The notes under the pieces: model-generated
What the model was told of the DNA's origin: nothing
Databases searched by the model: none
What the model saw: only the letters and a program-made list of their open reading frames with translations
Translations under genes and position numbers: made by a program
Shown: piece after piece, positions 1 to 64,000 of the stretch
Layout: each line of letters opens with the position of its first letter
Numbering within the stretch: the first letter of the stretch is position 1
From: Methanobacteriota archaeon
GTDB taxonomy: Archaea; Thermoplasmatota; Thermoplasmata; SG8-5; DAIRED01
DNA: 64,000 bases
Direction: 5' to 3'
Assembly (NCBI GenBank): GCA_043799545.1
Contig: JAZDNO010000031.1
Location: 28,633 to 92,632, forward strand

Positions 1-84
1 CGCGACGGCAACTGGATAATGTACAGCCTGACGAAGACCGGTAGGAAGTACGCGAGCGAGCTCCAGTCCGGGAAGGGTGACTGA
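1..84 (+). CDS. 3' fragment of a winged-helix (ArsR-like) regulator, truncated by the window edge
   Basis: Frame 1 reads RDGNWIMYSLTKTGRKYASELQSGKGD*, resembling an ArsR wing (R.G.W..YSLT). The stop abuts the GTG of the next ORF. Confidence 0.6.
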   Translation, partial: RDGNWIMYSLTKTGRKYASELQSGKGD

Positions 85-1083
85 GTGTCCAGGAAGGCGC
101 GGGCGAAGGGGGACGGTAAGAAGGAACTGCTCGCAAAGGGCTACGTCGAGTGCTTCTACTGCAACAAGCCGGTAAAGCCAAGTGCGCTCCGCTGTCCGAG
201 CTGCGGCAAGATATTCTCGTCCGGGAAGAAGCTGGCGGCGATAATCGTCGCGGCGCTCGTCATGGCGTCGGCGACGGCCTACGTCTATCTCGACGATGCC
301 GGGCACGAGCCGGGAACTCCTGACGTCGTCTTCCCCTCCGTTCAGTCGAACTCGCCCATCGGCAGCGCTGTGGCGACGAGCAGCGCCATCACGGTCACGT
401 TCACGAGGGACATGGTCGCGTCGGCCGTCCAGTCGGCGTTCTCCACGTCGCCCTCGACATCCGGCGCGTTTTCGTGGAGCGGGAGGACGATGACCTACGT
501 TCCGTACCAGGCGCTCGCCCAGGGGTCGACATACCGTGTGACCGTAGGCAGCGGCGCCAGGTGCGTGTGCGGGAACCCGCTCGACTGCGGCATTTACGCC
601 TGGTCCTTCACGACGGTCGGCGGAACGGCGACGGACGTCAGGCGCGATGTTGGCACGGGCGACGACGACTTCTGGACCGCATACCCATCGTCCCACCTGC
701 ACGCCGGAACGACCGTGAACCATCCGCAGTGGGTCAGGACGGCCGTGGCATCGAAGCCCATATTCATCCTCACGCACAGCGAGGGCTGCGCCCCCTGCAT
801 CACCATGACTGACATATACAACAATGTGAAAGCGAAGTACGGCTCGCAACTGGCATTCTACGACCTCATCTCCGGCACGAGCGAGCCGCAGGCCAACGAG
901 ACCTTCGCGGCCTACGACCCGAACGACTCGCAGCATTACGTGCCCCTACCAATCGTGTTGTCTAAGGGACCGGGCGGCGAGATTATTTGGCACAGTTGGG
1001 AGGGGGTCGTTTACCAGCCTGAACTGGAAGGATGGCTTAACGATGCGCTATCTTACCACGCAGAGTCCGGTCTGGTGGGTTGA
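85..1083 (+). CDS. Membrane-anchored thioredoxin-like protein: N-terminal double Zn ribbon, TM helix, Ig-like (Big_5-type) domain, C-terminal CxxC domain
   Basis: CFYC...CPSC, hydrophobic LAAIIVAALVMA, ITVTFTRDM...YRVTVG Ig pattern, HSEGCAPC motif. Confidence 0.65.
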   Translation: MSRKARAKGDGKKELLAKGYVECFYCNKPVKPSALRCPSCGKIFSSGKKLAAIIVAALVMASATAYVYLDDAGHEPGTPDVVFPSVQSNSPIGSAVATSSAITVTFTRDMVASAVQSAFSTSPSTSGAFSWSGRTMTYVPYQALAQGSTYRVTVGSGARCVCGNPLDCGIYAWSFTTVGGTATDVRRDVGTGDDDFWTAYPSSHLHAGTTVNHPQWVRTAVASKPIFILTHSEGCAPCITMTDIYNNVKAKYGSQLAFYDLISGTSEPQANETFAAYDPNDSQHYVPLPIVLSKGPGGEIIWHSWEGVVYQPELEGWLNDALSYHAESGLVG

Positions 1084-2456
1084 TGGTCGAGAAATCGAAA
1101 GTTGCGTCCCTTGTGGTCGTCGTCATCGTCGCCTTGGCAACAATCGCAGCTTCATTCGTCGCTTTCGACCGCTTCGGCAATAACGTTTCAGGACAGATAG
1201 AGCCCACTCGCGATTTCACGGCGATGGACCACCTCAACCGCACGTTCTCGCTGTCCGATTTCAGGGGGGACGTGACCATCCTCCACATCACCCAGATTGA
1301 GAACCCCGTCTGCATCGAGTGCGAGATGCACATACGGGACCAGATTCAGGAGCTGGCCGTCCTGTACGGCGAAGCGAATGTGAGCATAATAACCCTCAAC
1401 GTCAGGAAGAATGCATACTCCGACGACGGATGGGAACTGGTGCGCGACTGGTATGACATGAACATATCCTGGCACTGGGTCGAGGAGCGCGAACCGTACG
1501 CCATCGCCGGGCTCTACCAGAAATACTGGGACGTCGATGGGAACTTCGCCAACCCCACGCTGGTGATGGTAGACCGGGAACAGAAAGTCGTCGGCGTGTA
1601 CCACATATACACTATGAGCCGCGGAGAAGTGGACGGTGTCCAGACCGCCGACTCGCTGCGAGATGATGCAAAGGCCATAGCAAATGGGGAGTGGGTCGGG
1701 TTCCAAGGCGAACTCGACGAGGGCACGACTTACGTTGGAATCTTTCTCCTGGGCATGGTGTCGAGCTTCTCGCCATGCTCCCTGTTCATGCTCTTCGCCC
1801 TGGTCTCCTTCGTCATCTCGTCTGAAAAGGATGAAGATGCGGCAGCGAAGCGCACGCCAGACTGGAAGGCGGGAATATGGATAGGGGCGGCCTTCTCGGT
1901 CGGAATGTTGCTCACCTTTGCGTTGCTGGGCGCGCTGGCGTCCTACGTCGGGATATTCATAGAGTCTTCCGCGACGTTTTCGCTTCTCGTCGGGGCGGCG
2001 CTGATAGCCCTCGGAATTAACGTCGTATGGCCGGTTAGTGATGCGCTGAAGCGATTGCTCAGACCCAGCGGAGACGATATTTGCGGTTCCGACGATGGCA
2101 CGAAGAAGTTGCTGAATCGTATTGGAAAAGGAAGGAGCGGGCTGGCTGGATTGACGCTCGGGATACTTTTTACCATCGGCTGGACGCCCTGCGCCCTCGC
2201 GATGGTCCTACCCGTGCTCGTGCTGATAATGAGCGGTAAGGTCACGATTCTAACGGGGATTGCGATGATGTGCGTCTTTGCGCTGGGAAGAGCCATGGTC
2301 GTGACATCATTTTGCGCGGCCATAGGCGGGATGAAGAGCCGGATTTACACCAATTTCCTCGCTGCCGGCAAATGGATACAACCGGTCTTTGCAGCGACAA
2401 TGATTGCACTGGGTGCGATATACGTGCTAAGGTTCTGGGGTATCAACCTCTGGTGA
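1080..2456 (+). CDS. Redoxin domain fused to a CcdA/DsbD-type transmembrane domain
   Basis: FSLSDFRG...CIEC redoxin pattern; CcdA cysteines in SFSPCS and GWTPCA; multiple TM helices; overlaps the upstream stop. Confidence 0.75.
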   Translation: MMVEKSKVASLVVVVIVALATIAASFVAFDRFGNNVSGQIEPTRDFTAMDHLNRTFSLSDFRGDVTILHITQIENPVCIECEMHIRDQIQELAVLYGEANVSIITLNVRKNAYSDDGWELVRDWYDMNISWHWVEEREPYAIAGLYQKYWDVDGNFANPTLVMVDREQKVVGVYHIYTMSRGEVDGVQTADSLRDDAKAIANGEWVGFQGELDEGTTYVGIFLLGMVSSFSPCSLFMLFALVSFVISSEKDEDAAAKRTPDWKAGIWIGAAFSVGMLLTFALLGALASYVGIFIESSATFSLLVGAALIALGINVVWPVSDALKRLLRPSGDDICGSDDGTKKLLNRIGKGRSGLAGLTLGILFTIGWTPCALAMVLPVLVLIMSGKVTILTGIAMMCVFALGRAMVVTSFCAAIGGMKSRIYTNFLAAGKWIQPVFAATMIALGAIYVLRFWGINLW

Positions 2457-2523
2457 CGGCACTGCCAGGCCGTAAGGGCGCGTCTTCACATGCGCCTGCT
2501 GGTAGCGGTGCGCCTGGCTGGGG

Positions 2524-3735
2524 TCAATGCCCGGTATGCTCGACACCGGCCCGTATCGCCCACGCCACCATCGCAGCCTTTCTGCATTCCGCCACGTCGT
2601 GGACGCGGACAATGTCCGCGCCGTTCAAAACGGCGGCCGAGACCGCCGCCAGCGTTCCCTCCAGCCTATCGCCGGCGGGGAGGTCTAGTATCTTGCCAAT
2701 GAACGCCTTCCGCGACGGCCCCACGAGGATTGGCAATCCTAGGGAGCGCAGCTCAGCCAACCGCCTCAAAATCTCCAGGTTGTGCTCCGCAGCCTTGCCG
2801 AAGCCGATGCCAGGGTCGACGATGATTCTGTCGCGGGAAATCCCCTTCGACTCGGCGTGGCGAACTCGGGCTTCCAGGTATCTGGCCACGTCTTCCACAA
2901 CGTCTCCGTAGGAGGGGCTGTCCTGCATCGTGCGCGGGTTGCCGAGCATGTGCATCAGGACGACTGGGCATTTCCGCTCGGCGACTAGCCTGGCCATGGA
3001 TGGCTCGCCTAAAGCGCTCACGTCGTTGACGATGGACGCGCCGGCATCCAGCGCGGCCTCGGCCACCTTGGCGTGGCGCGTGTCGATTGATATCGGAATT
3101 TTCACGGCCTTAGCCAGGCTCTCGATCACGGGAATGACGCGTTTCAGCTCGGTTTCCACTGATACAGGCTTCGCCCCTGGCCTGGTGGATTCGCCTCCGA
3201 CGTCGAGGATGTCGGCGCCTTCCCGAGCCATCCCCTTCCCCTCGGAAATTGCGTTGGCCAGCTTGAAGTTCTTGCCTCCGTCGGAGAACGAGTCCGGAGT
3301 GACGTTGATGATGCCCATGATTAGAGGTTGGCGCCCGAAGTCGAGCCTACCCTTGCGCAGCTTCATCACACCAAGGGAGGAATTGGTGAAATTCCCCAAA
3401 GTAGCTTCCATCCCGTCGGCGACGATGGCCAGCTTGAACGGCTGCTGCCTCAGCTTGTGGCAGAGGCGCCTGAGCTGCGACTCGGTACCGAAGACCGCCA
3501 CCTTCTCGTCGTGCTGCGAGCCGGCGATTGCGCCCCATGGCACCGCCGCTTCAGCGCCGCAGGCCAGCGCCTCCTGCTTGAGGATGTTCGCCCTCCGGGC
3601 GTCCAGGCCTTCGATTATCAAGACGCGGAAGACAGCCTTCGGCGCCATGATTTCGCAACCCTTGGGGTCGACGCCGAGGCGGAGCATCAGCTCGGAGGCT
3701 TCGCGCTGGTCCCGGACTATCCGGACGTGGGCCAT
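2524..3735 (-). CDS. folP: Dihydropteroate synthase with N-terminal extension
   Basis: MGIINVTPDSFSDGG, DVGGESTRPG, DPGIGFGK, SRK and IVRVHDV motifs; start moved to ATG 3735. Confidence 0.92.
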   Translation of the reverse strand: MAHVRIVRDQREASELMLRLGVDPKGCEIMAPKAVFRVLIIEGLDARRANILKQEALACGAEAAVPWGAIAGSQHDEKVAVFGTESQLRRLCHKLRQQPFKLAIVADGMEATLGNFTNSSLGVMKLRKGRLDFGRQPLIMGIINVTPDSFSDGGKNFKLANAISEGKGMAREGADILDVGGESTRPGAKPVSVETELKRVIPVIESLAKAVKIPISIDTRHAKVAEAALDAGASIVNDVSALGEPSMARLVAERKCPVVLMHMLGNPRTMQDSPSYGDVVEDVARYLEARVRHAESKGISRDRIIVDPGIGFGKAAEHNLEILRRLAELRSLGLPILVGPSRKAFIGKILDLPAGDRLEGTLAAVSAAVLNGADIVRVHDVAECRKAAMVAWAIRAGVEHTGH

Positions 3736-3852
3736 CGCAAGGCCTAACCCCTTCGGAATATAAATGCGGTTCGGCGCCCGATAAATCCATATTCGCGCGC
3801 TCCTTACGCGCCCATCGTGCCTCGAAAAAAACAGCCTATTAAACGAATATGT

Positions 3853-5313
3853 ATGAAAGAGCGGCTTCGTCAATCGGAAGAGCTGCACCGCATCATCCTG
3901 ACCAATATCTCGGATTCAGTCTTTCTCACGAACGACAGAGGGGATTTCACATTCATCTGCCCCAATGTGGATAACATCTTCGGCTACAGCTTCGAGGAGA
4001 TATACGCGATGAATAACATCGATGCGCTCATGGGGGCTGACGTTTTCGACCAGGCAAGTCTGGAGCGCGCGAACGAGCTGCGAAATATCGAGCGGATCGT
4101 TATTGATAAGCATCGCAAACCGCATACGGTACTGGTGAACGTGAAGAAGGTGGAAATCATGTACGGCACGAGGCTCTTCACATGTAGGGACATAACGGAG
4201 TACAAGCGCGTGGAGGGGGAGATGACCCGCTACTTGAGAGATAAAAAGGCGGTGGAGAAGGATCTCACGCTTTTCTTCAATCTCTCCGCAGACCTTTTCT
4301 GCATCCTGGACGCGGGAAAGTTTAAAAAACTTAACCCCGCCTGGCACGCGGGTCTCGGATACCCCGTGAACGATTTGATTGGGACATGTGCGATAGAGCT
4401 GGCTCACCCCGACGACAGGCTCGTTACAGAGGCGGCAAGGGGGAGCCTCAAGGCTGGCCATGTCATCAGGTACGAGAACCGTTACCGCCACCGGGATGGG
4501 AGTTACCGCTGGATATCGTGGAACGGAACGATGTCCGACGACGGTTTGATACATGCGGTCGGGAGGGACATCACCTCCCAGCGTCGTGAGGAGGACGAGA
4601 TGAGGCGCCGATTGCTGACGTTCAGGGTCGAGACAGGGCGGACTTACCTCGTCCCCGAAGCGTCGCCGATGAAGCTGGCAGGCGCGTTCTCGGAATTGTT
4701 GGCGATTAACCATGCTGGTTTGGTCATCTCCAGGAGGCGCAGAGAAGACGCGATTCCGTCCGCCACAATGTCCTTCTCGCACCTGTGGATGTCCGAGAGG
4801 GGGGGCGATGGGGTCGTGCACCCGGAAACGGAGGCTATTCTTGCTATTATGGAGGGGATACCAGACGAGAGTGTCATCGTACTGGACAGCCTGGAATACT
4901 TAGTCGCGAAGTTGGGGTTCTCCGCCGTCCTGTCGCTGGTCAACCGAATCGTCGAGGCCGCCTTCTTCCGCAATCTGATTGTCCTTTTAGGAATCGACCC
5001 GGTCTGCGTGAGTCCGGACGAACTGGTGAAGCTCGCGAAAGATACCCTCGCGCTGGAACCATACCCGAGAGCCGACCTCTCTGTGGATTCCATGGAACTG
5101 CTTCAGAATGCCTACATGATGAACATCCGCGGGAAACGACCCACTCGCACCGAGTTGTGCCAGGCACTTTCAATAAGCCAGCCCACATTGCGCCACCGAG
5201 TCAGGGAGCTTGTAAGGTCGGGGCTGCTCTGGGAGGCGGGGATGGGCCGATCGGTCGTCATAGAGATCACGGAGGCGGGCAGGCAGGTCCTGGAGAAAAA
5301 GCGCCTAGGCTAA
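3853..5313 (+). CDS. PAS-PAS-DUF835-winged HTH signal transduction protein
   Basis: Two PAS/PAC units (CRDITE, HPDD...RHRDG...GRDIT); DUF835-like GLVISR/LWMS/IVLDSLEYL; C-terminal HTH with EITEAGR wing; start moved to ATG 3853. Confidence 0.75.
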   Translation: MKERLRQSEELHRIILTNISDSVFLTNDRGDFTFICPNVDNIFGYSFEEIYAMNNIDALMGADVFDQASLERANELRNIERIVIDKHRKPHTVLVNVKKVEIMYGTRLFTCRDITEYKRVEGEMTRYLRDKKAVEKDLTLFFNLSADLFCILDAGKFKKLNPAWHAGLGYPVNDLIGTCAIELAHPDDRLVTEAARGSLKAGHVIRYENRYRHRDGSYRWISWNGTMSDDGLIHAVGRDITSQRREEDEMRRRLLTFRVETGRTYLVPEASPMKLAGAFSELLAINHAGLVISRRRREDAIPSATMSFSHLWMSERGGDGVVHPETEAILAIMEGIPDESVIVLDSLEYLVAKLGFSAVLSLVNRIVEAAFFRNLIVLLGIDPVCVSPDELVKLAKDTLALEPYPRADLSVDSMELLQNAYMMNIRGKRPTRTELCQALSISQPTLRHRVRELVRSGLLWEAGMGRSVVIEITEAGRQVLEKKRLG

Positions 5314-5393
5314 TCATTTTTCATCGTTTTTCAATGTTTTTTTCAATATTCCTATAATGGTCGTGGGGATACCAGCGCTTTGCAGGTGTATCA

Positions 5394-6623
5394 ATGGCTG
5401 TCGATACAGGAAATGTCGCCTTCATGCTCATCGCAACGAGCTTGGTGATGCTGATGACCCCGGGGCTCGCCTTTTTCTACGGTGGGTTGGTGGGCAGGAA
5501 AAACGTACTGACTATAATGCTGCAGAGTTTCGTTTCCATGGCGATAACGGATGTGTTGTGGTTCACGGTGGGATTCTCGATGTGCTTTAGCGGCAACGGG
5601 CCGATAATCGGAGATATGCACCACGCGTTCCTAATGAATATGGACATGAACACGCCGTTCGCGGGCAATCCAACGATACCTCTGTATGTGTTCTGCGTCT
5701 ACCAAATGATGTTTGCTGTAATTACTCCTGCTCTCATCACCGGAGCCTTCACGAATCGCGTGAGCTTCAAGTCGTATCTTATCTTCCTCTGTGCCTGGCA
5801 GTTCCTCGTCTACTACCCGTTCGTCCACATGGTATGGGGGGGCGGGATACTCGCCGACTGGGGCGTGAAGGACTTCGCTGGCGGCATCGTCGTGCATGCG
5901 ACGGCTGGGATGGCCGCGCTGGCAGCGGTCTTCTACGTCGGCGCCCGCCGCATCAAGGAGAGCGGTGCGCACAGCATTCCGCTCGTAGCTCTCGGCACGG
6001 GTCTGCTCTGGTTCGGCTGGTACGGTTTCAACGCTGGTAGCGAGCTGGCGGTTAACGAGGTCACAGTGCTGGCGTTCTTGAATACGGACCTTGCAGCCTC
6101 GGTCGCTGCGGCGACGTGGCTGATATTGGCTTGGAAATTCGAGAAGAAACCGAAGTTCCTCGGACTGCTCACGGGCGCGATAGCGGGACTCGCCACGATA
6201 ACCCCCGCGGCAGGATACGTCACGCCAGGGGCTGCCATAGCCATCGGATTTATCGCCGGAGCGGTCTGCTACTCGGCCATTTGGTACAAGAACAAGAGGA
6301 AGTGGGATGATTCGCTCGATGTATGGGGCGTTCACGGGATCGGTGGGATAACCGGAACGATACTCTTGGGTATCTTTGGCTACTACGGAGTGACTGGGCT
6401 TGCCTATGGTGGTTTCGAATTCTTCGGGAAGGAAGTCCTAGCGGTGTTGTTTGCTGCTGGATATGCCTTTGGCTTCACATACGGCATGCTGTGGGTGATA
6501 AACAAAATAACGCCAGTTCATGTCACAGAAAACGAAGAGGTTCTGGGTTTAGATACAGCACTCCACGGAGAAGAAGCTTACATAGATGAAAAGCCGGGCG
6601 ATGCCGACACCAGGAAATTTTAA
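5394..6623 (+). CDS. amt: Ammonium transporter (Amt family)
   Basis: MTPGLAFFYGG, DFAGGIVVH, WFGWYGFNAGS and VWGVHG motifs, including both conserved histidines. Confidence 0.95.
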   Translation: MAVDTGNVAFMLIATSLVMLMTPGLAFFYGGLVGRKNVLTIMLQSFVSMAITDVLWFTVGFSMCFSGNGPIIGDMHHAFLMNMDMNTPFAGNPTIPLYVFCVYQMMFAVITPALITGAFTNRVSFKSYLIFLCAWQFLVYYPFVHMVWGGGILADWGVKDFAGGIVVHATAGMAALAAVFYVGARRIKESGAHSIPLVALGTGLLWFGWYGFNAGSELAVNEVTVLAFLNTDLAASVAAATWLILAWKFEKKPKFLGLLTGAIAGLATITPAAGYVTPGAAIAIGFIAGAVCYSAIWYKNKRKWDDSLDVWGVHGIGGITGTILLGIFGYYGVTGLAYGGFEFFGKEVLAVLFAAGYAFGFTYGMLWVINKITPVHVTENEEVLGLDTALHGEEAYIDEKPGDADTRKF

Positions 6624-6721
6624 CTACCCAGCTAAAGCCAGGCACTCCTATGAAATCCGCAGGTAGAGCGGAGACCCGCCCCGCGCAAATTACTTAAACC
6701 TCCGGCTGGATACGTTCACGA

Positions 6722-7363
6722 ATGAAGATGCACAGCATCCCCGGCTTGGGAATGGACTCCAACGTCTTCGTCGTGGAGAACGGAGGAGAGACCGTCGTTA
6801 TAGACGCGGGCATGGACGCGCGGGCCGAGTACGTGCTGGATTCGTTGGGCAAGATACTGCGCGGCGCCAAACCTTCCGCGCTCGTCCTCACCCACATGCA
6901 CATAGACCACGTCGGGGGCGCGGCCGCAATCGTGCGCAAATACGGGTGCGAGGCCGTGATGCACGAAAAGGACGCGGATGCGATAATCAAGGGCGACCAG
7001 ATGTCCACAGGCGCGGCGATGTTCGGTGGCGTGGCGGAGCCGATGAGGGTCAGGAAGCTAGCCGAAGGTGAAATGGTTGCGGGAATGATGGTCATCCACA
7101 CTCCCGGTCATACCATCGGCTCGATGTGCCTGTACGATAAAAAATCGAAGGCGCTCATATCCGGCGACACTGTCTTCCGGGACGGTGTGGGGCGGTGGGA
7201 TCTGCCCACCGGGGACGTGAAGGCGCTGCACGAATCGGTGGCCATGCTGGCGGCCATGGAAGTGGACGGTATTTACCCCGGCCACGGTGAGGTTGCGGAA
7301 ACGGGAGGCTCGCGCCTCATAGCCAACAACCTACGGTATCTGGAATCTTTCGGGGGCTTCTGA
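6722..7363 (+). CDS. MBL-fold metallo-hydrolase
   Basis: THMHIDHVGG, HTPGHT, SGD and PGHG motifs. Confidence 0.9.
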   Translation: MKMHSIPGLGMDSNVFVVENGGETVVIDAGMDARAEYVLDSLGKILRGAKPSALVLTHMHIDHVGGAAAIVRKYGCEAVMHEKDADAIIKGDQMSTGAAMFGGVAEPMRVRKLAEGEMVAGMMVIHTPGHTIGSMCLYDKKSKALISGDTVFRDGVGRWDLPTGDVKALHESVAMLAAMEVDGIYPGHGEVAETGGSRLIANNLRYLESFGGF

Positions 7364-7983
7364 TGGTTGGACCGAAGGAGTACTGCCGCAGCCAGATATA
7401 CGACGACACGTTGCGCGACATGGCCGCTCAGGGGCTCGCGAGGGGCGAGGTCGCGATATATCCGACCGACACGCTGTATGCCCTGGGGGCGAGCGCCCAC
7501 TCCGAGCACGGCGTTCAGCGGGTCGCGGAGCTGAAGGGTCGCCCTTTGGGAATGCCGATGTCGTTCGCGTTTCCAGACATCGAGAGCATTCTGATTTGGA
7601 CGGAGCCGAGCCAGCTTGCGAAGGCCGTCATGGAGCAGAACCTTCCAGGGCCACTCACGATTGTTCTGCCGGCGAATGAGGAGGCGCCAAAATACATCGT
7701 GAACGCGGACGGAACTCTCGGCGTGCGAATCCCCGACGACGAGGTCATCAGGATGCTTTTGGCAGACGCGGGCCCGCTCTCCGCCACCAGCGCGAATCTC
7801 CACGGCGGCAAGGACCCCAATAGCATGCGGGACGTTCCGAAGGAGCTTCTGGACAAGGTCGACCGCGTCATAGATTTCGGGCCTTGCAAGCACCGGGGCT
7901 GCTCCACCGTAATCAAGATAATCGGCGACGACATAACCCTCCTGCGAGAGGGGGTGATTCCGTTACGGGAGCTCAAAAGATGA
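7363..7983 (+). CDS. tsaC: Threonylcarbamoyl-AMP synthase, single YrdC/TsaC domain
   Basis: YPTDTLYAL, LKGRP, PGPLT, GVRIP, ATSANLHG. Confidence 0.88.
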   Translation: MVGPKEYCRSQIYDDTLRDMAAQGLARGEVAIYPTDTLYALGASAHSEHGVQRVAELKGRPLGMPMSFAFPDIESILIWTEPSQLAKAVMEQNLPGPLTIVLPANEEAPKYIVNADGTLGVRIPDDEVIRMLLADAGPLSATSANLHGGKDPNSMRDVPKELLDKVDRVIDFGPCKHRGCSTVIKIIGDDITLLREGVIPLRELKR

Positions 7984-8870
7984 ATCAGGAGGATGTGCTG
8001 GACGCGCACAGGAAGGCCGGCGCAATCGCCCGCAAGGCCAGGGAGATGGGGCTCTCGATGGTCAAGCCGGGGGTGCGCTACCTGGACCTGGCGGAGACTG
8101 TGGAAAAGCTCATCCTCGACAGCGGGGCCAGGCTCGCCTTCCCGGTGAACATCGCGGTCGACGACGTCGCCGCGCATTACACCCCCGTCCCGAACGACAA
8201 GCTCGCATTTTCCCAGGGCCAGATAGTGAAGCTCGACGTCGGCACCCACATCGACGGGTGCATCGCCGATACGGCTGCGACTGTGGAGACGGGCACGAAC
8301 CGCTGGAGCGCCCTCATCGAGGCGTCGCGCGCAGCCCTCGACGCTGCCCTGGACGTGCTGGCTCCGGGCGTCGAGCTGAGGAAAGTCGGAGGAGCCGTTG
8401 AGCGCACCATAGAGGCCAGGGGTTTTCGTCCGATATCGAACCTATGCGGGCACAGCGTAGCGGCCTACGACCTGCACGCAGGGCACAGCATCCCCAACGT
8501 GATGGACGACAACTACGACACCCTGTCGCCTGGAACGGTAGTCGCCGTCGAGCCGTTCGCCACCAATGGCGCGGGCCACGTCTCGGGGAAGAAGAACAGC
8601 AATATATATCGTTTGCTCAGGAAGCCGGGGGCTGGCGACATCGAGAGCTATCCCATCCTGGCCGACATCTACGGAGAGTTCAGACAGCTGCCGTTCTCGG
8701 AGCGCTGGTGCGCGGCGCGGAACCCGAAGTCGTCCGCGCAGCTGGCGAAACTCACCCGAAAGGGCATCGTGGCCTTCTACCCGATGCTTATGGAGGCGCG
8801 GGGCGGCATGGTGAGCCAGGCAGAGCACACGGTCATCATAACGGAAGACGGGAACGAAGTGATAACTTAG
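7980..8870 (+). CDS. map: Methionine aminopeptidase type II
   Basis: AAHYTP, DVGTHIDG.IADTA, GH, AVEPFAT, QAEHT; start at ATG 7980 overlapping the tsaC stop. Confidence 0.93.
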   Translation: MNQEDVLDAHRKAGAIARKAREMGLSMVKPGVRYLDLAETVEKLILDSGARLAFPVNIAVDDVAAHYTPVPNDKLAFSQGQIVKLDVGTHIDGCIADTAATVETGTNRWSALIEASRAALDAALDVLAPGVELRKVGGAVERTIEARGFRPISNLCGHSVAAYDLHAGHSIPNVMDDNYDTLSPGTVVAVEPFATNGAGHVSGKKNSNIYRLLRKPGAGDIESYPILADIYGEFRQLPFSERWCAARNPKSSAQLAKLTRKGIVAFYPMLMEARGGMVSQAEHTVIITEDGNEVIT

Positions 8871-8871
8871 T

Positions 8872-10074
8872 TCAAATGGTGTACCCCAGCCGCATCCTCT
8901 TCCTCAGCCGCGCAGCCCTCTTCTTCACGTCCCGGCCTCTCGCCCCGTCCGCGATTATTCCTGCCAGCTCCCCCATTTCCTTCTCGGCGAGGCCCATCCG
9001 GGTCACTTCCTGGACGCCAATGCGCCCGACCGCGTCCGTCACGATGTCGCACCTCTCCAGGCGCTTCGCGGCCGTGTTGACGTCCGTTCCCGAGAACTTC
9101 GAATAGCGCTTCTGGTCGATGATGAGTTGGTGCGAGGCGGTGAAGCCCAGGTGACCGTAGCGCAGCGGGTAGCCGAGCGCGTCCAGCTCCCGCCCGAGCG
9201 CCTTGGAGTTTTTCACAACCTGCGCGGCATATCTGTGGCCGTGTTTATTCCATTCCAGGAGCGCCTGCCCCGTCGCGGCTATGCGGTTGAGATGGGTGTT
9301 GTCGAGAACGCGCCATGTGAGGTTTTTCGTCACGGCATTGGCAATCTCAGAATCGTTCGTCAGCACTACTCCTCCTTGCGGCCCCCAGAACGTCTTGTGC
9401 GTGTTGCCGACAACAATGTCCGCTCCCTCCTTCAAGGGGTCTTGGAACGACGGCAAAATCCCGAGCACGTGGGCGGCGTCGTAGCCTAGTCTGGCACCGA
9501 CGCTCTGGCAGGCTTCGGCAATCTCCTTCACCGGATGCGGGAAGGGAAGGTACGACGCCCCGAGGACGACGAGCGACGGCTTTAATTTGCAGACTAGCGC
9601 GGCAGCTTTCGCGCCGTCTACCGTGCCGTTCCGCGAGTCGTATGGCAGGTACTTGGCTTTTAAGCCGAGGATGTCGGGGATGTACGGCTGGCAGTAGCCG
9701 TCGTATCCTCCGTCTTTCGAGTCCATTGTGAGGAGCAAGTCGCCTTTTTTGCAGCATGAGGCAAGCATCAGAATCGAAGCGATATGCCCCGATAGCGGGT
9801 CGAGAAAGGCGTGCTTCGCGCCAAAAGCCTCTCGCGCCAGCTTCGTGGATTCGTCAACGACCTTCTCCGAAACCAGTGTTCCTCGGTAGGCGTTCTCGAC
9901 CATGACGCCGTGGACTTCCGTGTTCAAAGGCATCGAGTAGCGCGATGCCAGGTCTGAGGACAAGAGGCTCTTGACTGCCGGGCTGGCGATGTTCTCGGAA
10001 GGAATCAGGTTGATCGCTCTGCGGAGGCGCCAATCATCATGAGCCCTCACCAGCTTCTGGATTTTCGTAGACAT
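8872..10074 (-). CDS. glyA: Serine hydroxymethyltransferase (archaeal type)
   Basis: INLIPSEN, YDAAHVLG, THKTFWGPQGG (PLP lysine). Confidence 0.9.
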   Translation of the reverse strand: MSTKIQKLVRAHDDWRLRRAINLIPSENIASPAVKSLLSSDLASRYSMPLNTEVHGVMVENAYRGTLVSEKVVDESTKLAREAFGAKHAFLDPLSGHIASILMLASCCKKGDLLLTMDSKDGGYDGYCQPYIPDILGLKAKYLPYDSRNGTVDGAKAAALVCKLKPSLVVLGASYLPFPHPVKEIAEACQSVGARLGYDAAHVLGILPSFQDPLKEGADIVVGNTHKTFWGPQGGVVLTNDSEIANAVTKNLTWRVLDNTHLNRIAATGQALLEWNKHGHRYAAQVVKNSKALGRELDALGYPLRYGHLGFTASHQLIIDQKRYSKFSGTDVNTAAKRLERCDIVTDAVGRIGVQEVTRMGLAEKEMGELAGIIADGARGRDVKKRAARLRKRMRLGYTI

Positions 10075-10077
10075 GGC

Positions 10078-10254
10078 TCAGTTGTATATCGAAAAATTGT
10101 CCTGCGGCGGGCGCATGGGCGGGTCCATCTCGTCCTCGGCCTCGTCGAACTCCATGACCATGTTGACCAGGGTGTTGACGACTTCGCGCAGCTGCTGGAC
10201 CTCGGACCTGAGGCGCTTTATCTCCCCGAGAAGTTCGTCGTTCGGTTTAGGCAT
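10078..10254 (-). CDS. Small coiled-coil/acidic hypothetical protein, 58 aa, absent from the ORF track
   Basis: MPKPNDELLGEIKRLRSEVQQLREVVNTLVNMVMEFDEAEDEMDPPMRPPQDNFSIYN*; host-like codons; ends 3 nt before the glyA ATG. Confidence 0.75.
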   Translation of the reverse strand: MPKPNDELLGEIKRLRSEVQQLREVVNTLVNMVMEFDEAEDEMDPPMRPPQDNFSIYN

Positions 10255-10293
10255 TTTTATCCCCCTAGAGCCTCTACATAGCGGTATGGGTTT

Positions 10294-12798
10294 TTATTTC
10301 TTTCTAACAGATGCGGCCTTGGTCAGTTGCTCCGCGTCTTGAGCGCCCTTCTCGTCCCCGACCTCGCGCAGGCACGCGGCCGCGAGCCCTCCCAACTCCC
10401 TCGCCCGGTCCGGTTTTCCAAGTTCCGCAAGCCCCCTCGCAGCGTCCGCGAGCCTCTGGCCCCTGAGCCCCGCCTCGGGGAATTTCATGCTGGAAGCGAT
10501 TCCGCTTTCGAGCATCTCTTCCGCTCCCGCGCCCCCGAGTTTAACGAGCGTCCGCCCGAGGTTGATTCGCGCCGCCCCTATCAGCCCCTCGTCGCCGAGG
10601 CTGTCGAGCAGCTCGACCGCCCTCTCTCCCGAGCGCTTTGAAGATTTGAAATCCCCCGCGCAGAACTGCAGGTGCGCCAAATTCGTAGCCACGGCGGCCT
10701 CGAGCCTCAGCAGGCCCGCCTTTTTCGCTGCGGCCATCGCATCGGCCAGCTTCTTCGCGGCTGGCGCGGTCTCTCCGTCCTGCGCCATTGATATCGCGAC
10801 GTTGGCCAGTATCACCGCGGCATCGGCCCTCTCCCCGGCTTTCACAGCGTGGCCGTGCGCCTCGTCGAGCCACTTGCGGGCCTTGGCGGAATCGCCCAGG
10901 TCGAGAGAGATGACTCCCAGCTCGTTCGCAGCCTCTCCCGCCAGACGCCAGTCCTTCCTCTTCTTGGCGGCGGCGAGCGCCTTGGCGAGCGTCAAGGCCG
11001 CCTTCTCGTACTCCCCGGAGCGCCTCTCCAGCCCGCCGAGCACTCGCAGTCCCTCCGCCCCGCACTTGTCGATGGCGGATTCGAGCATGCCCCTCGCCCC
11101 GGCGAGGTCGCCTTGTCGGGATAGGAGCCTGGCCGAGCGCAGTCGCCCCCTTATCGATTTCTCGCCTGATGATGACAGCGCCAGCTTTCGCGAGAGCTCA
11201 AGTGCAGTCTTGTTGTCCCCGACATTGAAGGCCAGCTCAGCCACCAGGTCGTCCATGTCCTCAGATTTGCCGGGGCAGCATTTCAGCGCGATGGCAAGGG
11301 ATTCTGCGATGTTCCCACCTGAAAGGATGCGGTCCCGATGCATCCGCAAGTGCCTCGCAGCTTCGGGCAAGCGGCCGGCCTTCCAGAGGTGGTGAAGGCG
11401 CTCGAACGGATCGTCCGCGTTGAGGTAGTAGTCTGCGGCGGAGGAGTGGAAGGCCTTCATTGCCGCGGCGTCGGCGCAAGACGAAACCGCCGCCCTGACC
11501 GCGCGGTGGACCGAAATGTTTCCGCCAGAATCCTCTTGCAGCAGCCCCGAACGCATGAGCGCTCCCACCGCGGCTGGGCTGGATGACGCGGCGGACTGGG
11601 GGACAGGGACCCTATGAACCGAGTATCCGCCCAGCGCGTCGAAAGCCTCGGAGTCCAGGCCGCCCAGCACGTCCCGCACCAGATGCCTCAGGGCGTCGCG
11701 TTCCGCGACCTCCGAGCCTGGCTTGACCAATGCCAGCGCCATCGGGTGGCCGCCCGTCAGCTCGAACAGGCGCTTCGCGTCCGCCTTGCCGGAAATGCCC
11801 CGATTTTCAAGGAGTTCCGCTGTCTCGTCTGCATCCAGCCCGCCGAGGTTGATTTCGGTGACCGAGCCGCTGGAAGTCTCAGGAACGCCGTAAAACGCTG
11901 GCTTGGCCTCGCAGCAGAGGACGATTTTCAACCCTCCGTCTCCGTGCCCCAGAGCCTCCATGAACGGGTTCAGTGATGCCGCGGCGTGGGAATAGCCCCC
12001 GACGACGACGAGCATCCGCCTCCTTGCGGAGCACAGAGCCGCCGCCACCTCCCTCGCATCGGGCCTCCTGGAACCCTGGAATGCGAACCCAGGCAGGCCT
12101 GCGAACCTGGCGACCTCCCCTGCGAACCGCTCCGCGGAATCGAGGGCGCTCCCCGCGTGCCACATCGTCGGCAGGCCCGCTCCCGCGAACGCCTTCGCGA
12201 CCAGGCTGGACTTCCCTATTCCCTGCATGCCAAGGACGACGGCGAACCTTCCGCCCCCGGCGAGCCAGCCTTTGAGGGATTCGACCTCGGCCCCGCGCCC
12301 GACGAAACCGTCCGGGACGGGCCAGGCGGCGGGGGTTGATTTGGACTTGGCATCGGCCAGCTTGGATTCGTCGAGGTCGCCGCCGCCCGCGAGCAGGCCG
12401 ATTGCGCGAGCCTCGGAAAGACCCAGCGCCCCGGTCAGCCGCTGCAGCGCGGCCGCGCCGTCCAGTTCCTTTGCGCCCTCCTCTGAAACGAGCGTCACGC
12501 GCTTGCGGAGCGCCGCCTCGCGCATGGCCAACGCCTCCTTGTACGAATCTGCGTTCAGGAAGTACACTTTCTTCTTGGTCCTCGCGCCTCTGACGTGCGC
12601 CTGGCGTTCGACCAGCTTCCCTTTCTCCTTGAGCTTCCCCAGCTCCAGCGCGGCGTGCGCCCTGCTGATGCCGCAGCCCTCGGCCACGCCTTCCTGCGTC
12701 ACGCCGGACGGGACCTCGAACTCCTCTGCGAAGCGGGAGAACCTGGAAAGATGGAGCACGATGGTCTCCCACACGCTGAGCGGACCTCTCTTCGCCAT
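10294..12798 (-). CDS. wHTH-STAND-type P-loop ATPase-TPR protein
   Basis: N-terminal wHTH (TQEGVAEGCGISRAHAALEL); FVGRGAE, Walker A GMQGIGKS, GGHP, VHRAVR; C-terminal TPR-like helices. Confidence 0.75.
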   Translation of the reverse strand: MAKRGPLSVWETIVLHLSRFSRFAEEFEVPSGVTQEGVAEGCGISRAHAALELGKLKEKGKLVERQAHVRGARTKKKVYFLNADSYKEALAMREAALRKRVTLVSEEGAKELDGAAALQRLTGALGLSEARAIGLLAGGGDLDESKLADAKSKSTPAAWPVPDGFVGRGAEVESLKGWLAGGGRFAVVLGMQGIGKSSLVAKAFAGAGLPTMWHAGSALDSAERFAGEVARFAGLPGFAFQGSRRPDAREVAAALCSARRRMLVVVGGYSHAAASLNPFMEALGHGDGGLKIVLCCEAKPAFYGVPETSSGSVTEINLGGLDADETAELLENRGISGKADAKRLFELTGGHPMALALVKPGSEVAERDALRHLVRDVLGGLDSEAFDALGGYSVHRVPVPQSAASSSPAAVGALMRSGLLQEDSGGNISVHRAVRAAVSSCADAAAMKAFHSSAADYYLNADDPFERLHHLWKAGRLPEAARHLRMHRDRILSGGNIAESLAIALKCCPGKSEDMDDLVAELAFNVGDNKTALELSRKLALSSSGEKSIRGRLRSARLLSRQGDLAGARGMLESAIDKCGAEGLRVLGGLERRSGEYEKAALTLAKALAAAKKRKDWRLAGEAANELGVISLDLGDSAKARKWLDEAHGHAVKAGERADAAVILANVAISMAQDGETAPAAKKLADAMAAAKKAGLLRLEAAVATNLAHLQFCAGDFKSSKRSGERAVELLDSLGDEGLIGAARINLGRTLVKLGGAGAEEMLESGIASSMKFPEAGLRGQRLADAARGLAELGKPDRARELGGLAAACLREVGDEKGAQDAEQLTKAASVRKK

Positions 12799-12945
12799 CC
12801 GCCCGGGATTGCCCGGCCCCTACTTAAAATTTGACTTGGAAAAAATTGCGCCCGCCAGCGCGGGCGGCGGCGGGCATGGATGTGGGACAGATATGAGCGC
12901 AATGGCCGATGGACGCTGGCGAGATATGCCATCCTCAGCAGTCTC

Positions 12946-12972
12946 GGCCACGCACTTTCCCGCAGCGTGGCC
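12946..12972. terminator. 8-bp GC hairpin directly downstream of the 37-aa small ORF
   Basis: GGCCACGC-N11-GCGTGGCC. Confidence 0.35.
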
Positions 12973-13085
12973 TAGACTGGCTCAAGGCTGACAGCCCCGT
13001 CGGTCAGCCCGACGCGTATCCTCAGTCCAGCGGCCGTTATCGCCAGCTCAAGACCGAATGCGTTGGATTTCTCGTTGCCGTTCAT
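12972..13085 (-). CDS. Putative 37-aa small protein, absent from the ORF track
   Basis: MNGNEKSNAFGLELAITAAGLRIRVGLTDGAVSLEPV*; GGTGA Shine-Dalgarno upstream, the same layout as the divergent ArsR gene. Confidence 0.5.
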   Translation of the reverse strand: MNGNEKSNAFGLELAITAAGLRIRVGLTDGAVSLEPV

Positions 13086-13110
13086 TTTTCATCACCCTAG
13101 ACGAGTAACG

Positions 13111-13195
13111 TAATAGCTTGGGGGCTATTAAAACTTTTGTTTTAATGAAGTAAACGGTGATGTTCATCATAGAAATGTTTATATCATTAAACAAT
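13111..13195. promoter_or_regulatory. AT-rich divergent promoter with palindromes (candidate ArsR operators)
   Basis: TAATAGC-N6-GCTATTA (13111-13130), AAAAC-TTTT-GTTTT, and TGTTT-N8-AAACA overlapping a TTTATAT TATA-like box. Confidence 0.45.
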
Positions 13196-13219
13196 CATAT
13201 GGTATCTGGGTGATAAAAA

Positions 13220-13849
13220 ATGAAGATGATGAAGATGATATCGAACCCGGAAGCCTTCCAGCTGCTGGCCGACGAGACGCGCCGCAGGATGATTTACCTG
13301 CTGAGGGTCAAGGAGATGACGGTGAGCCAGATAGCCGAGCAGATGGGGCTCACACCTCAGGCCATATACCACCACATACACAAGCTAAAGGAGGTCGACA
13401 TGATTGAGGTGGCGCGCGAGGAGCGCATAGGCCACTTCATCGAGACATACTACCGCTCCACGGCGGAGATGTTCCACATATCTCACGGGAAGCGCGGGGC
13501 CGAGAAGGACTACGAGGAGCAGACGAAGGCGGCCCTCGACGGCCTCGAGAAGCTGGGAATGAAGGTGGAATGCGGCCCCGGCACGATTAAAGACTTGATC
13601 GGCCTTGCCAGGGAGATGGAGGAGTGCTGCGCGATGAAGGACTGGGCCGACCGCATATCGGACCTCGGCCTCGACTACCTCACGCAGCAGGCCGTCCTGG
13701 AGTACGCCCAAATGGCCGCCATGAGCGAGAAGGAGATGGCGGAGAACGAGGAGCGTGCGCGCAAAGTCTGGAAGATACTCCGCTCGTGCGTCGAGGTCGG
13801 CCCGGCTTTGAAGAAATCGAAACCGGAAAAGAAGAAGGGCAAGAGATAG
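13220..13849 (+). CDS. ArsR-family winged-helix regulator with C-terminal helical domain
   Basis: LLADETRRRMIYLL...MTVSQIAEQMGLTPQAIYHHIHKL; GGTGA SD. Confidence 0.88.
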   Translation: MKMMKMISNPEAFQLLADETRRRMIYLLRVKEMTVSQIAEQMGLTPQAIYHHIHKLKEVDMIEVAREERIGHFIETYYRSTAEMFHISHGKRGAEKDYEEQTKAALDGLEKLGMKVECGPGTIKDLIGLAREMEECCAMKDWADRISDLGLDYLTQQAVLEYAQMAAMSEKEMAENEERARKVWKILRSCVEVGPALKKSKPEKKKGKR

Positions 13850-13931
13850 GGCGCTCAAGCGGCAGGCCCCCTGCGGGATTCCCCGGGAACACCCGCCCGC
13901 TGTTTTAATACGCAAACGTCTATGTTGAAAC

Positions 13932-14288
13932 ATGTTCGGGAAGGCCGTAGTCCGCGCGGGATGGAAGTTCGCCATATTCTTCGGCGTGGCAATCGCAGTC
14001 CTGTCCATCCTGGCCGTGCTGTTCTCCGGCGGTTACGAGAGCACCTGGGTATCTTTCAAGGACAAGCTCTTCCTGGGGGGTCTTTTTGTGGTGACGGTGG
14101 GGGCATTCATCGGAGCGGGATTCGCGCACAACATCTACTACGGAAGCGGTCTCTACAAGATGTCCAGCACTTACATGCACGCAGTCAACGACGACCGCCT
14201 GCAGAGGAGGAGGGAAGACTTCGTCTTCATGATTTCCTGCTTCATCGGCGGGGGAGCCCTGGTGTTGCTGCCCTTCCTCCTGCCGTGA
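13932..14288 (+). CDS. Small membrane protein (about 3 TM), hypothetical
   Basis: Hydrophobic segments, host-like codon use. Confidence 0.55.
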   Translation: MFGKAVVRAGWKFAIFFGVAIAVLSILAVLFSGGYESTWVSFKDKLFLGGLFVVTVGAFIGAGFAHNIYYGSGLYKMSSTYMHAVNDDRLQRRREDFVFMISCFIGGGALVLLPFLLP

Positions 14289-14330
14289 TTCCGATAGTTC
14301 CATATTCCACTTAGGCGATTGTCGGGCGAG

Positions 14331-15374
14331 ATGAAGCTGCTTCACTGGGACGGACGGACGGGGACCGCAAAGCTCCTGACGCACACTATGGACGACCTCT
14401 GGCACCTCTACAATCTCGTCTCACCTGGGAACCTCGTTCACGCCTCCACGCACCGAAGGGGCGAGGAGAAGAGCGACAAGCTCCGCGCCGAGAGGGCCGA
14501 TAAAAAGCGCATGTGGCTGGGAATCCGCGTCGAGAAGGTGGAGTTCCACGAGTTCTCGGACAGGCTGCGAATCTCGGGCACGATAGAGGAAGGGCCGCAG
14601 GACATCGGCCAGCATCACACCCTCAACCTCGAGCCGGGCGACGACATAGAGCTCACCAGAGAATGGCGAGCCATAGACCAGCAGCGCGTCCGGGACGCTG
14701 AGAAGGCGACCCACCAGCCGCTCGTGACGTTCATAGCGCTGGACGACGAGGAGGCGGTCTTCGCCGTCGTGCGCCAGTACGGAGTCCAGGAGATCGCGCG
14801 CATCAAATCCAACAAGGCCGGAAAGGATTATCCGTCCGCGAAGGGCCAGAAGGAGGCGTACTTCATGGAAATCCTCGACAAGCTCGCGGGGATGCATGGG
14901 TCGGACGCCCTGATAATCATAGGGCCGGGGTTCGAGAAGGAGGAGCTCTCGTCCTACGCCAGGGAGAAGCGCCCGGAGCTCGTCAAGGGGGCGCAGGTCC
15001 TCGGCACGGGGCAGACCGGGATGCGCGCCGTCAGCGAGGTGATGAAGGGGAACAAGGCCGGCGACATAGTGTCCGGCGGCAGGGTGGCGATGGAAACGTC
15101 CCTCGTCGAGGAGCTGATGGCCAGAATGGGCAAGGACGGGGCGGTTGCCTACGGGCCAGCCGAGGTCAAATCGGCGATAGAGAGCGGTGCGGCGGAGACG
15201 CTGCTCATAACTGACGAGCTGGTGCGCGAGAAAGGCTCAGAGGAGCTGATGCGCCTCGCCGAATCGACAGCGTGCCGCGTCGTTGTGATAAGCACGGTGC
15301 ACGAGGGCGGGAAGGAGCTGAGCTCGCTGGGCGGGGCGGGGGCGCTGTTGCGGTACAAGCTCTCGGGGTCTTGA
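14331..15374 (+). CDS. pelA: Pelota (mRNA surveillance/ribosome rescue)
   Basis: DDLWHL, EFHEFSDRLRI.G, HHTLN, IIGPGF, YGPAEV, GGAGALLRYK. Confidence 0.93.
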   Translation: MKLLHWDGRTGTAKLLTHTMDDLWHLYNLVSPGNLVHASTHRRGEEKSDKLRAERADKKRMWLGIRVEKVEFHEFSDRLRISGTIEEGPQDIGQHHTLNLEPGDDIELTREWRAIDQQRVRDAEKATHQPLVTFIALDDEEAVFAVVRQYGVQEIARIKSNKAGKDYPSAKGQKEAYFMEILDKLAGMHGSDALIIIGPGFEKEELSSYAREKRPELVKGAQVLGTGQTGMRAVSEVMKGNKAGDIVSGGRVAMETSLVEELMARMGKDGAVAYGPAEVKSAIESGAAETLLITDELVREKGSEELMRLAESTACRVVVISTVHEGGKELSSLGGAGALLRYKLSGS

Positions 15375-15434
15375 CCGGTATCGATTATCATCGAATTGAA
15401 TACCTTTAAATATCCTCAAACCTACGTATTCCCG

Positions 15435-17108
15435 ATGAAGTGTAGGCTCCTAACAGTCGTCGCGGCCTGGGCAATGGCCTCAATCCTTATCGCTCCAATG
15501 GCGATATTTGGCGAAACGCCGGTCGAAGAGGTCAATCTGTATGCCCCTGGAATATACGATGTCGATTTCCAGGACTCCTTCGGGATGTCGCTCGTCAACG
15601 GCATGGCCGACGCGGGAAGCCCCGGGGCGGCGCCCGGGTACAGAGTTGTCGTGAACGCCTACGACCCGGATGGCTGGGGGGATATCTCTGAGGTCCACCT
15701 GCGCGCCTGGTACGACGAGGGGCTGGCCGCCGTTCCCAATTATGGCCCGGAGATGCCGGATTCCAGGGAGAACCTGCAGTTTCACATGGTGTTCGATACC
15801 GCCCTTGGTTTCTGTTTCATGGTTTATCCTGAGCAATCAGACCCGGAGGTCGCCACTGCGTACGGCGGTTGTTTCATGTTTCAGACGAGCCCCACGGACC
15901 TGTCAATCAGCCTCGGCTTCGCGATGCACGAGCAGGTCAGGGCCGCGGCAGGCCCGTTCACCGAGATGCCGGGCCAAAAATTCGACGGAGGTTTCCCCGG
16001 AAGCCAGTCGGGACCATTCGCCCTAAACGACCCCTACACGTGGGACTTCGAGGTCGAGGTATTGGATTCCGCTCTCGGCTCGGCGCGCGCCTACGATGAA
16101 TTCGGGATTTACCGATACCTGTCTCTCGACGCTCTGGAGATGCCAGGCGAAGGCCACCTGTACGCATGCGGGCCACCGAGTACGACGGATGTGCTTTTCA
16201 ACCCCTCGAATTCGGATTTGCTGTACCATGCCAACTGCGAGCACAATCTGGGCGTATGGATAACCGATTTGGCGCACGAAGAACTTGGATTCATCACCAT
16301 CCCCGCCACAAGCATCGCGGTCTCGGGCGGCGAGATGTCCGCGAGGATTTCGTTTGCTGGCGCTGGCCCGTCGAACACTCTATATTTACTCGGGGAATCA
16401 TACGAAACAGTTTCGTCGAAGAGCTTCAGCCGGACGACGTCAATCACAGATTTCTCCGGGACGCTCCCGGTCACATTCTGGGTGGACATACCGGCCGTGC
16501 CATCGGGAACGTACAGCGGGATGCTGACATACATACTCAACGGTTTGAGCGTCCAAACCGAAATTTCTGTCTCCGTACCGGAGTGGTTCGACATCCCAGT
16601 CTCCGCCGGATGGAACCTGATTTCGCTGCCGCTGGCGCCAGTTTCCGAGTCGATAGCCATCGCGCTGATGGACAGATCCTACTGGAACAACGATGCGCAG
16701 TGGGATAGGGCCATGTGCTTCGACTCGTGGGACACGGCGGACCACTGGGAGCAGTATTCGGTTTCGTGGGCGCCTTCGCTCAACGACTTGGCCTGCATCA
16801 ATTCGAGCCGGGGGATATGGCTGCACGTCACGGATCCCGGCGACGGATACATCGAAATCTGGGGAACTTGGCTGAACTGCACGCAAACAAACCTCAGAGC
16901 CGGCTGGAACCTCGTCGGTTATCCAACGTTGACAACTGGTGTCACTGTCGCCGAGGCGTTCGCGGGCACCGGAGCGGACATAGTCGAAGTGGTCGACCTG
17001 GCCCAGCCCTACCTGACCAGGGTCGCGGAGCAGACCTACGTCATGACGCCCGGCGAGGGGTACTGGGTGCACGTGCCGTCTGACATCATTTGGACCGTGT
17101 ATTGGTAG
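15435..17108 (+). CDS. Secreted/surface protein with C-terminal GWNL-repeat domain
   Basis: N-terminal signal-like hydrophobic stretch; AGWNLISLP and AGWNLVGYP repeats; GEGYWVH. Confidence 0.7.
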   Translation: MKCRLLTVVAAWAMASILIAPMAIFGETPVEEVNLYAPGIYDVDFQDSFGMSLVNGMADAGSPGAAPGYRVVVNAYDPDGWGDISEVHLRAWYDEGLAAVPNYGPEMPDSRENLQFHMVFDTALGFCFMVYPEQSDPEVATAYGGCFMFQTSPTDLSISLGFAMHEQVRAAAGPFTEMPGQKFDGGFPGSQSGPFALNDPYTWDFEVEVLDSALGSARAYDEFGIYRYLSLDALEMPGEGHLYACGPPSTTDVLFNPSNSDLLYHANCEHNLGVWITDLAHEELGFITIPATSIAVSGGEMSARISFAGAGPSNTLYLLGESYETVSSKSFSRTTSITDFSGTLPVTFWVDIPAVPSGTYSGMLTYILNGLSVQTEISVSVPEWFDIPVSAGWNLISLPLAPVSESIAIALMDRSYWNNDAQWDRAMCFDSWDTADHWEQYSVSWAPSLNDLACINSSRGIWLHVTDPGDGYIEIWGTWLNCTQTNLRAGWNLVGYPTLTTGVTVAEAFAGTGADIVEVVDLAQPYLTRVAEQTYVMTPGEGYWVHVPSDIIWTVYW

Positions 17109-17144
17109 TCCGCGCTGAACGGCGTTTCTTTTTCCGGCAGTCAG

Positions 17145-17717
17145 TCACGCCCTTCCCCGGCTCTCCCCCTTCGCGGCCGCCGTGGCAACGAGGTGCGCCA
17201 GCCTCAGAGGCTCGGGAATGGCTCCCTGGACAATCGATTTCCGTATGATCTCTTCCGCCTCACGGAATTCCATGCCCGCGCAATCGTAATAAACCGGGCT
17301 GTGCCCCGTGTCCAGTTTCCTCAACTTTCTCCTCGAAAGGATTCCGTATCTCCTATCCCAATCGTCGAAATTTATCTTCAGGGCGCCCTTCACCGCCTTC
17401 ATGTCCGGCTTGTCCCTCGTCAATGTGATTACGGCTATTTCCGTCTCCTGGCTCAGCACGTCGATGTCGATGACGTTGAACCCCCCCATCGCCGCTCCGT
17501 CGAGCATCATCGCCTTGGGCTGGTCTCTATAGGGCGAAGCCCGGACCATCTTCCCGATGGTCTCGCCAGCATCCTCGCCGTCGACCTGCACGGTGCCAAT
17601 CAAAACGGCCTCGACGTAGTTCGGAAGGCGCACCAGGACGCCCGCGAGCGGCGCGTGCCTGTCCGTGAATTTGAACGGCCCGTCGTCGAACGCCAGGACG
17701 CGCACGTGGGATTTCAT
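17145..17717 (-). CDS. DUF99 (UPF0215, endonuclease V-like) protein
   Basis: RVLAFDDGPF, VDGED, GGFNVID, IPEPLRLAHL. Confidence 0.85.
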   Translation of the reverse strand: MKSHVRVLAFDDGPFKFTDRHAPLAGVLVRLPNYVEAVLIGTVQVDGEDAGETIGKMVRASPYRDQPKAMMLDGAAMGGFNVIDIDVLSQETEIAVITLTRDKPDMKAVKGALKINFDDWDRRYGILSRRKLRKLDTGHSPVYYDCAGMEFREAEEIIRKSIVQGAIPEPLRLAHLVATAAAKGESRGRA

Positions 17718-17739
17718 GGTTTTCCAGCCTGCGTCCCCG

Positions 17740-18105
17740 TCACCACAGCGGCAGGGAGCCAGTCACCTTGTCCACGAGCGACCCGGGGCCCGGGCCTATC
17801 CCGAGGCAGGTCGCGGTACCCGGAGGAAGCTCGGTCATGCCAGCGTCCTCGATGAGCGCGGTCGGCAACCTCAGCGAACGGGCCTTTCTCTCAAGCTCGC
17901 GAAGCTCCGCGAGGCCGCTCGCCTTGAGCACGACCTTGCGCTGCCCCTCGCTGTACCAGTCGCCGAACTCCTTCGGTGTCTTGCTCTTGGCGAAATGCGC
18001 GCAGCTCACGGCCGCGTGCGCCACCTGCGCAGACATCTTGCCGGGGCTCATCCCCAAGTCCGCTCGCACTACGATGACCATCTTGTGTTCGAATTCACCC
18101 TTCAA
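17740..18105 (-). CDS. pth2: Peptidyl-tRNA hydrolase Pth2
   Basis: VRADLGMSPGKMSAQVAHA, GQRKVVLK, DAGMTELPPGTAT.LGIGP. Confidence 0.93.
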   Translation of the reverse strand: MKGEFEHKMVIVVRADLGMSPGKMSAQVAHAAVSCAHFAKSKTPKEFGDWYSEGQRKVVLKASGLAELRELERKARSLRLPTALIEDAGMTELPPGTATCLGIGPGPGSLVDKVTGSLPLW

Positions 18106-18688
18106 GTCCCTCGCCTCCCGCCAGGCTCTCCAGCTCCGCGTCGACCTTCTCGATTTCGTCGACCGCCTCGCGCTTCAGCCTCGCGTACTTGTCGCGCCTG
18201 CTGCCCACGTTCATCCGCTCCTTCGCCTCGAGCCCTTCCACCCTCTTCTGCAGCTCCACGCGCTTTTTCCCCAGCTCGTCGAGCTTCATCTTTCCGGCGG
18301 GGGTGCGCCTCCGCATGTCCATGCTCCGGGGGTCGTGCGGCGGGAGCCTCGCAAGCTTCGGGTGCAGGCGCGCGGTCCAGCGGTACGCTCCGCGCCACCA
18401 GCCGACCGCGAACAGGGCGCCGGAAAGGGCGAGAAGCGAAGCCCAGAGGTAAGGCGCGTCTATGTACCCCAGCCCCGTATCAGGGTTCGTGCCGAGCGCG
18501 TTGAGCCCGAAGTTCACGAGGATGACGAGCGCCATGCTCAGGCCAATCCCTATGGTGATGCGGTAGACTAGGTCTATCTCCGAATCGAACTCGTTGCGCC
18601 TTGGAAACAGGGCGTTCACGAGGCAGTAGCCCGGCACGAAGAAGACCACCAGAAGCCCCGCGACGACCTGGACTGGATTCGCCATCAT
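18095..18688 (-). CDS. DUF1616-like membrane protein with C-terminal coiled coil
   Basis: FFVPGY.L..ALFP...IGLS pattern; start moved to ATG 18688. Confidence 0.7.
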   Translation of the reverse strand: MMANPVQVVAGLLVVFFVPGYCLVNALFPRRNEFDSEIDLVYRITIGIGLSMALVILVNFGLNALGTNPDTGLGYIDAPYLWASLLALSGALFAVGWWRGAYRWTARLHPKLARLPPHDPRSMDMRRRTPAGKMKLDELGKKRVELQKRVEGLEAKERMNVGSRRDKYARLKREAVDEIEKVDAELESLAGGEGLEG

Positions 18689-18874
18689 CCGCTTGATGGG
18701 GCGGCGGGATAAAAAGGTTTGCGGATGGCCTGGTTTTGCGCGCGCCTTCGGGAGGAGGGAGGCGCAACTTTTATTAGCGCTGGAATCCATTAGCCACCAG
18801 CACGAAAATGCGGAATTCGGCGGCGCTTTTCAGAGGGCCGGCTAGTTTCGATTTCAGGCGCGCGCCAAGGAGGG

Positions 18875-20020
18875 ATGCATTTGAAAGTCAAGAGCGTCAT
18901 TCACCTGGACCAGGTGAAGGGGATAAAGCCGGAGGAGCTGGAGGAGCTTAGGAAGGTGAGCGCCAAGTACGCCTTCGCCTCGAACGAGTACTACCTCTCC
19001 CTGATAGATTGGAACGACCCGGACGATCCCATACGCAGGATTATAGTCCCTTGCAGGGAGGAGATGGACGACTGGGGCTCCCTCGACCCGTCGAACGAGA
19101 GCAGGTACACCGTGATGCCAGGCGTGGAGCACAAGTATTACAGGACCGTTTTGGTGCTGGCCAGCAACGCTTGCGCTGGGATATGCAGGTTCTGCTTTAG
19201 GAAGCGGATATTCCAGAGGGGGCACGCCGGCGTGGTCAAGGACGTGGACGCCGCATTGAAGTACATCAGGGACCACGAGGAGGTGACGAACGTCCTCCTG
19301 ACGGGCGGCGACCCGCTGATGCTCGCCACGTCGCGAATCGAGAAGCTTGTGGCTAGCCTGAGGGCGATAGACCACGTGCGCATTATCCGGATAGGCACGA
19401 AGATGGTGGCGTACAACCCGCACAGGATTCTGGACGACAAAGGGCTTCTCGAAATCTTCCGGAGGTACAGCACCCCCGAGAAGAGGATTTACGTGATCAC
19501 CCACTTCTCCCACGAGAGGGAGCTGACAGACGCGGCGGTGCGGGCCATCGACGAGATAAGGATGGCCGGGGGGATTCTCGCGAACCAGACGCCGTTGCTC
19601 ATGGGGGTGAACAGCGACCCGAAGGTGCTGGCAAGACTGTTCCAGAAGCTGTCGTTCGTCGGGGACCCTCCTTACTACGTCTTCCAGTGCCGCCCGGCGA
19701 TTGGCAACAGGACCTTTGCGGTTCCCATCGAGGAAGGATACCTGATATTCGAGAAGGCGAAGAGCATGGTCTCAGGTCTCGCCAAGCGTGCTCGGTTCGT
19801 CATGTCGCACGCTTCTGGAAAGATAGAGATTGTCGCCGTGACCAAGGAACACACGTATTTCAAATACCACCGCGCGGCGAGCGACGAAGACTGCGGCAAG
19901 ATTATGGTGTTCAAGAGGAATACGCAGGCGTACTGGTTCGATGACTACAAGGAGCCCGTGTTCGTGGAGAAGCTCTTCACCGGGCTTCACCAGAACGTTG
20001 GGGAGGACGAGTTGGTGTAG
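18875..20020 (+). CDS. KamA-family radical SAM protein (lysine 2,3-aminomutase-like, short form)
   Basis: HKY, CAGICRFCFRK, LLTGGDPL, NQTPLL.GVN, PYY.FQC, SGKIE. Confidence 0.88.
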   Translation: MHLKVKSVIHLDQVKGIKPEELEELRKVSAKYAFASNEYYLSLIDWNDPDDPIRRIIVPCREEMDDWGSLDPSNESRYTVMPGVEHKYYRTVLVLASNACAGICRFCFRKRIFQRGHAGVVKDVDAALKYIRDHEEVTNVLLTGGDPLMLATSRIEKLVASLRAIDHVRIIRIGTKMVAYNPHRILDDKGLLEIFRRYSTPEKRIYVITHFSHERELTDAAVRAIDEIRMAGGILANQTPLLMGVNSDPKVLARLFQKLSFVGDPPYYVFQCRPAIGNRTFAVPIEEGYLIFEKAKSMVSGLAKRARFVMSHASGKIEIVAVTKEHTYFKYHRAASDEDCGKIMVFKRNTQAYWFDDYKEPVFVEKLFTGLHQNVGEDELV

Positions 20021-20143
20021 GCGGGCTCGACCTGGTCCCGCATAGCAACCCCCGCGCGATGCCATCATGCTTATATGCCATGACGCCGTTATGGAATTGG
20101 TGGGCATGCAGGCCCGCCGTCCAGCAAAAGGCGGGGTGACAAA

Positions 20144-21415
20144 ATGGCCATCGGATTTTCGCACCTCTTCTCGGAGAGGGCGCGCGCGATGAAGGCGTCG
20201 GAGATAAGGGAGCTTTTGAAGGTCACCCAGAAGAAGGGCGTTATCTCCTTCGCCGGCGGGCTGCCGAACCCCGCCGCGTTCCCAGTTGAGCAGATAAAGG
20301 AAATATCAGAACGGCTGCTGGCCGAGCGCCCGGAGGAGATCCTCCAGTACGGAACGACCGAGGGCGTCACGGAGCTGCGCCGCGCAATCGCCGAGCGCAT
20401 GGTGAGGAAGGGGATAGAGTGCACGGAGAAGAACGTCCTCATCACCCAGGGCTCGCAGCAGGGGCTGGACCTCATCAGCAAGGTCTTCCTGGACCCGCGG
20501 AACCTCGTCATCACCGGCTTCCCCACGTACCTCGGGGCCGCCAACTCGTTCGCGGCATACCAGGCTCAGATGGAGGGGATACCGCTCGACGACGACGGCA
20601 TGCCCCCGGACCTCCTGGAGGAGAAGCTCTGGCGGATGCACCGACACGGGCGGAACTCGAAGATGCTCTACCTGGTGCCGACGTTCCAGAACCCCTCGGG
20701 GGTGACGATGACCGAGAGCAGGCGCAGGAAGATGCTGGAAATCGCCGCGCAGCACGACCTCCTGGTCATCGAGGACGACCCGTACAGCGACATCCGTTTC
20801 GAGGGGGACGAGGTGAAGCCGATGAAGTCGTTCGACAAGGACGGCAGGGTGATTTACCTCGGCACGTTCTCGAAGATACTAGCCCCAGGTTTGCGCGTAG
20901 CCTGGGCGATAGGCCCGGAGGAGATGCTCGCGAAGATGATAATCGCGAAGCAGTCCACGGACCTTTGCTCCAACACCTTCGGCCAGTGGATAGCGCACGA
21001 GTACCTGGCGAGCGGGCAGGTCGAGCCCCACGTCGCGAAGATATGCCAGCTGTACAAGCGCAAGCGCGACATAATGCTCGGGGCGATGAAGGAGCACTTC
21101 CCCGAGGGCGCGGCCTGGACGAGGCCGCAGGGCGGCATGTTCACGTGGGCCACGCTCCCGGCGCACATAGACACGCGGGAGATGTTCCAGCAGGCGCTGG
21201 GCAAGAACGTCGCGTACGTCATCGGCTCTGCCTTCTTCCCGGACCACTCGGGCCGCAACACGATGAGGCTCAACTTCACCTACCCGACGGACGAGGATTT
21301 GGTAGAGGGCGTGAAGCGCCTGGCGGGCGTCATTAGGGAGGAGATGTCGGTCACCAGCACCCAGGCCAAGAAGCACGTCCAGGAGAAGATGAACGGGATG
21401 CTCGCTGGGGTCTAG
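20144..21415 (+). CDS. PLP-dependent class I aminotransferase (2-aminoadipate/aromatic type)
   Basis: ISFAGGLP, QYGTTEG, GSQQGLD, TFQNPSG, EDDPY, TFSKILAPGLR. Confidence 0.9.
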   Translation: MAIGFSHLFSERARAMKASEIRELLKVTQKKGVISFAGGLPNPAAFPVEQIKEISERLLAERPEEILQYGTTEGVTELRRAIAERMVRKGIECTEKNVLITQGSQQGLDLISKVFLDPRNLVITGFPTYLGAANSFAAYQAQMEGIPLDDDGMPPDLLEEKLWRMHRHGRNSKMLYLVPTFQNPSGVTMTESRRRKMLEIAAQHDLLVIEDDPYSDIRFEGDEVKPMKSFDKDGRVIYLGTFSKILAPGLRVAWAIGPEEMLAKMIIAKQSTDLCSNTFGQWIAHEYLASGQVEPHVAKICQLYKRKRDIMLGAMKEHFPEGAAWTRPQGGMFTWATLPAHIDTREMFQQALGKNVAYVIGSAFFPDHSGRNTMRLNFTYPTDEDLVEGVKRLAGVIREEMSVTSTQAKKHVQEKMNGMLAGV

Positions 21416-21449
21416 ATTCCCGGCGGTCTCTACTGCCTTCCCATTGCGG

Positions 21450-21479
21450 AAATCCCAGGTCCCGGGGAGCCTTGGGATT
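21450..21479 (+). terminator. Hairpin downstream of the aminotransferase, at the islet edge
   Basis: AATCCCAGG...CCTTGGGATT imperfect inverted repeat. Confidence 0.3.
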
Positions 21480-21577
21480 AGCGACTCCTTAACGTTTATC
21501 GTTCGGTAATCTTTTTTCGTGACGGCTTCTTTATTCTAACTCCTCATGCGTGTGACAAGAGATTAATCATCTGTGTG

Positions 21578-21724
21578 TCATGGTTGTTCAGTTTTGCTCT
21601 TCTTCTTCTCTGGTGGCGGCGGTGGAACACCGCCAGGTACTGCCACCATAACTTTTTCGAATATTTTCTCGGTTCCTTCTAGATGATCCAGCCTAGGTTG
21701 CTCTTTTTTCCTTTTTTCATCCAT
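21578..21724 (-). CDS. 48-aa Lys/Pro-rich small protein coupled to the SLATT-like gene
   Basis: MDEKRKKEQPRLDHLEGTEKIFEKVMVAVPGGVPPPPPEKKKSKTEQP*; ATG lies 1 nt after the upstream TAA. Confidence 0.55.
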   Translation of the reverse strand: MDEKRKKEQPRLDHLEGTEKIFEKVMVAVPGGVPPPPPEKKKSKTEQP

Positions 21725-21725
21725 A

Positions 21726-22220
21726 TTATCCCTCCGGTATTATTCCTAAATCCCTGAACACTTGTTGCTTTATTTCCAATTTTTCCTTAATAGGGAGCTT
21801 AATATTATATTTAATGTCGCTGTTCTTATCTAATTGTTCTACACGATCGCGTATCTTTTTATACTCTTTCGAGAGTTTATCTTCGGGCATATCCGAATGG
21901 TCCTCCCATAATCTATTGTAATCGACGCATATATTATTGATTCTTTCCAGGTTTTTTGTAACGTACTTACTCGAATCCGGTAGTTTTATCAGTGGTATTA
22001 TAATGGTTCCGACGCATGTGATGAGCGAGAAAACTTTCATAGCCCATTGTGTGTTGTCTAGCAACATCCAACTTCCGACAGTGGTCGAAGAGGTAAATGC
22101 AACGAAGAACTTTGAAAGTGTATCCCACCTATCGTACTTATCTCCGATTCGCTGATAGTACGCTACATTGAAGTTTGCCGTTACCATGGCCTTCCATAAT
22201 TTATCACGGGTTTCGGTCAT
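21726..22220 (-). CDS. Two-TM protein resembling SLATT effectors
   Basis: Helix-2TM-helix layout (LWKAM..YYQ...KFFVAFTSS..W...FSLIT...P...YNRLWE); GGTGA SD before ATG 22220. Confidence 0.55.
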   Translation of the reverse strand: MTETRDKLWKAMVTANFNVAYYQRIGDKYDRWDTLSKFFVAFTSSTTVGSWMLLDNTQWAMKVFSLITCVGTIIIPLIKLPDSSKYVTKNLERINNICVDYNRLWEDHSDMPEDKLSKEYKKIRDRVEQLDKNSDIKYNIKLPIKEKLEIKQQVFRDLGIIPEG

Positions 22221-22447
22221 AACAACACTCACCATGTTCACGATGCTTAAACATGTATAATAATGTATCACAAATCTTCTCATATCGATATTTTTTATTA
22301 TTGTTTAGTCTAACAGTCCGAAATCCTCCTTGAGCTTGTCGAACTTGTGATCATTCGATGGAACAATCGCCCTCTGGACTATCGATCTCATTCGTCAGCG
22401 ATTCCCGCGTCCTGCATCTTGTTCTATCTATTACTCTTTTTAATTTA

Positions 22448-23467
22448 TTATAATTTTTGTCTCTGATGTTGCGTTCCACATCTGGGGCAGATAGAATCGC
22501 TGTTTAACGGTGTTCCACAATTCCAGCAAGTGCCATAGTTCTGCGGCGTTTTCGTGTGCGACATGGATATTGCGGCCACAACAATTACAATAATTACAAT
22601 TATAATGACAAGTATTAATCCAAATAAGAGTGGAGTGTATGTGGTGGATGTAGAGCTAGAGTCATCGAAACCATCATTACTATCTTCATTAGTGTTGTCG
22701 ATTGGTGTAGTATCATCGATAGGAGCGATGTAATCGTGTCTGGTTGGATCGTATGGGTAGTAATCTGAGTTATCACCTACACCATCATTATCGGAATCCC
22801 TTGTTTCGCTCGCATCAGTTGGGAATGCGTCAGCATTGTCCCCCACACCATCGTTATCTGTGTCCTTTGATTCGGTAGAATCAAGCGGGAACTCGTCAGC
22901 GTTATCGCCTACACCATCGTTATCTGAATCTGTTGTTTCAAGAGGATTGTCTGGGAATGCGTCGTCCGTGTCTGCCACACCATCGTCGTCTCTATCCCTT
23001 CCAGCAATATCTATGATATTGTCAACGGTTGTTACACTCGTAGGTTGCCAACCGAGTAGCCAATTATTAGTTTCATATGTTATTTTGGCATGGTAGTAAT
23101 GGACACCTAATGTAGTCGAAACTGGAACGCTGAAATGTATAGTGACACTCATTGAATCATCTGTTGCAAGATACTTCGGGTCCGGAGTGAACACGCCCTC
23201 ATAATAATATCCTGCAGCATACCAGTCGAACCAAATACCAATATAGGTTATTCTTATCTGCTCATTTGCACCGTTCTTAAAAGAGATAGAAATGTCCTTG
23301 GTCTCATCTTGACGCACTGGAGTATCAAAGAAGACAAATTTTATTTCCTCTATTGTTGCAGCGCTACAAATCGGTGCAAGTGCACTCACTATTAGTAAAG
23401 CCACAAAAATCAATCCTACGATTTTATTCCGTCTCTTGAAGCGGCTCATCCGATTCCCTCGAGGCAC
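22448..23467 (-). CDS. Membrane-anchored protein with thrombospondin type 3-like Ca-binding repeats and a C-terminal Zn ribbon
   Basis: Signal peptide; repeated DxDNDGVGDNADxFP; TM helix; CWNC...CPRC. Confidence 0.8.
   Translation of the reverse strand: MPRGNRMSRFKRRNKIVGLIFVALLIVSALAPICSAATIEEIKFVFFDTPVRQDETKDISISFKNGANEQIRITYIGIWFDWYAAGYYYEGVFTPDPKYLATDDSMSVTIHFSVPVSTTLGVHYYHAKITYETNNWLLGWQPTSVTTVDNIIDIAGRDRDDDGVADTDDAFPDNPLETTDSDNDGVGDNADEFPLDSTESKDTDNDGVGDNADAFPTDASETRDSDNDGVGDNSDYYPYDPTRHDYIAPIDDTTPIDNTNEDSNDGFDDSSSTSTTYTPLLFGLILVIIIVIIVIVVAAISMSHTKTPQNYGTCWNCGTPLNSDSICPRCGTQHQRQKL
22760..22995 (-). repeat. Four imperfect 66-bp (22-aa) coding tandem repeats
   Basis: ACACCATC core recurs at 22779, 22845, 22911 and 22977. 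Confidence 0.85.
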
Positions 23468-23616
23468 CCATCATCGACGCTATATAAGCCACTTTCGGAT
23501 GGGTTCAATGAGCGTTGGGATTCGTTGTGAAATAACTATTTGAATGCTGGTGGTTGCTCCTCCGAATAACCATGTGAGCCGATTCGCACAGCCGGGGAAA
23601 ATCTCTGGATTCCTAA

Positions 23617-24318
23617 TCAGTATATCGTCGCCCCTGCCAGCACGTCTATTCCGTTCTTTCCCATCGAGTACGGCTTCACCTTGCGCGAGTGCGCCGTCCG
23701 CCGCATCTTCATGACCCTTATCGCCAGCATGACCTCGTTCTTCTCCTTCAGGTCGACGTAGGACAGCACTATGACGCCGTCGGCGACGTACTCTACCAGC
23801 CCGTCGCGCGAAACCGTCGGCTGCTCCGGCCTCGCTTCGGCAGTGAATATCGCGGTCGCGCCGGCCTTCTTGATTATCTGGCAGAGCGAGAAGAGCTGCG
23901 CCCTGCACTCGCTCTCCGTCTCGAAGAGCATGTTGAGCAGCGATATCGAATCCAGGACGAGTCGCTTGGCCCCGCGGCGCAGTATCTCCGCCGGCAGCTC
24001 GTTCTTCATGCGCGCGAGCGCGGCCTTCGCGTCCGAGGGGTCGAGCTTGAAAACCGCCAGCGCCCCGCTCTGGATGTGCGGCGCGATGTCCCAGCCGTAG
24101 GCGAGCGCGTTCTTGGCTATGGCCTCCTGGTCCTCCTCCAGGCTGATGTAAATCCCCGGCTCCCCGGCCTTGACTCCGGCCATGAGGTACTGGAGGCTGA
24201 GGGTCGTCTTGCCCGTACCGCAGGACCCTATGAGGGCGACTATGTGGCCGCGCGGGACGCCCCCGTTGAGCATTTCGTCCAGCCCCTGAACTCCCGTGCT
24301 GACTTTGTCTTCCGGCAT
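23617..24318 (-). CDS. KaiC/RAD55-like RecA-superfamily ATPase, single domain, intact motifs
   Basis: STGVQGLDEML.GG, Walker A GSCGTGKTT, ISLEE, LDS, KMRRT. Confidence 0.88.
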   Translation of the reverse strand: MPEDKVSTGVQGLDEMLNGGVPRGHIVALIGSCGTGKTTLSLQYLMAGVKAGEPGIYISLEEDQEAIAKNALAYGWDIAPHIQSGALAVFKLDPSDAKAALARMKNELPAEILRRGAKRLVLDSISLLNMLFETESECRAQLFSLCQIIKKAGATAIFTAEARPEQPTVSRDGLVEYVADGVIVLSYVDLKEKNEVMLAIRVMKMRRTAHSRKVKPYSMGKNGIDVLAGATIY

Positions 24319-24326
24319 TTTTCCAC

Positions 24327-25175
24327 CTACATTATCTTGTCCATGTTTATCACGACGAGGCCGCCCTTGGCGCTGACCATCGTAGGGAACCTGGCAATCC
24401 TGTCCCGCTCCACGTGCGGCAGGACGGTCATGAACTTCTCTATGTACATGTAACGCTGGCGGCCCGAGCCCTTCGTGTACCTCTGCCACTCGAAGACTAT
24501 GACTCCGTCCACCGAGTCAACAATCATCTGCTGCTCCTTGGGGTCCAGGATGTCCTTCGTTAGAAGCAGGTAGACTATGCCGCCCCACCTCTTGGCCGCG
24601 CGCTGCATCCCCCTGAGCACCGTGATGAGGTCGCGCGTGTCGACGGTCTTTGATATGACCAGATCCGTCAGGGAGTCTATGACGACGAGGGCGTTTCGGG
24701 CGTTCTCGTCCAGGAACTTCACTAGGGCGTTGAGGACGTCCTCCTTTTCTGGGGATTCGAAGAGGGAGCCCCCGTTGTCTCCGGTGTTCGTCCATGAAGC
24801 TGGCACGATGCTCTGGCGGAAGTAGTTGGCGGAGAAATCCTTGAAGACCAGCTTGTCCTTCAGCCCCTCGTAGTAGGTGTAGTCGAACGACGTGGCCACC
24901 TCGCGCAGGATGTCCTCCTTCGGGCGGACGAATGTGATGTAGCACAGCTTCTCCGGAAGCGATGCGTAATCGCAGTAGCTGCCGAGGTAGTGGTGCATGT
25001 ACTCCGGCCTGCCCTGCACAGTCGCAATCTTGAAAAGCGAGGTGTATACGAACTCGTTCTGGCCTGCGCCGACGTCCCCAAGGAGAAGCACGACGCTGCC
25101 CCCTGGCAGGCCGCCCTTGATTATCGAGTCGAAGTCCGACACTCCAGTCGGCACTCGTTTGACATCGTCGCCCAT
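24327..25175 (-). CDS. KaiC/RAD55-like protein with degenerate Walker A
   Basis: PTGVSDFDSIIKGG, GDVGAGQNEF (no Lys), no EE pair, IDSL, DSVDGV retained. Confidence 0.8.
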   Translation of the reverse strand: MGDDVKRVPTGVSDFDSIIKGGLPGGSVVLLLGDVGAGQNEFVYTSLFKIATVQGRPEYMHHYLGSYCDYASLPEKLCYITFVRPKEDILREVATSFDYTYYEGLKDKLVFKDFSANYFRQSIVPASWTNTGDNGGSLFESPEKEDVLNALVKFLDENARNALVVIDSLTDLVISKTVDTRDLITVLRGMQRAAKRWGGIVYLLLTKDILDPKEQQMIVDSVDGVIVFEWQRYTKGSGRQRYMYIEKFMTVLPHVERDRIARFPTMVSAKGGLVVINMDKIM

Positions 25176-25293
25176 CCGTTCACCTATGCATGGACATATC
25201 GGTTCTCACCGATATATAACTTTCTTCCGGGGCAAATGGTCCCGCGAAGGCAACCCCGAAAAGCCTTAAATCCGCCAAGCCTATCGGTGCCTC

Positions 25294-25620
25294 ATGCCCG
25301 ATAACGATTTCTCCATCTGCATGATGAACACGCCAAGGGGAGTAATTATTGACTTCGAGATCACCGCTGGCTCGCCAGTCTCGTCCGTCTTCGGCGTCAA
25401 CAAGTGGCGCGAGCGCATCAAAACTTCGATTGCAGCGAAGGCGAAGGACGGCGCGGCGAACCGGGAGATGCTGAGGTTCTTGGCAGGCGTCTTCGGCGTC
25501 CCTTCATCCTCAATCCAGCTTGTCTCCGGGGAGAAATCGTCCCAGAAGAGGGTGGAAGTCGCGGGCATGAACGTCGATGTGGCGGTGAAGAAGCTGGAGG
25601 CCGCCCTTGGACGATGCTGA
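25294..25620 (+). CDS. DUF167/UPF0235 (YggU-like) protein
   Basis: AKDGAANREM..FL...FG, I.LVSGEKSSQK. Confidence 0.85.
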   Translation: MPDNDFSICMMNTPRGVIIDFEITAGSPVSSVFGVNKWRERIKTSIAAKAKDGAANREMLRFLAGVFGVPSSSIQLVSGEKSSQKRVEVAGMNVDVAVKKLEAALGRC

Positions 25621-26065
25621 GCGCCTGGAACTCCTCGATAAACTCATCGAGGAACTGAAGGAGGCTTCTCTCTCGATGCCGATAATCGTCGAGGGGAAGC
25701 GCGACACGAAGGCGTTGAGGGCGCTGGGAGTCGAGGGAGAAATAATCGGGCTCAACCAGGGAATGGGGATTGTCGCGTTCTGCGAGGGCGTGGCCCGCGC
25801 CCATGGAAAGGTCATCCTCCTCACCGACTGGGACGCGAAGGGGGGGAAGCTCCACCGCGCTTTGGCCGACTGCTTCAAATCACTGGGGGTCAAGACCGAC
25901 GGCGAGCTCCGGCGCGGGCTGGCGCGCCTGGCGAAGAAGGGCGCAAAGGACGTCGAGGGCGTCCCGGGGTTCATCCTATGGCTCGTGAAGCAGGACGGGG
26001 CGGGGCTGAAGACGACCATCGACTACGCGAAGCGGGTGAGGGCGCGCAGGGAAAAGGATATCTAG
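25607..26065 (+). CDS. Small toprim-domain protein
   Basis: IIVEGKRD, ILLTDWD..G. Confidence 0.85.
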   Translation: MDDAERLELLDKLIEELKEASLSMPIIVEGKRDTKALRALGVEGEIIGLNQGMGIVAFCEGVARAHGKVILLTDWDAKGGKLHRALADCFKSLGVKTDGELRRGLARLAKKGAKDVEGVPGFILWLVKQDGAGLKTTIDYAKRVRARREKDI

Positions 26066-26095
26066 CGCCATGCGGATTTGAGGCGGGTGACAGGA

Positions 26096-26578
26096 ATGGA
26101 ACTCAAGCTAGTCGCAATCGAGAAGCCGGAGGACGCAAATTTCATACTCGGCCAGAGCCACTTCATCAAGACCGCCGAGGACGTCTACGAGGCGATGGTC
26201 AACTCTGTCCCGGGGGCGAAGTTCGGGGTTGCTTTCTGCGAAGCATCGGGCGACAGGCTCCTGCGCATGGAGGGGAACGACCCGGAGATGCTGGAGTTGG
26301 CGAAGAGGAACGCTCTGGCAATCGGTGCGGGGCATTCGTTTATGGTGTTCATGCGCAACGCATATCCCGTCAATGTTCTCGGGGCAATCAAAAGCGTCCC
26401 CGAAGTGTGCAATATCTTCTGCGCGACAGCGAACGCCACCCAGGTCGTCGTAGCTGAAACGGAGCAGGGGCGCGGGATACTCGGAGTCATCGATGGCCAC
26501 CCCCCCAAAGGCGTCGAGGACGACGCGGGGAAGAGGTGGAGGAAGGAGTTCCTGAGGAAGATAGGGTACAAGCTGTAG
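26096..26578 (+). CDS. Adenosine-specific kinase family protein (PF04008-like)
   Basis: ILGQSHFIKT.ED, AFCEASG, GAGHSF, CATAN, GILGVIDG. Confidence 0.85.
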   Translation: MELKLVAIEKPEDANFILGQSHFIKTAEDVYEAMVNSVPGAKFGVAFCEASGDRLLRMEGNDPEMLELAKRNALAIGAGHSFMVFMRNAYPVNVLGAIKSVPEVCNIFCATANATQVVVAETEQGRGILGVIDGHPPKGVEDDAGKRWRKEFLRKIGYKL

Positions 26579-26681
26579 AACATTTGGACCCAATTTGGGC
26601 ACGATTCCGGCAAACGGATATTTAGCCTAGCCTCCATAGTTCGCCCGGCGAGGAAAAACGCCGACATGGAGGCAAACAAAC

Positions 26682-27389
26682 ATGGAAAAGAAAAAGACAA
26701 TCGGAGCCGTACTGGCGCTCGCACTGCTGTTCTCATCTATCGGAATGATTGCGGCAGCGCAGGCAGCCACCGACGATGGCGCTGGCGATACTGGCGCTGT
26801 CGAAGTTACGGCGGGCGAGCAAGGGAACGAAACGACGGAGTTGCGCGTCCTCATAACCATGGAGCAGAGGGCGGCGATGTCCGCAGTCGTCGACGAGATG
26901 CGCGCGGCGAACGTGACCCACGACGACATCATGGCCGAGATAGACGCGATGACGAGGGACTACATGGCGCAGAACCTCGAATCGTACGGGGTGGCTGAAG
27001 CGGACTCGGCCAAGATACTAGACGCAATCGACGATATCGATGCCATGGAGCAGGAGATTCGCGACACGGCAGAGGAGCTCCGTGAGCTTGGCCTGAACAG
27101 GCGCGAGATTCGCAACCAGACGCAGCCCATGCTCGATGAGATGCGCACGATGCGCACCGGGCTGGCAGACCTGCTTGCGCAGTACGACATACTCCCGCCG
27201 ATGTGTGGCCCGGCGGGGCCCGGGATGATGCCACGCCAGGGATTCGGGCAGAACGGCACGGGGTGCATGGGGCCGCAGGGACGAGAGGGAAATGGGCCGC
27301 AAGGCATGGGTGGAATGGGTGGCATGAGGCCGGGCAGGCCGATTCCTCCGAACGGGAACTGCACCGGAAGACAAGGTTTCGAACCTTGA
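26682..27389 (+). CDS. Secreted helical protein with a Gly/Met/Pro-rich tail
   Basis: Signal peptide KKKTIGAVLALALL; helical core; GPGMM/GMGGMGG tail. Confidence 0.65.
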   Translation: MEKKKTIGAVLALALLFSSIGMIAAAQAATDDGAGDTGAVEVTAGEQGNETTELRVLITMEQRAAMSAVVDEMRAANVTHDDIMAEIDAMTRDYMAQNLESYGVAEADSAKILDAIDDIDAMEQEIRDTAEELRELGLNRREIRNQTQPMLDEMRTMRTGLADLLAQYDILPPMCGPAGPGMMPRQGFGQNGTGCMGPQGREGNGPQGMGGMGGMRPGRPIPPNGNCTGRQGFEP

Positions 27390-27539
27390 ACCTGGACTGA
27401 ACCCGCGTAAATCATTTAGCGGGACGGAGGCAATTGCCCATAGCGCCTCCGTCCTGCGTCATTATTGCATGCCACACGCACGTTGGCACTAGAAACGGCA
27501 AGGCATGATTTATATGTCGAACGGGGCATACGTGATTGG

Positions 27540-27866
27540 ATGCAGGCTGTCAGGCAGCTGATATGGTGGCTCATCGCGGGGAGCGAGGGCGGAGTGAACA
27601 GGGGGCGCATAATCGAGACGCTGAAGAAGAACCCCTCCAACGCGAACCAGCTTTCGGAATCATTGAAGCTCGACTACAAGACAATCCGACATCATCTGGA
27701 CGTTCTGACCAAGAACAATCTCGTGACGACGATAGGCGGAAGCTACGGCAAGATGTTTTTCCTGTCCCCGATGCTCGACCAAGACTACGGCGTTTTCGAG
27801 GAGATTTGGGCCAGAATTGGGAAAAACGAGGTAAAAGGCGGGAAGCATGAGGATGTGAGCAAATGA
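27540..27866 (+). CDS. ArsR-like winged-helix regulator
   Basis: LIWWLIAGSEGG.NR.RII...NANQLS..L.LDYKTIRHHLDVL. Confidence 0.85.
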   Translation: MQAVRQLIWWLIAGSEGGVNRGRIIETLKKNPSNANQLSESLKLDYKTIRHHLDVLTKNNLVTTIGGSYGKMFFLSPMLDQDYGVFEEIWARIGKNEVKGGKHEDVSK

Positions 27867-28312
27867 ACAAGGAAACGAAGTTGGTGCTGATAATCGTGGC
27901 GATGATAGCAGTGGCCGGGGCGGTCGGGTTTGCGTCGAGCAGCGTATTGATCAAACCTCCCGAGCACTTCGTGCCGCCGGACTTCAATCCCGAGCAGCCT
28001 CCCCCCAACAGGATCGACCCGGCAGACAGGGACAGCTTCATCAATGCCAAGTCCGCACTGACGATGATAAACATGGTGCTCTCGGTAGCGCTCATTGCCC
28101 TCTACGTGAAGATATACGGGGAAACAAAGGCGCAGTTCACGATGGGTCTGATATCCGTCATGCTGGCGTTGTTCCTGTACGCGCTGATGTCCAACCCGAT
28201 GATTCCGATGCTGTTCGGCTACCGCATCTTCGGTGTGGGGCTGTTCTCGATAATGCCGGACATATTCACGACGGTAGCCCTGTCGATTCTCATCTATCTC
28301 ACCGTGAAATAG
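27863..28312 (+). CDS. Membrane protein (about 4 TM), hypothetical
   Basis: Overlaps the upstream stop; LYVKIYGETKAQFTMGL pattern. Confidence 0.7.
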   Translation: MNKETKLVLIIVAMIAVAGAVGFASSSVLIKPPEHFVPPDFNPEQPPPNRIDPADRDSFINAKSALTMINMVLSVALIALYVKIYGETKAQFTMGLISVMLALFLYALMSNPMIPMLFGYRIFGVGLFSIMPDIFTTVALSILIYLTVK

Positions 28313-28416
28313 TTTGGGAGAGATTTGGGTGAGACTCTGGTAAATCGATATTAACGGTGCCGCCGTACAAGCAGACGTGCCGTTCAGCTAGACATAGCGG
28401 CCAAAGGAGTGAAAGC

Positions 28417-29670
28417 GTGTCGTCCACGGGCAGGAGCTTGAAGAACCTATTGAGGAACAAGACAAGGACTTTCGCCGTCGTCCTGATAATCGGTCTGAGC
28501 ATCTGTGTTTACCTTTCGATGTCCATAGTGAGCGGGAACATAAGCAACGACGCGTCGGACCTCGCCGAGGGCATGGACACGACCGTCACGGTGAGGGCGG
28601 CCGGGACATTCGGACCGATGAGCGGGGATGCGATGAACGAGTCAGTCGTCCCGACGATACGCACGGTCTCGTACGTCGTCAACGTCCAGAGGCTCGCAGT
28701 CGTGATGGACCGAGGGGACGACAGTGGGACGTTACAACCGGGCGAGTTTGGCGGGAGGCCCAGCATGCTGATGATGCAGGGCATTGATCCGTGGGGGGGC
28801 ATAATTTTAAACACAGGTGGTACAGTTGAGATCACCTCCGGCAGGACCATCGATGAGGCCGAGACGAACGCCTTTGTCGCCATAATCGGCGAGAACTACG
28901 CAGCGACTAACTCTTTAGCAGTCGGAAGCACGCTGGATGTCAACGGGACTTCCATCCAGGTCGTGGGGCTTTTCAGCAGCGGCAACAGGTTCGGAGACGA
29001 CGCCATCATCATGCCCTACGAGACGTTGAAGGCGGCTCGGGAGCTGGAAGGCCCGAACACGGTCTATGTCAAGATTGATTCGATAGGCAACATGGAATCG
29101 GCCGAGGCGGCCCTCAAGACTGCTCTCGGAGACGAATACGACGTAGTCCCCGCGACGGAGGTGCGGGGCGATTTCATGCAGCAGAACATCGACAACATCA
29201 AGGCCAACAGCCAGCTTAGCTCGATTGTCGCCCTCATCACGGCGAGCGTCGTGATGGTATTTGTCATGGTCCTCATCACCCGCGAGCGAATCAAGGAGAT
29301 TGGCATTCTAAAGGCGATAGGCTTCAAGAATTCAAAAATTATCTCCCAGTTCCTGACGGAATCGATGGCGCTGGCCGTAATCGGTTTCGTTGTCGGCATC
29401 GCGATGACGATGGTCATGGGGCCGTACATAGCAAACACTGTTCTCGGCACATCGACGACTTCCAATATGCCCGGGGGCGGCATGACCTTCCAGGGTCGGC
29501 CTGGAGGCGTCGGTGGCATGGCCTCAGCAACGCTGGATTTCAGCCTCAGCGCGGACCTCGTCGTTTACACATTGGTATTCGCAATCGTCCTTGGAATCAT
29601 AGGCGCGATGTACCCAGTGCTCCGCGCGATAAAGCTCAGGCCAGCTGACGCGCTCAGGTACACGGAGTGA
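28417..29670 (+). CDS. MacB/FtsX-family ABC permease
   Basis: RNKTRT..., periplasmic-type loop, ERIKEIGILKAIG, A.KL.PADALR; GTG start with AGGAG SD. Confidence 0.9.
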   Translation: MSSTGRSLKNLLRNKTRTFAVVLIIGLSICVYLSMSIVSGNISNDASDLAEGMDTTVTVRAAGTFGPMSGDAMNESVVPTIRTVSYVVNVQRLAVVMDRGDDSGTLQPGEFGGRPSMLMMQGIDPWGGIILNTGGTVEITSGRTIDEAETNAFVAIIGENYAATNSLAVGSTLDVNGTSIQVVGLFSSGNRFGDDAIIMPYETLKAARELEGPNTVYVKIDSIGNMESAEAALKTALGDEYDVVPATEVRGDFMQQNIDNIKANSQLSSIVALITASVVMVFVMVLITRERIKEIGILKAIGFKNSKIISQFLTESMALAVIGFVVGIAMTMVMGPYIANTVLGTSTTSNMPGGGMTFQGRPGGVGGMASATLDFSLSADLVVYTLVFAIVLGIIGAMYPVLRAIKLRPADALRYTE

Positions 29671-29679
29671 GGTGAGAGC

Positions 29680-30681
29680 ATGAACCCAAGCGAAATGGAA
29701 GCAAAGGCCATCGCAGTCAAAACTCCTGGCGAAGCATCGAGGGCGGCGGACGCACCTGAGGTTGAAAAGGAAGATTACGTCGTAGTCCTGGAGGACGTGT
29801 CCAAGGATTTCGCAGTCAGGGGTCAGAGCACGCCAGTCCATGCCCTCAAGGGCGTGAACATGAAAGTTCCGAGGGGAGCGCTCGTCGCTGTCAAGGGAGA
29901 GAGCGGCAGCGGCAAGACTACGCTGCTGCAAATCGTCGGCGCACTGGACGTGCCTACGGACGGCGTCGTATTCGTCGGGGACAGGGACATCTCGGCGATG
30001 AGCGAGAGCGAGCTGACGAATCACCGCGCAAAGACCGTGGGCTTCATATTCCAGAACTTCAACCTGATACCGAACCTGTCTGCGCTGGAGAACGTCGAGC
30101 TGCCGATGGAGGCGCTCGACCGCCCGACGGCGGAGCGGAGGCGCGCGGCGGTAGACCTTCTCACAACTGTGGGGATGGAGCACAGGATGGACTACAAGCC
30201 CATGAAGCTCAGCGGCGGGGAGCAGCAGCGGGTAGCCATCGCGAGGGCGCTGGCCAACGACCCGACGATCGTGTTGGCGGACGAGCCGACGGGCAACCTG
30301 GATTCCAAGACGGGCGCGTCGATAGTCGAGCTGCTTAACAAGCTGAGGACCGAGCGCGGCACGACAATCATCATGGTCACGCACTCGGAGGAGGCGGCGC
30401 GCGCTGCGGACTTTGCCTACATCATAAGCGACGGGGCCATCACAAACAAAAAGGACCTTGGCGAGGAGTTCGAGATGGCATCCAGGAAGAAAGCGTTGCG
30501 CGAAGAGCTTGCCGTGACGGCGGGCATAGCCAGCAGGCTATTCTCGGCAGGGTACGACGACGTGGATACAATCGACGACCGCGACCTGGCCGACCTCACC
30601 GAGGTCGTCGGGGACGAGAAGCAAGCCAAGAAGATAATCCGGAACGCAGAGAGGGCGAGGAAGAAACGGGACAGGCAGTAA
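29680..30681 (+). CDS. LolD/MacB-type ABC ATP-binding protein with C-terminal HhH-like extension
   Basis: GESGSGKT, GFIFQNFNL, LSGGEQQR, LADEPTGNLD, VTH. Confidence 0.92.
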   Translation: MNPSEMEAKAIAVKTPGEASRAADAPEVEKEDYVVVLEDVSKDFAVRGQSTPVHALKGVNMKVPRGALVAVKGESGSGKTTLLQIVGALDVPTDGVVFVGDRDISAMSESELTNHRAKTVGFIFQNFNLIPNLSALENVELPMEALDRPTAERRRAAVDLLTTVGMEHRMDYKPMKLSGGEQQRVAIARALANDPTIVLADEPTGNLDSKTGASIVELLNKLRTERGTTIIMVTHSEEAARAADFAYIISDGAITNKKDLGEEFEMASRKKALREELAVTAGIASRLFSAGYDDVDTIDDRDLADLTEVVGDEKQAKKIIRNAERARKKRDRQ

Positions 30682-30766
30682 ATCCATCCGCGGAATCGGG
30701 TGTTGTGCGGCCCGCTGCGGCAATTCGGGCGCAACCGATATATCGCACAATGTAATCCACGGCTGG

Positions 30767-31342
30767 ATGGCAGATTGGCTCGTCGCCTTCGGCACCGCGT
30801 TCGCGATGATATTCCTCTTCGAGATGGGGGACAAGACCCAGCTCATGACAATATCGTTCGCCGCGAAATATCCGCGCTGGCTCGTCTTCTGGGCGGTTTA
30901 TTCCGCGATGGCCCTGCTCACCCTGATGGCCGTGGCGATAGGCGGGGTGATAACCAGGTACGTTCCGATTCACCTCATCCAGGTCGTGTCGGGAATAGTT
31001 TTCATCCTGTTCGGAGTCTGGGGGCTCTGGAAGATGAACGAGGAGGGGGACGGCGACGGCGAGGAAAGGGACGGGCGGAAGCCATTCGCCATGATTTTCA
31101 CCATGCTGGTCCTCGCCGAACTCGGGGACAAGACGCAGCTCGCGACAATAACATTGGCGTCGTCCTACGACTGGCTGCCGGTCGCATTGGGGGGGCTGCT
31201 GGGCTTTGCAGCGGTAGTCGCGCTCGGCGTAGCGCTGGGCGAGGTCATAGCCCGCAAGGTCAAGAGGGAGTACGTCGTAATCGGGGCGGCTGTGTTCTCG
31301 ATGGCGATGGGGGCGTATTTCATCTGCGAGGCGTTAATCTAG
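30767..31342 (+). CDS. TMEM165/GDT1 (UPF0016) cation transporter
   Basis: Two signature motifs, EMGDKTQ and ELGDKTQ. Confidence 0.92.
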   Translation: MADWLVAFGTAFAMIFLFEMGDKTQLMTISFAAKYPRWLVFWAVYSAMALLTLMAVAIGGVITRYVPIHLIQVVSGIVFILFGVWGLWKMNEEGDGDGEERDGRKPFAMIFTMLVLAELGDKTQLATITLASSYDWLPVALGGLLGFAAVVALGVALGEVIARKVKREYVVIGAAVFSMAMGAYFICEALI

Positions 31343-31414
31343 AAATAGCACTTTCGGACAACCCCGGTACTAACCCTTATATCCGCCGCAGCCAATCCGA
31401 GTGCAGGGATAAAC

Positions 31415-32356
31415 ATGCCCGAGATGAAAGTAGAAGAACTGCCAGGAGTGGGGGCCGCGACCGCGGAGAAGCTGAAAGATGCCGGATACACGACGGTCAT
31501 GCAGGTTGCGGTCGAGTCCCCGAAGACGCTGGCCGAGCTCACGGAAATCGGCGAAGCCGTGGCCGCGAAAATCATCGCCGCAGCGAAGAAGAACGCAGAG
31601 ATAGGCGGATTCGAAACCGGCGATGTCGTGATGGAGCGCAGGAAGACGGTATCCAAGCTCACGACATGCTCCAAGGCCTTCAACGACCTGATGGGGGGCG
31701 GCTTCGAAACGCAGGCGATAGTGGAGCTGTTTGGGGAATTCGGCTCTGGCAAGACTCAGATCGCGCACCAGTGCGCAGTCACGGCCCAGCTTCCCGAGGA
31801 CAAGGGCGGCCTCGACAGCGACGTCATCATCATAGACACGGAGAACACCTTCCGTCCCGAGAGGATTGTCCAGATGGCTACCGCGCTGGAGATGGATCCC
31901 GAGGACGTTCTAAAGCGCATCCACGTCGCAAGAGCATACAACTCGCACCACCAGATGCTCCTCGTCGAAAAGGCTGACGCGATTGTGAAGAAGCACAAGG
32001 TCCGCCTCATCATCGTCGATTCGCTCACGGCCCACTTCAGGGCCGAGTACATCGGCAGGGGCACGCTGGCCGACAGGCAGCAGAAGCTGAACACCCACAT
32101 GCACGACCTCCTGCACTTCGGAGACATGAACAACGCGCTCATTGTCGTGACGAACCAGGTCTCGGCGAAACCGGACACGTTCTTCGGCGACCCGACGCGC
32201 CCAATCGGTGGCCACATAGTCGGACACACCGCCACGTTCCGCCTCTATCTCCGCAAGAGCAAGGGCGGGAAGCGCATAGCCAGGCTCATCGACTCTCCCA
32301 ACCTCCCCGAGGCCGAGGCGGTCATCACCGTGAGCGAGGTCGGGATAAGGGACTGA
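31415..32356 (+). CDS. radA: DNA repair and recombination protein RadA
   Basis: N-terminal Hh[37 protein letters not shown]; no intein. Confidence 0.97.
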
Positions 32357-32434
32357 AAGGGCTGGTTAACAGCCATTTGGCGATTCAGCCTAGTCTCGAA
32401 ACGTTTATATATCAACCATCCCTCCGAAGCTTGG

Positions 32435-33265
32435 ATGCCGATAAGCGTCGTAATCATTGCCAGGAACGCCGAGAACTACATGCGGGATTGCCTCGACAGC
32501 CTGGTCTGGCAGTCCAGGCACCCGCACGAGGTCATCGTGGTCGACGCCGAGAGCACGGACTCCACCCAGGCCATCGTCCGGGAGCACGAGAAGGCGCACG
32601 CATTCGTCAAGCTCTACGTCGAGCCTGGCACTCGGGGGGAAGGGCGCAACTACGGAGCGTCCAAGGCGACTGGCGATATCATCGCATTTGTCGACGCGGA
32701 TGCAATATGCAACGCGCTCTGGGTCGAGGGTATGGAGAACGCCTTCGCCGCCGGTGCGGACGTGGTCGCCGGGCGCGAGGTGCGCCTGGGATACACTGGC
32801 TTCACATCGCTCAAGCGCGTCGGGATGCTTCACAAGGGAGTGGACGTAACATACCCGAGCGTGAATCTGGCCTATAAAAAATCCGTGTTCGAGGCCATAG
32901 GCGGTTTCGACCCGTGGTTCAAGGAGGCGGAGGAGGTGGACCTTAACTTCCGCGCTGTCGACGCCGGTTACAAGCTGGTGTTCTGGGACAGGGCGATAGT
33001 CTATCACCGCGCCCGCGAGACCTTCACGGGCTTCTTCAAGCAGTCGTTCTGGTACGGCTTCGGGCGCAAGGAGCTCACGCTGCGCCACGGCAAGCTCTGG
33101 TCCAAGTACGACCCGGTCCACATGGTCCAGGTCACCTCGGACGAGTCGTTCTGGAAGCTGGTGCGCCTGGGGATATCCTTCTTGGGCTTCCTTTTCTGCA
33201 AGCTGGTTGGAAAGAAGAAAGACAGCAAGGAGAGGTTCCGCGTTTCAAAGGCGAGCGAACGGTGA
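32435..33265 (+). CDS. Glycosyltransferase family 2
   Basis: ISVVI.ARN, VVDAESTD, RNYG, FVDAD, GGFD, EEVDL. Confidence 0.9.
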   Translation: MPISVVIIARNAENYMRDCLDSLVWQSRHPHEVIVVDAESTDSTQAIVREHEKAHAFVKLYVEPGTRGEGRNYGASKATGDIIAFVDADAICNALWVEGMENAFAAGADVVAGREVRLGYTGFTSLKRVGMLHKGVDVTYPSVNLAYKKSVFEAIGGFDPWFKEAEEVDLNFRAVDAGYKLVFWDRAIVYHRARETFTGFFKQSFWYGFGRKELTLRHGKLWSKYDPVHMVQVTSDESFWKLVRLGISFLGFLFCKLVGKKKDSKERFRVSKASER

Positions 33266-33272
33266 GGGGCTT

Positions 33273-34088
33273 TCAATCCTCTCCTTCCCAAATCCTCATG
33301 TAATAATCGTTGATGAGGTTCCACCCGTAATCGTACTTGCTCCAGTCGCTTACAAAATAGTTAGCGATAGCGCTGCACCTGTAGAACTCCCCCGAAACGT
33401 ATGGCTTGTTGCCGTGGTCCGGGTGCGCGTCGGCCAGCTCTGGGCGGCAACGAAGGTCCCACGCGCTTGCCAGGCCCCCTTCCGGTTTTGCATAGCACGC
33501 GTCGCTCGTCGCGTCGAACACGGCCCAGCTTCCGACCCCTCCGCTCCTGATGTAGATTTCGACGACCCCGTGCCCCCAGTTCTTCCTAGTCATGTCGAAC
33601 AAGTAAACGAGCCTCGAAGGCATTCCAGCAACTTGAGCCAGGGCGCAGAGCACCCTGGAAAGCTCCGTGCAGACGTAAGTCCCCCGCTTGATGAGTTCCT
33701 CCTCAGTCCCGCCGAAGAGCATCGTGTCCGTCGTCCAGAAACCTTTCTCCGTGCTCTTCTCCGGAGTCGGGAACTGGCTCTGGATTCCCGAGCACCATCG
33801 CGCGAGCGATTTCGCCCTGAGCTCGTCGCCGGACTGTCTAGCCACCCGTCCGACGATACCCTCAAGGTACGGGCGCCCGCCTTTTTTGTAAGTTGCCCGC
33901 AATGGCGCACAATCCGAATACAACCACCCCTCGGTCTCGGGCAAGAGCTTGACCATCTCGTCGAGCAGTACGGAATCCACGGTTCCCGGGGCGTGGAGGT
34001 CGTTCTCCAGGCTCAGGAGCTCGTCGTACGTTCCGAAACCCGTGCGCCCCTTGTAAGCTTTGAGATTCATGCCAGGTTTCATTTCCAT
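33273..34088 (-). CDS. Transglutaminase-like cysteine protease-fold protein
   Basis: Putative triad in YVCTELSR, GHGVVE and VFDAT; start moved to ATG 34088. Confidence 0.7.
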   Translation of the reverse strand: MEMKPGMNLKAYKGRTGFGTYDELLSLENDLHAPGTVDSVLLDEMVKLLPETEGWLYSDCAPLRATYKKGGRPYLEGIVGRVARQSGDELRAKSLARWCSGIQSQFPTPEKSTEKGFWTTDTMLFGGTEEELIKRGTYVCTELSRVLCALAQVAGMPSRLVYLFDMTRKNWGHGVVEIYIRSGGVGSWAVFDATSDACYAKPEGGLASAWDLRCRPELADAHPDHGNKPYVSGEFYRCSAIANYFVSDWSKYDYGWNLINDYYMRIWEGED

Positions 34089-34199
34089 GTGAGAACGAAC
34101 GGCGAATGGAATAATATAATTTGCGACGCAGGTCGCATCTCCGCCACTTTCGCCTCCCCCCACATAATCATATTTAACTCTCCAGGCGTTTGGGGGACA

Positions 34200-36095
34200 A
34201 TGCCCAAGCCCCTCTTCCCATACGAGCCGCGCGCGAACCAGCGCGAGTTCATGTCCCTCGTGAGGCGAACCCTCAAGGAGCAGTCCCACGTCGTCGTCGA
34301 GTCCGGCACGGGCTCTGGCAAGACCGTGTGCGCCCTGGTCCCCTGCGTCGAACACGCGATGAGGAAACACAAGAAGGTCGTCTACCTCACGCGCACGAAC
34401 TCCCAGCAGCGCCAGGTCATCCGCGAGTCCAGGGCAATCGCCAAGAAGGGCATGTTCTTCGCCTGCGGCGTCCAGGGCCGGCAGAACACATGCCTGATGC
34501 TCGAAACGGACCCCGAGTTCCGCGAGGGCTCCCCCGACGAGCTGGCCAAGTGGTGCGGCGAGATGAAGCGGCGCACTTTGAAGGGCAAGCCCGGCGGTTG
34601 CAATTTCTACGCCAAGCTCGTGGAGGCCGACAAGGACGCGCTCGATGCCTGGGCGAAGGAGCGCATCCCGACGGTCGAGGAGTTCGCGGCCCGCTGCCGA
34701 TCCATCGGCGTCTGCCCGTACGAGGCGAACAAGCTCCTGATTCCAGATGCGCTGGTCGTCACCGCACCGTACGTCTACTTCTTCACGCCGCAGATCGTCC
34801 GCACGCTGGTAAGCTGGATGGGCGTGACATTGGAGGACGTCATCCTCGTCGTGGACGAGGCCCACAACCTCCCGGAGTACGCCAGGGAGCTGCGCTCGGC
34901 CGAGCTCTCTTCGTGGACGCTCCGAGCCGCAGCGCGCGAAGCCGAGAAGTTCGGAGACTCCGAGCTGCTGCCGGGGACGAGCGTGGCCGACTTCTGCCGC
35001 CTCGCGGACGAAACCCTGGGCTACATCGCCGCCGAGTACGTGGCCGACGAGGACGGCCTCGTTCCGCCGAACGAGCTGGAGGGCGCTCTGATGAACGCGC
35101 TGAAGGTCACAAGCTTCAAGCTCCGCACGGTCTTCGAGAACCTCGTGGACTACGGAGAGATTGTCTCCGACTCGCGCCGCAAGGACGGCAGGCTCCCGCG
35201 CTCGTACGCGAGGGCCGTGGGCGCTTTCATGCTGTTCTGGCAGGCCCTGGATTCGGACGAGCACGTCAAGCTGGTCTACGGCGGGGACAACCCGAAGCTC
35301 GAGGCGTACGCCATGGACCCCTCGGGAGCCACGGAGGTCATCCTGTCCGCGCACGCGTCGCTTCACATGTCCGGCACGCTGACCCCGATGGAGGAGTACC
35401 GCGATTCGATAGGACTGCCGGCAGACACGCCGCTTGCCAAGTTTCCGAGCCCTTTCCCTCCGGGCAACAGGCTGATACTATACACCCCCGACGTGACGAC
35501 CCGGTTCGAGGATTTCTCCAGGGACGAGGACATCCTGGCCAGGATGAACGAATACATGAGGAGGATAATGGCGAGCGAGCCGCGCAACGCGATGGCTTTC
35601 TTCCCAAGCTTCAACGTCATGGCGGGCTTCTCGGGCCTCAAGAATGGGCTAGGGCGCGAGTTCTTCGAGGAGAGGAAGGGGATGCCTCAGCAGGAGCTGA
35701 TGGGCGAAGTCCAGCGCTTCAAACTTTCGGGCGGAGGCTTGATGTTCGCGGTGGAGGGCGGGCGCCTCAGCGAGGGCATCGATTTTCCGGGAAAGGAACT
35801 GGAAATCGCCTTCCTGGTCGGGATACCGTATCCCAAGCCGAGCGCCAAGCAGAAATCCCTGCTCCGCTACTACGACAACAAATTCGGAAAGGGGTGGGAG
35901 TACACGGTCAAAGCCCCCACGGCCAGGAAGATGCTCCAGAGCATAGGCCGACTGATACGGACGGAGACCGACAGGGGCGTCGCCGTCATACTAGACAGGC
36001 GGGCGACCCAGTTCTCGGACTACCTCGACGGCCTGCGCGAGGCTCGCGACCTGCCAGCGGAGGTCGCGGCCTTCTTCGCGAATCCTAAGGAATAA
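34200..36095 (+). CDS. xpd: XPD/Rad3-family Fe-S DNA helicase
   Basis: YEPRANQ, ESGTGSGKT, Fe-S cysteines, VVDEAHN, MSGTL, SEGIDF, QSIGRLIR; start ATG 34200. Confidence 0.92.
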   Translation: MPKPLFPYEPRANQREFMSLVRRTLKEQSHVVVESGTGSGKTVCALVPCVEHAMRKHKKVVYLTRTNSQQRQVIRESRAIAKKGMFFACGVQGRQNTCLMLETDPEFREGSPDELAKWCGEMKRRTLKGKPGGCNFYAKLVEADKDALDAWAKERIPTVEEFAARCRSIGVCPYEANKLLIPDALVVTAPYVYFFTPQIVRTLVSWMGVTLEDVILVVDEAHNLPEYARELRSAELSSWTLRAAAREAEKFGDSELLPGTSVADFCRLADETLGYIAAEYVADEDGLVPPNELEGALMNALKVTSFKLRTVFENLVDYGEIVSDSRRKDGRLPRSYARAVGAFMLFWQALDSDEHVKLVYGGDNPKLEAYAMDPSGATEVILSAHASLHMSGTLTPMEEYRDSIGLPADTPLAKFPSPFPPGNRLILYTPDVTTRFEDFSRDEDILARMNEYMRRIMASEPRNAMAFFPSFNVMAGFSGLKNGLGREFFEERKGMPQQELMGEVQRFKLSGGGLMFAVEGGRLSEGIDFPGKELEIAFLVGIPYPKPSAKQKSLLRYYDNKFGKGWEYTVKAPTARKMLQSIGRLIRTETDRGVAVILDRRATQFSDYLDGLREARDLPAEVAAFFANPKE

Positions 36096-36145
36096 ATAGG
36101 CAGTGCCCGATACCACCTGTGAGGACAAGCCGGAGGATACGAGGA

Positions 36146-37138
36146 ATGGCCAGGCGGACTAGGCAGCAAACCGAGAAGAGCCAAGCGCTTGACGAGGAGG
36201 TCAAGCCAGCAGCCTCGGCGTCCGAGCCCGCAGAGGCGTTAGCGTCGCCGTCCCAAACCAACAAGCCGGTCTCCCACGGCGAAATGCTTCTCCACTGGGT
36301 TACAGAGGGTTACGAGATAGGGCAGCTGGTCGGCGACCTGCGGGGCAAGAAGAACATCGAACCGTATTTCGAGGAATTCCAGAGGCGAGTCAAGAGGGCA
36401 GCGGAGATCATAGCCGAAATCGAGGTGCTCGGCACCGTACCACCAGTTCGCGTGGAAGCGCTTAGGGCGATTGCAAAGGAACCCGCACGTCTCGCTGAAC
36501 TGGAGAAGGAACTATCAGACTGGAGGGATGGCCCAAAGCTGAAGGAGATGAAGGCCGAATTCATGAGCCTCAATATCAAGGGATTCGAGGACGCAGCCCG
36601 AGTGATTCAGGGTAAGTTCTCGGATCCTTCCAAGCGTGGCGAAATCGAGAAAGACATACACGATTTGAAGCACAAAATAAAAGAACGGTTCTTCGAACAG
36701 GAATTCGCAGTACATCTGGAGCCAGTGCCGGAAACGTCTGCACACCCCCTGGCCGAGACGATTTTCATCATCCACAGGGACGGAACGCTGCTCTCAGTCA
36801 AGAGCAAGCAGTCGAAGGAGCAGGTGGACAAAAAGGCTCTCAGCCACATGGTGATAGAGATTCGCGAGAGGATGTCAAAGGGCTCGAAAGAATGCTTCGA
36901 TGCAGACGGCTCGCGCGTCATCATGGAGAACGGCCAGCACGTGTGCGTGGCCGTGGCCTTCAAGGGCGATGAGCTCCCGATAATGCGCAAGGTCATAGAC
37001 AAGGTCGTTCAGATAATGGAGCGCAAGAACGCCGCCGTTTTCTCGAACTGGACCGGCGACCGGGCAAGGCTCATAGACATGGAGCGGTACCCGACGGCCC
37101 TGTTCCAGGCGCTGGAGCAGATGGAGAAGAAGGAGTAG
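36146..37138 (+). CDS. Helical-repeat protein with a C-terminal longin/roadblock-like domain (tentative)
   Basis: Coiled/helical centre, then ETIFIIHRDGTLLS...; GGAGG SD. Confidence 0.6.
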   Translation: MARRTRQQTEKSQALDEEVKPAASASEPAEALASPSQTNKPVSHGEMLLHWVTEGYEIGQLVGDLRGKKNIEPYFEEFQRRVKRAAEIIAEIEVLGTVPPVRVEALRAIAKEPARLAELEKELSDWRDGPKLKEMKAEFMSLNIKGFEDAARVIQGKFSDPSKRGEIEKDIHDLKHKIKERFFEQEFAVHLEPVPETSAHPLAETIFIIHRDGTLLSVKSKQSKEQVDKKALSHMVIEIRERMSKGSKECFDADGSRVIMENGQHVCVAVAFKGDELPIMRKVIDKVVQIMERKNAAVFSNWTGDRARLIDMERYPTALFQALEQMEKKE

Positions 37139-37209
37139 TCGTCACTCAGAAATAACTGGTGTGGGCGTCAGACATTCATTCCGATATGAATGGCGTTGAC
37201 GCCAGTTAT

Positions 37210-37911
37210 TTATTCCGATATAACTGGCGTAGCCACGAATTTCCCATCGCGGTACATCAGCCTGTGCCAGCCGTGCGTGTGGCGGGTGCGCCTCATCTTC
37301 AGGCACCTGATGCGGAGCTGCATGTCCGACTCCCCGACCTCGTGGAGCTTCAGGTGAAGAATGCCGTCCGCGAGGTAATCCTCGTCGTGGTTGACGAGCG
37401 AATCCGTACCGTGCGGGACCTCGCTGATGAGGAAGATGTTGGCCTTCAGCTCCTTGAGGAACCGCATGAACTGGAACAGCTCGACGCGCGGGTGCTTCAG
37501 GCTCGCGAGGGCGTACAGCGCCGCGAGGGAGTCTATGACCACAATGTCGAACCCGTTGCCCTTCACCCTCTGCTCGACGTACTTGGAAAGAATCTCCAGC
37601 CAGTTCTTGCCGTACTCCTCGTCCCGGTGCTCCATCCTAATCTTGCCAACGTCGACCAGGAAGACGTCCAGGTCGTCGAGGTTGCCCATCCCCAGGTCCT
37701 CCATCGCCCCCCTGATGTTCTCGTACCCCTCCTCCAGGGAGATGTAGAGGCCCTTCATCCCAGCCTCCTTGGCGTTGTTGTAAATCATGCTGAATGCAAG
37801 CGATGTCTTCATTGTTCCCGGGGTTCCGCAGATGAGAACCACATGGCCGTCCGGTATGCCCCCGTCTATGACCTCGTCGAAACCGTCCACGAACGTCTGA
37901 ATTCGCTCCAT
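37210..37911 (-). CDS. KaiC/RAD55-like ATPase
   Basis: GFDEVIDGG, Walker A variant GTPGTMKTS, ISLEE, IDSL, KMRRT. Confidence 0.85.
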   Translation of the reverse strand: MERIQTFVDGFDEVIDGGIPDGHVVLICGTPGTMKTSLAFSMIYNNAKEAGMKGLYISLEEGYENIRGAMEDLGMGNLDDLDVFLVDVGKIRMEHRDEEYGKNWLEILSKYVEQRVKGNGFDIVVIDSLAALYALASLKHPRVELFQFMRFLKELKANIFLISEVPHGTDSLVNHDEDYLADGILHLKLHEVGESDMQLRIRCLKMRRTRHTHGWHRLMYRDGKFVATPVISE

Positions 37912-38004
37912 TTCGTATCCCCGGCTTAAATCCCACTGCCACTATAAATACTATTCTGGCCGCGTTTGGAAAGGTATTTCTCCCCCGCGCGCATCCGTGT
38001 TGCG

Positions 38005-38571
38005 ATGGACCCGTTGGGCGCGGCCTTGCTTGGGATTTGGCTATTCCTTCCAGCGATGGCGCCGAACTCTGGAGCCGTGCTGCTCGGCGGCGGCGCGCCG
38101 ATGGACTTCGGGCGCTCGATGAAGGACGGGCGGAGGGTCTTCGGGGACGGAAAGACGTGGCGAGGCTTCTTCGGTGGAATCGCCTGCGGAATTGGTCTGG
38201 GGCTCGTTCAGATGGGAATCGCGTACGCCGCAGGTTCGGGGGATTACTGGGGGTTCTCTCCATTTCCCGGGATACTCCTGGTCTTCCTTTTCTTATCCGT
38301 CGGGGCGATGCTGGGCGACCTGCTTGGCAGCTTCGTGAAGCGCAGGCTCGGCGGGGAGCGCGGGGCCAGCTACCCGGTTCTGGACATCTACGTATTCGTT
38401 GCGATGGCGATTCTCTTCGTAGCCTTGTTCCAAAACGGATGGTTCACAGAGCATTACCTGAGCGACTGGGGCTGGCTCGGCCTGGTCACGGTGCTGTCGC
38501 TCACGCCGCTTCTGCACAGGGGAGTCAATGTGATTGGTTTCAAGATGGGCAAGAAGAAGGTTCCGTGGTGA
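38005..38571 (+). CDS. carS: CDP-archaeol synthase (DUF46)
   Basis: PAMAPNSGAV, PMDFG, FGDGKTWRG, GDLLGSFVKRR, D. Confidence 0.9.
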   Translation: MDPLGAALLGIWLFLPAMAPNSGAVLLGGGAPMDFGRSMKDGRRVFGDGKTWRGFFGGIACGIGLGLVQMGIAYAAGSGDYWGFSPFPGILLVFLFLSVGAMLGDLLGSFVKRRLGGERGASYPVLDIYVFVAMAILFVALFQNGWFTEHYLSDWGWLGLVTVLSLTPLLHRGVNVIGFKMGKKKVPW

Positions 38572-38575
38572 TGGC

Positions 38576-39106
38576 ATGAGCGAATTGGCGAAGATGTTGA
38601 TGGATTTGGGGGCTGTGAAGTTTGGCGATTTCACACTCGCGTCGGGACGCAAGAGCAAATACTACGTGGACATCAAGAAGGCGAGCACTAACACCCACTT
38701 CCTGAGGGTCCTCTCGAAGGAGATGGCCTCGCACGTCGCCGGGGCGGACCGCCTGGCTGGGATCGAGCTCGGGGCCATACCGATACTGGTCGCGCTGGCC
38801 GTGGAGAGCGGGAAGCCTTTCGTAATGGTCCGAAAGGAAAGGAAGGATCATGGCACAACGAAGATGCTGGAGGGGGACCTGAAGTCGGGCGAGAACGTGT
38901 TCTTCGTCGAGGACGTCACTACGACCGCCGGCACTTTGATGAAGGGAATCGAGGTCGTGCGCCAGGCCGGGGGAAAGGTCACCCGCGTGCTGGTCATCGT
39001 GGACAGGGAGGAGGGGGCGCGAGAGAACCTGGCGGGGATTGGCGTCGAGCTCGTCCCGATGGTGCGCGTGTCCGAGATACTGGACAAATCGGCGATGCGG
39101 GATTGA
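38576..39106 (+). CDS. pyrE: Orotate phosphoribosyltransferase
   Basis: FTLASGRKS.YYVDIK, RKERKDHG, VEDVTTT. Confidence 0.93.
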   Translation: MSELAKMLMDLGAVKFGDFTLASGRKSKYYVDIKKASTNTHFLRVLSKEMASHVAGADRLAGIELGAIPILVALAVESGKPFVMVRKERKDHGTTKMLEGDLKSGENVFFVEDVTTTAGTLMKGIEVVRQAGGKVTRVLVIVDREEGARENLAGIGVELVPMVRVSEILDKSAMRD

Positions 39107-39120
39107 AGCGGGCGCAAGGG

Positions 39121-39128
39121 TTATTAAA
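39121..39128 (+). promoter_or_regulatory. TATA box of the tRNA-Val gene
   Basis: TTATTAAA ending 25 nt upstream of the tRNA 5' end. Confidence 0.55.
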
Positions 39129-39152
39129 CCCGACCTCATTTGGGCTACCAGC

Positions 39153-39225
39153 GGGCATATGGTCCAGCGGTTATGACGGGTGTCTCACACACACCAGATC
39201 TCCGGTTCGAATCCGGATATGCCCA
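39153..39225 (+). tRNA. tRNA-Val (anticodon CAC)
   Basis: GGGCATA/TATGCCC acceptor; GGTGT-CT CAC AC-ACACC anticodon arm; TCCGG-TTCGAAT-CCGGA T arm; A73; no encoded CCA. Confidence 0.95.
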
Positions 39226-39442
39226 TTCGATTCATTTTTATAACGAGCACGAGAATGGGCATTACGGAGAGGACTACCGGTCTTACCGTTTACCGGACAT
39301 GGAGCTAGTCCGAACCCGCGGCAAGGACTGCATTTTCCCAGCCTTGCCGCACTGGGTGCGCTTGCGGCTGTGAGACTCAATAGAAATCTAATTACCTGAT
39401 TGACCAACACCTTTACATACTTGCCAGCCCAATATCCTCACG

Positions 39443-39706
39443 ATGGACTCCGAATCCTTCGTCAAGGCGGTCGAGGACCGTCTCCTCCCGATTGCGCCAA
39501 TCATCGAGTTCGCAATAAAGAAGCAGCTGAACGAGGTTGGCGCGGACCGCAAGACCCTGACGCCCGAACAGGCGATGCGCTTCATAGACAAGATGGCGGA
39601 CGCGCTAGACCTCTTCGCGGGGCCGGCCAAGGCCGTCGAGTCCAAGCAGTTCATGCTCAAGGCGCTGAGGCGCTCCGCCCCCGAGTATTTCGAATCTATG
39701 ACCTGA
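39443..39706 (+). CDS. Small helical hypothetical protein (87 aa)
   Basis: Host-like codons, own AT-rich upstream region. Confidence 0.7.
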   Translation: MDSESFVKAVEDRLLPIAPIIEFAIKKQLNEVGADRKTLTPEQAMRFIDKMADALDLFAGPAKAVESKQFMLKALRRSAPEYFESMT

Positions 39707-40850
39707 GCCACTTGGCCTTTTTCTTGGAGAACGCCACCTTCACTCCGCGATTTCCGAGCTCCCCCAGCACCTTCGCGAACAGCTTCGCGTCCCGGCCAAG
39801 AACCTCCGGCGGAACTACTCCCGGATTCTTGTAACGGCCCGAGGCAATCATCGCTGAGACAATCGAGCAAGTGAAGCCAGTCGTGCGTGACATCGAGGTC
39901 GCGCCAGCGGACGGGTCGTAGTGGTCGAGCAGGTCGTAGGCGTGCGTGACGTTAGACTTCCCCGTTGAGCCGTCGGCCTGGACTCTCATGACTGTCATGT
40001 CCTCGTCCCCCGGTCCCATCTCCCACATCGGGAAGAGCAACTTTGTGGTGAGGTCTATCGGCCGGACCTTCGCCCCCTTAACATCCACCGGAGCCAGCCC
40101 GAATAATCCCGTCTCCCGCAGTGTGCGCATCTTCTCAGCGTGGCCGGGATATCGCAGCGTCATCTCGCGCATGTTCCTCGCCCTTATCGTGTCGATAAGT
40201 GTGCGGAGCCCGTCAGAGTTGAAGGCCTCCAGCGTCCCGACGCCGGGGAAGTCGACTGGCTCGACGCCCGAGAGGGCGGGCTCTACGACGGTGCGCCCGC
40301 CCCTGACCAGCCTCGCCGGGCGCGTGTATTCCTCTATCACGTCTATCGGCGAGAAACCGGCCTTGTACTCGTACGGCCAGGTGCGGACCTTCGGCAAGCC
40401 GCCCACCATGATTGTCAGGTCGTCGATGGTATTCATCTCGGAAGCAATCCTGCCGGCCATCATGTTGCTCAAGCCAGGCGCGACTCCGCAATCGACCACG
40501 ACCGTGACGCCCGCCTTCTTGGCGGCCTTGTCAAGCGGAAGCGGGTCTTCTGGCATGAAGGAGATGTCGCAGCAGTCTGCGCCCGCCTCTATGACCGCCC
40601 CCAATGTCGCCAGGCCCATGAATCCCGGGACCGCGCCCACCGCCAGGTCAAAGTCCCTGGCGAGCTTCTTCACCGCATTTGGCGATGACAAATCCGCCCT
40701 CGCGCCACTCAAACCGAACGATTGTTCGAGGCGCTTGAGCGCCTCCGGACGGACGTCTGCGACCGTGACATCCAGCCTCGCCCGCTCCTTCAAGTCCCTC
40801 GCAATCAGGCCGCCGACCCTTCCTGCGCCGAGTACAATCACGCGTTTCAT
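39696..40850 (-). CDS. Saccharopine dehydrogenase/lysine 6-dehydrogenase family
   Basis: VLGAGRVG, DISF, DCGVAPGLSNM, VGGLP, EEYTRPA, TLRYPGH. Confidence 0.88.
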   Translation of the reverse strand: MKRVIVLGAGRVGGLIARDLKERARLDVTVADVRPEALKRLEQSFGLSGARADLSSPNAVKKLARDFDLAVGAVPGFMGLATLGAVIEAGADCCDISFMPEDPLPLDKAAKKAGVTVVVDCGVAPGLSNMMAGRIASEMNTIDDLTIMVGGLPKVRTWPYEYKAGFSPIDVIEEYTRPARLVRGGRTVVEPALSGVEPVDFPGVGTLEAFNSDGLRTLIDTIRARNMREMTLRYPGHAEKMRTLRETGLFGLAPVDVKGAKVRPIDLTTKLLFPMWEMGPGDEDMTVMRVQADGSTGKSNVTHAYDLLDHYDPSAGATSMSRTTGFTCSIVSAMIASGRYKNPGVVPPEVLGRDAKLFAKVLGELGNRGVKVAFSKKKAKWLRS

Positions 40851-40945
40851 GGTTTAACCCCTGCGCCATCTCAAATCCGCTGCCCCTACATAGCTTTTCC
40901 CGGAACTGCGAACCATTTTATCCCTCGTTGCGAATACTTGGTGTG

Positions 40946-41614
40946 ATGTACAGCATCGACACTCCCCTCGCCGTTGCTCTTCTGAAGCTGATTCTGGCCA
41001 TGATATGCGGCAGCCTCCTAGGGCTCGAGAGGGAGATGAAGGAGAAACCCGCTGGCTTGAGGACATTCATGCTCATCACCACCGGCTCGTGCCTGTTTGT
41101 GATTGTGGGGACATACATTTCAGAATCATGGACTGGCGCGTCCGACCCGGGCAGGGTGGCCGCCCAGGTCGTTGCGGGCATAGGTTTTCTCGGAGCCGGC
41201 ACTATCATCCACTCCAGGGGCTCGGTCCACGGGTTGACTTCAGCGGCGACGATTTGGGTTTCGGCGGGCATCGGAATCGCCATAGCCGTCGACCTTTTCC
41301 TTCTCGCAATCCTCGTGACGTTCATAATCCTGGGCATGCTGGTGGGGTTGAGGGCCATCGAACTTCGAATCGGGACAAAGGGCAGGGCGCGCATGAAGGC
41401 GAAGGTTCTGGTCAAGGAGATGGACGCTCTAGAGAAGATTTCGGAGGACATAGAGAGCCTCGGGGAGCACATCCGCATCCAGCAGATGAAGAAGTACGGC
41501 GACGGGATGCAGATAATCCTGATGTGCCAGCTCACGGCGACGGAGGGTGTGCGCCTGCAGAACACCATCGCAAGGCTGGAGGGTGTCGAGAGCGTGGATT
41601 TGGAGCCCGCGTAA
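40946..41614 (+). CDS. MgtC/SapB family membrane protein with ACT-like C-terminus
   Basis: LGLERE..KPAGLRT, DPGRVAAQVVAGIGFLGAG, GLTSAATIW. Confidence 0.9.
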   Translation: MYSIDTPLAVALLKLILAMICGSLLGLEREMKEKPAGLRTFMLITTGSCLFVIVGTYISESWTGASDPGRVAAQVVAGIGFLGAGTIIHSRGSVHGLTSAATIWVSAGIGIAIAVDLFLLAILVTFIILGMLVGLRAIELRIGTKGRARMKAKVLVKEMDALEKISEDIESLGEHIRIQQMKKYGDGMQIILMCQLTATEGVRLQNTIARLEGVESVDLEPA

Positions 41615-41638
41615 TCGGCGGTCGAAAAAGGCTGGCTT

Positions 41639-41741
41639 TTACTTCAATCGTATTGTCTCTAGATTCATCGGCGCTGGGTGCCTCTGAGGCATCATCGAAA
41701 TCCAATTACTTCAACCTTATCGTTTCCAGATTCATCGGCGC
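41639..41741 (-). repeat. Direct duplication of the last 12 codons of aCPSF1 (41639-41674 vs 41706-41741), all differences synonymous
   Basis: Both copies translate APMNLETIRLK*; 31/36 nt identical; identical 14-nt core GCGCCGATGAATCT. Confidence 0.9.
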
Positions 41742-43613
41742 CCTCGTCTCTATCCCGAACTTTTTATAAATCGAGCTCGCCAAATCGGAGCACTTGAACT
41801 CTTCCCCGTGGCCGACGATGATGCGCTCCGGCTTGGGGTCCAGGTTGTCCACGTAGTTCATCAGCTGCATGCGGTCCGAGTGGCCGGAGAAGCCGTCGCA
41901 CGTCTCGATGTTAAGCTTGACGTCGACCGTTATCTGGTTGCCGCGCTCGTTCATCGGGATGGACTTCCAGCCGCGCTGTATCTTCCTGCCCATCGTGCCC
42001 TCGGCCTGGTAACCGACGAATATAAGCGAACTGGCCGGGTCCGACGCCCACGACTTGAAGTACTCCATCACAGGGCCGCCGTTCATCATCCCCGCCGTCG
42101 CAAGCACTATGCACGGGTCGGGGTCCCCGGCGATGCGCTGGCGCATCTCCTGGCTGTCGACGCGCTTGAATATCTTCGAAAGGAACGGGTTCTCCCCCAT
42201 CTGGAATATCTGGGTGCGGAGCGAGCTGTTGAGGTATTCCGGATAGGCAGTATGGATTGCAGTCGCCTCGAATATCATGCCGTCCAAATACACAGGCACC
42301 TCGGGTATCTGCTCCGCCCTCATGAGGTCCTCTATGACGAGCATGACCTCCTGGGAACGGCCGACGGCGAAGACGGGGATTATGATGCGCCCCTTCCTTG
42401 CAAGTGTCCTGGTCAGCGTCTCGCGGAGCTGCGCCGACGCCTCGTGCCTGCTCGGCTGCATGTCGTGGTAGCTGCCGTAGGTCGATTCCATGATGAGCGT
42501 CTCCAGGCGCGGGAATTTGTTCACCGCCGGGTTGAACAGCCACGTTTTCTCGTACTTCATGTCCCCGGTGAAAGCGACGTTGTAGAGCCCGTCTCCGACG
42601 TGGAAGTGCGCGATTGCCGAGCCCAGGATGTGCCCGGCGTTGTGCAGGGTCAGGCGAACGTCGGGGCTTATATCGGTGGTCTCGCCGTATTTAAGAGGGA
42701 TGCAGTGCTTCACCATCTCGCGGATGTGCGCCGATTCGTAGGGCGCTTTCTTCGCCTCGCCGAATGACACGCGGATGAAGTCCAGGAGCATGAGCGACAT
42801 CAGGTCCCTCGTCGGCGGGGTGCAGTAAATCGGGCCGTCGTAGCCGTACTTGAAAAGCGCCGGCACCAGCGCGGCATGGTCCAGGTGGGCGTGCGTTATC
42901 ACGACCGCATCTAGAGTGTCCAATGGCATTATCTCCGGGACGTTCAGGTACGGGGTGTCCTCGTCGTTCGAGGGCATCGTGCCGCAGTCAATCATGACCT
43001 TGCTCTCCCTCGTCGAGAGGAGCGAGCAGCTGCGTCCGACCTCCCTGAAACCCCCGAGCGTCGTTACCCGGATGAACGAGTCGGTGTAGACCATGTCCCT
43101 GGCCAGGCGTCTTCCGAGCTTCTTGAGGAACTCGTTGCGCTCGTCGTGGATTTTTCGCAGGTAGCTGCGCACCTCGCTCACAGTCTTCGACGGAATCGGC
43201 GAAGCCCTGACCACCCTCGGCGCCCAGCCGATCTTCTTCTTCAGCTCGTTGAGGATGGCGCCATGCTTGCCTATGACCAGGCCAGGAGAAATAGCCTCAA
43301 TTGTGACTTCACCTGTCTCAGACTCGAAGAAGATGTTCTGAATCTCCGCCTCAGGCGGCGACATCTCCTTGATTATCTCCTCGGCCTTCTCCGGTGTTAT
43401 CAGGAGCGAAGGGTCAGGCCTTATGGTGACCCGGCGGCGCAAGCCCTGGGCCAGCTGGCGCACTATGTCGTTGTCGTCCGCGAACTCCTCGAGGCTCTTG
43501 GTGTACAGCACAATCGACGGGCCCTCGAGCTCTATCCGCGTAATCTGGACGCTCTCTGGAACGACGCGGCGCACCACCTCGTTCGCTTCCTTCAGCACGC
43601 TTTCTACGCTCAT
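41706..43613 (-). CDS. fttA: Beta-CASP ribonuclease aCPSF1 (KH-MBL-beta-CASP), transcription termination factor
   Basis: KH domains, LGGFREVGRS, THAHLDH, NAGHILGS, ESTYG, FSGHSD. Confidence 0.96.
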   Translation of the reverse strand: MSVESVLKEANEVVRRVVPESVQITRIELEGPSIVLYTKSLEEFADDNDIVRQLAQGLRRRVTIRPDPSLLITPEKAEEIIKEMSPPEAEIQNIFFESETGEVTIEAISPGLVIGKHGAILNELKKKIGWAPRVVRASPIPSKTVSEVRSYLRKIHDERNEFLKKLGRRLARDMVYTDSFIRVTTLGGFREVGRSCSLLSTRESKVMIDCGTMPSNDEDTPYLNVPEIMPLDTLDAVVITHAHLDHAALVPALFKYGYDGPIYCTPPTRDLMSLMLLDFIRVSFGEAKKAPYESAHIREMVKHCIPLKYGETTDISPDVRLTLHNAGHILGSAIAHFHVGDGLYNVAFTGDMKYEKTWLFNPAVNKFPRLETLIMESTYGSYHDMQPSRHEASAQLRETLTRTLARKGRIIIPVFAVGRSQEVMLVIEDLMRAEQIPEVPVYLDGMIFEATAIHTAYPEYLNSSLRTQIFQMGENPFLSKIFKRVDSQEMRQRIAGDPDPCIVLATAGMMNGGPVMEYFKSWASDPASSLIFVGYQAEGTMGRKIQRGWKSIPMNERGNQITVDVKLNIETCDGFSGHSDRMQLMNYVDNLDPKPERIIVGHGEEFKCSDLASSIYKKFGIETRAPMNLETIRLK

Positions 43614-43634
43614 CCGTTCACTTCAACCTTCGGT

Positions 43635-44279
43635 TCAGTTCAGCTTCATCTTTGAAATCCTCTTCTGGATTTCGTCCTCTGAAATCTCTTTGTAATCCTT
43701 TTTCGTGATGATGACGATGTTCATCCCGTCCCCCGAGGCGGAGTCGCGCCTCATCGACGCGTGAAGGCCGCGGATGATTAGGTCGACGCCTTCGCTGGCG
43801 CTCAGGCCCTCCTCGAAATGGTCCTCCAGCACGCCATATACATACGGAGAGCCGGAGCCCGTCGTCACGTACGTGTCAGGGATGGAGCCCCCTGCCGCAT
43901 CTATCGAATAGACGTGTCCGCCCTCATTGTCCACTCCGCCGACGACGAGCTGCACCCAATACGGGTAGTATTTCGAGCCGTTCAGGATGTTCGACAGAAG
44001 CGTCGAGGCGGCCCTGACAGTCATAGGGCTCCCGCGCTTCATCTTGTACAGCTCTACCTCGGCGGTCAGGTAGCGCGCCAAAACCTGCGCGTCTCCGACA
44101 AGCCCCGCGACGGTCAGCCCGATAGAATCGTCTATCTTGAACAGCTTCTGAGTCGTCTTGTGGGCAATCAGAGTGCCCATGGTCGCCCTTCTCTCCGTTC
44201 CCAGCACGACGCCGTCCTTGCAGACGATGCCAACTGTGGTCGTACCCTTCTTTAGTTCTGTATTCATTGCTTCGTTCAT
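43635..44279 (-). CDS. psmB: Proteasome beta subunit
   Basis: Propeptide ending [27 protein letters not shown]; start moved to ATG 44279. Confidence 0.96.
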
Positions 44280-44460
44280 AAGATGCACCTCAAAAGCGCA
44301 CCGATGGAAAGCTTGCTGGACAGAGCGCAACAGGCGCTTCGTCCCAATAATTCCAATAGGGTTATTACCGGGGCGCTATTTAAGCCTTTCCCAGAATGAT
44401 TGCGATTTGGACGATTCATTGCATCGGCCATCGGCGGCCAAACTCATGCGGCCTATGCAA

Positions 44461-44508
44461 ATCTTCCGCAGCATCAAATTGTAAGTTGAAAAGGGTTTTG
44501 CGGAAGAT
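44461..44508. terminator. 10-bp inverted repeat downstream of the rpl21e cluster
   Basis: ATCTTCCGCA-N28-TGCGGAAGAT. Confidence 0.3.
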
Positions 44509-44525
44509 GCCTAGTTGCCTGCTGG

Positions 44526-44873
44526 CTATTTCTCCTTCTTTTCAGCCGGTTTTTTATCTCCGGCAGGTTTCTTGTCGTCTCCCTTCTTGGCATCCTCGGC
44601 CTTCTTCTCGCCCTCTGCCGGAGCCGCTGCGCCTTCCGCACCTGCCGCTGCACCCGCTGTTGCCGCCGCTGCTGCAGCCGCAGCCTTCTTGGCCGCATCT
44701 TCTGCCTTCTTGGCCATGCCGGCCTTGAGCAGCTCCTCGTGCTCGCGGCGGCGCTTGTCCATCTCGGCCTTTGAAATGTACTTCGGGGCCTCCTTGTTGC
44801 ACCTCTTGCAGAGGCCTATCATGTTCGTTAACCTTCTCCGTTCGCATCCCTTGCAGACTGTTATAGACTTCAT
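44526..44873 (-). CDS. Small C4 Zn-finger protein with an Ala/Lys-rich tail
   Basis: CKGC-x12-CKRC, then poly-Ala and KK-rich tail; 9 nt after the DUF655 stop. Confidence 0.7.
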   Translation of the reverse strand: MKSITVCKGCERRRLTNMIGLCKRCNKEAPKYISKAEMDKRRREHEELLKAGMAKKAEDAAKKAAAAAAAATAGAAAGAEGAAAPAEGEKKAEDAKKGDDKKPAGDKKPAEKKEK

Positions 44874-44882
44874 TACTATCCC

Positions 44883-45440
44883 TCACTTGGCGACGAATAT
44901 ATGGTACTTCTGGTCGGCTTCGGCCAGCTCCATCTCTATCCTCTTTGCTATGAGCTTCTCCGGGTGTCTGAGAGCAGACACCCTCTCCTCGATGTCCTTG
45001 AAATTGATGAACGGGCGCTTCTTTCGCTCCTCCAGTATGGCCCACATCGTTTTCTTCCCCAGCCCCGGAAGGAGCTCGAGCATGTGGAACCTCATGGTTA
45101 TCGGCCTTGATTCGTTGTAGAATTTGATGAAGTCCGCCTCCCTCTCCATGACTATCCTCTGCAATACGAATGGAAGCTCGCTCTGCGCGGCGTTGGTCAG
45201 CTCCTCGTATTTTATTCTCCGCTTAACGTGCAGAATCTCCTTTCGCAGTGGCACTTCCTTGCCTATGTAAACCACGTCCCCGGCCGTCAGGGTCACGTTG
45301 TCCTTGGGCACGAGTTCGAACAGCTTGAACTGGCCGGGCCCGACCGCGTAGGCAACTGGCTCGCGCTTGAATCGCCTGTCGTCAGCCAGGCCCTGGGGCA
45401 TGTAATCGAGGATGTGTGCGAGGTCTTCCACTTCTTCCAC
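44883..45440 (-). CDS. DUF655 putative RNA-binding protein
   Basis: ILDYMPQG, FKLFEL, HMLELLPGLGKK; canonical position after rpo4. Confidence 0.92.
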   Translation of the reverse strand: MEEVEDLAHILDYMPQGLADDRRFKREPVAYAVGPGQFKLFELVPKDNVTLTAGDVVYIGKEVPLRKEILHVKRRIKYEELTNAAQSELPFVLQRIVMEREADFIKFYNESRPITMRFHMLELLPGLGKKTMWAILEERKKRPFINFKDIEERVSALRHPEKLIAKRIEMELAEADQKYHIFVAK

Positions 45441-45761
45441 CTACAGATATTTCTTCACGCTTTCGATTATCGTCTCGGCCGAGTCGGCGTCGAGGTCGAA
45501 CTTCTCCTTTGAGAGGATTGCCCTGAGCTCGTCCTGGGACTGGGGCATCAGGTCAGCTATCTTGCATGCCACCGGCTCGATCAGGCTCTCGTTCTTCTTC
45601 ATGAGCTCGTTCACGAGCTTCCTTGATGTCTTCGCGTCGGTCTTCACAAACTGGACAGCGTGGGCCGTAGCCATCTTCTGGAATTCGTTGAGCTCGCGCT
45701 TCCCGCTCTCCGTTTCGAGAAGCTCCTTGACCTCTGCTAATGTGAGATAATTGTCCGGCAT
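45441..45761 (-). CDS. rpo4: RNA polymerase subunit Rpo4/F
   Basis: YLTLAEVKELL, KIADLMP...ELRAIL; rpl21e-rpo4 synteny. Confidence 0.9.
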   Translation of the reverse strand: MPDNYLTLAEVKELLETESGKRELNEFQKMATAHAVQFVKTDAKTSRKLVNELMKKNESLIEPVACKIADLMPQSQDELRAILSKEKFDLDADSAETIIESVKKYL

Positions 45762-45775
45762 TCCTTTACCCCCGT

Positions 45776-46063
45776 TCAGGCCTTCCTCATGTGCTCGGGG
45801 AAAACCACTACCTGCTTCACCTTGTTCCCGATGCGGACGTCCATCATGTACGCCCTTCCCTGGTTACCCACAACCTTCCCCGTCTTTCCGTGGAAACACG
45901 TGTGCGGACGGCCCTTGCGTATGCTCGGGTCGAGTATTATCGAGGCCTGGTCACCGACTTCGTACTTCTGGAACGAGCGGGTTATGGGCGACAGCCCGCG
46001 CTCCCTGGCCGGCCTGTGCAGTATACCGCGCGTCCTTTTGTTCATTCCTTTTGAGCTCTTCAT
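45776..46063 (-). CDS. rpl21e: 50S ribosomal protein L21e
   Basis: SKG...TR, G.PH..FHGKTG, V.PEH. Confidence 0.95.
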   Translation of the reverse strand: MKSSKGMNKRTRGILHRPARERGLSPITRSFQKYEVGDQASIILDPSIRKGRPHTCFHGKTGKVVGNQGRAYMMDVRIGNKVKQVVVFPEHMRKA

Positions 46064-46065
46064 GT

Positions 46066-47301
46066 CTATCCCTCCGTTCCTGTGTCCATGACTTCCAGGG
46101 ACTTCACCGCGCAGGCGACCCCCAGGAGTTCCGCGACGCTGGGACGCGTCCGGCCCTGGTCGCCGTGGACCAGCTCCTTGATGTACGTCCCCGTCTCCGC
46201 AGTGATGCTGAGTACCGCTTCTCCGGTGCTCCAGCTCTCCACGCGAGCGTCCTTCACGACCCTCCGCCTGTGCCTGTCGGCTCTGCGGTGAGAGACACGG
46301 CTGGGAGTGCGCTGCACGATTTCGCAGCCTCGCAATAATGCAACTACTTCATTAAGCTTTGCCTCGTCCACGAGCCGCTCGAACGTGACCGACACCCGGT
46401 AGATTTTATCTCCCCTGGCTTCCTTCAGGGCTGCGACGTCCGAGCCTATCGCTTCCCTCAATTCCGAGACCTCGACGCCCTGCCCGCTTCCGTTCACCTT
46501 CCTCTCGACCTCGTCGAAAACAACGGTTCTAGCCCTCGGAGCGCGTATCTCCAGAACGAAAGGCCGCCCGTCCCCGAGCATGAGCGCGTCCACGTCCTCG
46601 CGGCCCATGCCGTGGAAGAAGTGCTCGCTGCCCCCCGTCTGCTCCATGACAGGCCCCGCGATAATCTCCTCGACGCTGGTCTGGTACATCTTGCCCGTTC
46701 CGTTGCACCGCTCGCAGCCCGTTCCCCTGCATGGCTTGCACGGCCATCTGGTCTGGGGAATCCCGCGCGCGAGCTTGCGGTACCTGCCCCGGACGAACAG
46801 CGGGGCGACTTGCACGTCAACGACGTCGTATTGTGTGTCGACGACAAGTGTTATGTCTGGGTGCTCGAAGTCGGGCTCCTTCCCCATCTTGACCGAAAGG
46901 AGCTTTCCCAGCTCCCTGTTGAATTCCGACTTAATCGGTTCGTGGGCGTCGGTCTTCAACTCCCCCCAGAGCCTCTCCTCGACCTCGCAGCCCTCAGGGC
47001 CGAACCTGGAGCCGACGAGGAACGTCTTAGAATTCCACGGTTCCGCGGCCTTGGCGCACAGTTCCGCGAACGCTTCCAGGCGCAGGAACGTTCCCTTGCA
47101 AATCGGGCAGCGCGCCTCATTTTCAGGGGTGTAGCCGATTATGCTCGCGACAGCCGTGCCCCTGTCAGTATTGGAGAAACCCATTCCAGCCTTCGCCACG
47201 AACCTGCCGAGGCACCTGGCGCAAACCCTCGGCTCGGAGTCCAGGACCGACCTGTCGAGGGCTCTGGCTCTTTCCAACAGTATCTCCGCTAGCTCGTCCA
47301 A
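46066..47301 (-). CDS. pus10: tRNA pseudouridine 54/55 synthase Pus10
   Basis: C..C Zn site, GRY.KL.RGIPQT.W, FHGMGREDVDA.MLG.GRPF, GTYIKEL.HGD.GRT.PS. Confidence 0.93.
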   Translation of the reverse strand: MDELAEILLERARALDRSVLDSEPRVCARCLGRFVAKAGMGFSNTDRGTAVASIIGYTPENEARCPICKGTFLRLEAFAELCAKAAEPWNSKTFLVGSRFGPEGCEVEERLWGELKTDAHEPIKSEFNRELGKLLSVKMGKEPDFEHPDITLVVDTQYDVVDVQVAPLFVRGRYRKLARGIPQTRWPCKPCRGTGCERCNGTGKMYQTSVEEIIAGPVMEQTGGSEHFFHGMGREDVDALMLGDGRPFVLEIRAPRARTVVFDEVERKVNGSGQGVEVSELREAIGSDVAALKEARGDKIYRVSVTFERLVDEAKLNEVVALLRGCEIVQRTPSRVSHRRADRHRRRVVKDARVESWSTGEAVLSITAETGTYIKELVHGDQGRTRPSVAELLGVACAVKSLEVMDTGTEG

Positions 47302-47319
47302 CGATGCACCGGGCCCCGC

Positions 47320-47613
47320 TCACTTGGACTTCTTCTTCACCAGGAAAATCTCGATGGAGGAGACGTTGGATATCCTGCCGCCGTCGCCCTCGAGCTTCTC
47401 CGTGGATATCTTGATGTCCTTCACGATCGCATCGGTGACGAACCTGTTGCGCACGATTTCGGCAACGTCGACGGCCAAGCCTATGGACTTGCCCCTCGCC
47501 TTGATGACCACGCCGTCGGGGCCAGCGTTTATCTGGGTGGCTACCGCCAGTACGTAGTTCATCGTCGGTTTCTTGCCTATGTAGACCGTGTTGTCCGGAT
47601 TGTCCTCTGCCAT
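47320..47613 (-). CDS. albA: DNA/RNA-binding protein Alba
   Basis: [27 protein letters not shown]. Confidence 0.95.
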
Positions 47614-47763
47614 TATATATTCCCCCTTTCAGCGATGCTCAGGACTCATCGGTCTCGGTCATATAAATAATTACCGCAGCCCTGGCGGTTCGCCTATTTT
47701 TAAAGCTCAGAATGACAATGTTTATATATCATGTCATTTCTCCCCTGCAACAGGGATGCACTA

Positions 47764-48459
47764 ATGCCCACCCGAAAAATCGCCGTTATTTTGCCGGCCC
47801 TTGACGAGGAAAAAACAATCGGCCAGGTAATTGATGCTATACCTGTCGAACGGCTCAAGTCCGCGGGCTACGCGGTTGACATCACAGTCGTCGACGGCCA
47901 CAGCAAGGACATGACGAGCGTAATCGCCAAAGAACGGGGGGCGCGCCTCCTTGTACAAAAAGGCCACGGCAAGGGCGATGCGGTCAAGACGGCATTCCAA
48001 GAGTTCGACGGCGACTACCTTTTCATGATGGATGCCGACCACACTTATCCCGGCGAGAAAATCCCGGACATGCTTCATTATCTCGAAAACGACGTTTACG
48101 ACGTCATGATGGGGTCCAGGCTTTCGGGCAGCATACAGCCGGGCGCGATGAGCCGCCTCAACTATCTCGGAAACCTGGTGCTCACAGAGACGGCCAACAT
48201 GCTGTACCCCGGGGAGCGCCCGATAACAGACGTTTGCACCGGCATGTGGGGATTCGACAGGGACACAATCGAGCATTTGGCATCTCTGGAAGCAACGAAC
48301 TTCGAGATAGAGGCCGAAATATACGCCAAGTGCGTCCTAGGGGGGTACAGGGTCGGAGAGATTCCGATTCCATACAACAGGCGGATATCCCCGGCGAAGC
48401 TGAGCTCGCTCAAGGACGGCACGAAGATATTTTGGCGCCTGCTGAAAGAGCGGATTTGA
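47764..48459 (+). CDS. GT2 polyprenol-phosphate glycosyltransferase (DPM1-like)
   Basis: ILPALDEE, VVDGHSKD, GKG.A, MDADHTY, D..TG, FEIEAE. Confidence 0.88.
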   Translation: MPTRKIAVILPALDEEKTIGQVIDAIPVERLKSAGYAVDITVVDGHSKDMTSVIAKERGARLLVQKGHGKGDAVKTAFQEFDGDYLFMMDADHTYPGEKIPDMLHYLENDVYDVMMGSRLSGSIQPGAMSRLNYLGNLVLTETANMLYPGERPITDVCTGMWGFDRDTIEHLASLEATNFEIEAEIYAKCVLGGYRVGEIPIPYNRRISPAKLSSLKDGTKIFWRLLKERI

Positions 48460-48540
48460 GATTGGTAAGTTTTATAACGGTCCGAAGGGATTCTCCAGCG
48501 AGGGCCTTGGCCGGGCGGGCGGGCCTTCGGGGGACATGAA

Positions 48541-49731
48541 ATGGAGATTGGCGTCGTGGGGAAACCAAATGTCGGAAAGTCGACGTTCTTCTCGGCCGCG
48601 ACCCTTGCGCCCGCGCAGATTGCGAACTACCCGTTCACCACCATCGAGCCCAACCGCGGCGTCGCCTACGTGCGCACGAAATGCCCGCACGTGGAACTCG
48701 GAGTCCAGTGCAACCCCAACAACTCCCCTTGCAAGGACGGCGTGCGCCTAGTTCCCGTGGAGATGATAGACGTTGCCGGGCTGGTGCCGGGCGCGCACGA
48801 GGGCAAAGGCTTGGGAAACAAGTTCCTCGACGACCTGCGCCAGGCCAGCTCGCTCATCCATGTGATAGATGTCAGCGGCGGGACGACGGAGGACGGCACG
48901 CCGACGAAGCCCGGCACCCGCGACCCTGCTCTCGATTCCAAGTTCCTCGAGGACGAGATATCGTTCTGGATTAAGGGCATCCTCGACAAAGATTGGCGCA
49001 GGCTGTCCAAGCAGGCGGAGCTCGACGGGGCGAGGATCGAGCGCGTGCTGCACGAGCGGTTCACTGGGCTAGGGTTCACTGAGCCGCAGATTCAGGCGGC
49101 GTTGCGCAAGGCCGCCCTCGGGCCGAGGCCGAGCGTCTGGACTGAGGACGAGTTGGTCGGTTTGGCGCGAAGCCTTCAGAAGTCCGGGAAGCCGATGCTC
49201 CTGGCTGCCAACAAGTACGACATGGCCGCGGACGGCGCAGTGGAGAAACTCAGGTCAGCGGTCGAGGGGCAGGTCGTCGCGACCTCTGCGGAGTTCGAGC
49301 TTGCGCTGAGGAGGGCCGCCCAGGCGGGTTTGATAGATTACCTGCCCGGCGCAGCGGATTTCAAGGTTATCGAGCCTTCCAAACTGAGCGACAAGCAGGC
49401 GAAGGCGCTGGAGCAGATACGCCATCAGATGCGGAAGCACGGCGGGACAGGAGTCCAGAAGTGCATCGAGACATCGATATTCGAGACGCTGAACCTCATG
49501 GTCGTATACCCCGTCGAGGACGAGAACAAGTACACGGACAAGCAAGGCAGGGTCCTGCCGGACGCCCACCTCGTCCCGAAAGGCTGCACGGCTCGGGAGC
49601 TGGCGTACAGGGTGCACACGGACCTGGGGGAGAATTTTATTAGAGCGGTGGATGCCAGGACGAAGCGCGTCATAGGCCAGGACCACCAGTTAAAAGACGG
49701 GGACGTAGTGACGATATACGCGCGGCGATAA
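48541..49731 (+). CDS. ychF: YchF/Ola1 Obg-family ATPase
   Basis: GKPNVGKST, NYPFTTIEPN, DVAGLV.GAH.G.GLGN.FL, C-terminal TGS. Confidence 0.94.
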   Translation: MEIGVVGKPNVGKSTFFSAATLAPAQIANYPFTTIEPNRGVAYVRTKCPHVELGVQCNPNNSPCKDGVRLVPVEMIDVAGLVPGAHEGKGLGNKFLDDLRQASSLIHVIDVSGGTTEDGTPTKPGTRDPALDSKFLEDEISFWIKGILDKDWRRLSKQAELDGARIERVLHERFTGLGFTEPQIQAALRKAALGPRPSVWTEDELVGLARSLQKSGKPMLLAANKYDMAADGAVEKLRSAVEGQVVATSAEFELALRRAAQAGLIDYLPGAADFKVIEPSKLSDKQAKALEQIRHQMRKHGGTGVQKCIETSIFETLNLMVVYPVEDENKYTDKQGRVLPDAHLVPKGCTARELAYRVHTDLGENFIRAVDARTKRVIGQDHQLKDGDVVTIYARR

Positions 49732-49848
49732 ACCCTAGACTCCCACCCGCCCGCCCCATCGCTCGGGTTGCCGCGCAACCCTCGCTCCCGCCCGCCCACT
49801 AACGAAATTTAGTTTCGGAAGTCTCCGAGAAAGCTTATAGTCTAATCG

Positions 49849-52284
49849 ATGAATGGGGTGCCGATGCCATCCTGGGATGTCCGGCTCTTATCGGTTTCAT
49901 ACACCCGCGCGGGCGACGTCACCGTCCAGCTGTTCGGCAGGACGCGTGACGGTCGCTCGATAACGGCGCTGCACCAGGGGTTCAAGCCCTATTTCTACAT
50001 CTCAGAGCCGGATAATGGAGTCATACAGCGCCTGAAGCAAGACCAGGACGTCCTAAAGGTCGAATCGGCGAAGCTCTTCGTTGACGGGGCGTACAGGCAC
50101 TGCGCCAAAGTCACAGTGAAGTATCCGTGGACAGTGCCAGACTACCGAAGAAGGTACCCATCGAGCTTCTTCCTCGCTGCGGACATTCCATTCTCGCTGC
50201 GGTTCATGTACGACATGGGCATCGAGAGCTGCGTCAGGATAACCGGTGAACCAACAGAGCGTGGAAACTACACAACGGAACTGGTTGTCCAAGCCGAGAA
50301 GTTCGAGCCTTGCGAGGCGTTCAAGCCGAGGCTGAAGATACTCTCGTTCGATATCGAGAACAGCATCAAGGAGAAGCACCTGCTGGTCCTCGGCGCAGCC
50401 ATAATGGACACGGACGGCTCCGTCAGGACAGAGCACATCCCGGGGCCGGAGCCGGAAATCATCAAGGGCTTCGTCGAGCTGGTGCGCAGGGAGGACCCTG
50501 ACGTCATCACCGGCTACAACATCGACGGCTACGACATCCCCTACGTCATGGAAAGGGCGAAGGCGAACGGGATATCCTCGGTGCCGCTAGGGCGTGACGG
50601 GGGAGTGGCTAACTCAGTCTCCGACCGTTTCTGGCGAGTGCACGGGCGCATAGTTGCCGACGCCTGGTGGAACGCAAAGAGGGAGCTCAGGCCCAAGCAG
50701 GAGACGCTCGATGCCGTGGCGAGGCTCGTTCTTGGCGAAGGAAAGGCCGACGTCGACCCGTCGAACATAGACGAGGAGTGGAGGCAGGACAGCGCCAACG
50801 TCACCAAGTACTGCGTCAGGGACGCGGAGCTCGCGCTGCGGATACTGGACAAGATTTCCGTGCTCCAGAAGATGATGGACCTCGCGACTGTATCCATGCT
50901 CCCGCTGGACGATGTCTTGAACGGGCGCACCTCGGTTCTCATAGATTCCATCCTGATACGCGAGGCCGACAAGCTGGGAATAGGCGTTATGATGAACAGG
51001 CACGAGCGCCGCGAGACACAGATTGAGGGCGGTTACGTCCATACCATTGAGCCCGGAATCTATCCGTGGGTGTGCGTTCTCGATTTCAAGAGCATGTATC
51101 CCAGCCTGATAATCTCCAAGAACATCTGCTTCACGACGCTCAGCAAGGACGGCGCGAACGTCAGCCCCACTGGGGAGAAATTCCTCGCACGGGAGGTGCG
51201 CGAGGGCGTTGTCCCGAAAGTCCTCGGAGGCCTGATGGCCAGGCGCGACGAGATAAAGAAGAGCATGAAGCAGGCCAAAACTCCGGAGGAGAAGGCCTAC
51301 TACGATGGGCTGCAGCAGGCGGTTAAAGTCCTGATGAACGCCTTCTACGGGGTCTTCGCGTCGGCGTTCTACCGTTTCACCAACCCGAAAATCGGGGCGA
51401 GCATCACAGCCTTCGCCAGGGAGAACACCAAGGGCATCATCTCATCCCTGGAGGCAGAAGGCCACAAGGTCATCTACGGAGATACGGACTCCGTTTTCGT
51501 GCAGTCCCCGACGCCGGAGCTGGAAGCTTCGGTTGAGTTCGGCAAATCGATATCTGCGAAGCACACGAAGGAGGGAGCGACCCTCGAGTTCGAGAAGCTC
51601 CTGAACCCTCTTTTCTCCCACGGCGCAAAGAAGCGGTACGTCGGGAAGGTCGTCTGGCCGGATGAAACCATCGTCGTGCGGGGCTACGAGATACGGCGCA
51701 CGGACGCCTTCGACATGCAGAGCGAGACGCTGGAGGCTGTCTTCGGAAAGATTCTGGACAACGACCCCGACGGAGCGGTCGAAACCGCAGTGAATGCCGT
51801 CCGGGACTGCCTGGACGGAAAGGTCTCCATCGAAGCCCTCGTCGTCTCAAGGACTTGCCGCGAGGAGAGCTCATACAAGGACCCGGACACGCAGATGACT
51901 GTCCAGGCCGCGCGGAAGCTCACTGCGATGGGATACGAGTTCGTGCCGGGGATGAAGGTCTCCTGGATAGTCGTCGACGGTCGAAAAAGCCCAGCGGAGG
52001 TCGAGCCCTACGTCAGCGGGAGGGTGTTCGACAGGAAGCCCGACTGGGAGTACTATGCCAGGCGCACGGCGATGACCCTCGCCAGGGCGACGGAGTACTT
52101 CGGCTGGAACGTCAGCGATTTGCTCGCCGGGAAGAAGGGGGCGAAGCAGTCGGACCTCTTCAACGCGGACTTCGAGGGGCCTCAGTCCAACGGCGGCAAC
52201 TCCGACAAGCCGAAGGCTAAACCAGGGAAGAAGGACGTGGTCAAGAAGACGGACAAGGCGCTCAAGATCGAGGATTTTTTATAG
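49849..52284 (+). CDS. polB: Family B DNA polymerase
   Basis: Exo motifs FDIE, NIDGYD, YCVRD; pol motifs DFKSMYPS, K.LMNAFYG, YGDTDS, KKRY; no intein. Confidence 0.95.
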   Translation: MNGVPMPSWDVRLLSVSYTRAGDVTVQLFGRTRDGRSITALHQGFKPYFYISEPDNGVIQRLKQDQDVLKVESAKLFVDGAYRHCAKVTVKYPWTVPDYRRRYPSSFFLAADIPFSLRFMYDMGIESCVRITGEPTERGNYTTELVVQAEKFEPCEAFKPRLKILSFDIENSIKEKHLLVLGAAIMDTDGSVRTEHIPGPEPEIIKGFVELVRREDPDVITGYNIDGYDIPYVMERAKANGISSVPLGRDGGVANSVSDRFWRVHGRIVADAWWNAKRELRPKQETLDAVARLVLGEGKADVDPSNIDEEWRQDSANVTKYCVRDAELALRILDKISVLQKMMDLATVSMLPLDDVLNGRTSVLIDSILIREADKLGIGVMMNRHERRETQIEGGYVHTIEPGIYPWVCVLDFKSMYPSLIISKNICFTTLSKDGANVSPTGEKFLAREVREGVVPKVLGGLMARRDEIKKSMKQAKTPEEKAYYDGLQQAVKVLMNAFYGVFASAFYRFTNPKIGASITAFARENTKGIISSLEAEGHKVIYGDTDSVFVQSPTPELEASVEFGKSISAKHTKEGATLEFEKLLNPLFSHGAKKRYVGKVVWPDETIVVRGYEIRRTDAFDMQSETLEAVFGKILDNDPDGAVETAVNAVRDCLDGKVSIEALVVSRTCREESSYKDPDTQMTVQAARKLTAMGYEFVPGMKVSWIVVDGRKSPAEVEPYVSGRVFDRKPDWEYYARRTAMTLARATEYFGWNVSDLLAGKKGAKQSDLFNADFEGPQSNGGNSDKPKAKPGKKDVVKKTDKALKIEDFL

Positions 52285-52353
52285 GTTCTTGACCTCCTCG
52301 TGAAATCCGCCACACAACATATTTATCACCGCTGCCTTATACTCCGGCTGGAG

Positions 52354-54498
52354 ATGGCGTTGGCAGAGCGCATCGAGTTCCCGAAGGGGATTACAACCAA
52401 GAGCACCGCCGGCGGTGCGGAGGTCATCAGGAAGCTCCTAATCGGCCTCAAGCGGTTCTCGTTCACCGGCTACGTCCAGACCATCCTCAAGACCGAGGGC
52501 TCGCAGAGGGACGGGTACATTGTGATCAAGGAGGGCACGCCCGTCTTCGCGCTCCACCAGGTCGAGACGGCGGATGGCTCCCAGGGGGCGCATGGCCAGA
52601 TGGCTCTCAGGAAGGCCTGGGAGGATTCGTACAACCCGCAGACGGTGATAGATGTCCACGGCGGGGTTTCGATAGATTCCATAATCTCGTCCTACCCCGA
52701 GGGCAAGATAGACTCCACCCAGGCGGTGTCGAAACAGCGCGTGGTCGTGGGGCTGAAGTGGGGGCAGGGTGAGCAGGCGGAGCTCGCGGGACTGAAGGCG
52801 AAGCTGGAGCACTACCGTTCCGATGGATACGTCGTCGATGACATCGAGGCCGCGCTGGAACGCGGCGCGGAGGAGTCCAAGCTGGTCATAGCGCAGTTCG
52901 AGGCGAACCTGACGAAGATAAAGATGCTCGGCGACCTGCTGGACCTGACGGACGCGCCGGAGCTGGCGGACGACGTGGCGCGCGTAAGGCGGAGGTTCAA
53001 GGACCCGATGAGGATAGTGGCCATCGAGGCGGAGGTCGAACTCCTGCGCGAGAAGGCGGAGCAACTGGAGAAGCGCAGGTCGGAGATAGTCGACGTCAAG
53101 GGCCAGGCCAGGAAGGAGCGCCCGGAGGTGTTTCTCGACGGGGACTTCCGGTGCCCTATATGCGGATTCCCGATGAACCCGGCGCACCCGTGCCCCAGGT
53201 GCGGGGCCGTGCAGGCGCACAAATCGCCATCTTCGGGCGAATCGGAGAAGCCCCGCCAGTCTCACGAGTCCGCGAACCTGAGTCCCGGATTGACGTTCGA
53301 CACCTTCGTCGTGGGCGAGAGCAACAGGTTCGCGCACGCAGCTGGCACGGCGATTGCCGGCATGCTGCAGGAGGCGTACAATCCCCTCTTCGTATGGAGC
53401 GGGACCGGGCTGGGCAAGACCCACCTGCTGAACGCGATAGGGAACAAGGTCATAGAGACGCACCCGGACAAGCGCGTCCTTTACATAGGCACGCAGAGGT
53501 TCGTGAAGGAGATGCTGGATTCCGTCGAGCATGGGGCAATAGAGGATTTCAGGGAGCGGTACAAATCGCTGGACCTGCTTTTGCTGGACGACGTGCATTT
53601 CCTCGCCCAGTCCGAGTCGCTCCAGGACGAGCTGTTCAACATCTTCAACGAGCTCAAGAACCGCAACAGGTACATAGTGCTGGCGAGCGACAGGCCGCCC
53701 ACGGAAATCAAGGACCTCGCGGAGCGCCTGATATCCAGATTCTCCTCGGGGCTGGTGACGGACATACTTCCTCCGGAAATTGAGACTCGAATCGCCATCC
53801 TGAGGCGCAAGGCCGAGGACCGCAAGCTCGACCTCGACGACGCGGCGCTGATGCACATCGCGACCCGCTTCACGAACAACATCCGGAGCCTGGAGGGGGC
53901 GCTGACTAAGGTGAGCGCTTACTCGTCGCTGCTCGGCGCCGATGTCACCATGGACACTGTGAAGGAGGTGCTGAAGGACGAGGGACAGTCCCAATCCGCC
54001 GGAGAGCCGCACCAGGCCGCGCAGTCGCACGCGCAGGTTTCCCTCAAGCCCGCTCACAGCTACCTCGTCGAGGAGGAGCGCCCCGAGCGTTGCTTCGAGC
54101 TCTTCGGCGAGTACGTGAAACAAGGCTACGGGGGGCTGGCAATCACGAGGACGAACCCTACCAGGGTGAAGGAGAGCCACAACCTGGGCGAAGCACAGGT
54201 GCTGTGGCTCACGGACCGGGAGGGAGGAGAGGGGGAGAAGGTGGCGCCGGTCCTCGAGAGAATCATCTACAAGATCGAGGAGCTGCTCGCGAAGGAGGGG
54301 AACGGAATCGTCCTCCTGGATGGCGTGGAATACCTGATAAGCAGCAACAACTTCGAATCCGTCCTGAAGTTCCTCAGGCGGTTGATAGACGACGTCTCGG
54401 AGAGCAAGAGCGTCTTCATGATGTCACTCACGCCAGGGACTTTGGGCGAGAAGGAGCAGAAGATACTCAAGCGGGAGATGGAGCTAATCTCCGGCTAG
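52354..54498 (+). CDS. Multidomain protein: DUF2226-like N-terminus (tentative), helical module, Zn ribbon, DnaA-type AAA+ domain III, DUF835; no DnaA domain IV
   Basis: TFDTFVVGESNRFA, YNPLF, GTGLGKTHLL, LLLDDVHFL, SDRPP, RLISRF, NIRSLEGAL; C-terminal GLAITR/VLWLT/LLDGVEYLI. Confidence 0.85.
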   Translation: MALAERIEFPKGITTKSTAGGAEVIRKLLIGLKRFSFTGYVQTILKTEGSQRDGYIVIKEGTPVFALHQVETADGSQGAHGQMALRKAWEDSYNPQTVIDVHGGVSIDSIISSYPEGKIDSTQAVSKQRVVVGLKWGQGEQAELAGLKAKLEHYRSDGYVVDDIEAALERGAEESKLVIAQFEANLTKIKMLGDLLDLTDAPELADDVARVRRRFKDPMRIVAIEAEVELLREKAEQLEKRRSEIVDVKGQARKERPEVFLDGDFRCPICGFPMNPAHPCPRCGAVQAHKSPSSGESEKPRQSHESANLSPGLTFDTFVVGESNRFAHAAGTAIAGMLQEAYNPLFVWSGTGLGKTHLLNAIGNKVIETHPDKRVLYIGTQRFVKEMLDSVEHGAIEDFRERYKSLDLLLLDDVHFLAQSESLQDELFNIFNELKNRNRYIVLASDRPPTEIKDLAERLISRFSSGLVTDILPPEIETRIAILRRKAEDRKLDLDDAALMHIATRFTNNIRSLEGALTKVSAYSSLLGADVTMDTVKEVLKDEGQSQSAGEPHQAAQSHAQVSLKPAHSYLVEEERPERCFELFGEYVKQGYGGLAITRTNPTRVKESHNLGEAQVLWLTDREGGEGEKVAPVLERIIYKIEELLAKEGNGIVLLDGVEYLISSNNFESVLKFLRRLIDDVSESKSVFMMSLTPGTLGEKEQKILKREMELISG

Positions 54499-56135
54499 GG
54501 AGAGTCGGCGCCTTCCAGCTCTGTCATGGCGTCCCTGAAAAGGCGTATAGAGTGCAGCGCCGTGCCGTAGTCGCCGTCCTTGATCTGGTTGTTCGCGTCC
54601 TTGAGGTGGCCGACGGGCTTGGTGATGTTGACGTTCATCATCTTCACCTCGAGGAGCTTCGTCTTCGCCTTGCGCATCTCGTTCGCTATGTACGCCGGAA
54701 GTATCTTGTTGAAGTGCTCGCTGCATTGCTCGGAGAGCATCTTCGCGGTGTCCCAGTCCTTGCGTACTGTGGCCTTGAGGCAATCCTCGTAGAGGGTGCG
54801 CCCCTCTCCGAGGTCTATCCTGAGCGCCGCCGCGTCCTCTATCACTGTCTTGATGGAGGACAGCCCTTTCTGGGCGCCGAAGTATTCCGAGGCGATCGAA
54901 GTCAGGGTGCCTCTCGCCAGGTCGAGCGCCGTCACGGCCTCTGCCCACTTCCTCTCCCCCGAGGCGGTCCTCGCCTTCGCAATATGGGCGGATATCCCGG
55001 AAACGTCGATACCGCTGGCCTGCACGTCCTTCGCCTGCTTCTCCAGAGTCACGACCTCCTTTGTGATGAACCCTGTGAATGAGCGCTCCACCTCGCCCTC
55101 CCCCTGGGAGACTAGGTCCACGGCCAGCTTGAGGTTCCGCTCGCGGCCGGCAGTGACCGCCCTGTTGATGAGGTCCTTCGCCTTCGTGACGTCGACGTCC
55201 AGCCGCTTTGCGAGCGAGAAATCGTCCTTTATCTTCGAGACGAGGGCCGGCAGTTGCCTCATGGCGTCCCCGCCTGCAGCGGGCCTCGGTGCGCCTGGCT
55301 GCGCCACTTGCGCCTGGATGGGCCTCGGGACCGCGGGCATAGGCTGTATTTTCTGGGGCTGGACCTGGGTCGGGGTCTTCTGCGCCGTCGGCTGTAATGG
55401 CTTTTGCGCTGCGGAGGGCGCAACGCCCTCTTTCTGGGCGCGCAACTGCTTCATCCTGTCCACGAAGCTCATCGGCACCTGCTCGACCGGTGCGGGGGCG
55501 GCCGGCTTGGGCTCTGCGGCTTTCGGGGGTTTGGGGATGGCCGCATCGACGGAATGGGTTGCCCGCGGGTTAGGCTCGGGCTCAGTCTTCGCCGGAGCAT
55601 GGACTGGAGGCTGAACCTGAGGAGCTTTCGGAGCATCAGTCTTGGGGGGCTCGGCAGGCGCTGGCGATGCGGGATCTTCTTCCACGGCCTCGAATGACGC
55701 GCCGCATCCGGGGCAGACCGTGGTGTTCGCATCCATCAGGGCGTTGCACAGGGGGCACTGGTACATCTGCGCTTCGGCGAACGTCACGCCGCACTTCTGG
55801 CAGGTGTCCGACGTGGAGGGGACGTCCGCGCCGCATTCCGGGCATTGGAAGACCTCCATGACCACGGTTCCCGAGCCGTCCCTGGATGGCGTCGACGAAG
55901 GCGCGGTGCCAATCCCCATCAGCCCTTTCAGGGCGTTGTCCTTCTCCCCCTTTTCGAGTTCTGCCAGTATCTTATCCACGTTGTCCTTGTTATCGAGCCT
56001 GACATCTGCAGAATCGCTCGGGACGTCGAAAAGCGCCAGGTCGGTGCCGCAGGACGGACAGTTGCGGGTGCCAGCGGGAACCTGTGCGTCGCAAATTGGG
56101 CACAGCCTCCCGGTCGCCTGAGCACCTTCCGCCAT
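54495..56135 (-). CDS. Protein with three double Zn ribbons, a Pro/Ala/Gln linker and four helical repeats
   Basis: CPIC..CPSC, CPEC..CQKC, CPLC..CPGC; recurring xDV/IDV/IDL/VNI helical units; start ATG 56135. Confidence 0.75.
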   Translation of the reverse strand: MAEGAQATGRLCPICDAQVPAGTRNCPSCGTDLALFDVPSDSADVRLDNKDNVDKILAELEKGEKDNALKGLMGIGTAPSSTPSRDGSGTVVMEVFQCPECGADVPSTSDTCQKCGVTFAEAQMYQCPLCNALMDANTTVCPGCGASFEAVEEDPASPAPAEPPKTDAPKAPQVQPPVHAPAKTEPEPNPRATHSVDAAIPKPPKAAEPKPAAPAPVEQVPMSFVDRMKQLRAQKEGVAPSAAQKPLQPTAQKTPTQVQPQKIQPMPAVPRPIQAQVAQPGAPRPAAGGDAMRQLPALVSKIKDDFSLAKRLDVDVTKAKDLINRAVTAGRERNLKLAVDLVSQGEGEVERSFTGFITKEVVTLEKQAKDVQASGIDVSGISAHIAKARTASGERKWAEAVTALDLARGTLTSIASEYFGAQKGLSSIKTVIEDAAALRIDLGEGRTLYEDCLKATVRKDWDTAKMLSEQCSEHFNKILPAYIANEMRKAKTKLLEVKMMNVNITKPVGHLKDANNQIKDGDYGTALHSIRLFRDAMTELEGADSP

Positions 56136-56298
56136 TATTGCACCTCTATACAACTTCTTAACATATTTCTAAGATAAATAAGTATCGTAAACTGGCCGGG
56201 CGACCACGGGCGCTCCGGCGGGGACGAGAGCCCGTTAAAAAGCCTTATATATATACTGCGCGATACATCATCTGATAATCTGGCGAGGTTGAAGAAAG

Positions 56299-64000: not shown

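Follow-up and report, generated by a model that had tools for sequence, protein, structure and literature searches.

A DnaA-type AAA+ domain fused to DUF835 in an uncharacterised protein family of Thermoplasmatota

The fusion gene and its features

The window, a stretch of 64,000 nt of an archaeal contig (JAZDNO010000031.1), carries on its forward strand an open reading frame of 714 codons, 52354 (ATG) to 54498. The ATG at 52354 is favoured over an upstream GTG at 52300, because close homologues of the 714-aa protein begin at the same MALA... residue. The A/T-rich element ACATATTTATCA between polB and the gene is possibly the gene's own promoter. GC content is even across the region. The distance to polB, given as about 70 nt in a sequence-only reading of the same DNA, was measured as 69 nt. 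The features are as follows.

49849–52284, + strand: family B DNA polymerase gene (polB), ending 69 nt upstream of the fusion gene (Pfam DNA_pol_B, E 1.5e-54)
52317–52328, + strand: putative TATA-like A/T-rich element ACATATTTATCA, centred about 32 nt 5' of the ATG (read from the letters)
52354–54498, + strand: whole fusion gene, encoding N module, Zn ribbon, DnaA-type AAA+ domain and DUF835 (open reading frame and domain matches; about 77 full-length homologue clusters)
52381–52698, + strand: N-terminal alpha/beta domain, residues 10–115, putatively PatA_N/DUF2226-like (AF2 pLDDT 82–93; ESM Atlas shape search)
52768–53097, + strand: helical module, residues 139–248, with a conserved W..GY.V..LE motif (AF2 helices)
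53152–53202, + strand: Zn ribbon CPICG-x8-CPRC, residues 267–283 (sequence pattern; AF2 confidence low)
53269–53982, + strand: DnaA domain III, residues 306–543, comprising AAA+ core, initiator-specific helical insert and lid (Pfam, NCBIfam, alignment, Foldseek)
53401–53421, + strand: Walker A GTGLGKT, residues 350–356 (G, G, G, K and T invariant in 46/46 members)
53725–53742, + strand: box VII RLISRF, with R458 and arginine finger R462 (conservation and alignment with E. coli DnaA)
54046–54489, + strand: DUF835, annotated as an inactivated KaiC-like domain, residues 565–712 (Pfam PF05763)
54495–56153, − strand: convergent double-zinc-ribbon (DZR) gene, its stop overlapping the fusion gene by 4 nt (Pfam DZR, E 3.5e-12)

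Domain composition of the fusion protein

The AAA+ domain is matched by Pfam Bac_DnaA (PF00308) over the full profile (residues 312–470, E 1.3e-59, 201 bits). The NCBIfam DnaA model TIGR00362 scores 326.2 bits, below its equivalog cut-off of 343.9; the match is restricted to profile positions 83–343 of 437, that is, to domain III without domain IV. Among PDB sequence matches, B. subtilis DnaA aligns without gaps over 234 residues (51% identity, 258 bits). The Foldseek match to 8bv3_A, also B. subtilis DnaA, has a TM of 0.90 by target, an rmsd of 2.3 Å and 51% identity. Fold and initiator-specific helical insert are retained, with zero indels relative to the B. subtilis protein. Canonical DnaAs of about 450 aa (232–256 bits) and distant members of the protein's own family score equally, and the similarity of the domain to bacterial DnaA is that of bacterial DnaAs among themselves. 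By these comparisons the AAA+ domain is assigned to the true DnaA type. The sequence-only reading had placed a DnaA domain III at about 53275–53980; it spans about 53269–53982. Its grouping with DnaA rather than with Orc1/Cdc6 also stands: the PDB sequence matches listed for the fusion protein include B. subtilis DnaA at 258 bits but not a single chain of Orc1/Cdc6.

The Cdc6 lid and C-terminal winged helix (PF22703, PF09079) are absent from the Pfam matches of the fusion protein; PF09079 matches two other loci only in the genome. Identity with Hda was rejected (TIGR03420, 112 bits against a cut-off of 194.8; PDB Hda chains about 40 bits against 258 for DnaA). Identity with an IstB/DnaC loader was likewise rejected (IstB_IS21, 33 bits against 201 for Bac_DnaA on the same stretch), and the NCBIfam IstB and DnaC models score far under their cut-offs.

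In DnaA, domain I serves helicase recruitment and self-interaction, and domain IV recognises DnaA boxes. The absence of domain IV, claimed from the letters alone, is upheld: the 714-aa protein has no Pfam match at E ≤ 0.1 to Bac_DnaA_C (PF08299, the domain IV HTH) or to DnaA_N (domain I), and the TIGR00362 alignment ends at profile position 343. In place of domain I, the N-terminus has an alpha/beta fold of another kind. No DNA-reading domain of any kind was detected with Pfam and NCBIfam. The domain IV HTH is missing, and DnaA-box recognition is therefore not expected. In the AF2 model the lid is followed by a disordered linker (546–560) and then by the alpha/beta domain of DUF835.

The motifs GTGLGKT, LLLDDVH, RLISRF and NIRSLEGAL are all present as described earlier and correspond to Walker A, Walker B, box VII and sensor II. 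Walker A and Walker B are conserved in 46/46 family members, the sensor I D in 45/46 and the sensor II R in 45/45. R458 and R462 align with E. coli DnaA R281 and R285; the former is kept in 43/46 members, the latter in 41/46, with K in 2 more. The residues of DnaA for ATP binding, hydrolysis and the inter-protomer arginine finger are thus retained with few exceptions in the family.

The positions of E. coli DnaA K243 and R245 are occupied by S420 and S422, as the earlier claim of their loss implied. For K243, the loss of the basic residue is particular to the clade of the window; in the family as a whole, this position is K or R in 25/46 members. In a comparison with canonical DnaAs, K or R occurs at this position in 29/31 canonical proteins versus 22/35 archaeal members, the window having S. 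The V211-equivalent is I or V in 29/31 canonical DnaAs, and R, L, K, V or others in the archaeal family. Judged by this alignment, constraint is relaxed at positions that in DnaA contact stretched ssDNA.

DUF835 is matched by PF05763 at residues 575–709 (E 2.2e-28, 99.2 bits against a gathering cut-off of 33.1). It is the best conserved domain, with 52% mean identity to distant members. The P-loop motif G-x4-GK[ST] is present in 0/46 members, and DUF835 is labelled iKaiC in PMC5847659; both agree with its earlier description as an inactive KaiC-like domain. Comparison by hhalign with a KaiC-like protein of the window is weak (probability 15%, E 0.0018), with a topologically sensible alignment. 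Kinship to KaiC-like ATPases thus comes mainly from published annotation and is weakly recovered here. The genome carries about 36 KaiC-like and 15 DUF835 matches.

In the predicted model, the N-terminal domain appears to resemble PatA_N (DUF4388) and DUF2226. In the ESM Atlas shape search it matches a DUF2226 cluster over 111 residues (TM 0.40 by query and 0.69 by target, rmsd 2.5) and PatA_N clusters with a TM of about 0.42. Pfam DUF2226 gives weak matches in 4/46 members (best E 0.0031), and Pfam matches over the N-terminal region are otherwise scattered and weak. For the N-terminal 250 residues, no reliable PDB fold was found with Foldseek (best E 6.6e-3, TM 0.13), and wide VIA-align searches gave generic helical matches only (Z < 7). 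The helical module that follows is also found in proteins of the same genome that adjoin KaiC-like genes. A Zn ribbon and a helical module had been described ahead of the AAA+ domain. Both are present in the window protein; the ribbon is not a family-wide trait and occurs in just 17/46 members.

The conserved core of the family consists of the N module and the AAA+ domain, and the C-terminal module is lineage-dependent: DUF835 here, zinc ribbons in another class. A 1423-aa relative from that other class shares the N module (hhalign 99.8%, E 1.5e-29) and the DnaA AAA+ domain, with zinc ribbons in place of DUF835. In family f6, the syntenic orthologue consists of N module, Zn ribbon and DUF835, and precisely the AAA+ cassette is missing from it (hhalign E 7e-74); forms without AAA+ are also present in family f26. 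The sequence-only reading had DUF835 replacing domain IV. Domain IV is indeed gone and DUF835 is C-terminal, but a simple swap is not borne out, since the C-terminal module varies and some orthologues are without the AAA+ domain.

Distribution, gene neighbourhood and related proteins

Of the 201 genomes sampled from the class, 126 have a match, and about 100 of these carry the AAA+–DUF835 form, closed and single-contig genomes included. The architecture is also met with in other classes of the phylum. The genome of the window is 94% complete with 0.85% contamination and has one copy of the fusion gene. It carries two Orc1/Cdc6 genes, as expected of an archaeal host. Many families of the class lack the gene, including those with most closed genomes, and replicate by Orc1/Cdc6. 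A bacterial–archaeal chimera had been named as a possible objection; the same fused open reading frame in about 100 genomes and the stable synteny show that the contig is not chimeric. The gene product belongs to a so far uncharacterised protein family of Thermoplasmatota that is inherited vertically.

Constraining the archaeal sequences to a single clade improves the tree by 31 lnL units over the free one (AU p 0.83). The three-way split of the archaeal family in the free quick tree was rejected and is read as a search or long-branch artefact, because the constrained single-clade tree scored better. Deep branches of the DnaA tree are without support. We infer that an ancestor within the phylum acquired a bacterial DnaA domain III cassette once.

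The convergent DZR gene adjoins the fusion gene in about 70 sampled genomes; at a distance of up to about 100 nt it is found in about 67 genomes, from 15 families. Its product has a linker rich in P, A and Q and, at the C-terminus, a conserved domain of helical repeats, about 250 aa long, to which no known family was assigned. In the Atlas feature search this domain falls among unnamed Thermoplasmatota clusters, with an EzrA-like lead at 0.81, below the reliable level. A complex prediction of the full fusion protein with the DZR C-terminal domain scored 0.00 against a mark of 0.32 and is uninformative on binding. Next come a KaiC-like gene, with 70–86% identity between families, and an unknown gene, in 11/20 context genomes and in further loci; in the genome of the window, the KaiC-like orthologue lies on another contig and not beside the fusion gene. 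The conserved neighbours are the DZR, KaiC-like and PGK genes, with no replication genes among them. Large surface proteins with CARDB and PKD domains lie nearby in several loci.

Adjacency to polB is kept solely in the lineage of the window and is absent outside its family (f1), and polB linkage as a conserved feature of the protein family was rejected. For the coupling to replication that had been suggested as possible, polB adjacency, confined as it is to the window's own lineage, is weak support. Elsewhere in the same genome, an Orc1/Cdc6 paralogue is directly followed, after a gap of 18 nt, by a standalone DUF835 gene; the pair is found in 18/30 loci from 7 families. Around the fusion gene there is no sign of an integrase, a transposase or hallmarks of defence, and PADLOC returned only a weak generic P-loop match (mad8), with nothing indicating a defence system. 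A search of sequencing runs with the gene listed no run and no source of RNA.

Compared with DnaA (TIGR00362; 8bv3 and 8btg of B. subtilis, 3r8f of A. aeolicus), the fusion protein has a complete domain III with motifs, insert and lid. It differs in the lack of domain I, the domain II linker and domain IV, in its flanks (an N module with a putative PatA_N-like domain, and DUF835), in the relaxed ssDNA-contact positions and in a host that uses Orc1/Cdc6. Hda/HdaA, a domain-III-only paralogue that inactivates DnaA-ATP, is likewise a DnaA-family AAA+ protein without domain IV and, like the fusion protein, presumably regulatory rather than a reader of DNA sequence. It is, however, far more distant, the E. 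coli Hda branch measuring 2.7 substitutions per site and lying outside the rest of the tree, and its short architecture is not that of the fusion protein. Orc1/Cdc6 shares membership in the initiator clade of AAA+ proteins, and one paralogue shares its operon with a standalone DUF835 gene; the fusion protein differs in having no Cdc6 lid, winged helix or Orc1/Cdc6 family among the matches listed.

DUF835 (iKaiC) output proteins such as REC-DUF835 and PAS-DUF835 (PMC5847659) also have a C-terminal DUF835 without P-loop, and the large expansion of KaiC-like and DUF835 genes in the present genome is as with archaeal DUF835 signalling proteins. In the fusion protein, the upstream module is not a sensor or receiver but a DnaA-type AAA+ domain with intact ATPase motifs, a combination with DUF835 that is not listed in Galperin et al. 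2018 (PMC5847659). Among bacterial DnaA paralogues that lack domain IV are proteins of about 650 aa with two Bac_DnaA domains in tandem (from Gemmatimonadota and others), in which domain III is reused outside the initiator; one of these (P0117) carries PatA_N/DUF4388. Another bacterial paralogue, of 854 aa, shares its operon with a GAF histidine kinase, placing domain III beside signalling. All these paralogues have other architectures and hosts, and none has DUF835; in the tree they do not make up the archaeal clade, although the C-terminal domains of the tandem proteins lie close to it, weakly supported. As closest relatives, the Gemmatimonadota proteins of this size were rejected, their high scores being the sum of two tandem DnaA domains. 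To our knowledge, the only DnaA-like label previously common in archaea is that of fuselloviruses (SSV). The SSV DnaA-like AAA+ ATPase (arCOG07960) belongs to archaeal mobile elements (PMC4158269). By description, it is set apart from the present family as virus-associated and distantly DnaA-like, whereas the latter sits in the chromosome as a single copy with kept synteny and shares about 50% identity with true DnaA.

Proposed role and alternative explanations

The fusion protein is proposed to be an ATP-gated, self-assembling switch or scaffold in archaeal KaiC-like signalling, and not a sequence-specific initiator; this proposal is given even chances. ATP-bound protomers would assemble head to tail via R462 into DnaA-like open oligomers, which ATP hydrolysis would dissolve. 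DUF835 and the N module would pass the nucleotide-gated state of assembly to partner proteins, the likely candidates being the convergently encoded DZR protein and the highly conserved single-domain KaiC-like ATPase. Filaments may form in this way, and a role in the cell cycle is conceivable. The link to KaiC-type signalling, suggested in the sequence-only reading, is strengthened because a conserved KaiC-like gene shares the cluster in many genomes; the presence of the helical module in proteins beside KaiC-like genes points the same way, and the separate location of the KaiC-like gene in the genome of the window does not. Several observations count against the switch. Domain III is about 50% identical to Firmicute DnaA without indels, which seems to go beyond the need of a generic switch, and with this unusual conservation the domain may still have an activity on DNA that is specific to DnaA. 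Over half of the family has a basic K243-equivalent, and 17/46 members carry a Zn ribbon. Gene adjacency, especially convergent, is no proof of physical interaction.

The same conservation of domain III, almost that of canonical DnaA and including the initiator-specific insert, speaks for a replication-linked factor whose DnaA-type module would still act on DNA or on the replication apparatus, for instance as an accessory ATPase for origin melting or for remodelling, or as a regulator of the Hda type. Such a factor would act with Orc1/Cdc6, and DUF835 would connect it to KaiC-like cell-cycle control. The basic K243-equivalents (25/46) and the Zn ribbons (17/46) are consistent with such a factor, as is polB directly upstream in the lineage of the window. 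DUF835 is, moreover, tied twice to initiator-clade AAA+ ATPases, because it is fused to the DnaA-type domain and paired with Orc1/Cdc6 in the same genomes (18/30 loci). A replication-linked factor is nevertheless rather unlikely. No domain IV or other DNA-reading domain was detected, the ssDNA-contact positions are relaxed and in the clade of the window lost, polB adjacency is absent outside f1, and the conserved neighbours are DZR, KaiC-like and PGK genes instead of replication genes. Syntenic orthologues without the AAA+ cassette exist, and many families of the class without the gene still replicate with Orc1/Cdc6. An ATP-driven role outside KaiC-like signalling, as a remodeller or chaperone for the DZR protein or for an envelope or cytoskeletal structure, with DUF835 as an oligomerisation domain only, is improbable. 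It would suit the helical repeats of the DZR C-terminus, which fit no known family, their sub-threshold EzrA-like lead (0.81) and the CARDB/PKD surface proteins near several loci; the DZR leads are, however, under the reliability thresholds, the KaiC-like gene of the cluster is strongly conserved, and we know of no DnaA-clade AAA+ proteins that act as unfoldases or remodellers.

That the gene is an assembly chimera, or belongs to a mobile element or defence island (IstB-like, or a viral DnaA-like ATPase), is hardly credible. In its favour, the AAA+ domain resembles bacterial DnaA as closely as bacterial DnaAs resemble one another, and weak IstB_IS21 and PADLOC mad8 P-loop matches exist. Against this, the fused open reading frame recurs in about 100 sampled genomes, single-contig ones included, as one copy per genome in stable synteny, with even GC and archaeal neighbours on both sides and with no integrase, transposase or defence hallmarks seen. 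Distribution and synteny refute an artefact or foreign origin for practical purposes.

A further proposal, for which the chances are low, is that DUF835 is a dedicated partner of initiator-clade AAA+ proteins and forms with KaiC-like ATPases a hitherto unnoticed level of control over the initiation of replication or over the cell cycle; the horizontally acquired DnaA module would then still act at origins or on ssDNA, in a host that otherwise relies on Orc1/Cdc6.

The family is real, widespread and unstudied. The literature on DUF835 with DnaA, and on DnaA with Thermoplasmata, Thermoplasmatota or Aciduliprofundum, yielded no functional description of it, Makarova et al. 2017 (mBio) lying outside this scope. 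These archaeal genes are wrongly labelled "chromosomal replication initiator protein DnaA" by automatic annotation. In textbooks, DnaA sets bacterial initiation of replication apart from that of archaea and eukaryotes. An intact DnaA ATPase core is kept here under strong constraint, apparently for long, across many families of one archaeal phylum, and the family is a natural experiment on the capacities of DnaA domain III alone. Together with the Orc1/Cdc6–DUF835 operon, it provides a testable handle on how a KaiC-like/DUF835 network might connect to core machinery.

The gene, its product and its genuineness

The gene is flanked by polB and by a convergent gene for a double-zinc-ribbon (DZR) protein.

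49849–52284: polB (Pfam DNA_pol_B, 1.5e-54), ending 69 nt upstream of the gene
52354–54498, forward strand: gene under study, an ORF of 714 aa from ATG 52354 to the stop ending at 54498
54495–56153, reverse strand: DZR gene, 552 aa, directly downstream, convergent, stops overlapping by 4 nt

An alternative in-frame GTG lies upstream at 52300; ATG 52354 is the likely start because the closest homologues share the same first residues (MALA...). An A/T-rich stretch resembling a TATA element, predicted from the sequence ~32 nt ahead of the ATG, may give the gene a promoter of its own.

Pfam Bac_DnaA matches residues 312–470 (1.3e-59, profile covered whole) and DUF835 matches residues 575–709 (2.2e-28). 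Hda_lid is a weak additional match; neither DnaA_N nor Bac_DnaA_C was found in the Pfam search of the 714-aa protein. The NCBIfam DnaA equivalog scores 326 bits, slightly below its cut-off of 344, and its alignment is confined to profile positions 83–343 of 437, that is, to domain III without domain IV. The sequence-only reading, a DnaA domain III fused to DUF835 with domain IV missing, is borne out, and every motif quoted in it is found in the ORF.

Residues 10–115 form a confidently modelled alpha/beta domain. PDB fold searches of the N-terminal region gave nothing informative; in the ESM Atlas, searched by shape, the domain lies near DUF2226 and PatA_N (DUF4388) clusters (TM 0.69 by target, 111 residues aligned, rmsd 2.5 Å) and near a Thermoplasmatota cluster of ~368 aa carrying DUF835. 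Pfam DUF2226 matches weakly in 4 of 46 family members. The domain is assigned with moderate confidence as PatA_N/DUF2226-like. Residues 139–248 form a helical module with the conserved motif W..GY.V..LE, present also in proteins adjoining KaiC-like genes; one such ORF lies in the window (36119–37138), beside a KaiC-like gene (37210–37911). The Zn ribbon reported earlier is present here (four Cys, residues 267–283) but in merely 17/46 members. DUF835, which the literature labels iKaiC and describes as an output domain in response regulators of archaea (PMC5847659), shows a P-loop pattern in none of the 46 and matches a KaiC-like protein weakly in profile comparison. Mean identity to distant members is highest for DUF835 (52%), followed by the AAA+ core (50%), N domain (34%) and helical module (24%).

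The host contig measures at least 92 kb, and the genome (2.06 Mb, 94% complete, 0.85% contamination) contains one Bac_DnaA match and two Orc1/Cdc6 genes. A bacterial-archaeal chimera is ruled out by genome quality, by even GC content across the gene's region and by recurrence of the gene in single-contig genomes; artefact and mobile-element origin are both practically excluded.

Relationship of the AAA+ domain to bacterial DnaA

Domain III of Bacillus subtilis DnaA aligns without gaps to residues 309–542 (258 bits, ~51% identity), whereas solved Hda proteins reach merely ~40 bits; Orc1/Cdc6 chains are absent from the listed PDB sequence matches of the protein. The AlphaFold model (46 homologues in the alignment, mean pLDDT 82) superposes on 8bv3_A with TM 0.90 (by target) and rmsd 2.3 Å, and retains the initiator-specific two-helix insert between strands 2 and 3 (predicted helices 380–392 and 396–404). 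Searched exhaustively against 1.8 billion representative proteins, the domain scores equally well with ordinary bacterial DnaAs of ~450 aa (232–256 bits, 45–51% identity) and with remote members of its archaeal family (232–260 bits).

Among the 46 members, Walker A G/G/G/K/T and Walker B DD are invariant, Sensor I Asp is kept in 45/46, R458 in 43/46, arginine finger R462 in 41/46 (Lys in two more) and Sensor II Arg in 45/45. Compared column by column with 31 canonical DnaAs, the archaeal set is identical in all catalytic and inter-protomer residues; Gly to Ser immediately before the P-loop is the sole fixed difference. Constraint is relaxed at two positions that in DnaA touch stretched ssDNA. 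The equivalent of Escherichia coli V211 is I/V in 29/31 canonical DnaAs and R, L, K, V or others in the archaeal set; that of K243 is K/R in 29/31 versus 22/35 archaeal members, and Ser in the window. By this comparison the loss of K243/R245 pointed out previously is correct for the window gene but is a trait of its clade, not of the whole family.

The tree covers 111 AAA+ domains, among them 35 from archaeal DUF835 proteins, 31 from canonical DnaAs, that of E. coli Hda, and those of domain IV-less proteins with a single DnaA domain or with two in tandem. All rows fall within the DnaA radiation except Hda, which lies far outside. A free quick search unites 28–29 archaeal rows in one clade (SH-aLRT 94) and places two fast-evolving archaeal groups, the window's included, elsewhere. 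When all 36 archaeal rows are constrained together, the best tree scores 31 log-likelihood units above the free tree (AU p 0.83); a single origin of the archaeal sequences is therefore the better solution and is not rejected. Deep branches are without support. All bacteria have the domain, and among archaea it is known from this phylum alone; this distribution suggests that an ancestor inside the phylum acquired it from bacteria.

Other DnaA-derived proteins were encountered. Proteins of ~650 aa with two tandem Bac_DnaA domains and without domain IV (P0082, P0087, P0090, P0098, P0105, P0117 and many rows of the exhaustive search; Gemmatimonadota where a source names them) appear to be a separate uncharacterised family; P0117 carries a C-terminal PatA_N/DUF4388 domain. 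A bacterial 854-aa protein with a DnaA AAA+ domain without domain IV, whose gene overlaps the 5' end of a gene for a GAF-GAF histidine kinase (L055:6001–11573), looks like another signalling use of domain III.

Distribution, neighbourhood and modularity

A word-index search returned ~77 clusters of the same full-length architecture, all Thermoplasmata or Thermoplasmatota where the source is named, some of them labelled 'DnaA/Hda family protein' or 'chromosomal replication initiator protein DnaA'. Among 201 evenly drawn genomes of the class, 126 have a match and about 100 the AAA+-DUF835 form, which occurs in most families, single-contig genomes included. Four families rich in complete genomes lack the gene (0/20, 0/7, 0/23 and 0/20 sampled genomes), which may be why it went unnoticed. 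In family f18 the match begins at the AAA+ domain, with nothing matching upstream. Relatives occur in 12/151 sampled genomes of the rest of the phylum; one genome of another class (G277) has five DnaA-type AAA+ genes.

The DZR protein begins with double zinc ribbons and continues through a linker rich in P, A and Q into a C-terminal domain of ~250 aa, whose four or five helical repeats match no known family. By manual comparison of coordinates in the 201 genomes, the two genes are convergent and within ~100 nt in about 67 genomes from 15 families and within ~1 kb in four more; in f11, f18 and f28 they are not adjacent. A single-domain KaiC-like ATPase gene, its product 70–86% identical across families, lies divergently after the DZR gene in 11/20 context genomes and at further loci examined separately. 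It is followed by an uncharacterised gene of ~370–430 aa; PGK is often upstream. The window's genome has the KaiC-like and ~370–430-aa-type genes together on a different contig (L057, G000:C10:161171–164878); tblastn shows a short zinc-ribbon-like stretch common to the latter's product and the DZR protein. The adjacency to polB noted earlier is real in the window; relatives at 75% and 65% identity share the order polB-gene-DZR, which is found nowhere else and is synteny specific to this lineage. The polB orthologue of the 75% relative (L091:2415–5954) is 1179 aa with intein/LAGLIDADG matches; the window's is 811 aa without intein.

In another class the N module is shared by a protein of 1423 aa (hhalign 99.8%, E 1.5e-29), which continues after a long insert into the DnaA AAA+ domain and lid and terminates in zinc ribbons in place of DUF835. 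Proteins of 1.2–1.5 kaa with this order of N module, DnaA AAA+ and C-terminal zinc ribbons are present in other classes (L088:4024–8295 of G325; G277). The representative library holds similar 1084–1420-aa proteins with a C-terminal DZR domain; in free trees their AAA+ domains branch close to the archaeal clade (support 81). The zinc-ribbon module, encoded here by a separate neighbour gene, is thus part of the same protein in those lineages. In family f6 a 452-aa ORF in the same convergent position next to the DZR gene aligns to N module, Zn ribbon and DUF835, skipping exactly the AAA+ cassette (hhalign E 7e-74); f26 has a 335-aa ORF with DUF835 and a weak lid-like remnant. The DnaA cassette is therefore insertable into, and removable from, an N module-DUF835 scaffold. 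This scaffold is conserved and paired with the DZR protein, and these cases show its modules to be exchangeable.

The genome has about 36 KaiC-like and 15 DUF835 matches, a very large expansion for 2.06 Mb; one DUF835 ends a 1662-aa ORF (C12). Within the window, GC dips to 0.46 (22001–24000, containing a KaiC-like gene at about 23635–24303) and 0.39 (62001–64000) against a background of about 0.60; these stretches may be islands or foreign DNA. An XPD/Rad3-like helicase ORF (33207–36095, 962 aa, TTG start) has about 330 N-terminal residues without domain match before DEAD_2, which may reflect a misassigned start codon or an additional domain.

Proposed role

No paper describing the DnaA-DUF835 family was found in the literature searched, which did not include Makarova et al. 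2017 on KaiC-like hubs; in databases its members carry automatic DnaA/Hda names. Other members of the DnaA family that, like the present protein, lack domain IV are Hda and the bacterial tandem and kinase-linked forms; DUF835 output proteins are likewise known.

A role retained on DNA or at origins is the main rival and is considered rather unlikely. It is favoured by the extraordinary conservation of domain III, by a basic K243-equivalent in over half of the family, by the zinc ribbons and by an Orc1/Cdc6-DUF835 operon. In the latter, a gap of 18 nt separates the genome's second Orc1/Cdc6 gene (TIGR02928, 267 bits against a cut-off of 181) from a standalone DUF835 gene downstream of it (188 aa, product 33% identical to the fused DUF835; G000:C22:118347–120200, L011:535–1812 and 1830–2396). 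The orthologous Orc1/Cdc6 gene has a DUF835 ORF immediately behind it in 18/30 loci from seven families of the class; the sample includes G098, flagged unpublished, on which no claim rests. Separately, in f7, f11 and f24 the DnaA-DUF835 gene shares a contig with an Orc1/Cdc6 gene at a distance of 36–110 kb (G040:C1, G094:C12, G078:C23, G007:C24, G020:C23, G069:C2), which could be chance or inherited synteny. Some other ATP-driven role is improbable.

As far as sequence comparison shows, the DnaA-type apparatus for ATP hydrolysis and oligomerisation is intact, the DNA-reading domains are absent and the ssDNA contacts relaxed. Pairing with the DZR protein is conserved, and often includes the KaiC-like ATPase; C-terminal modules are exchangeable and orthologues without the AAA+ domain viable. 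An ATP-gated self-assembly switch within the KaiC-like network is the favoured reading, held at about even odds. ATP would gate self-assembly of the DnaA-type protein, and DUF835 with the N module would relay the state of assembly into the network.
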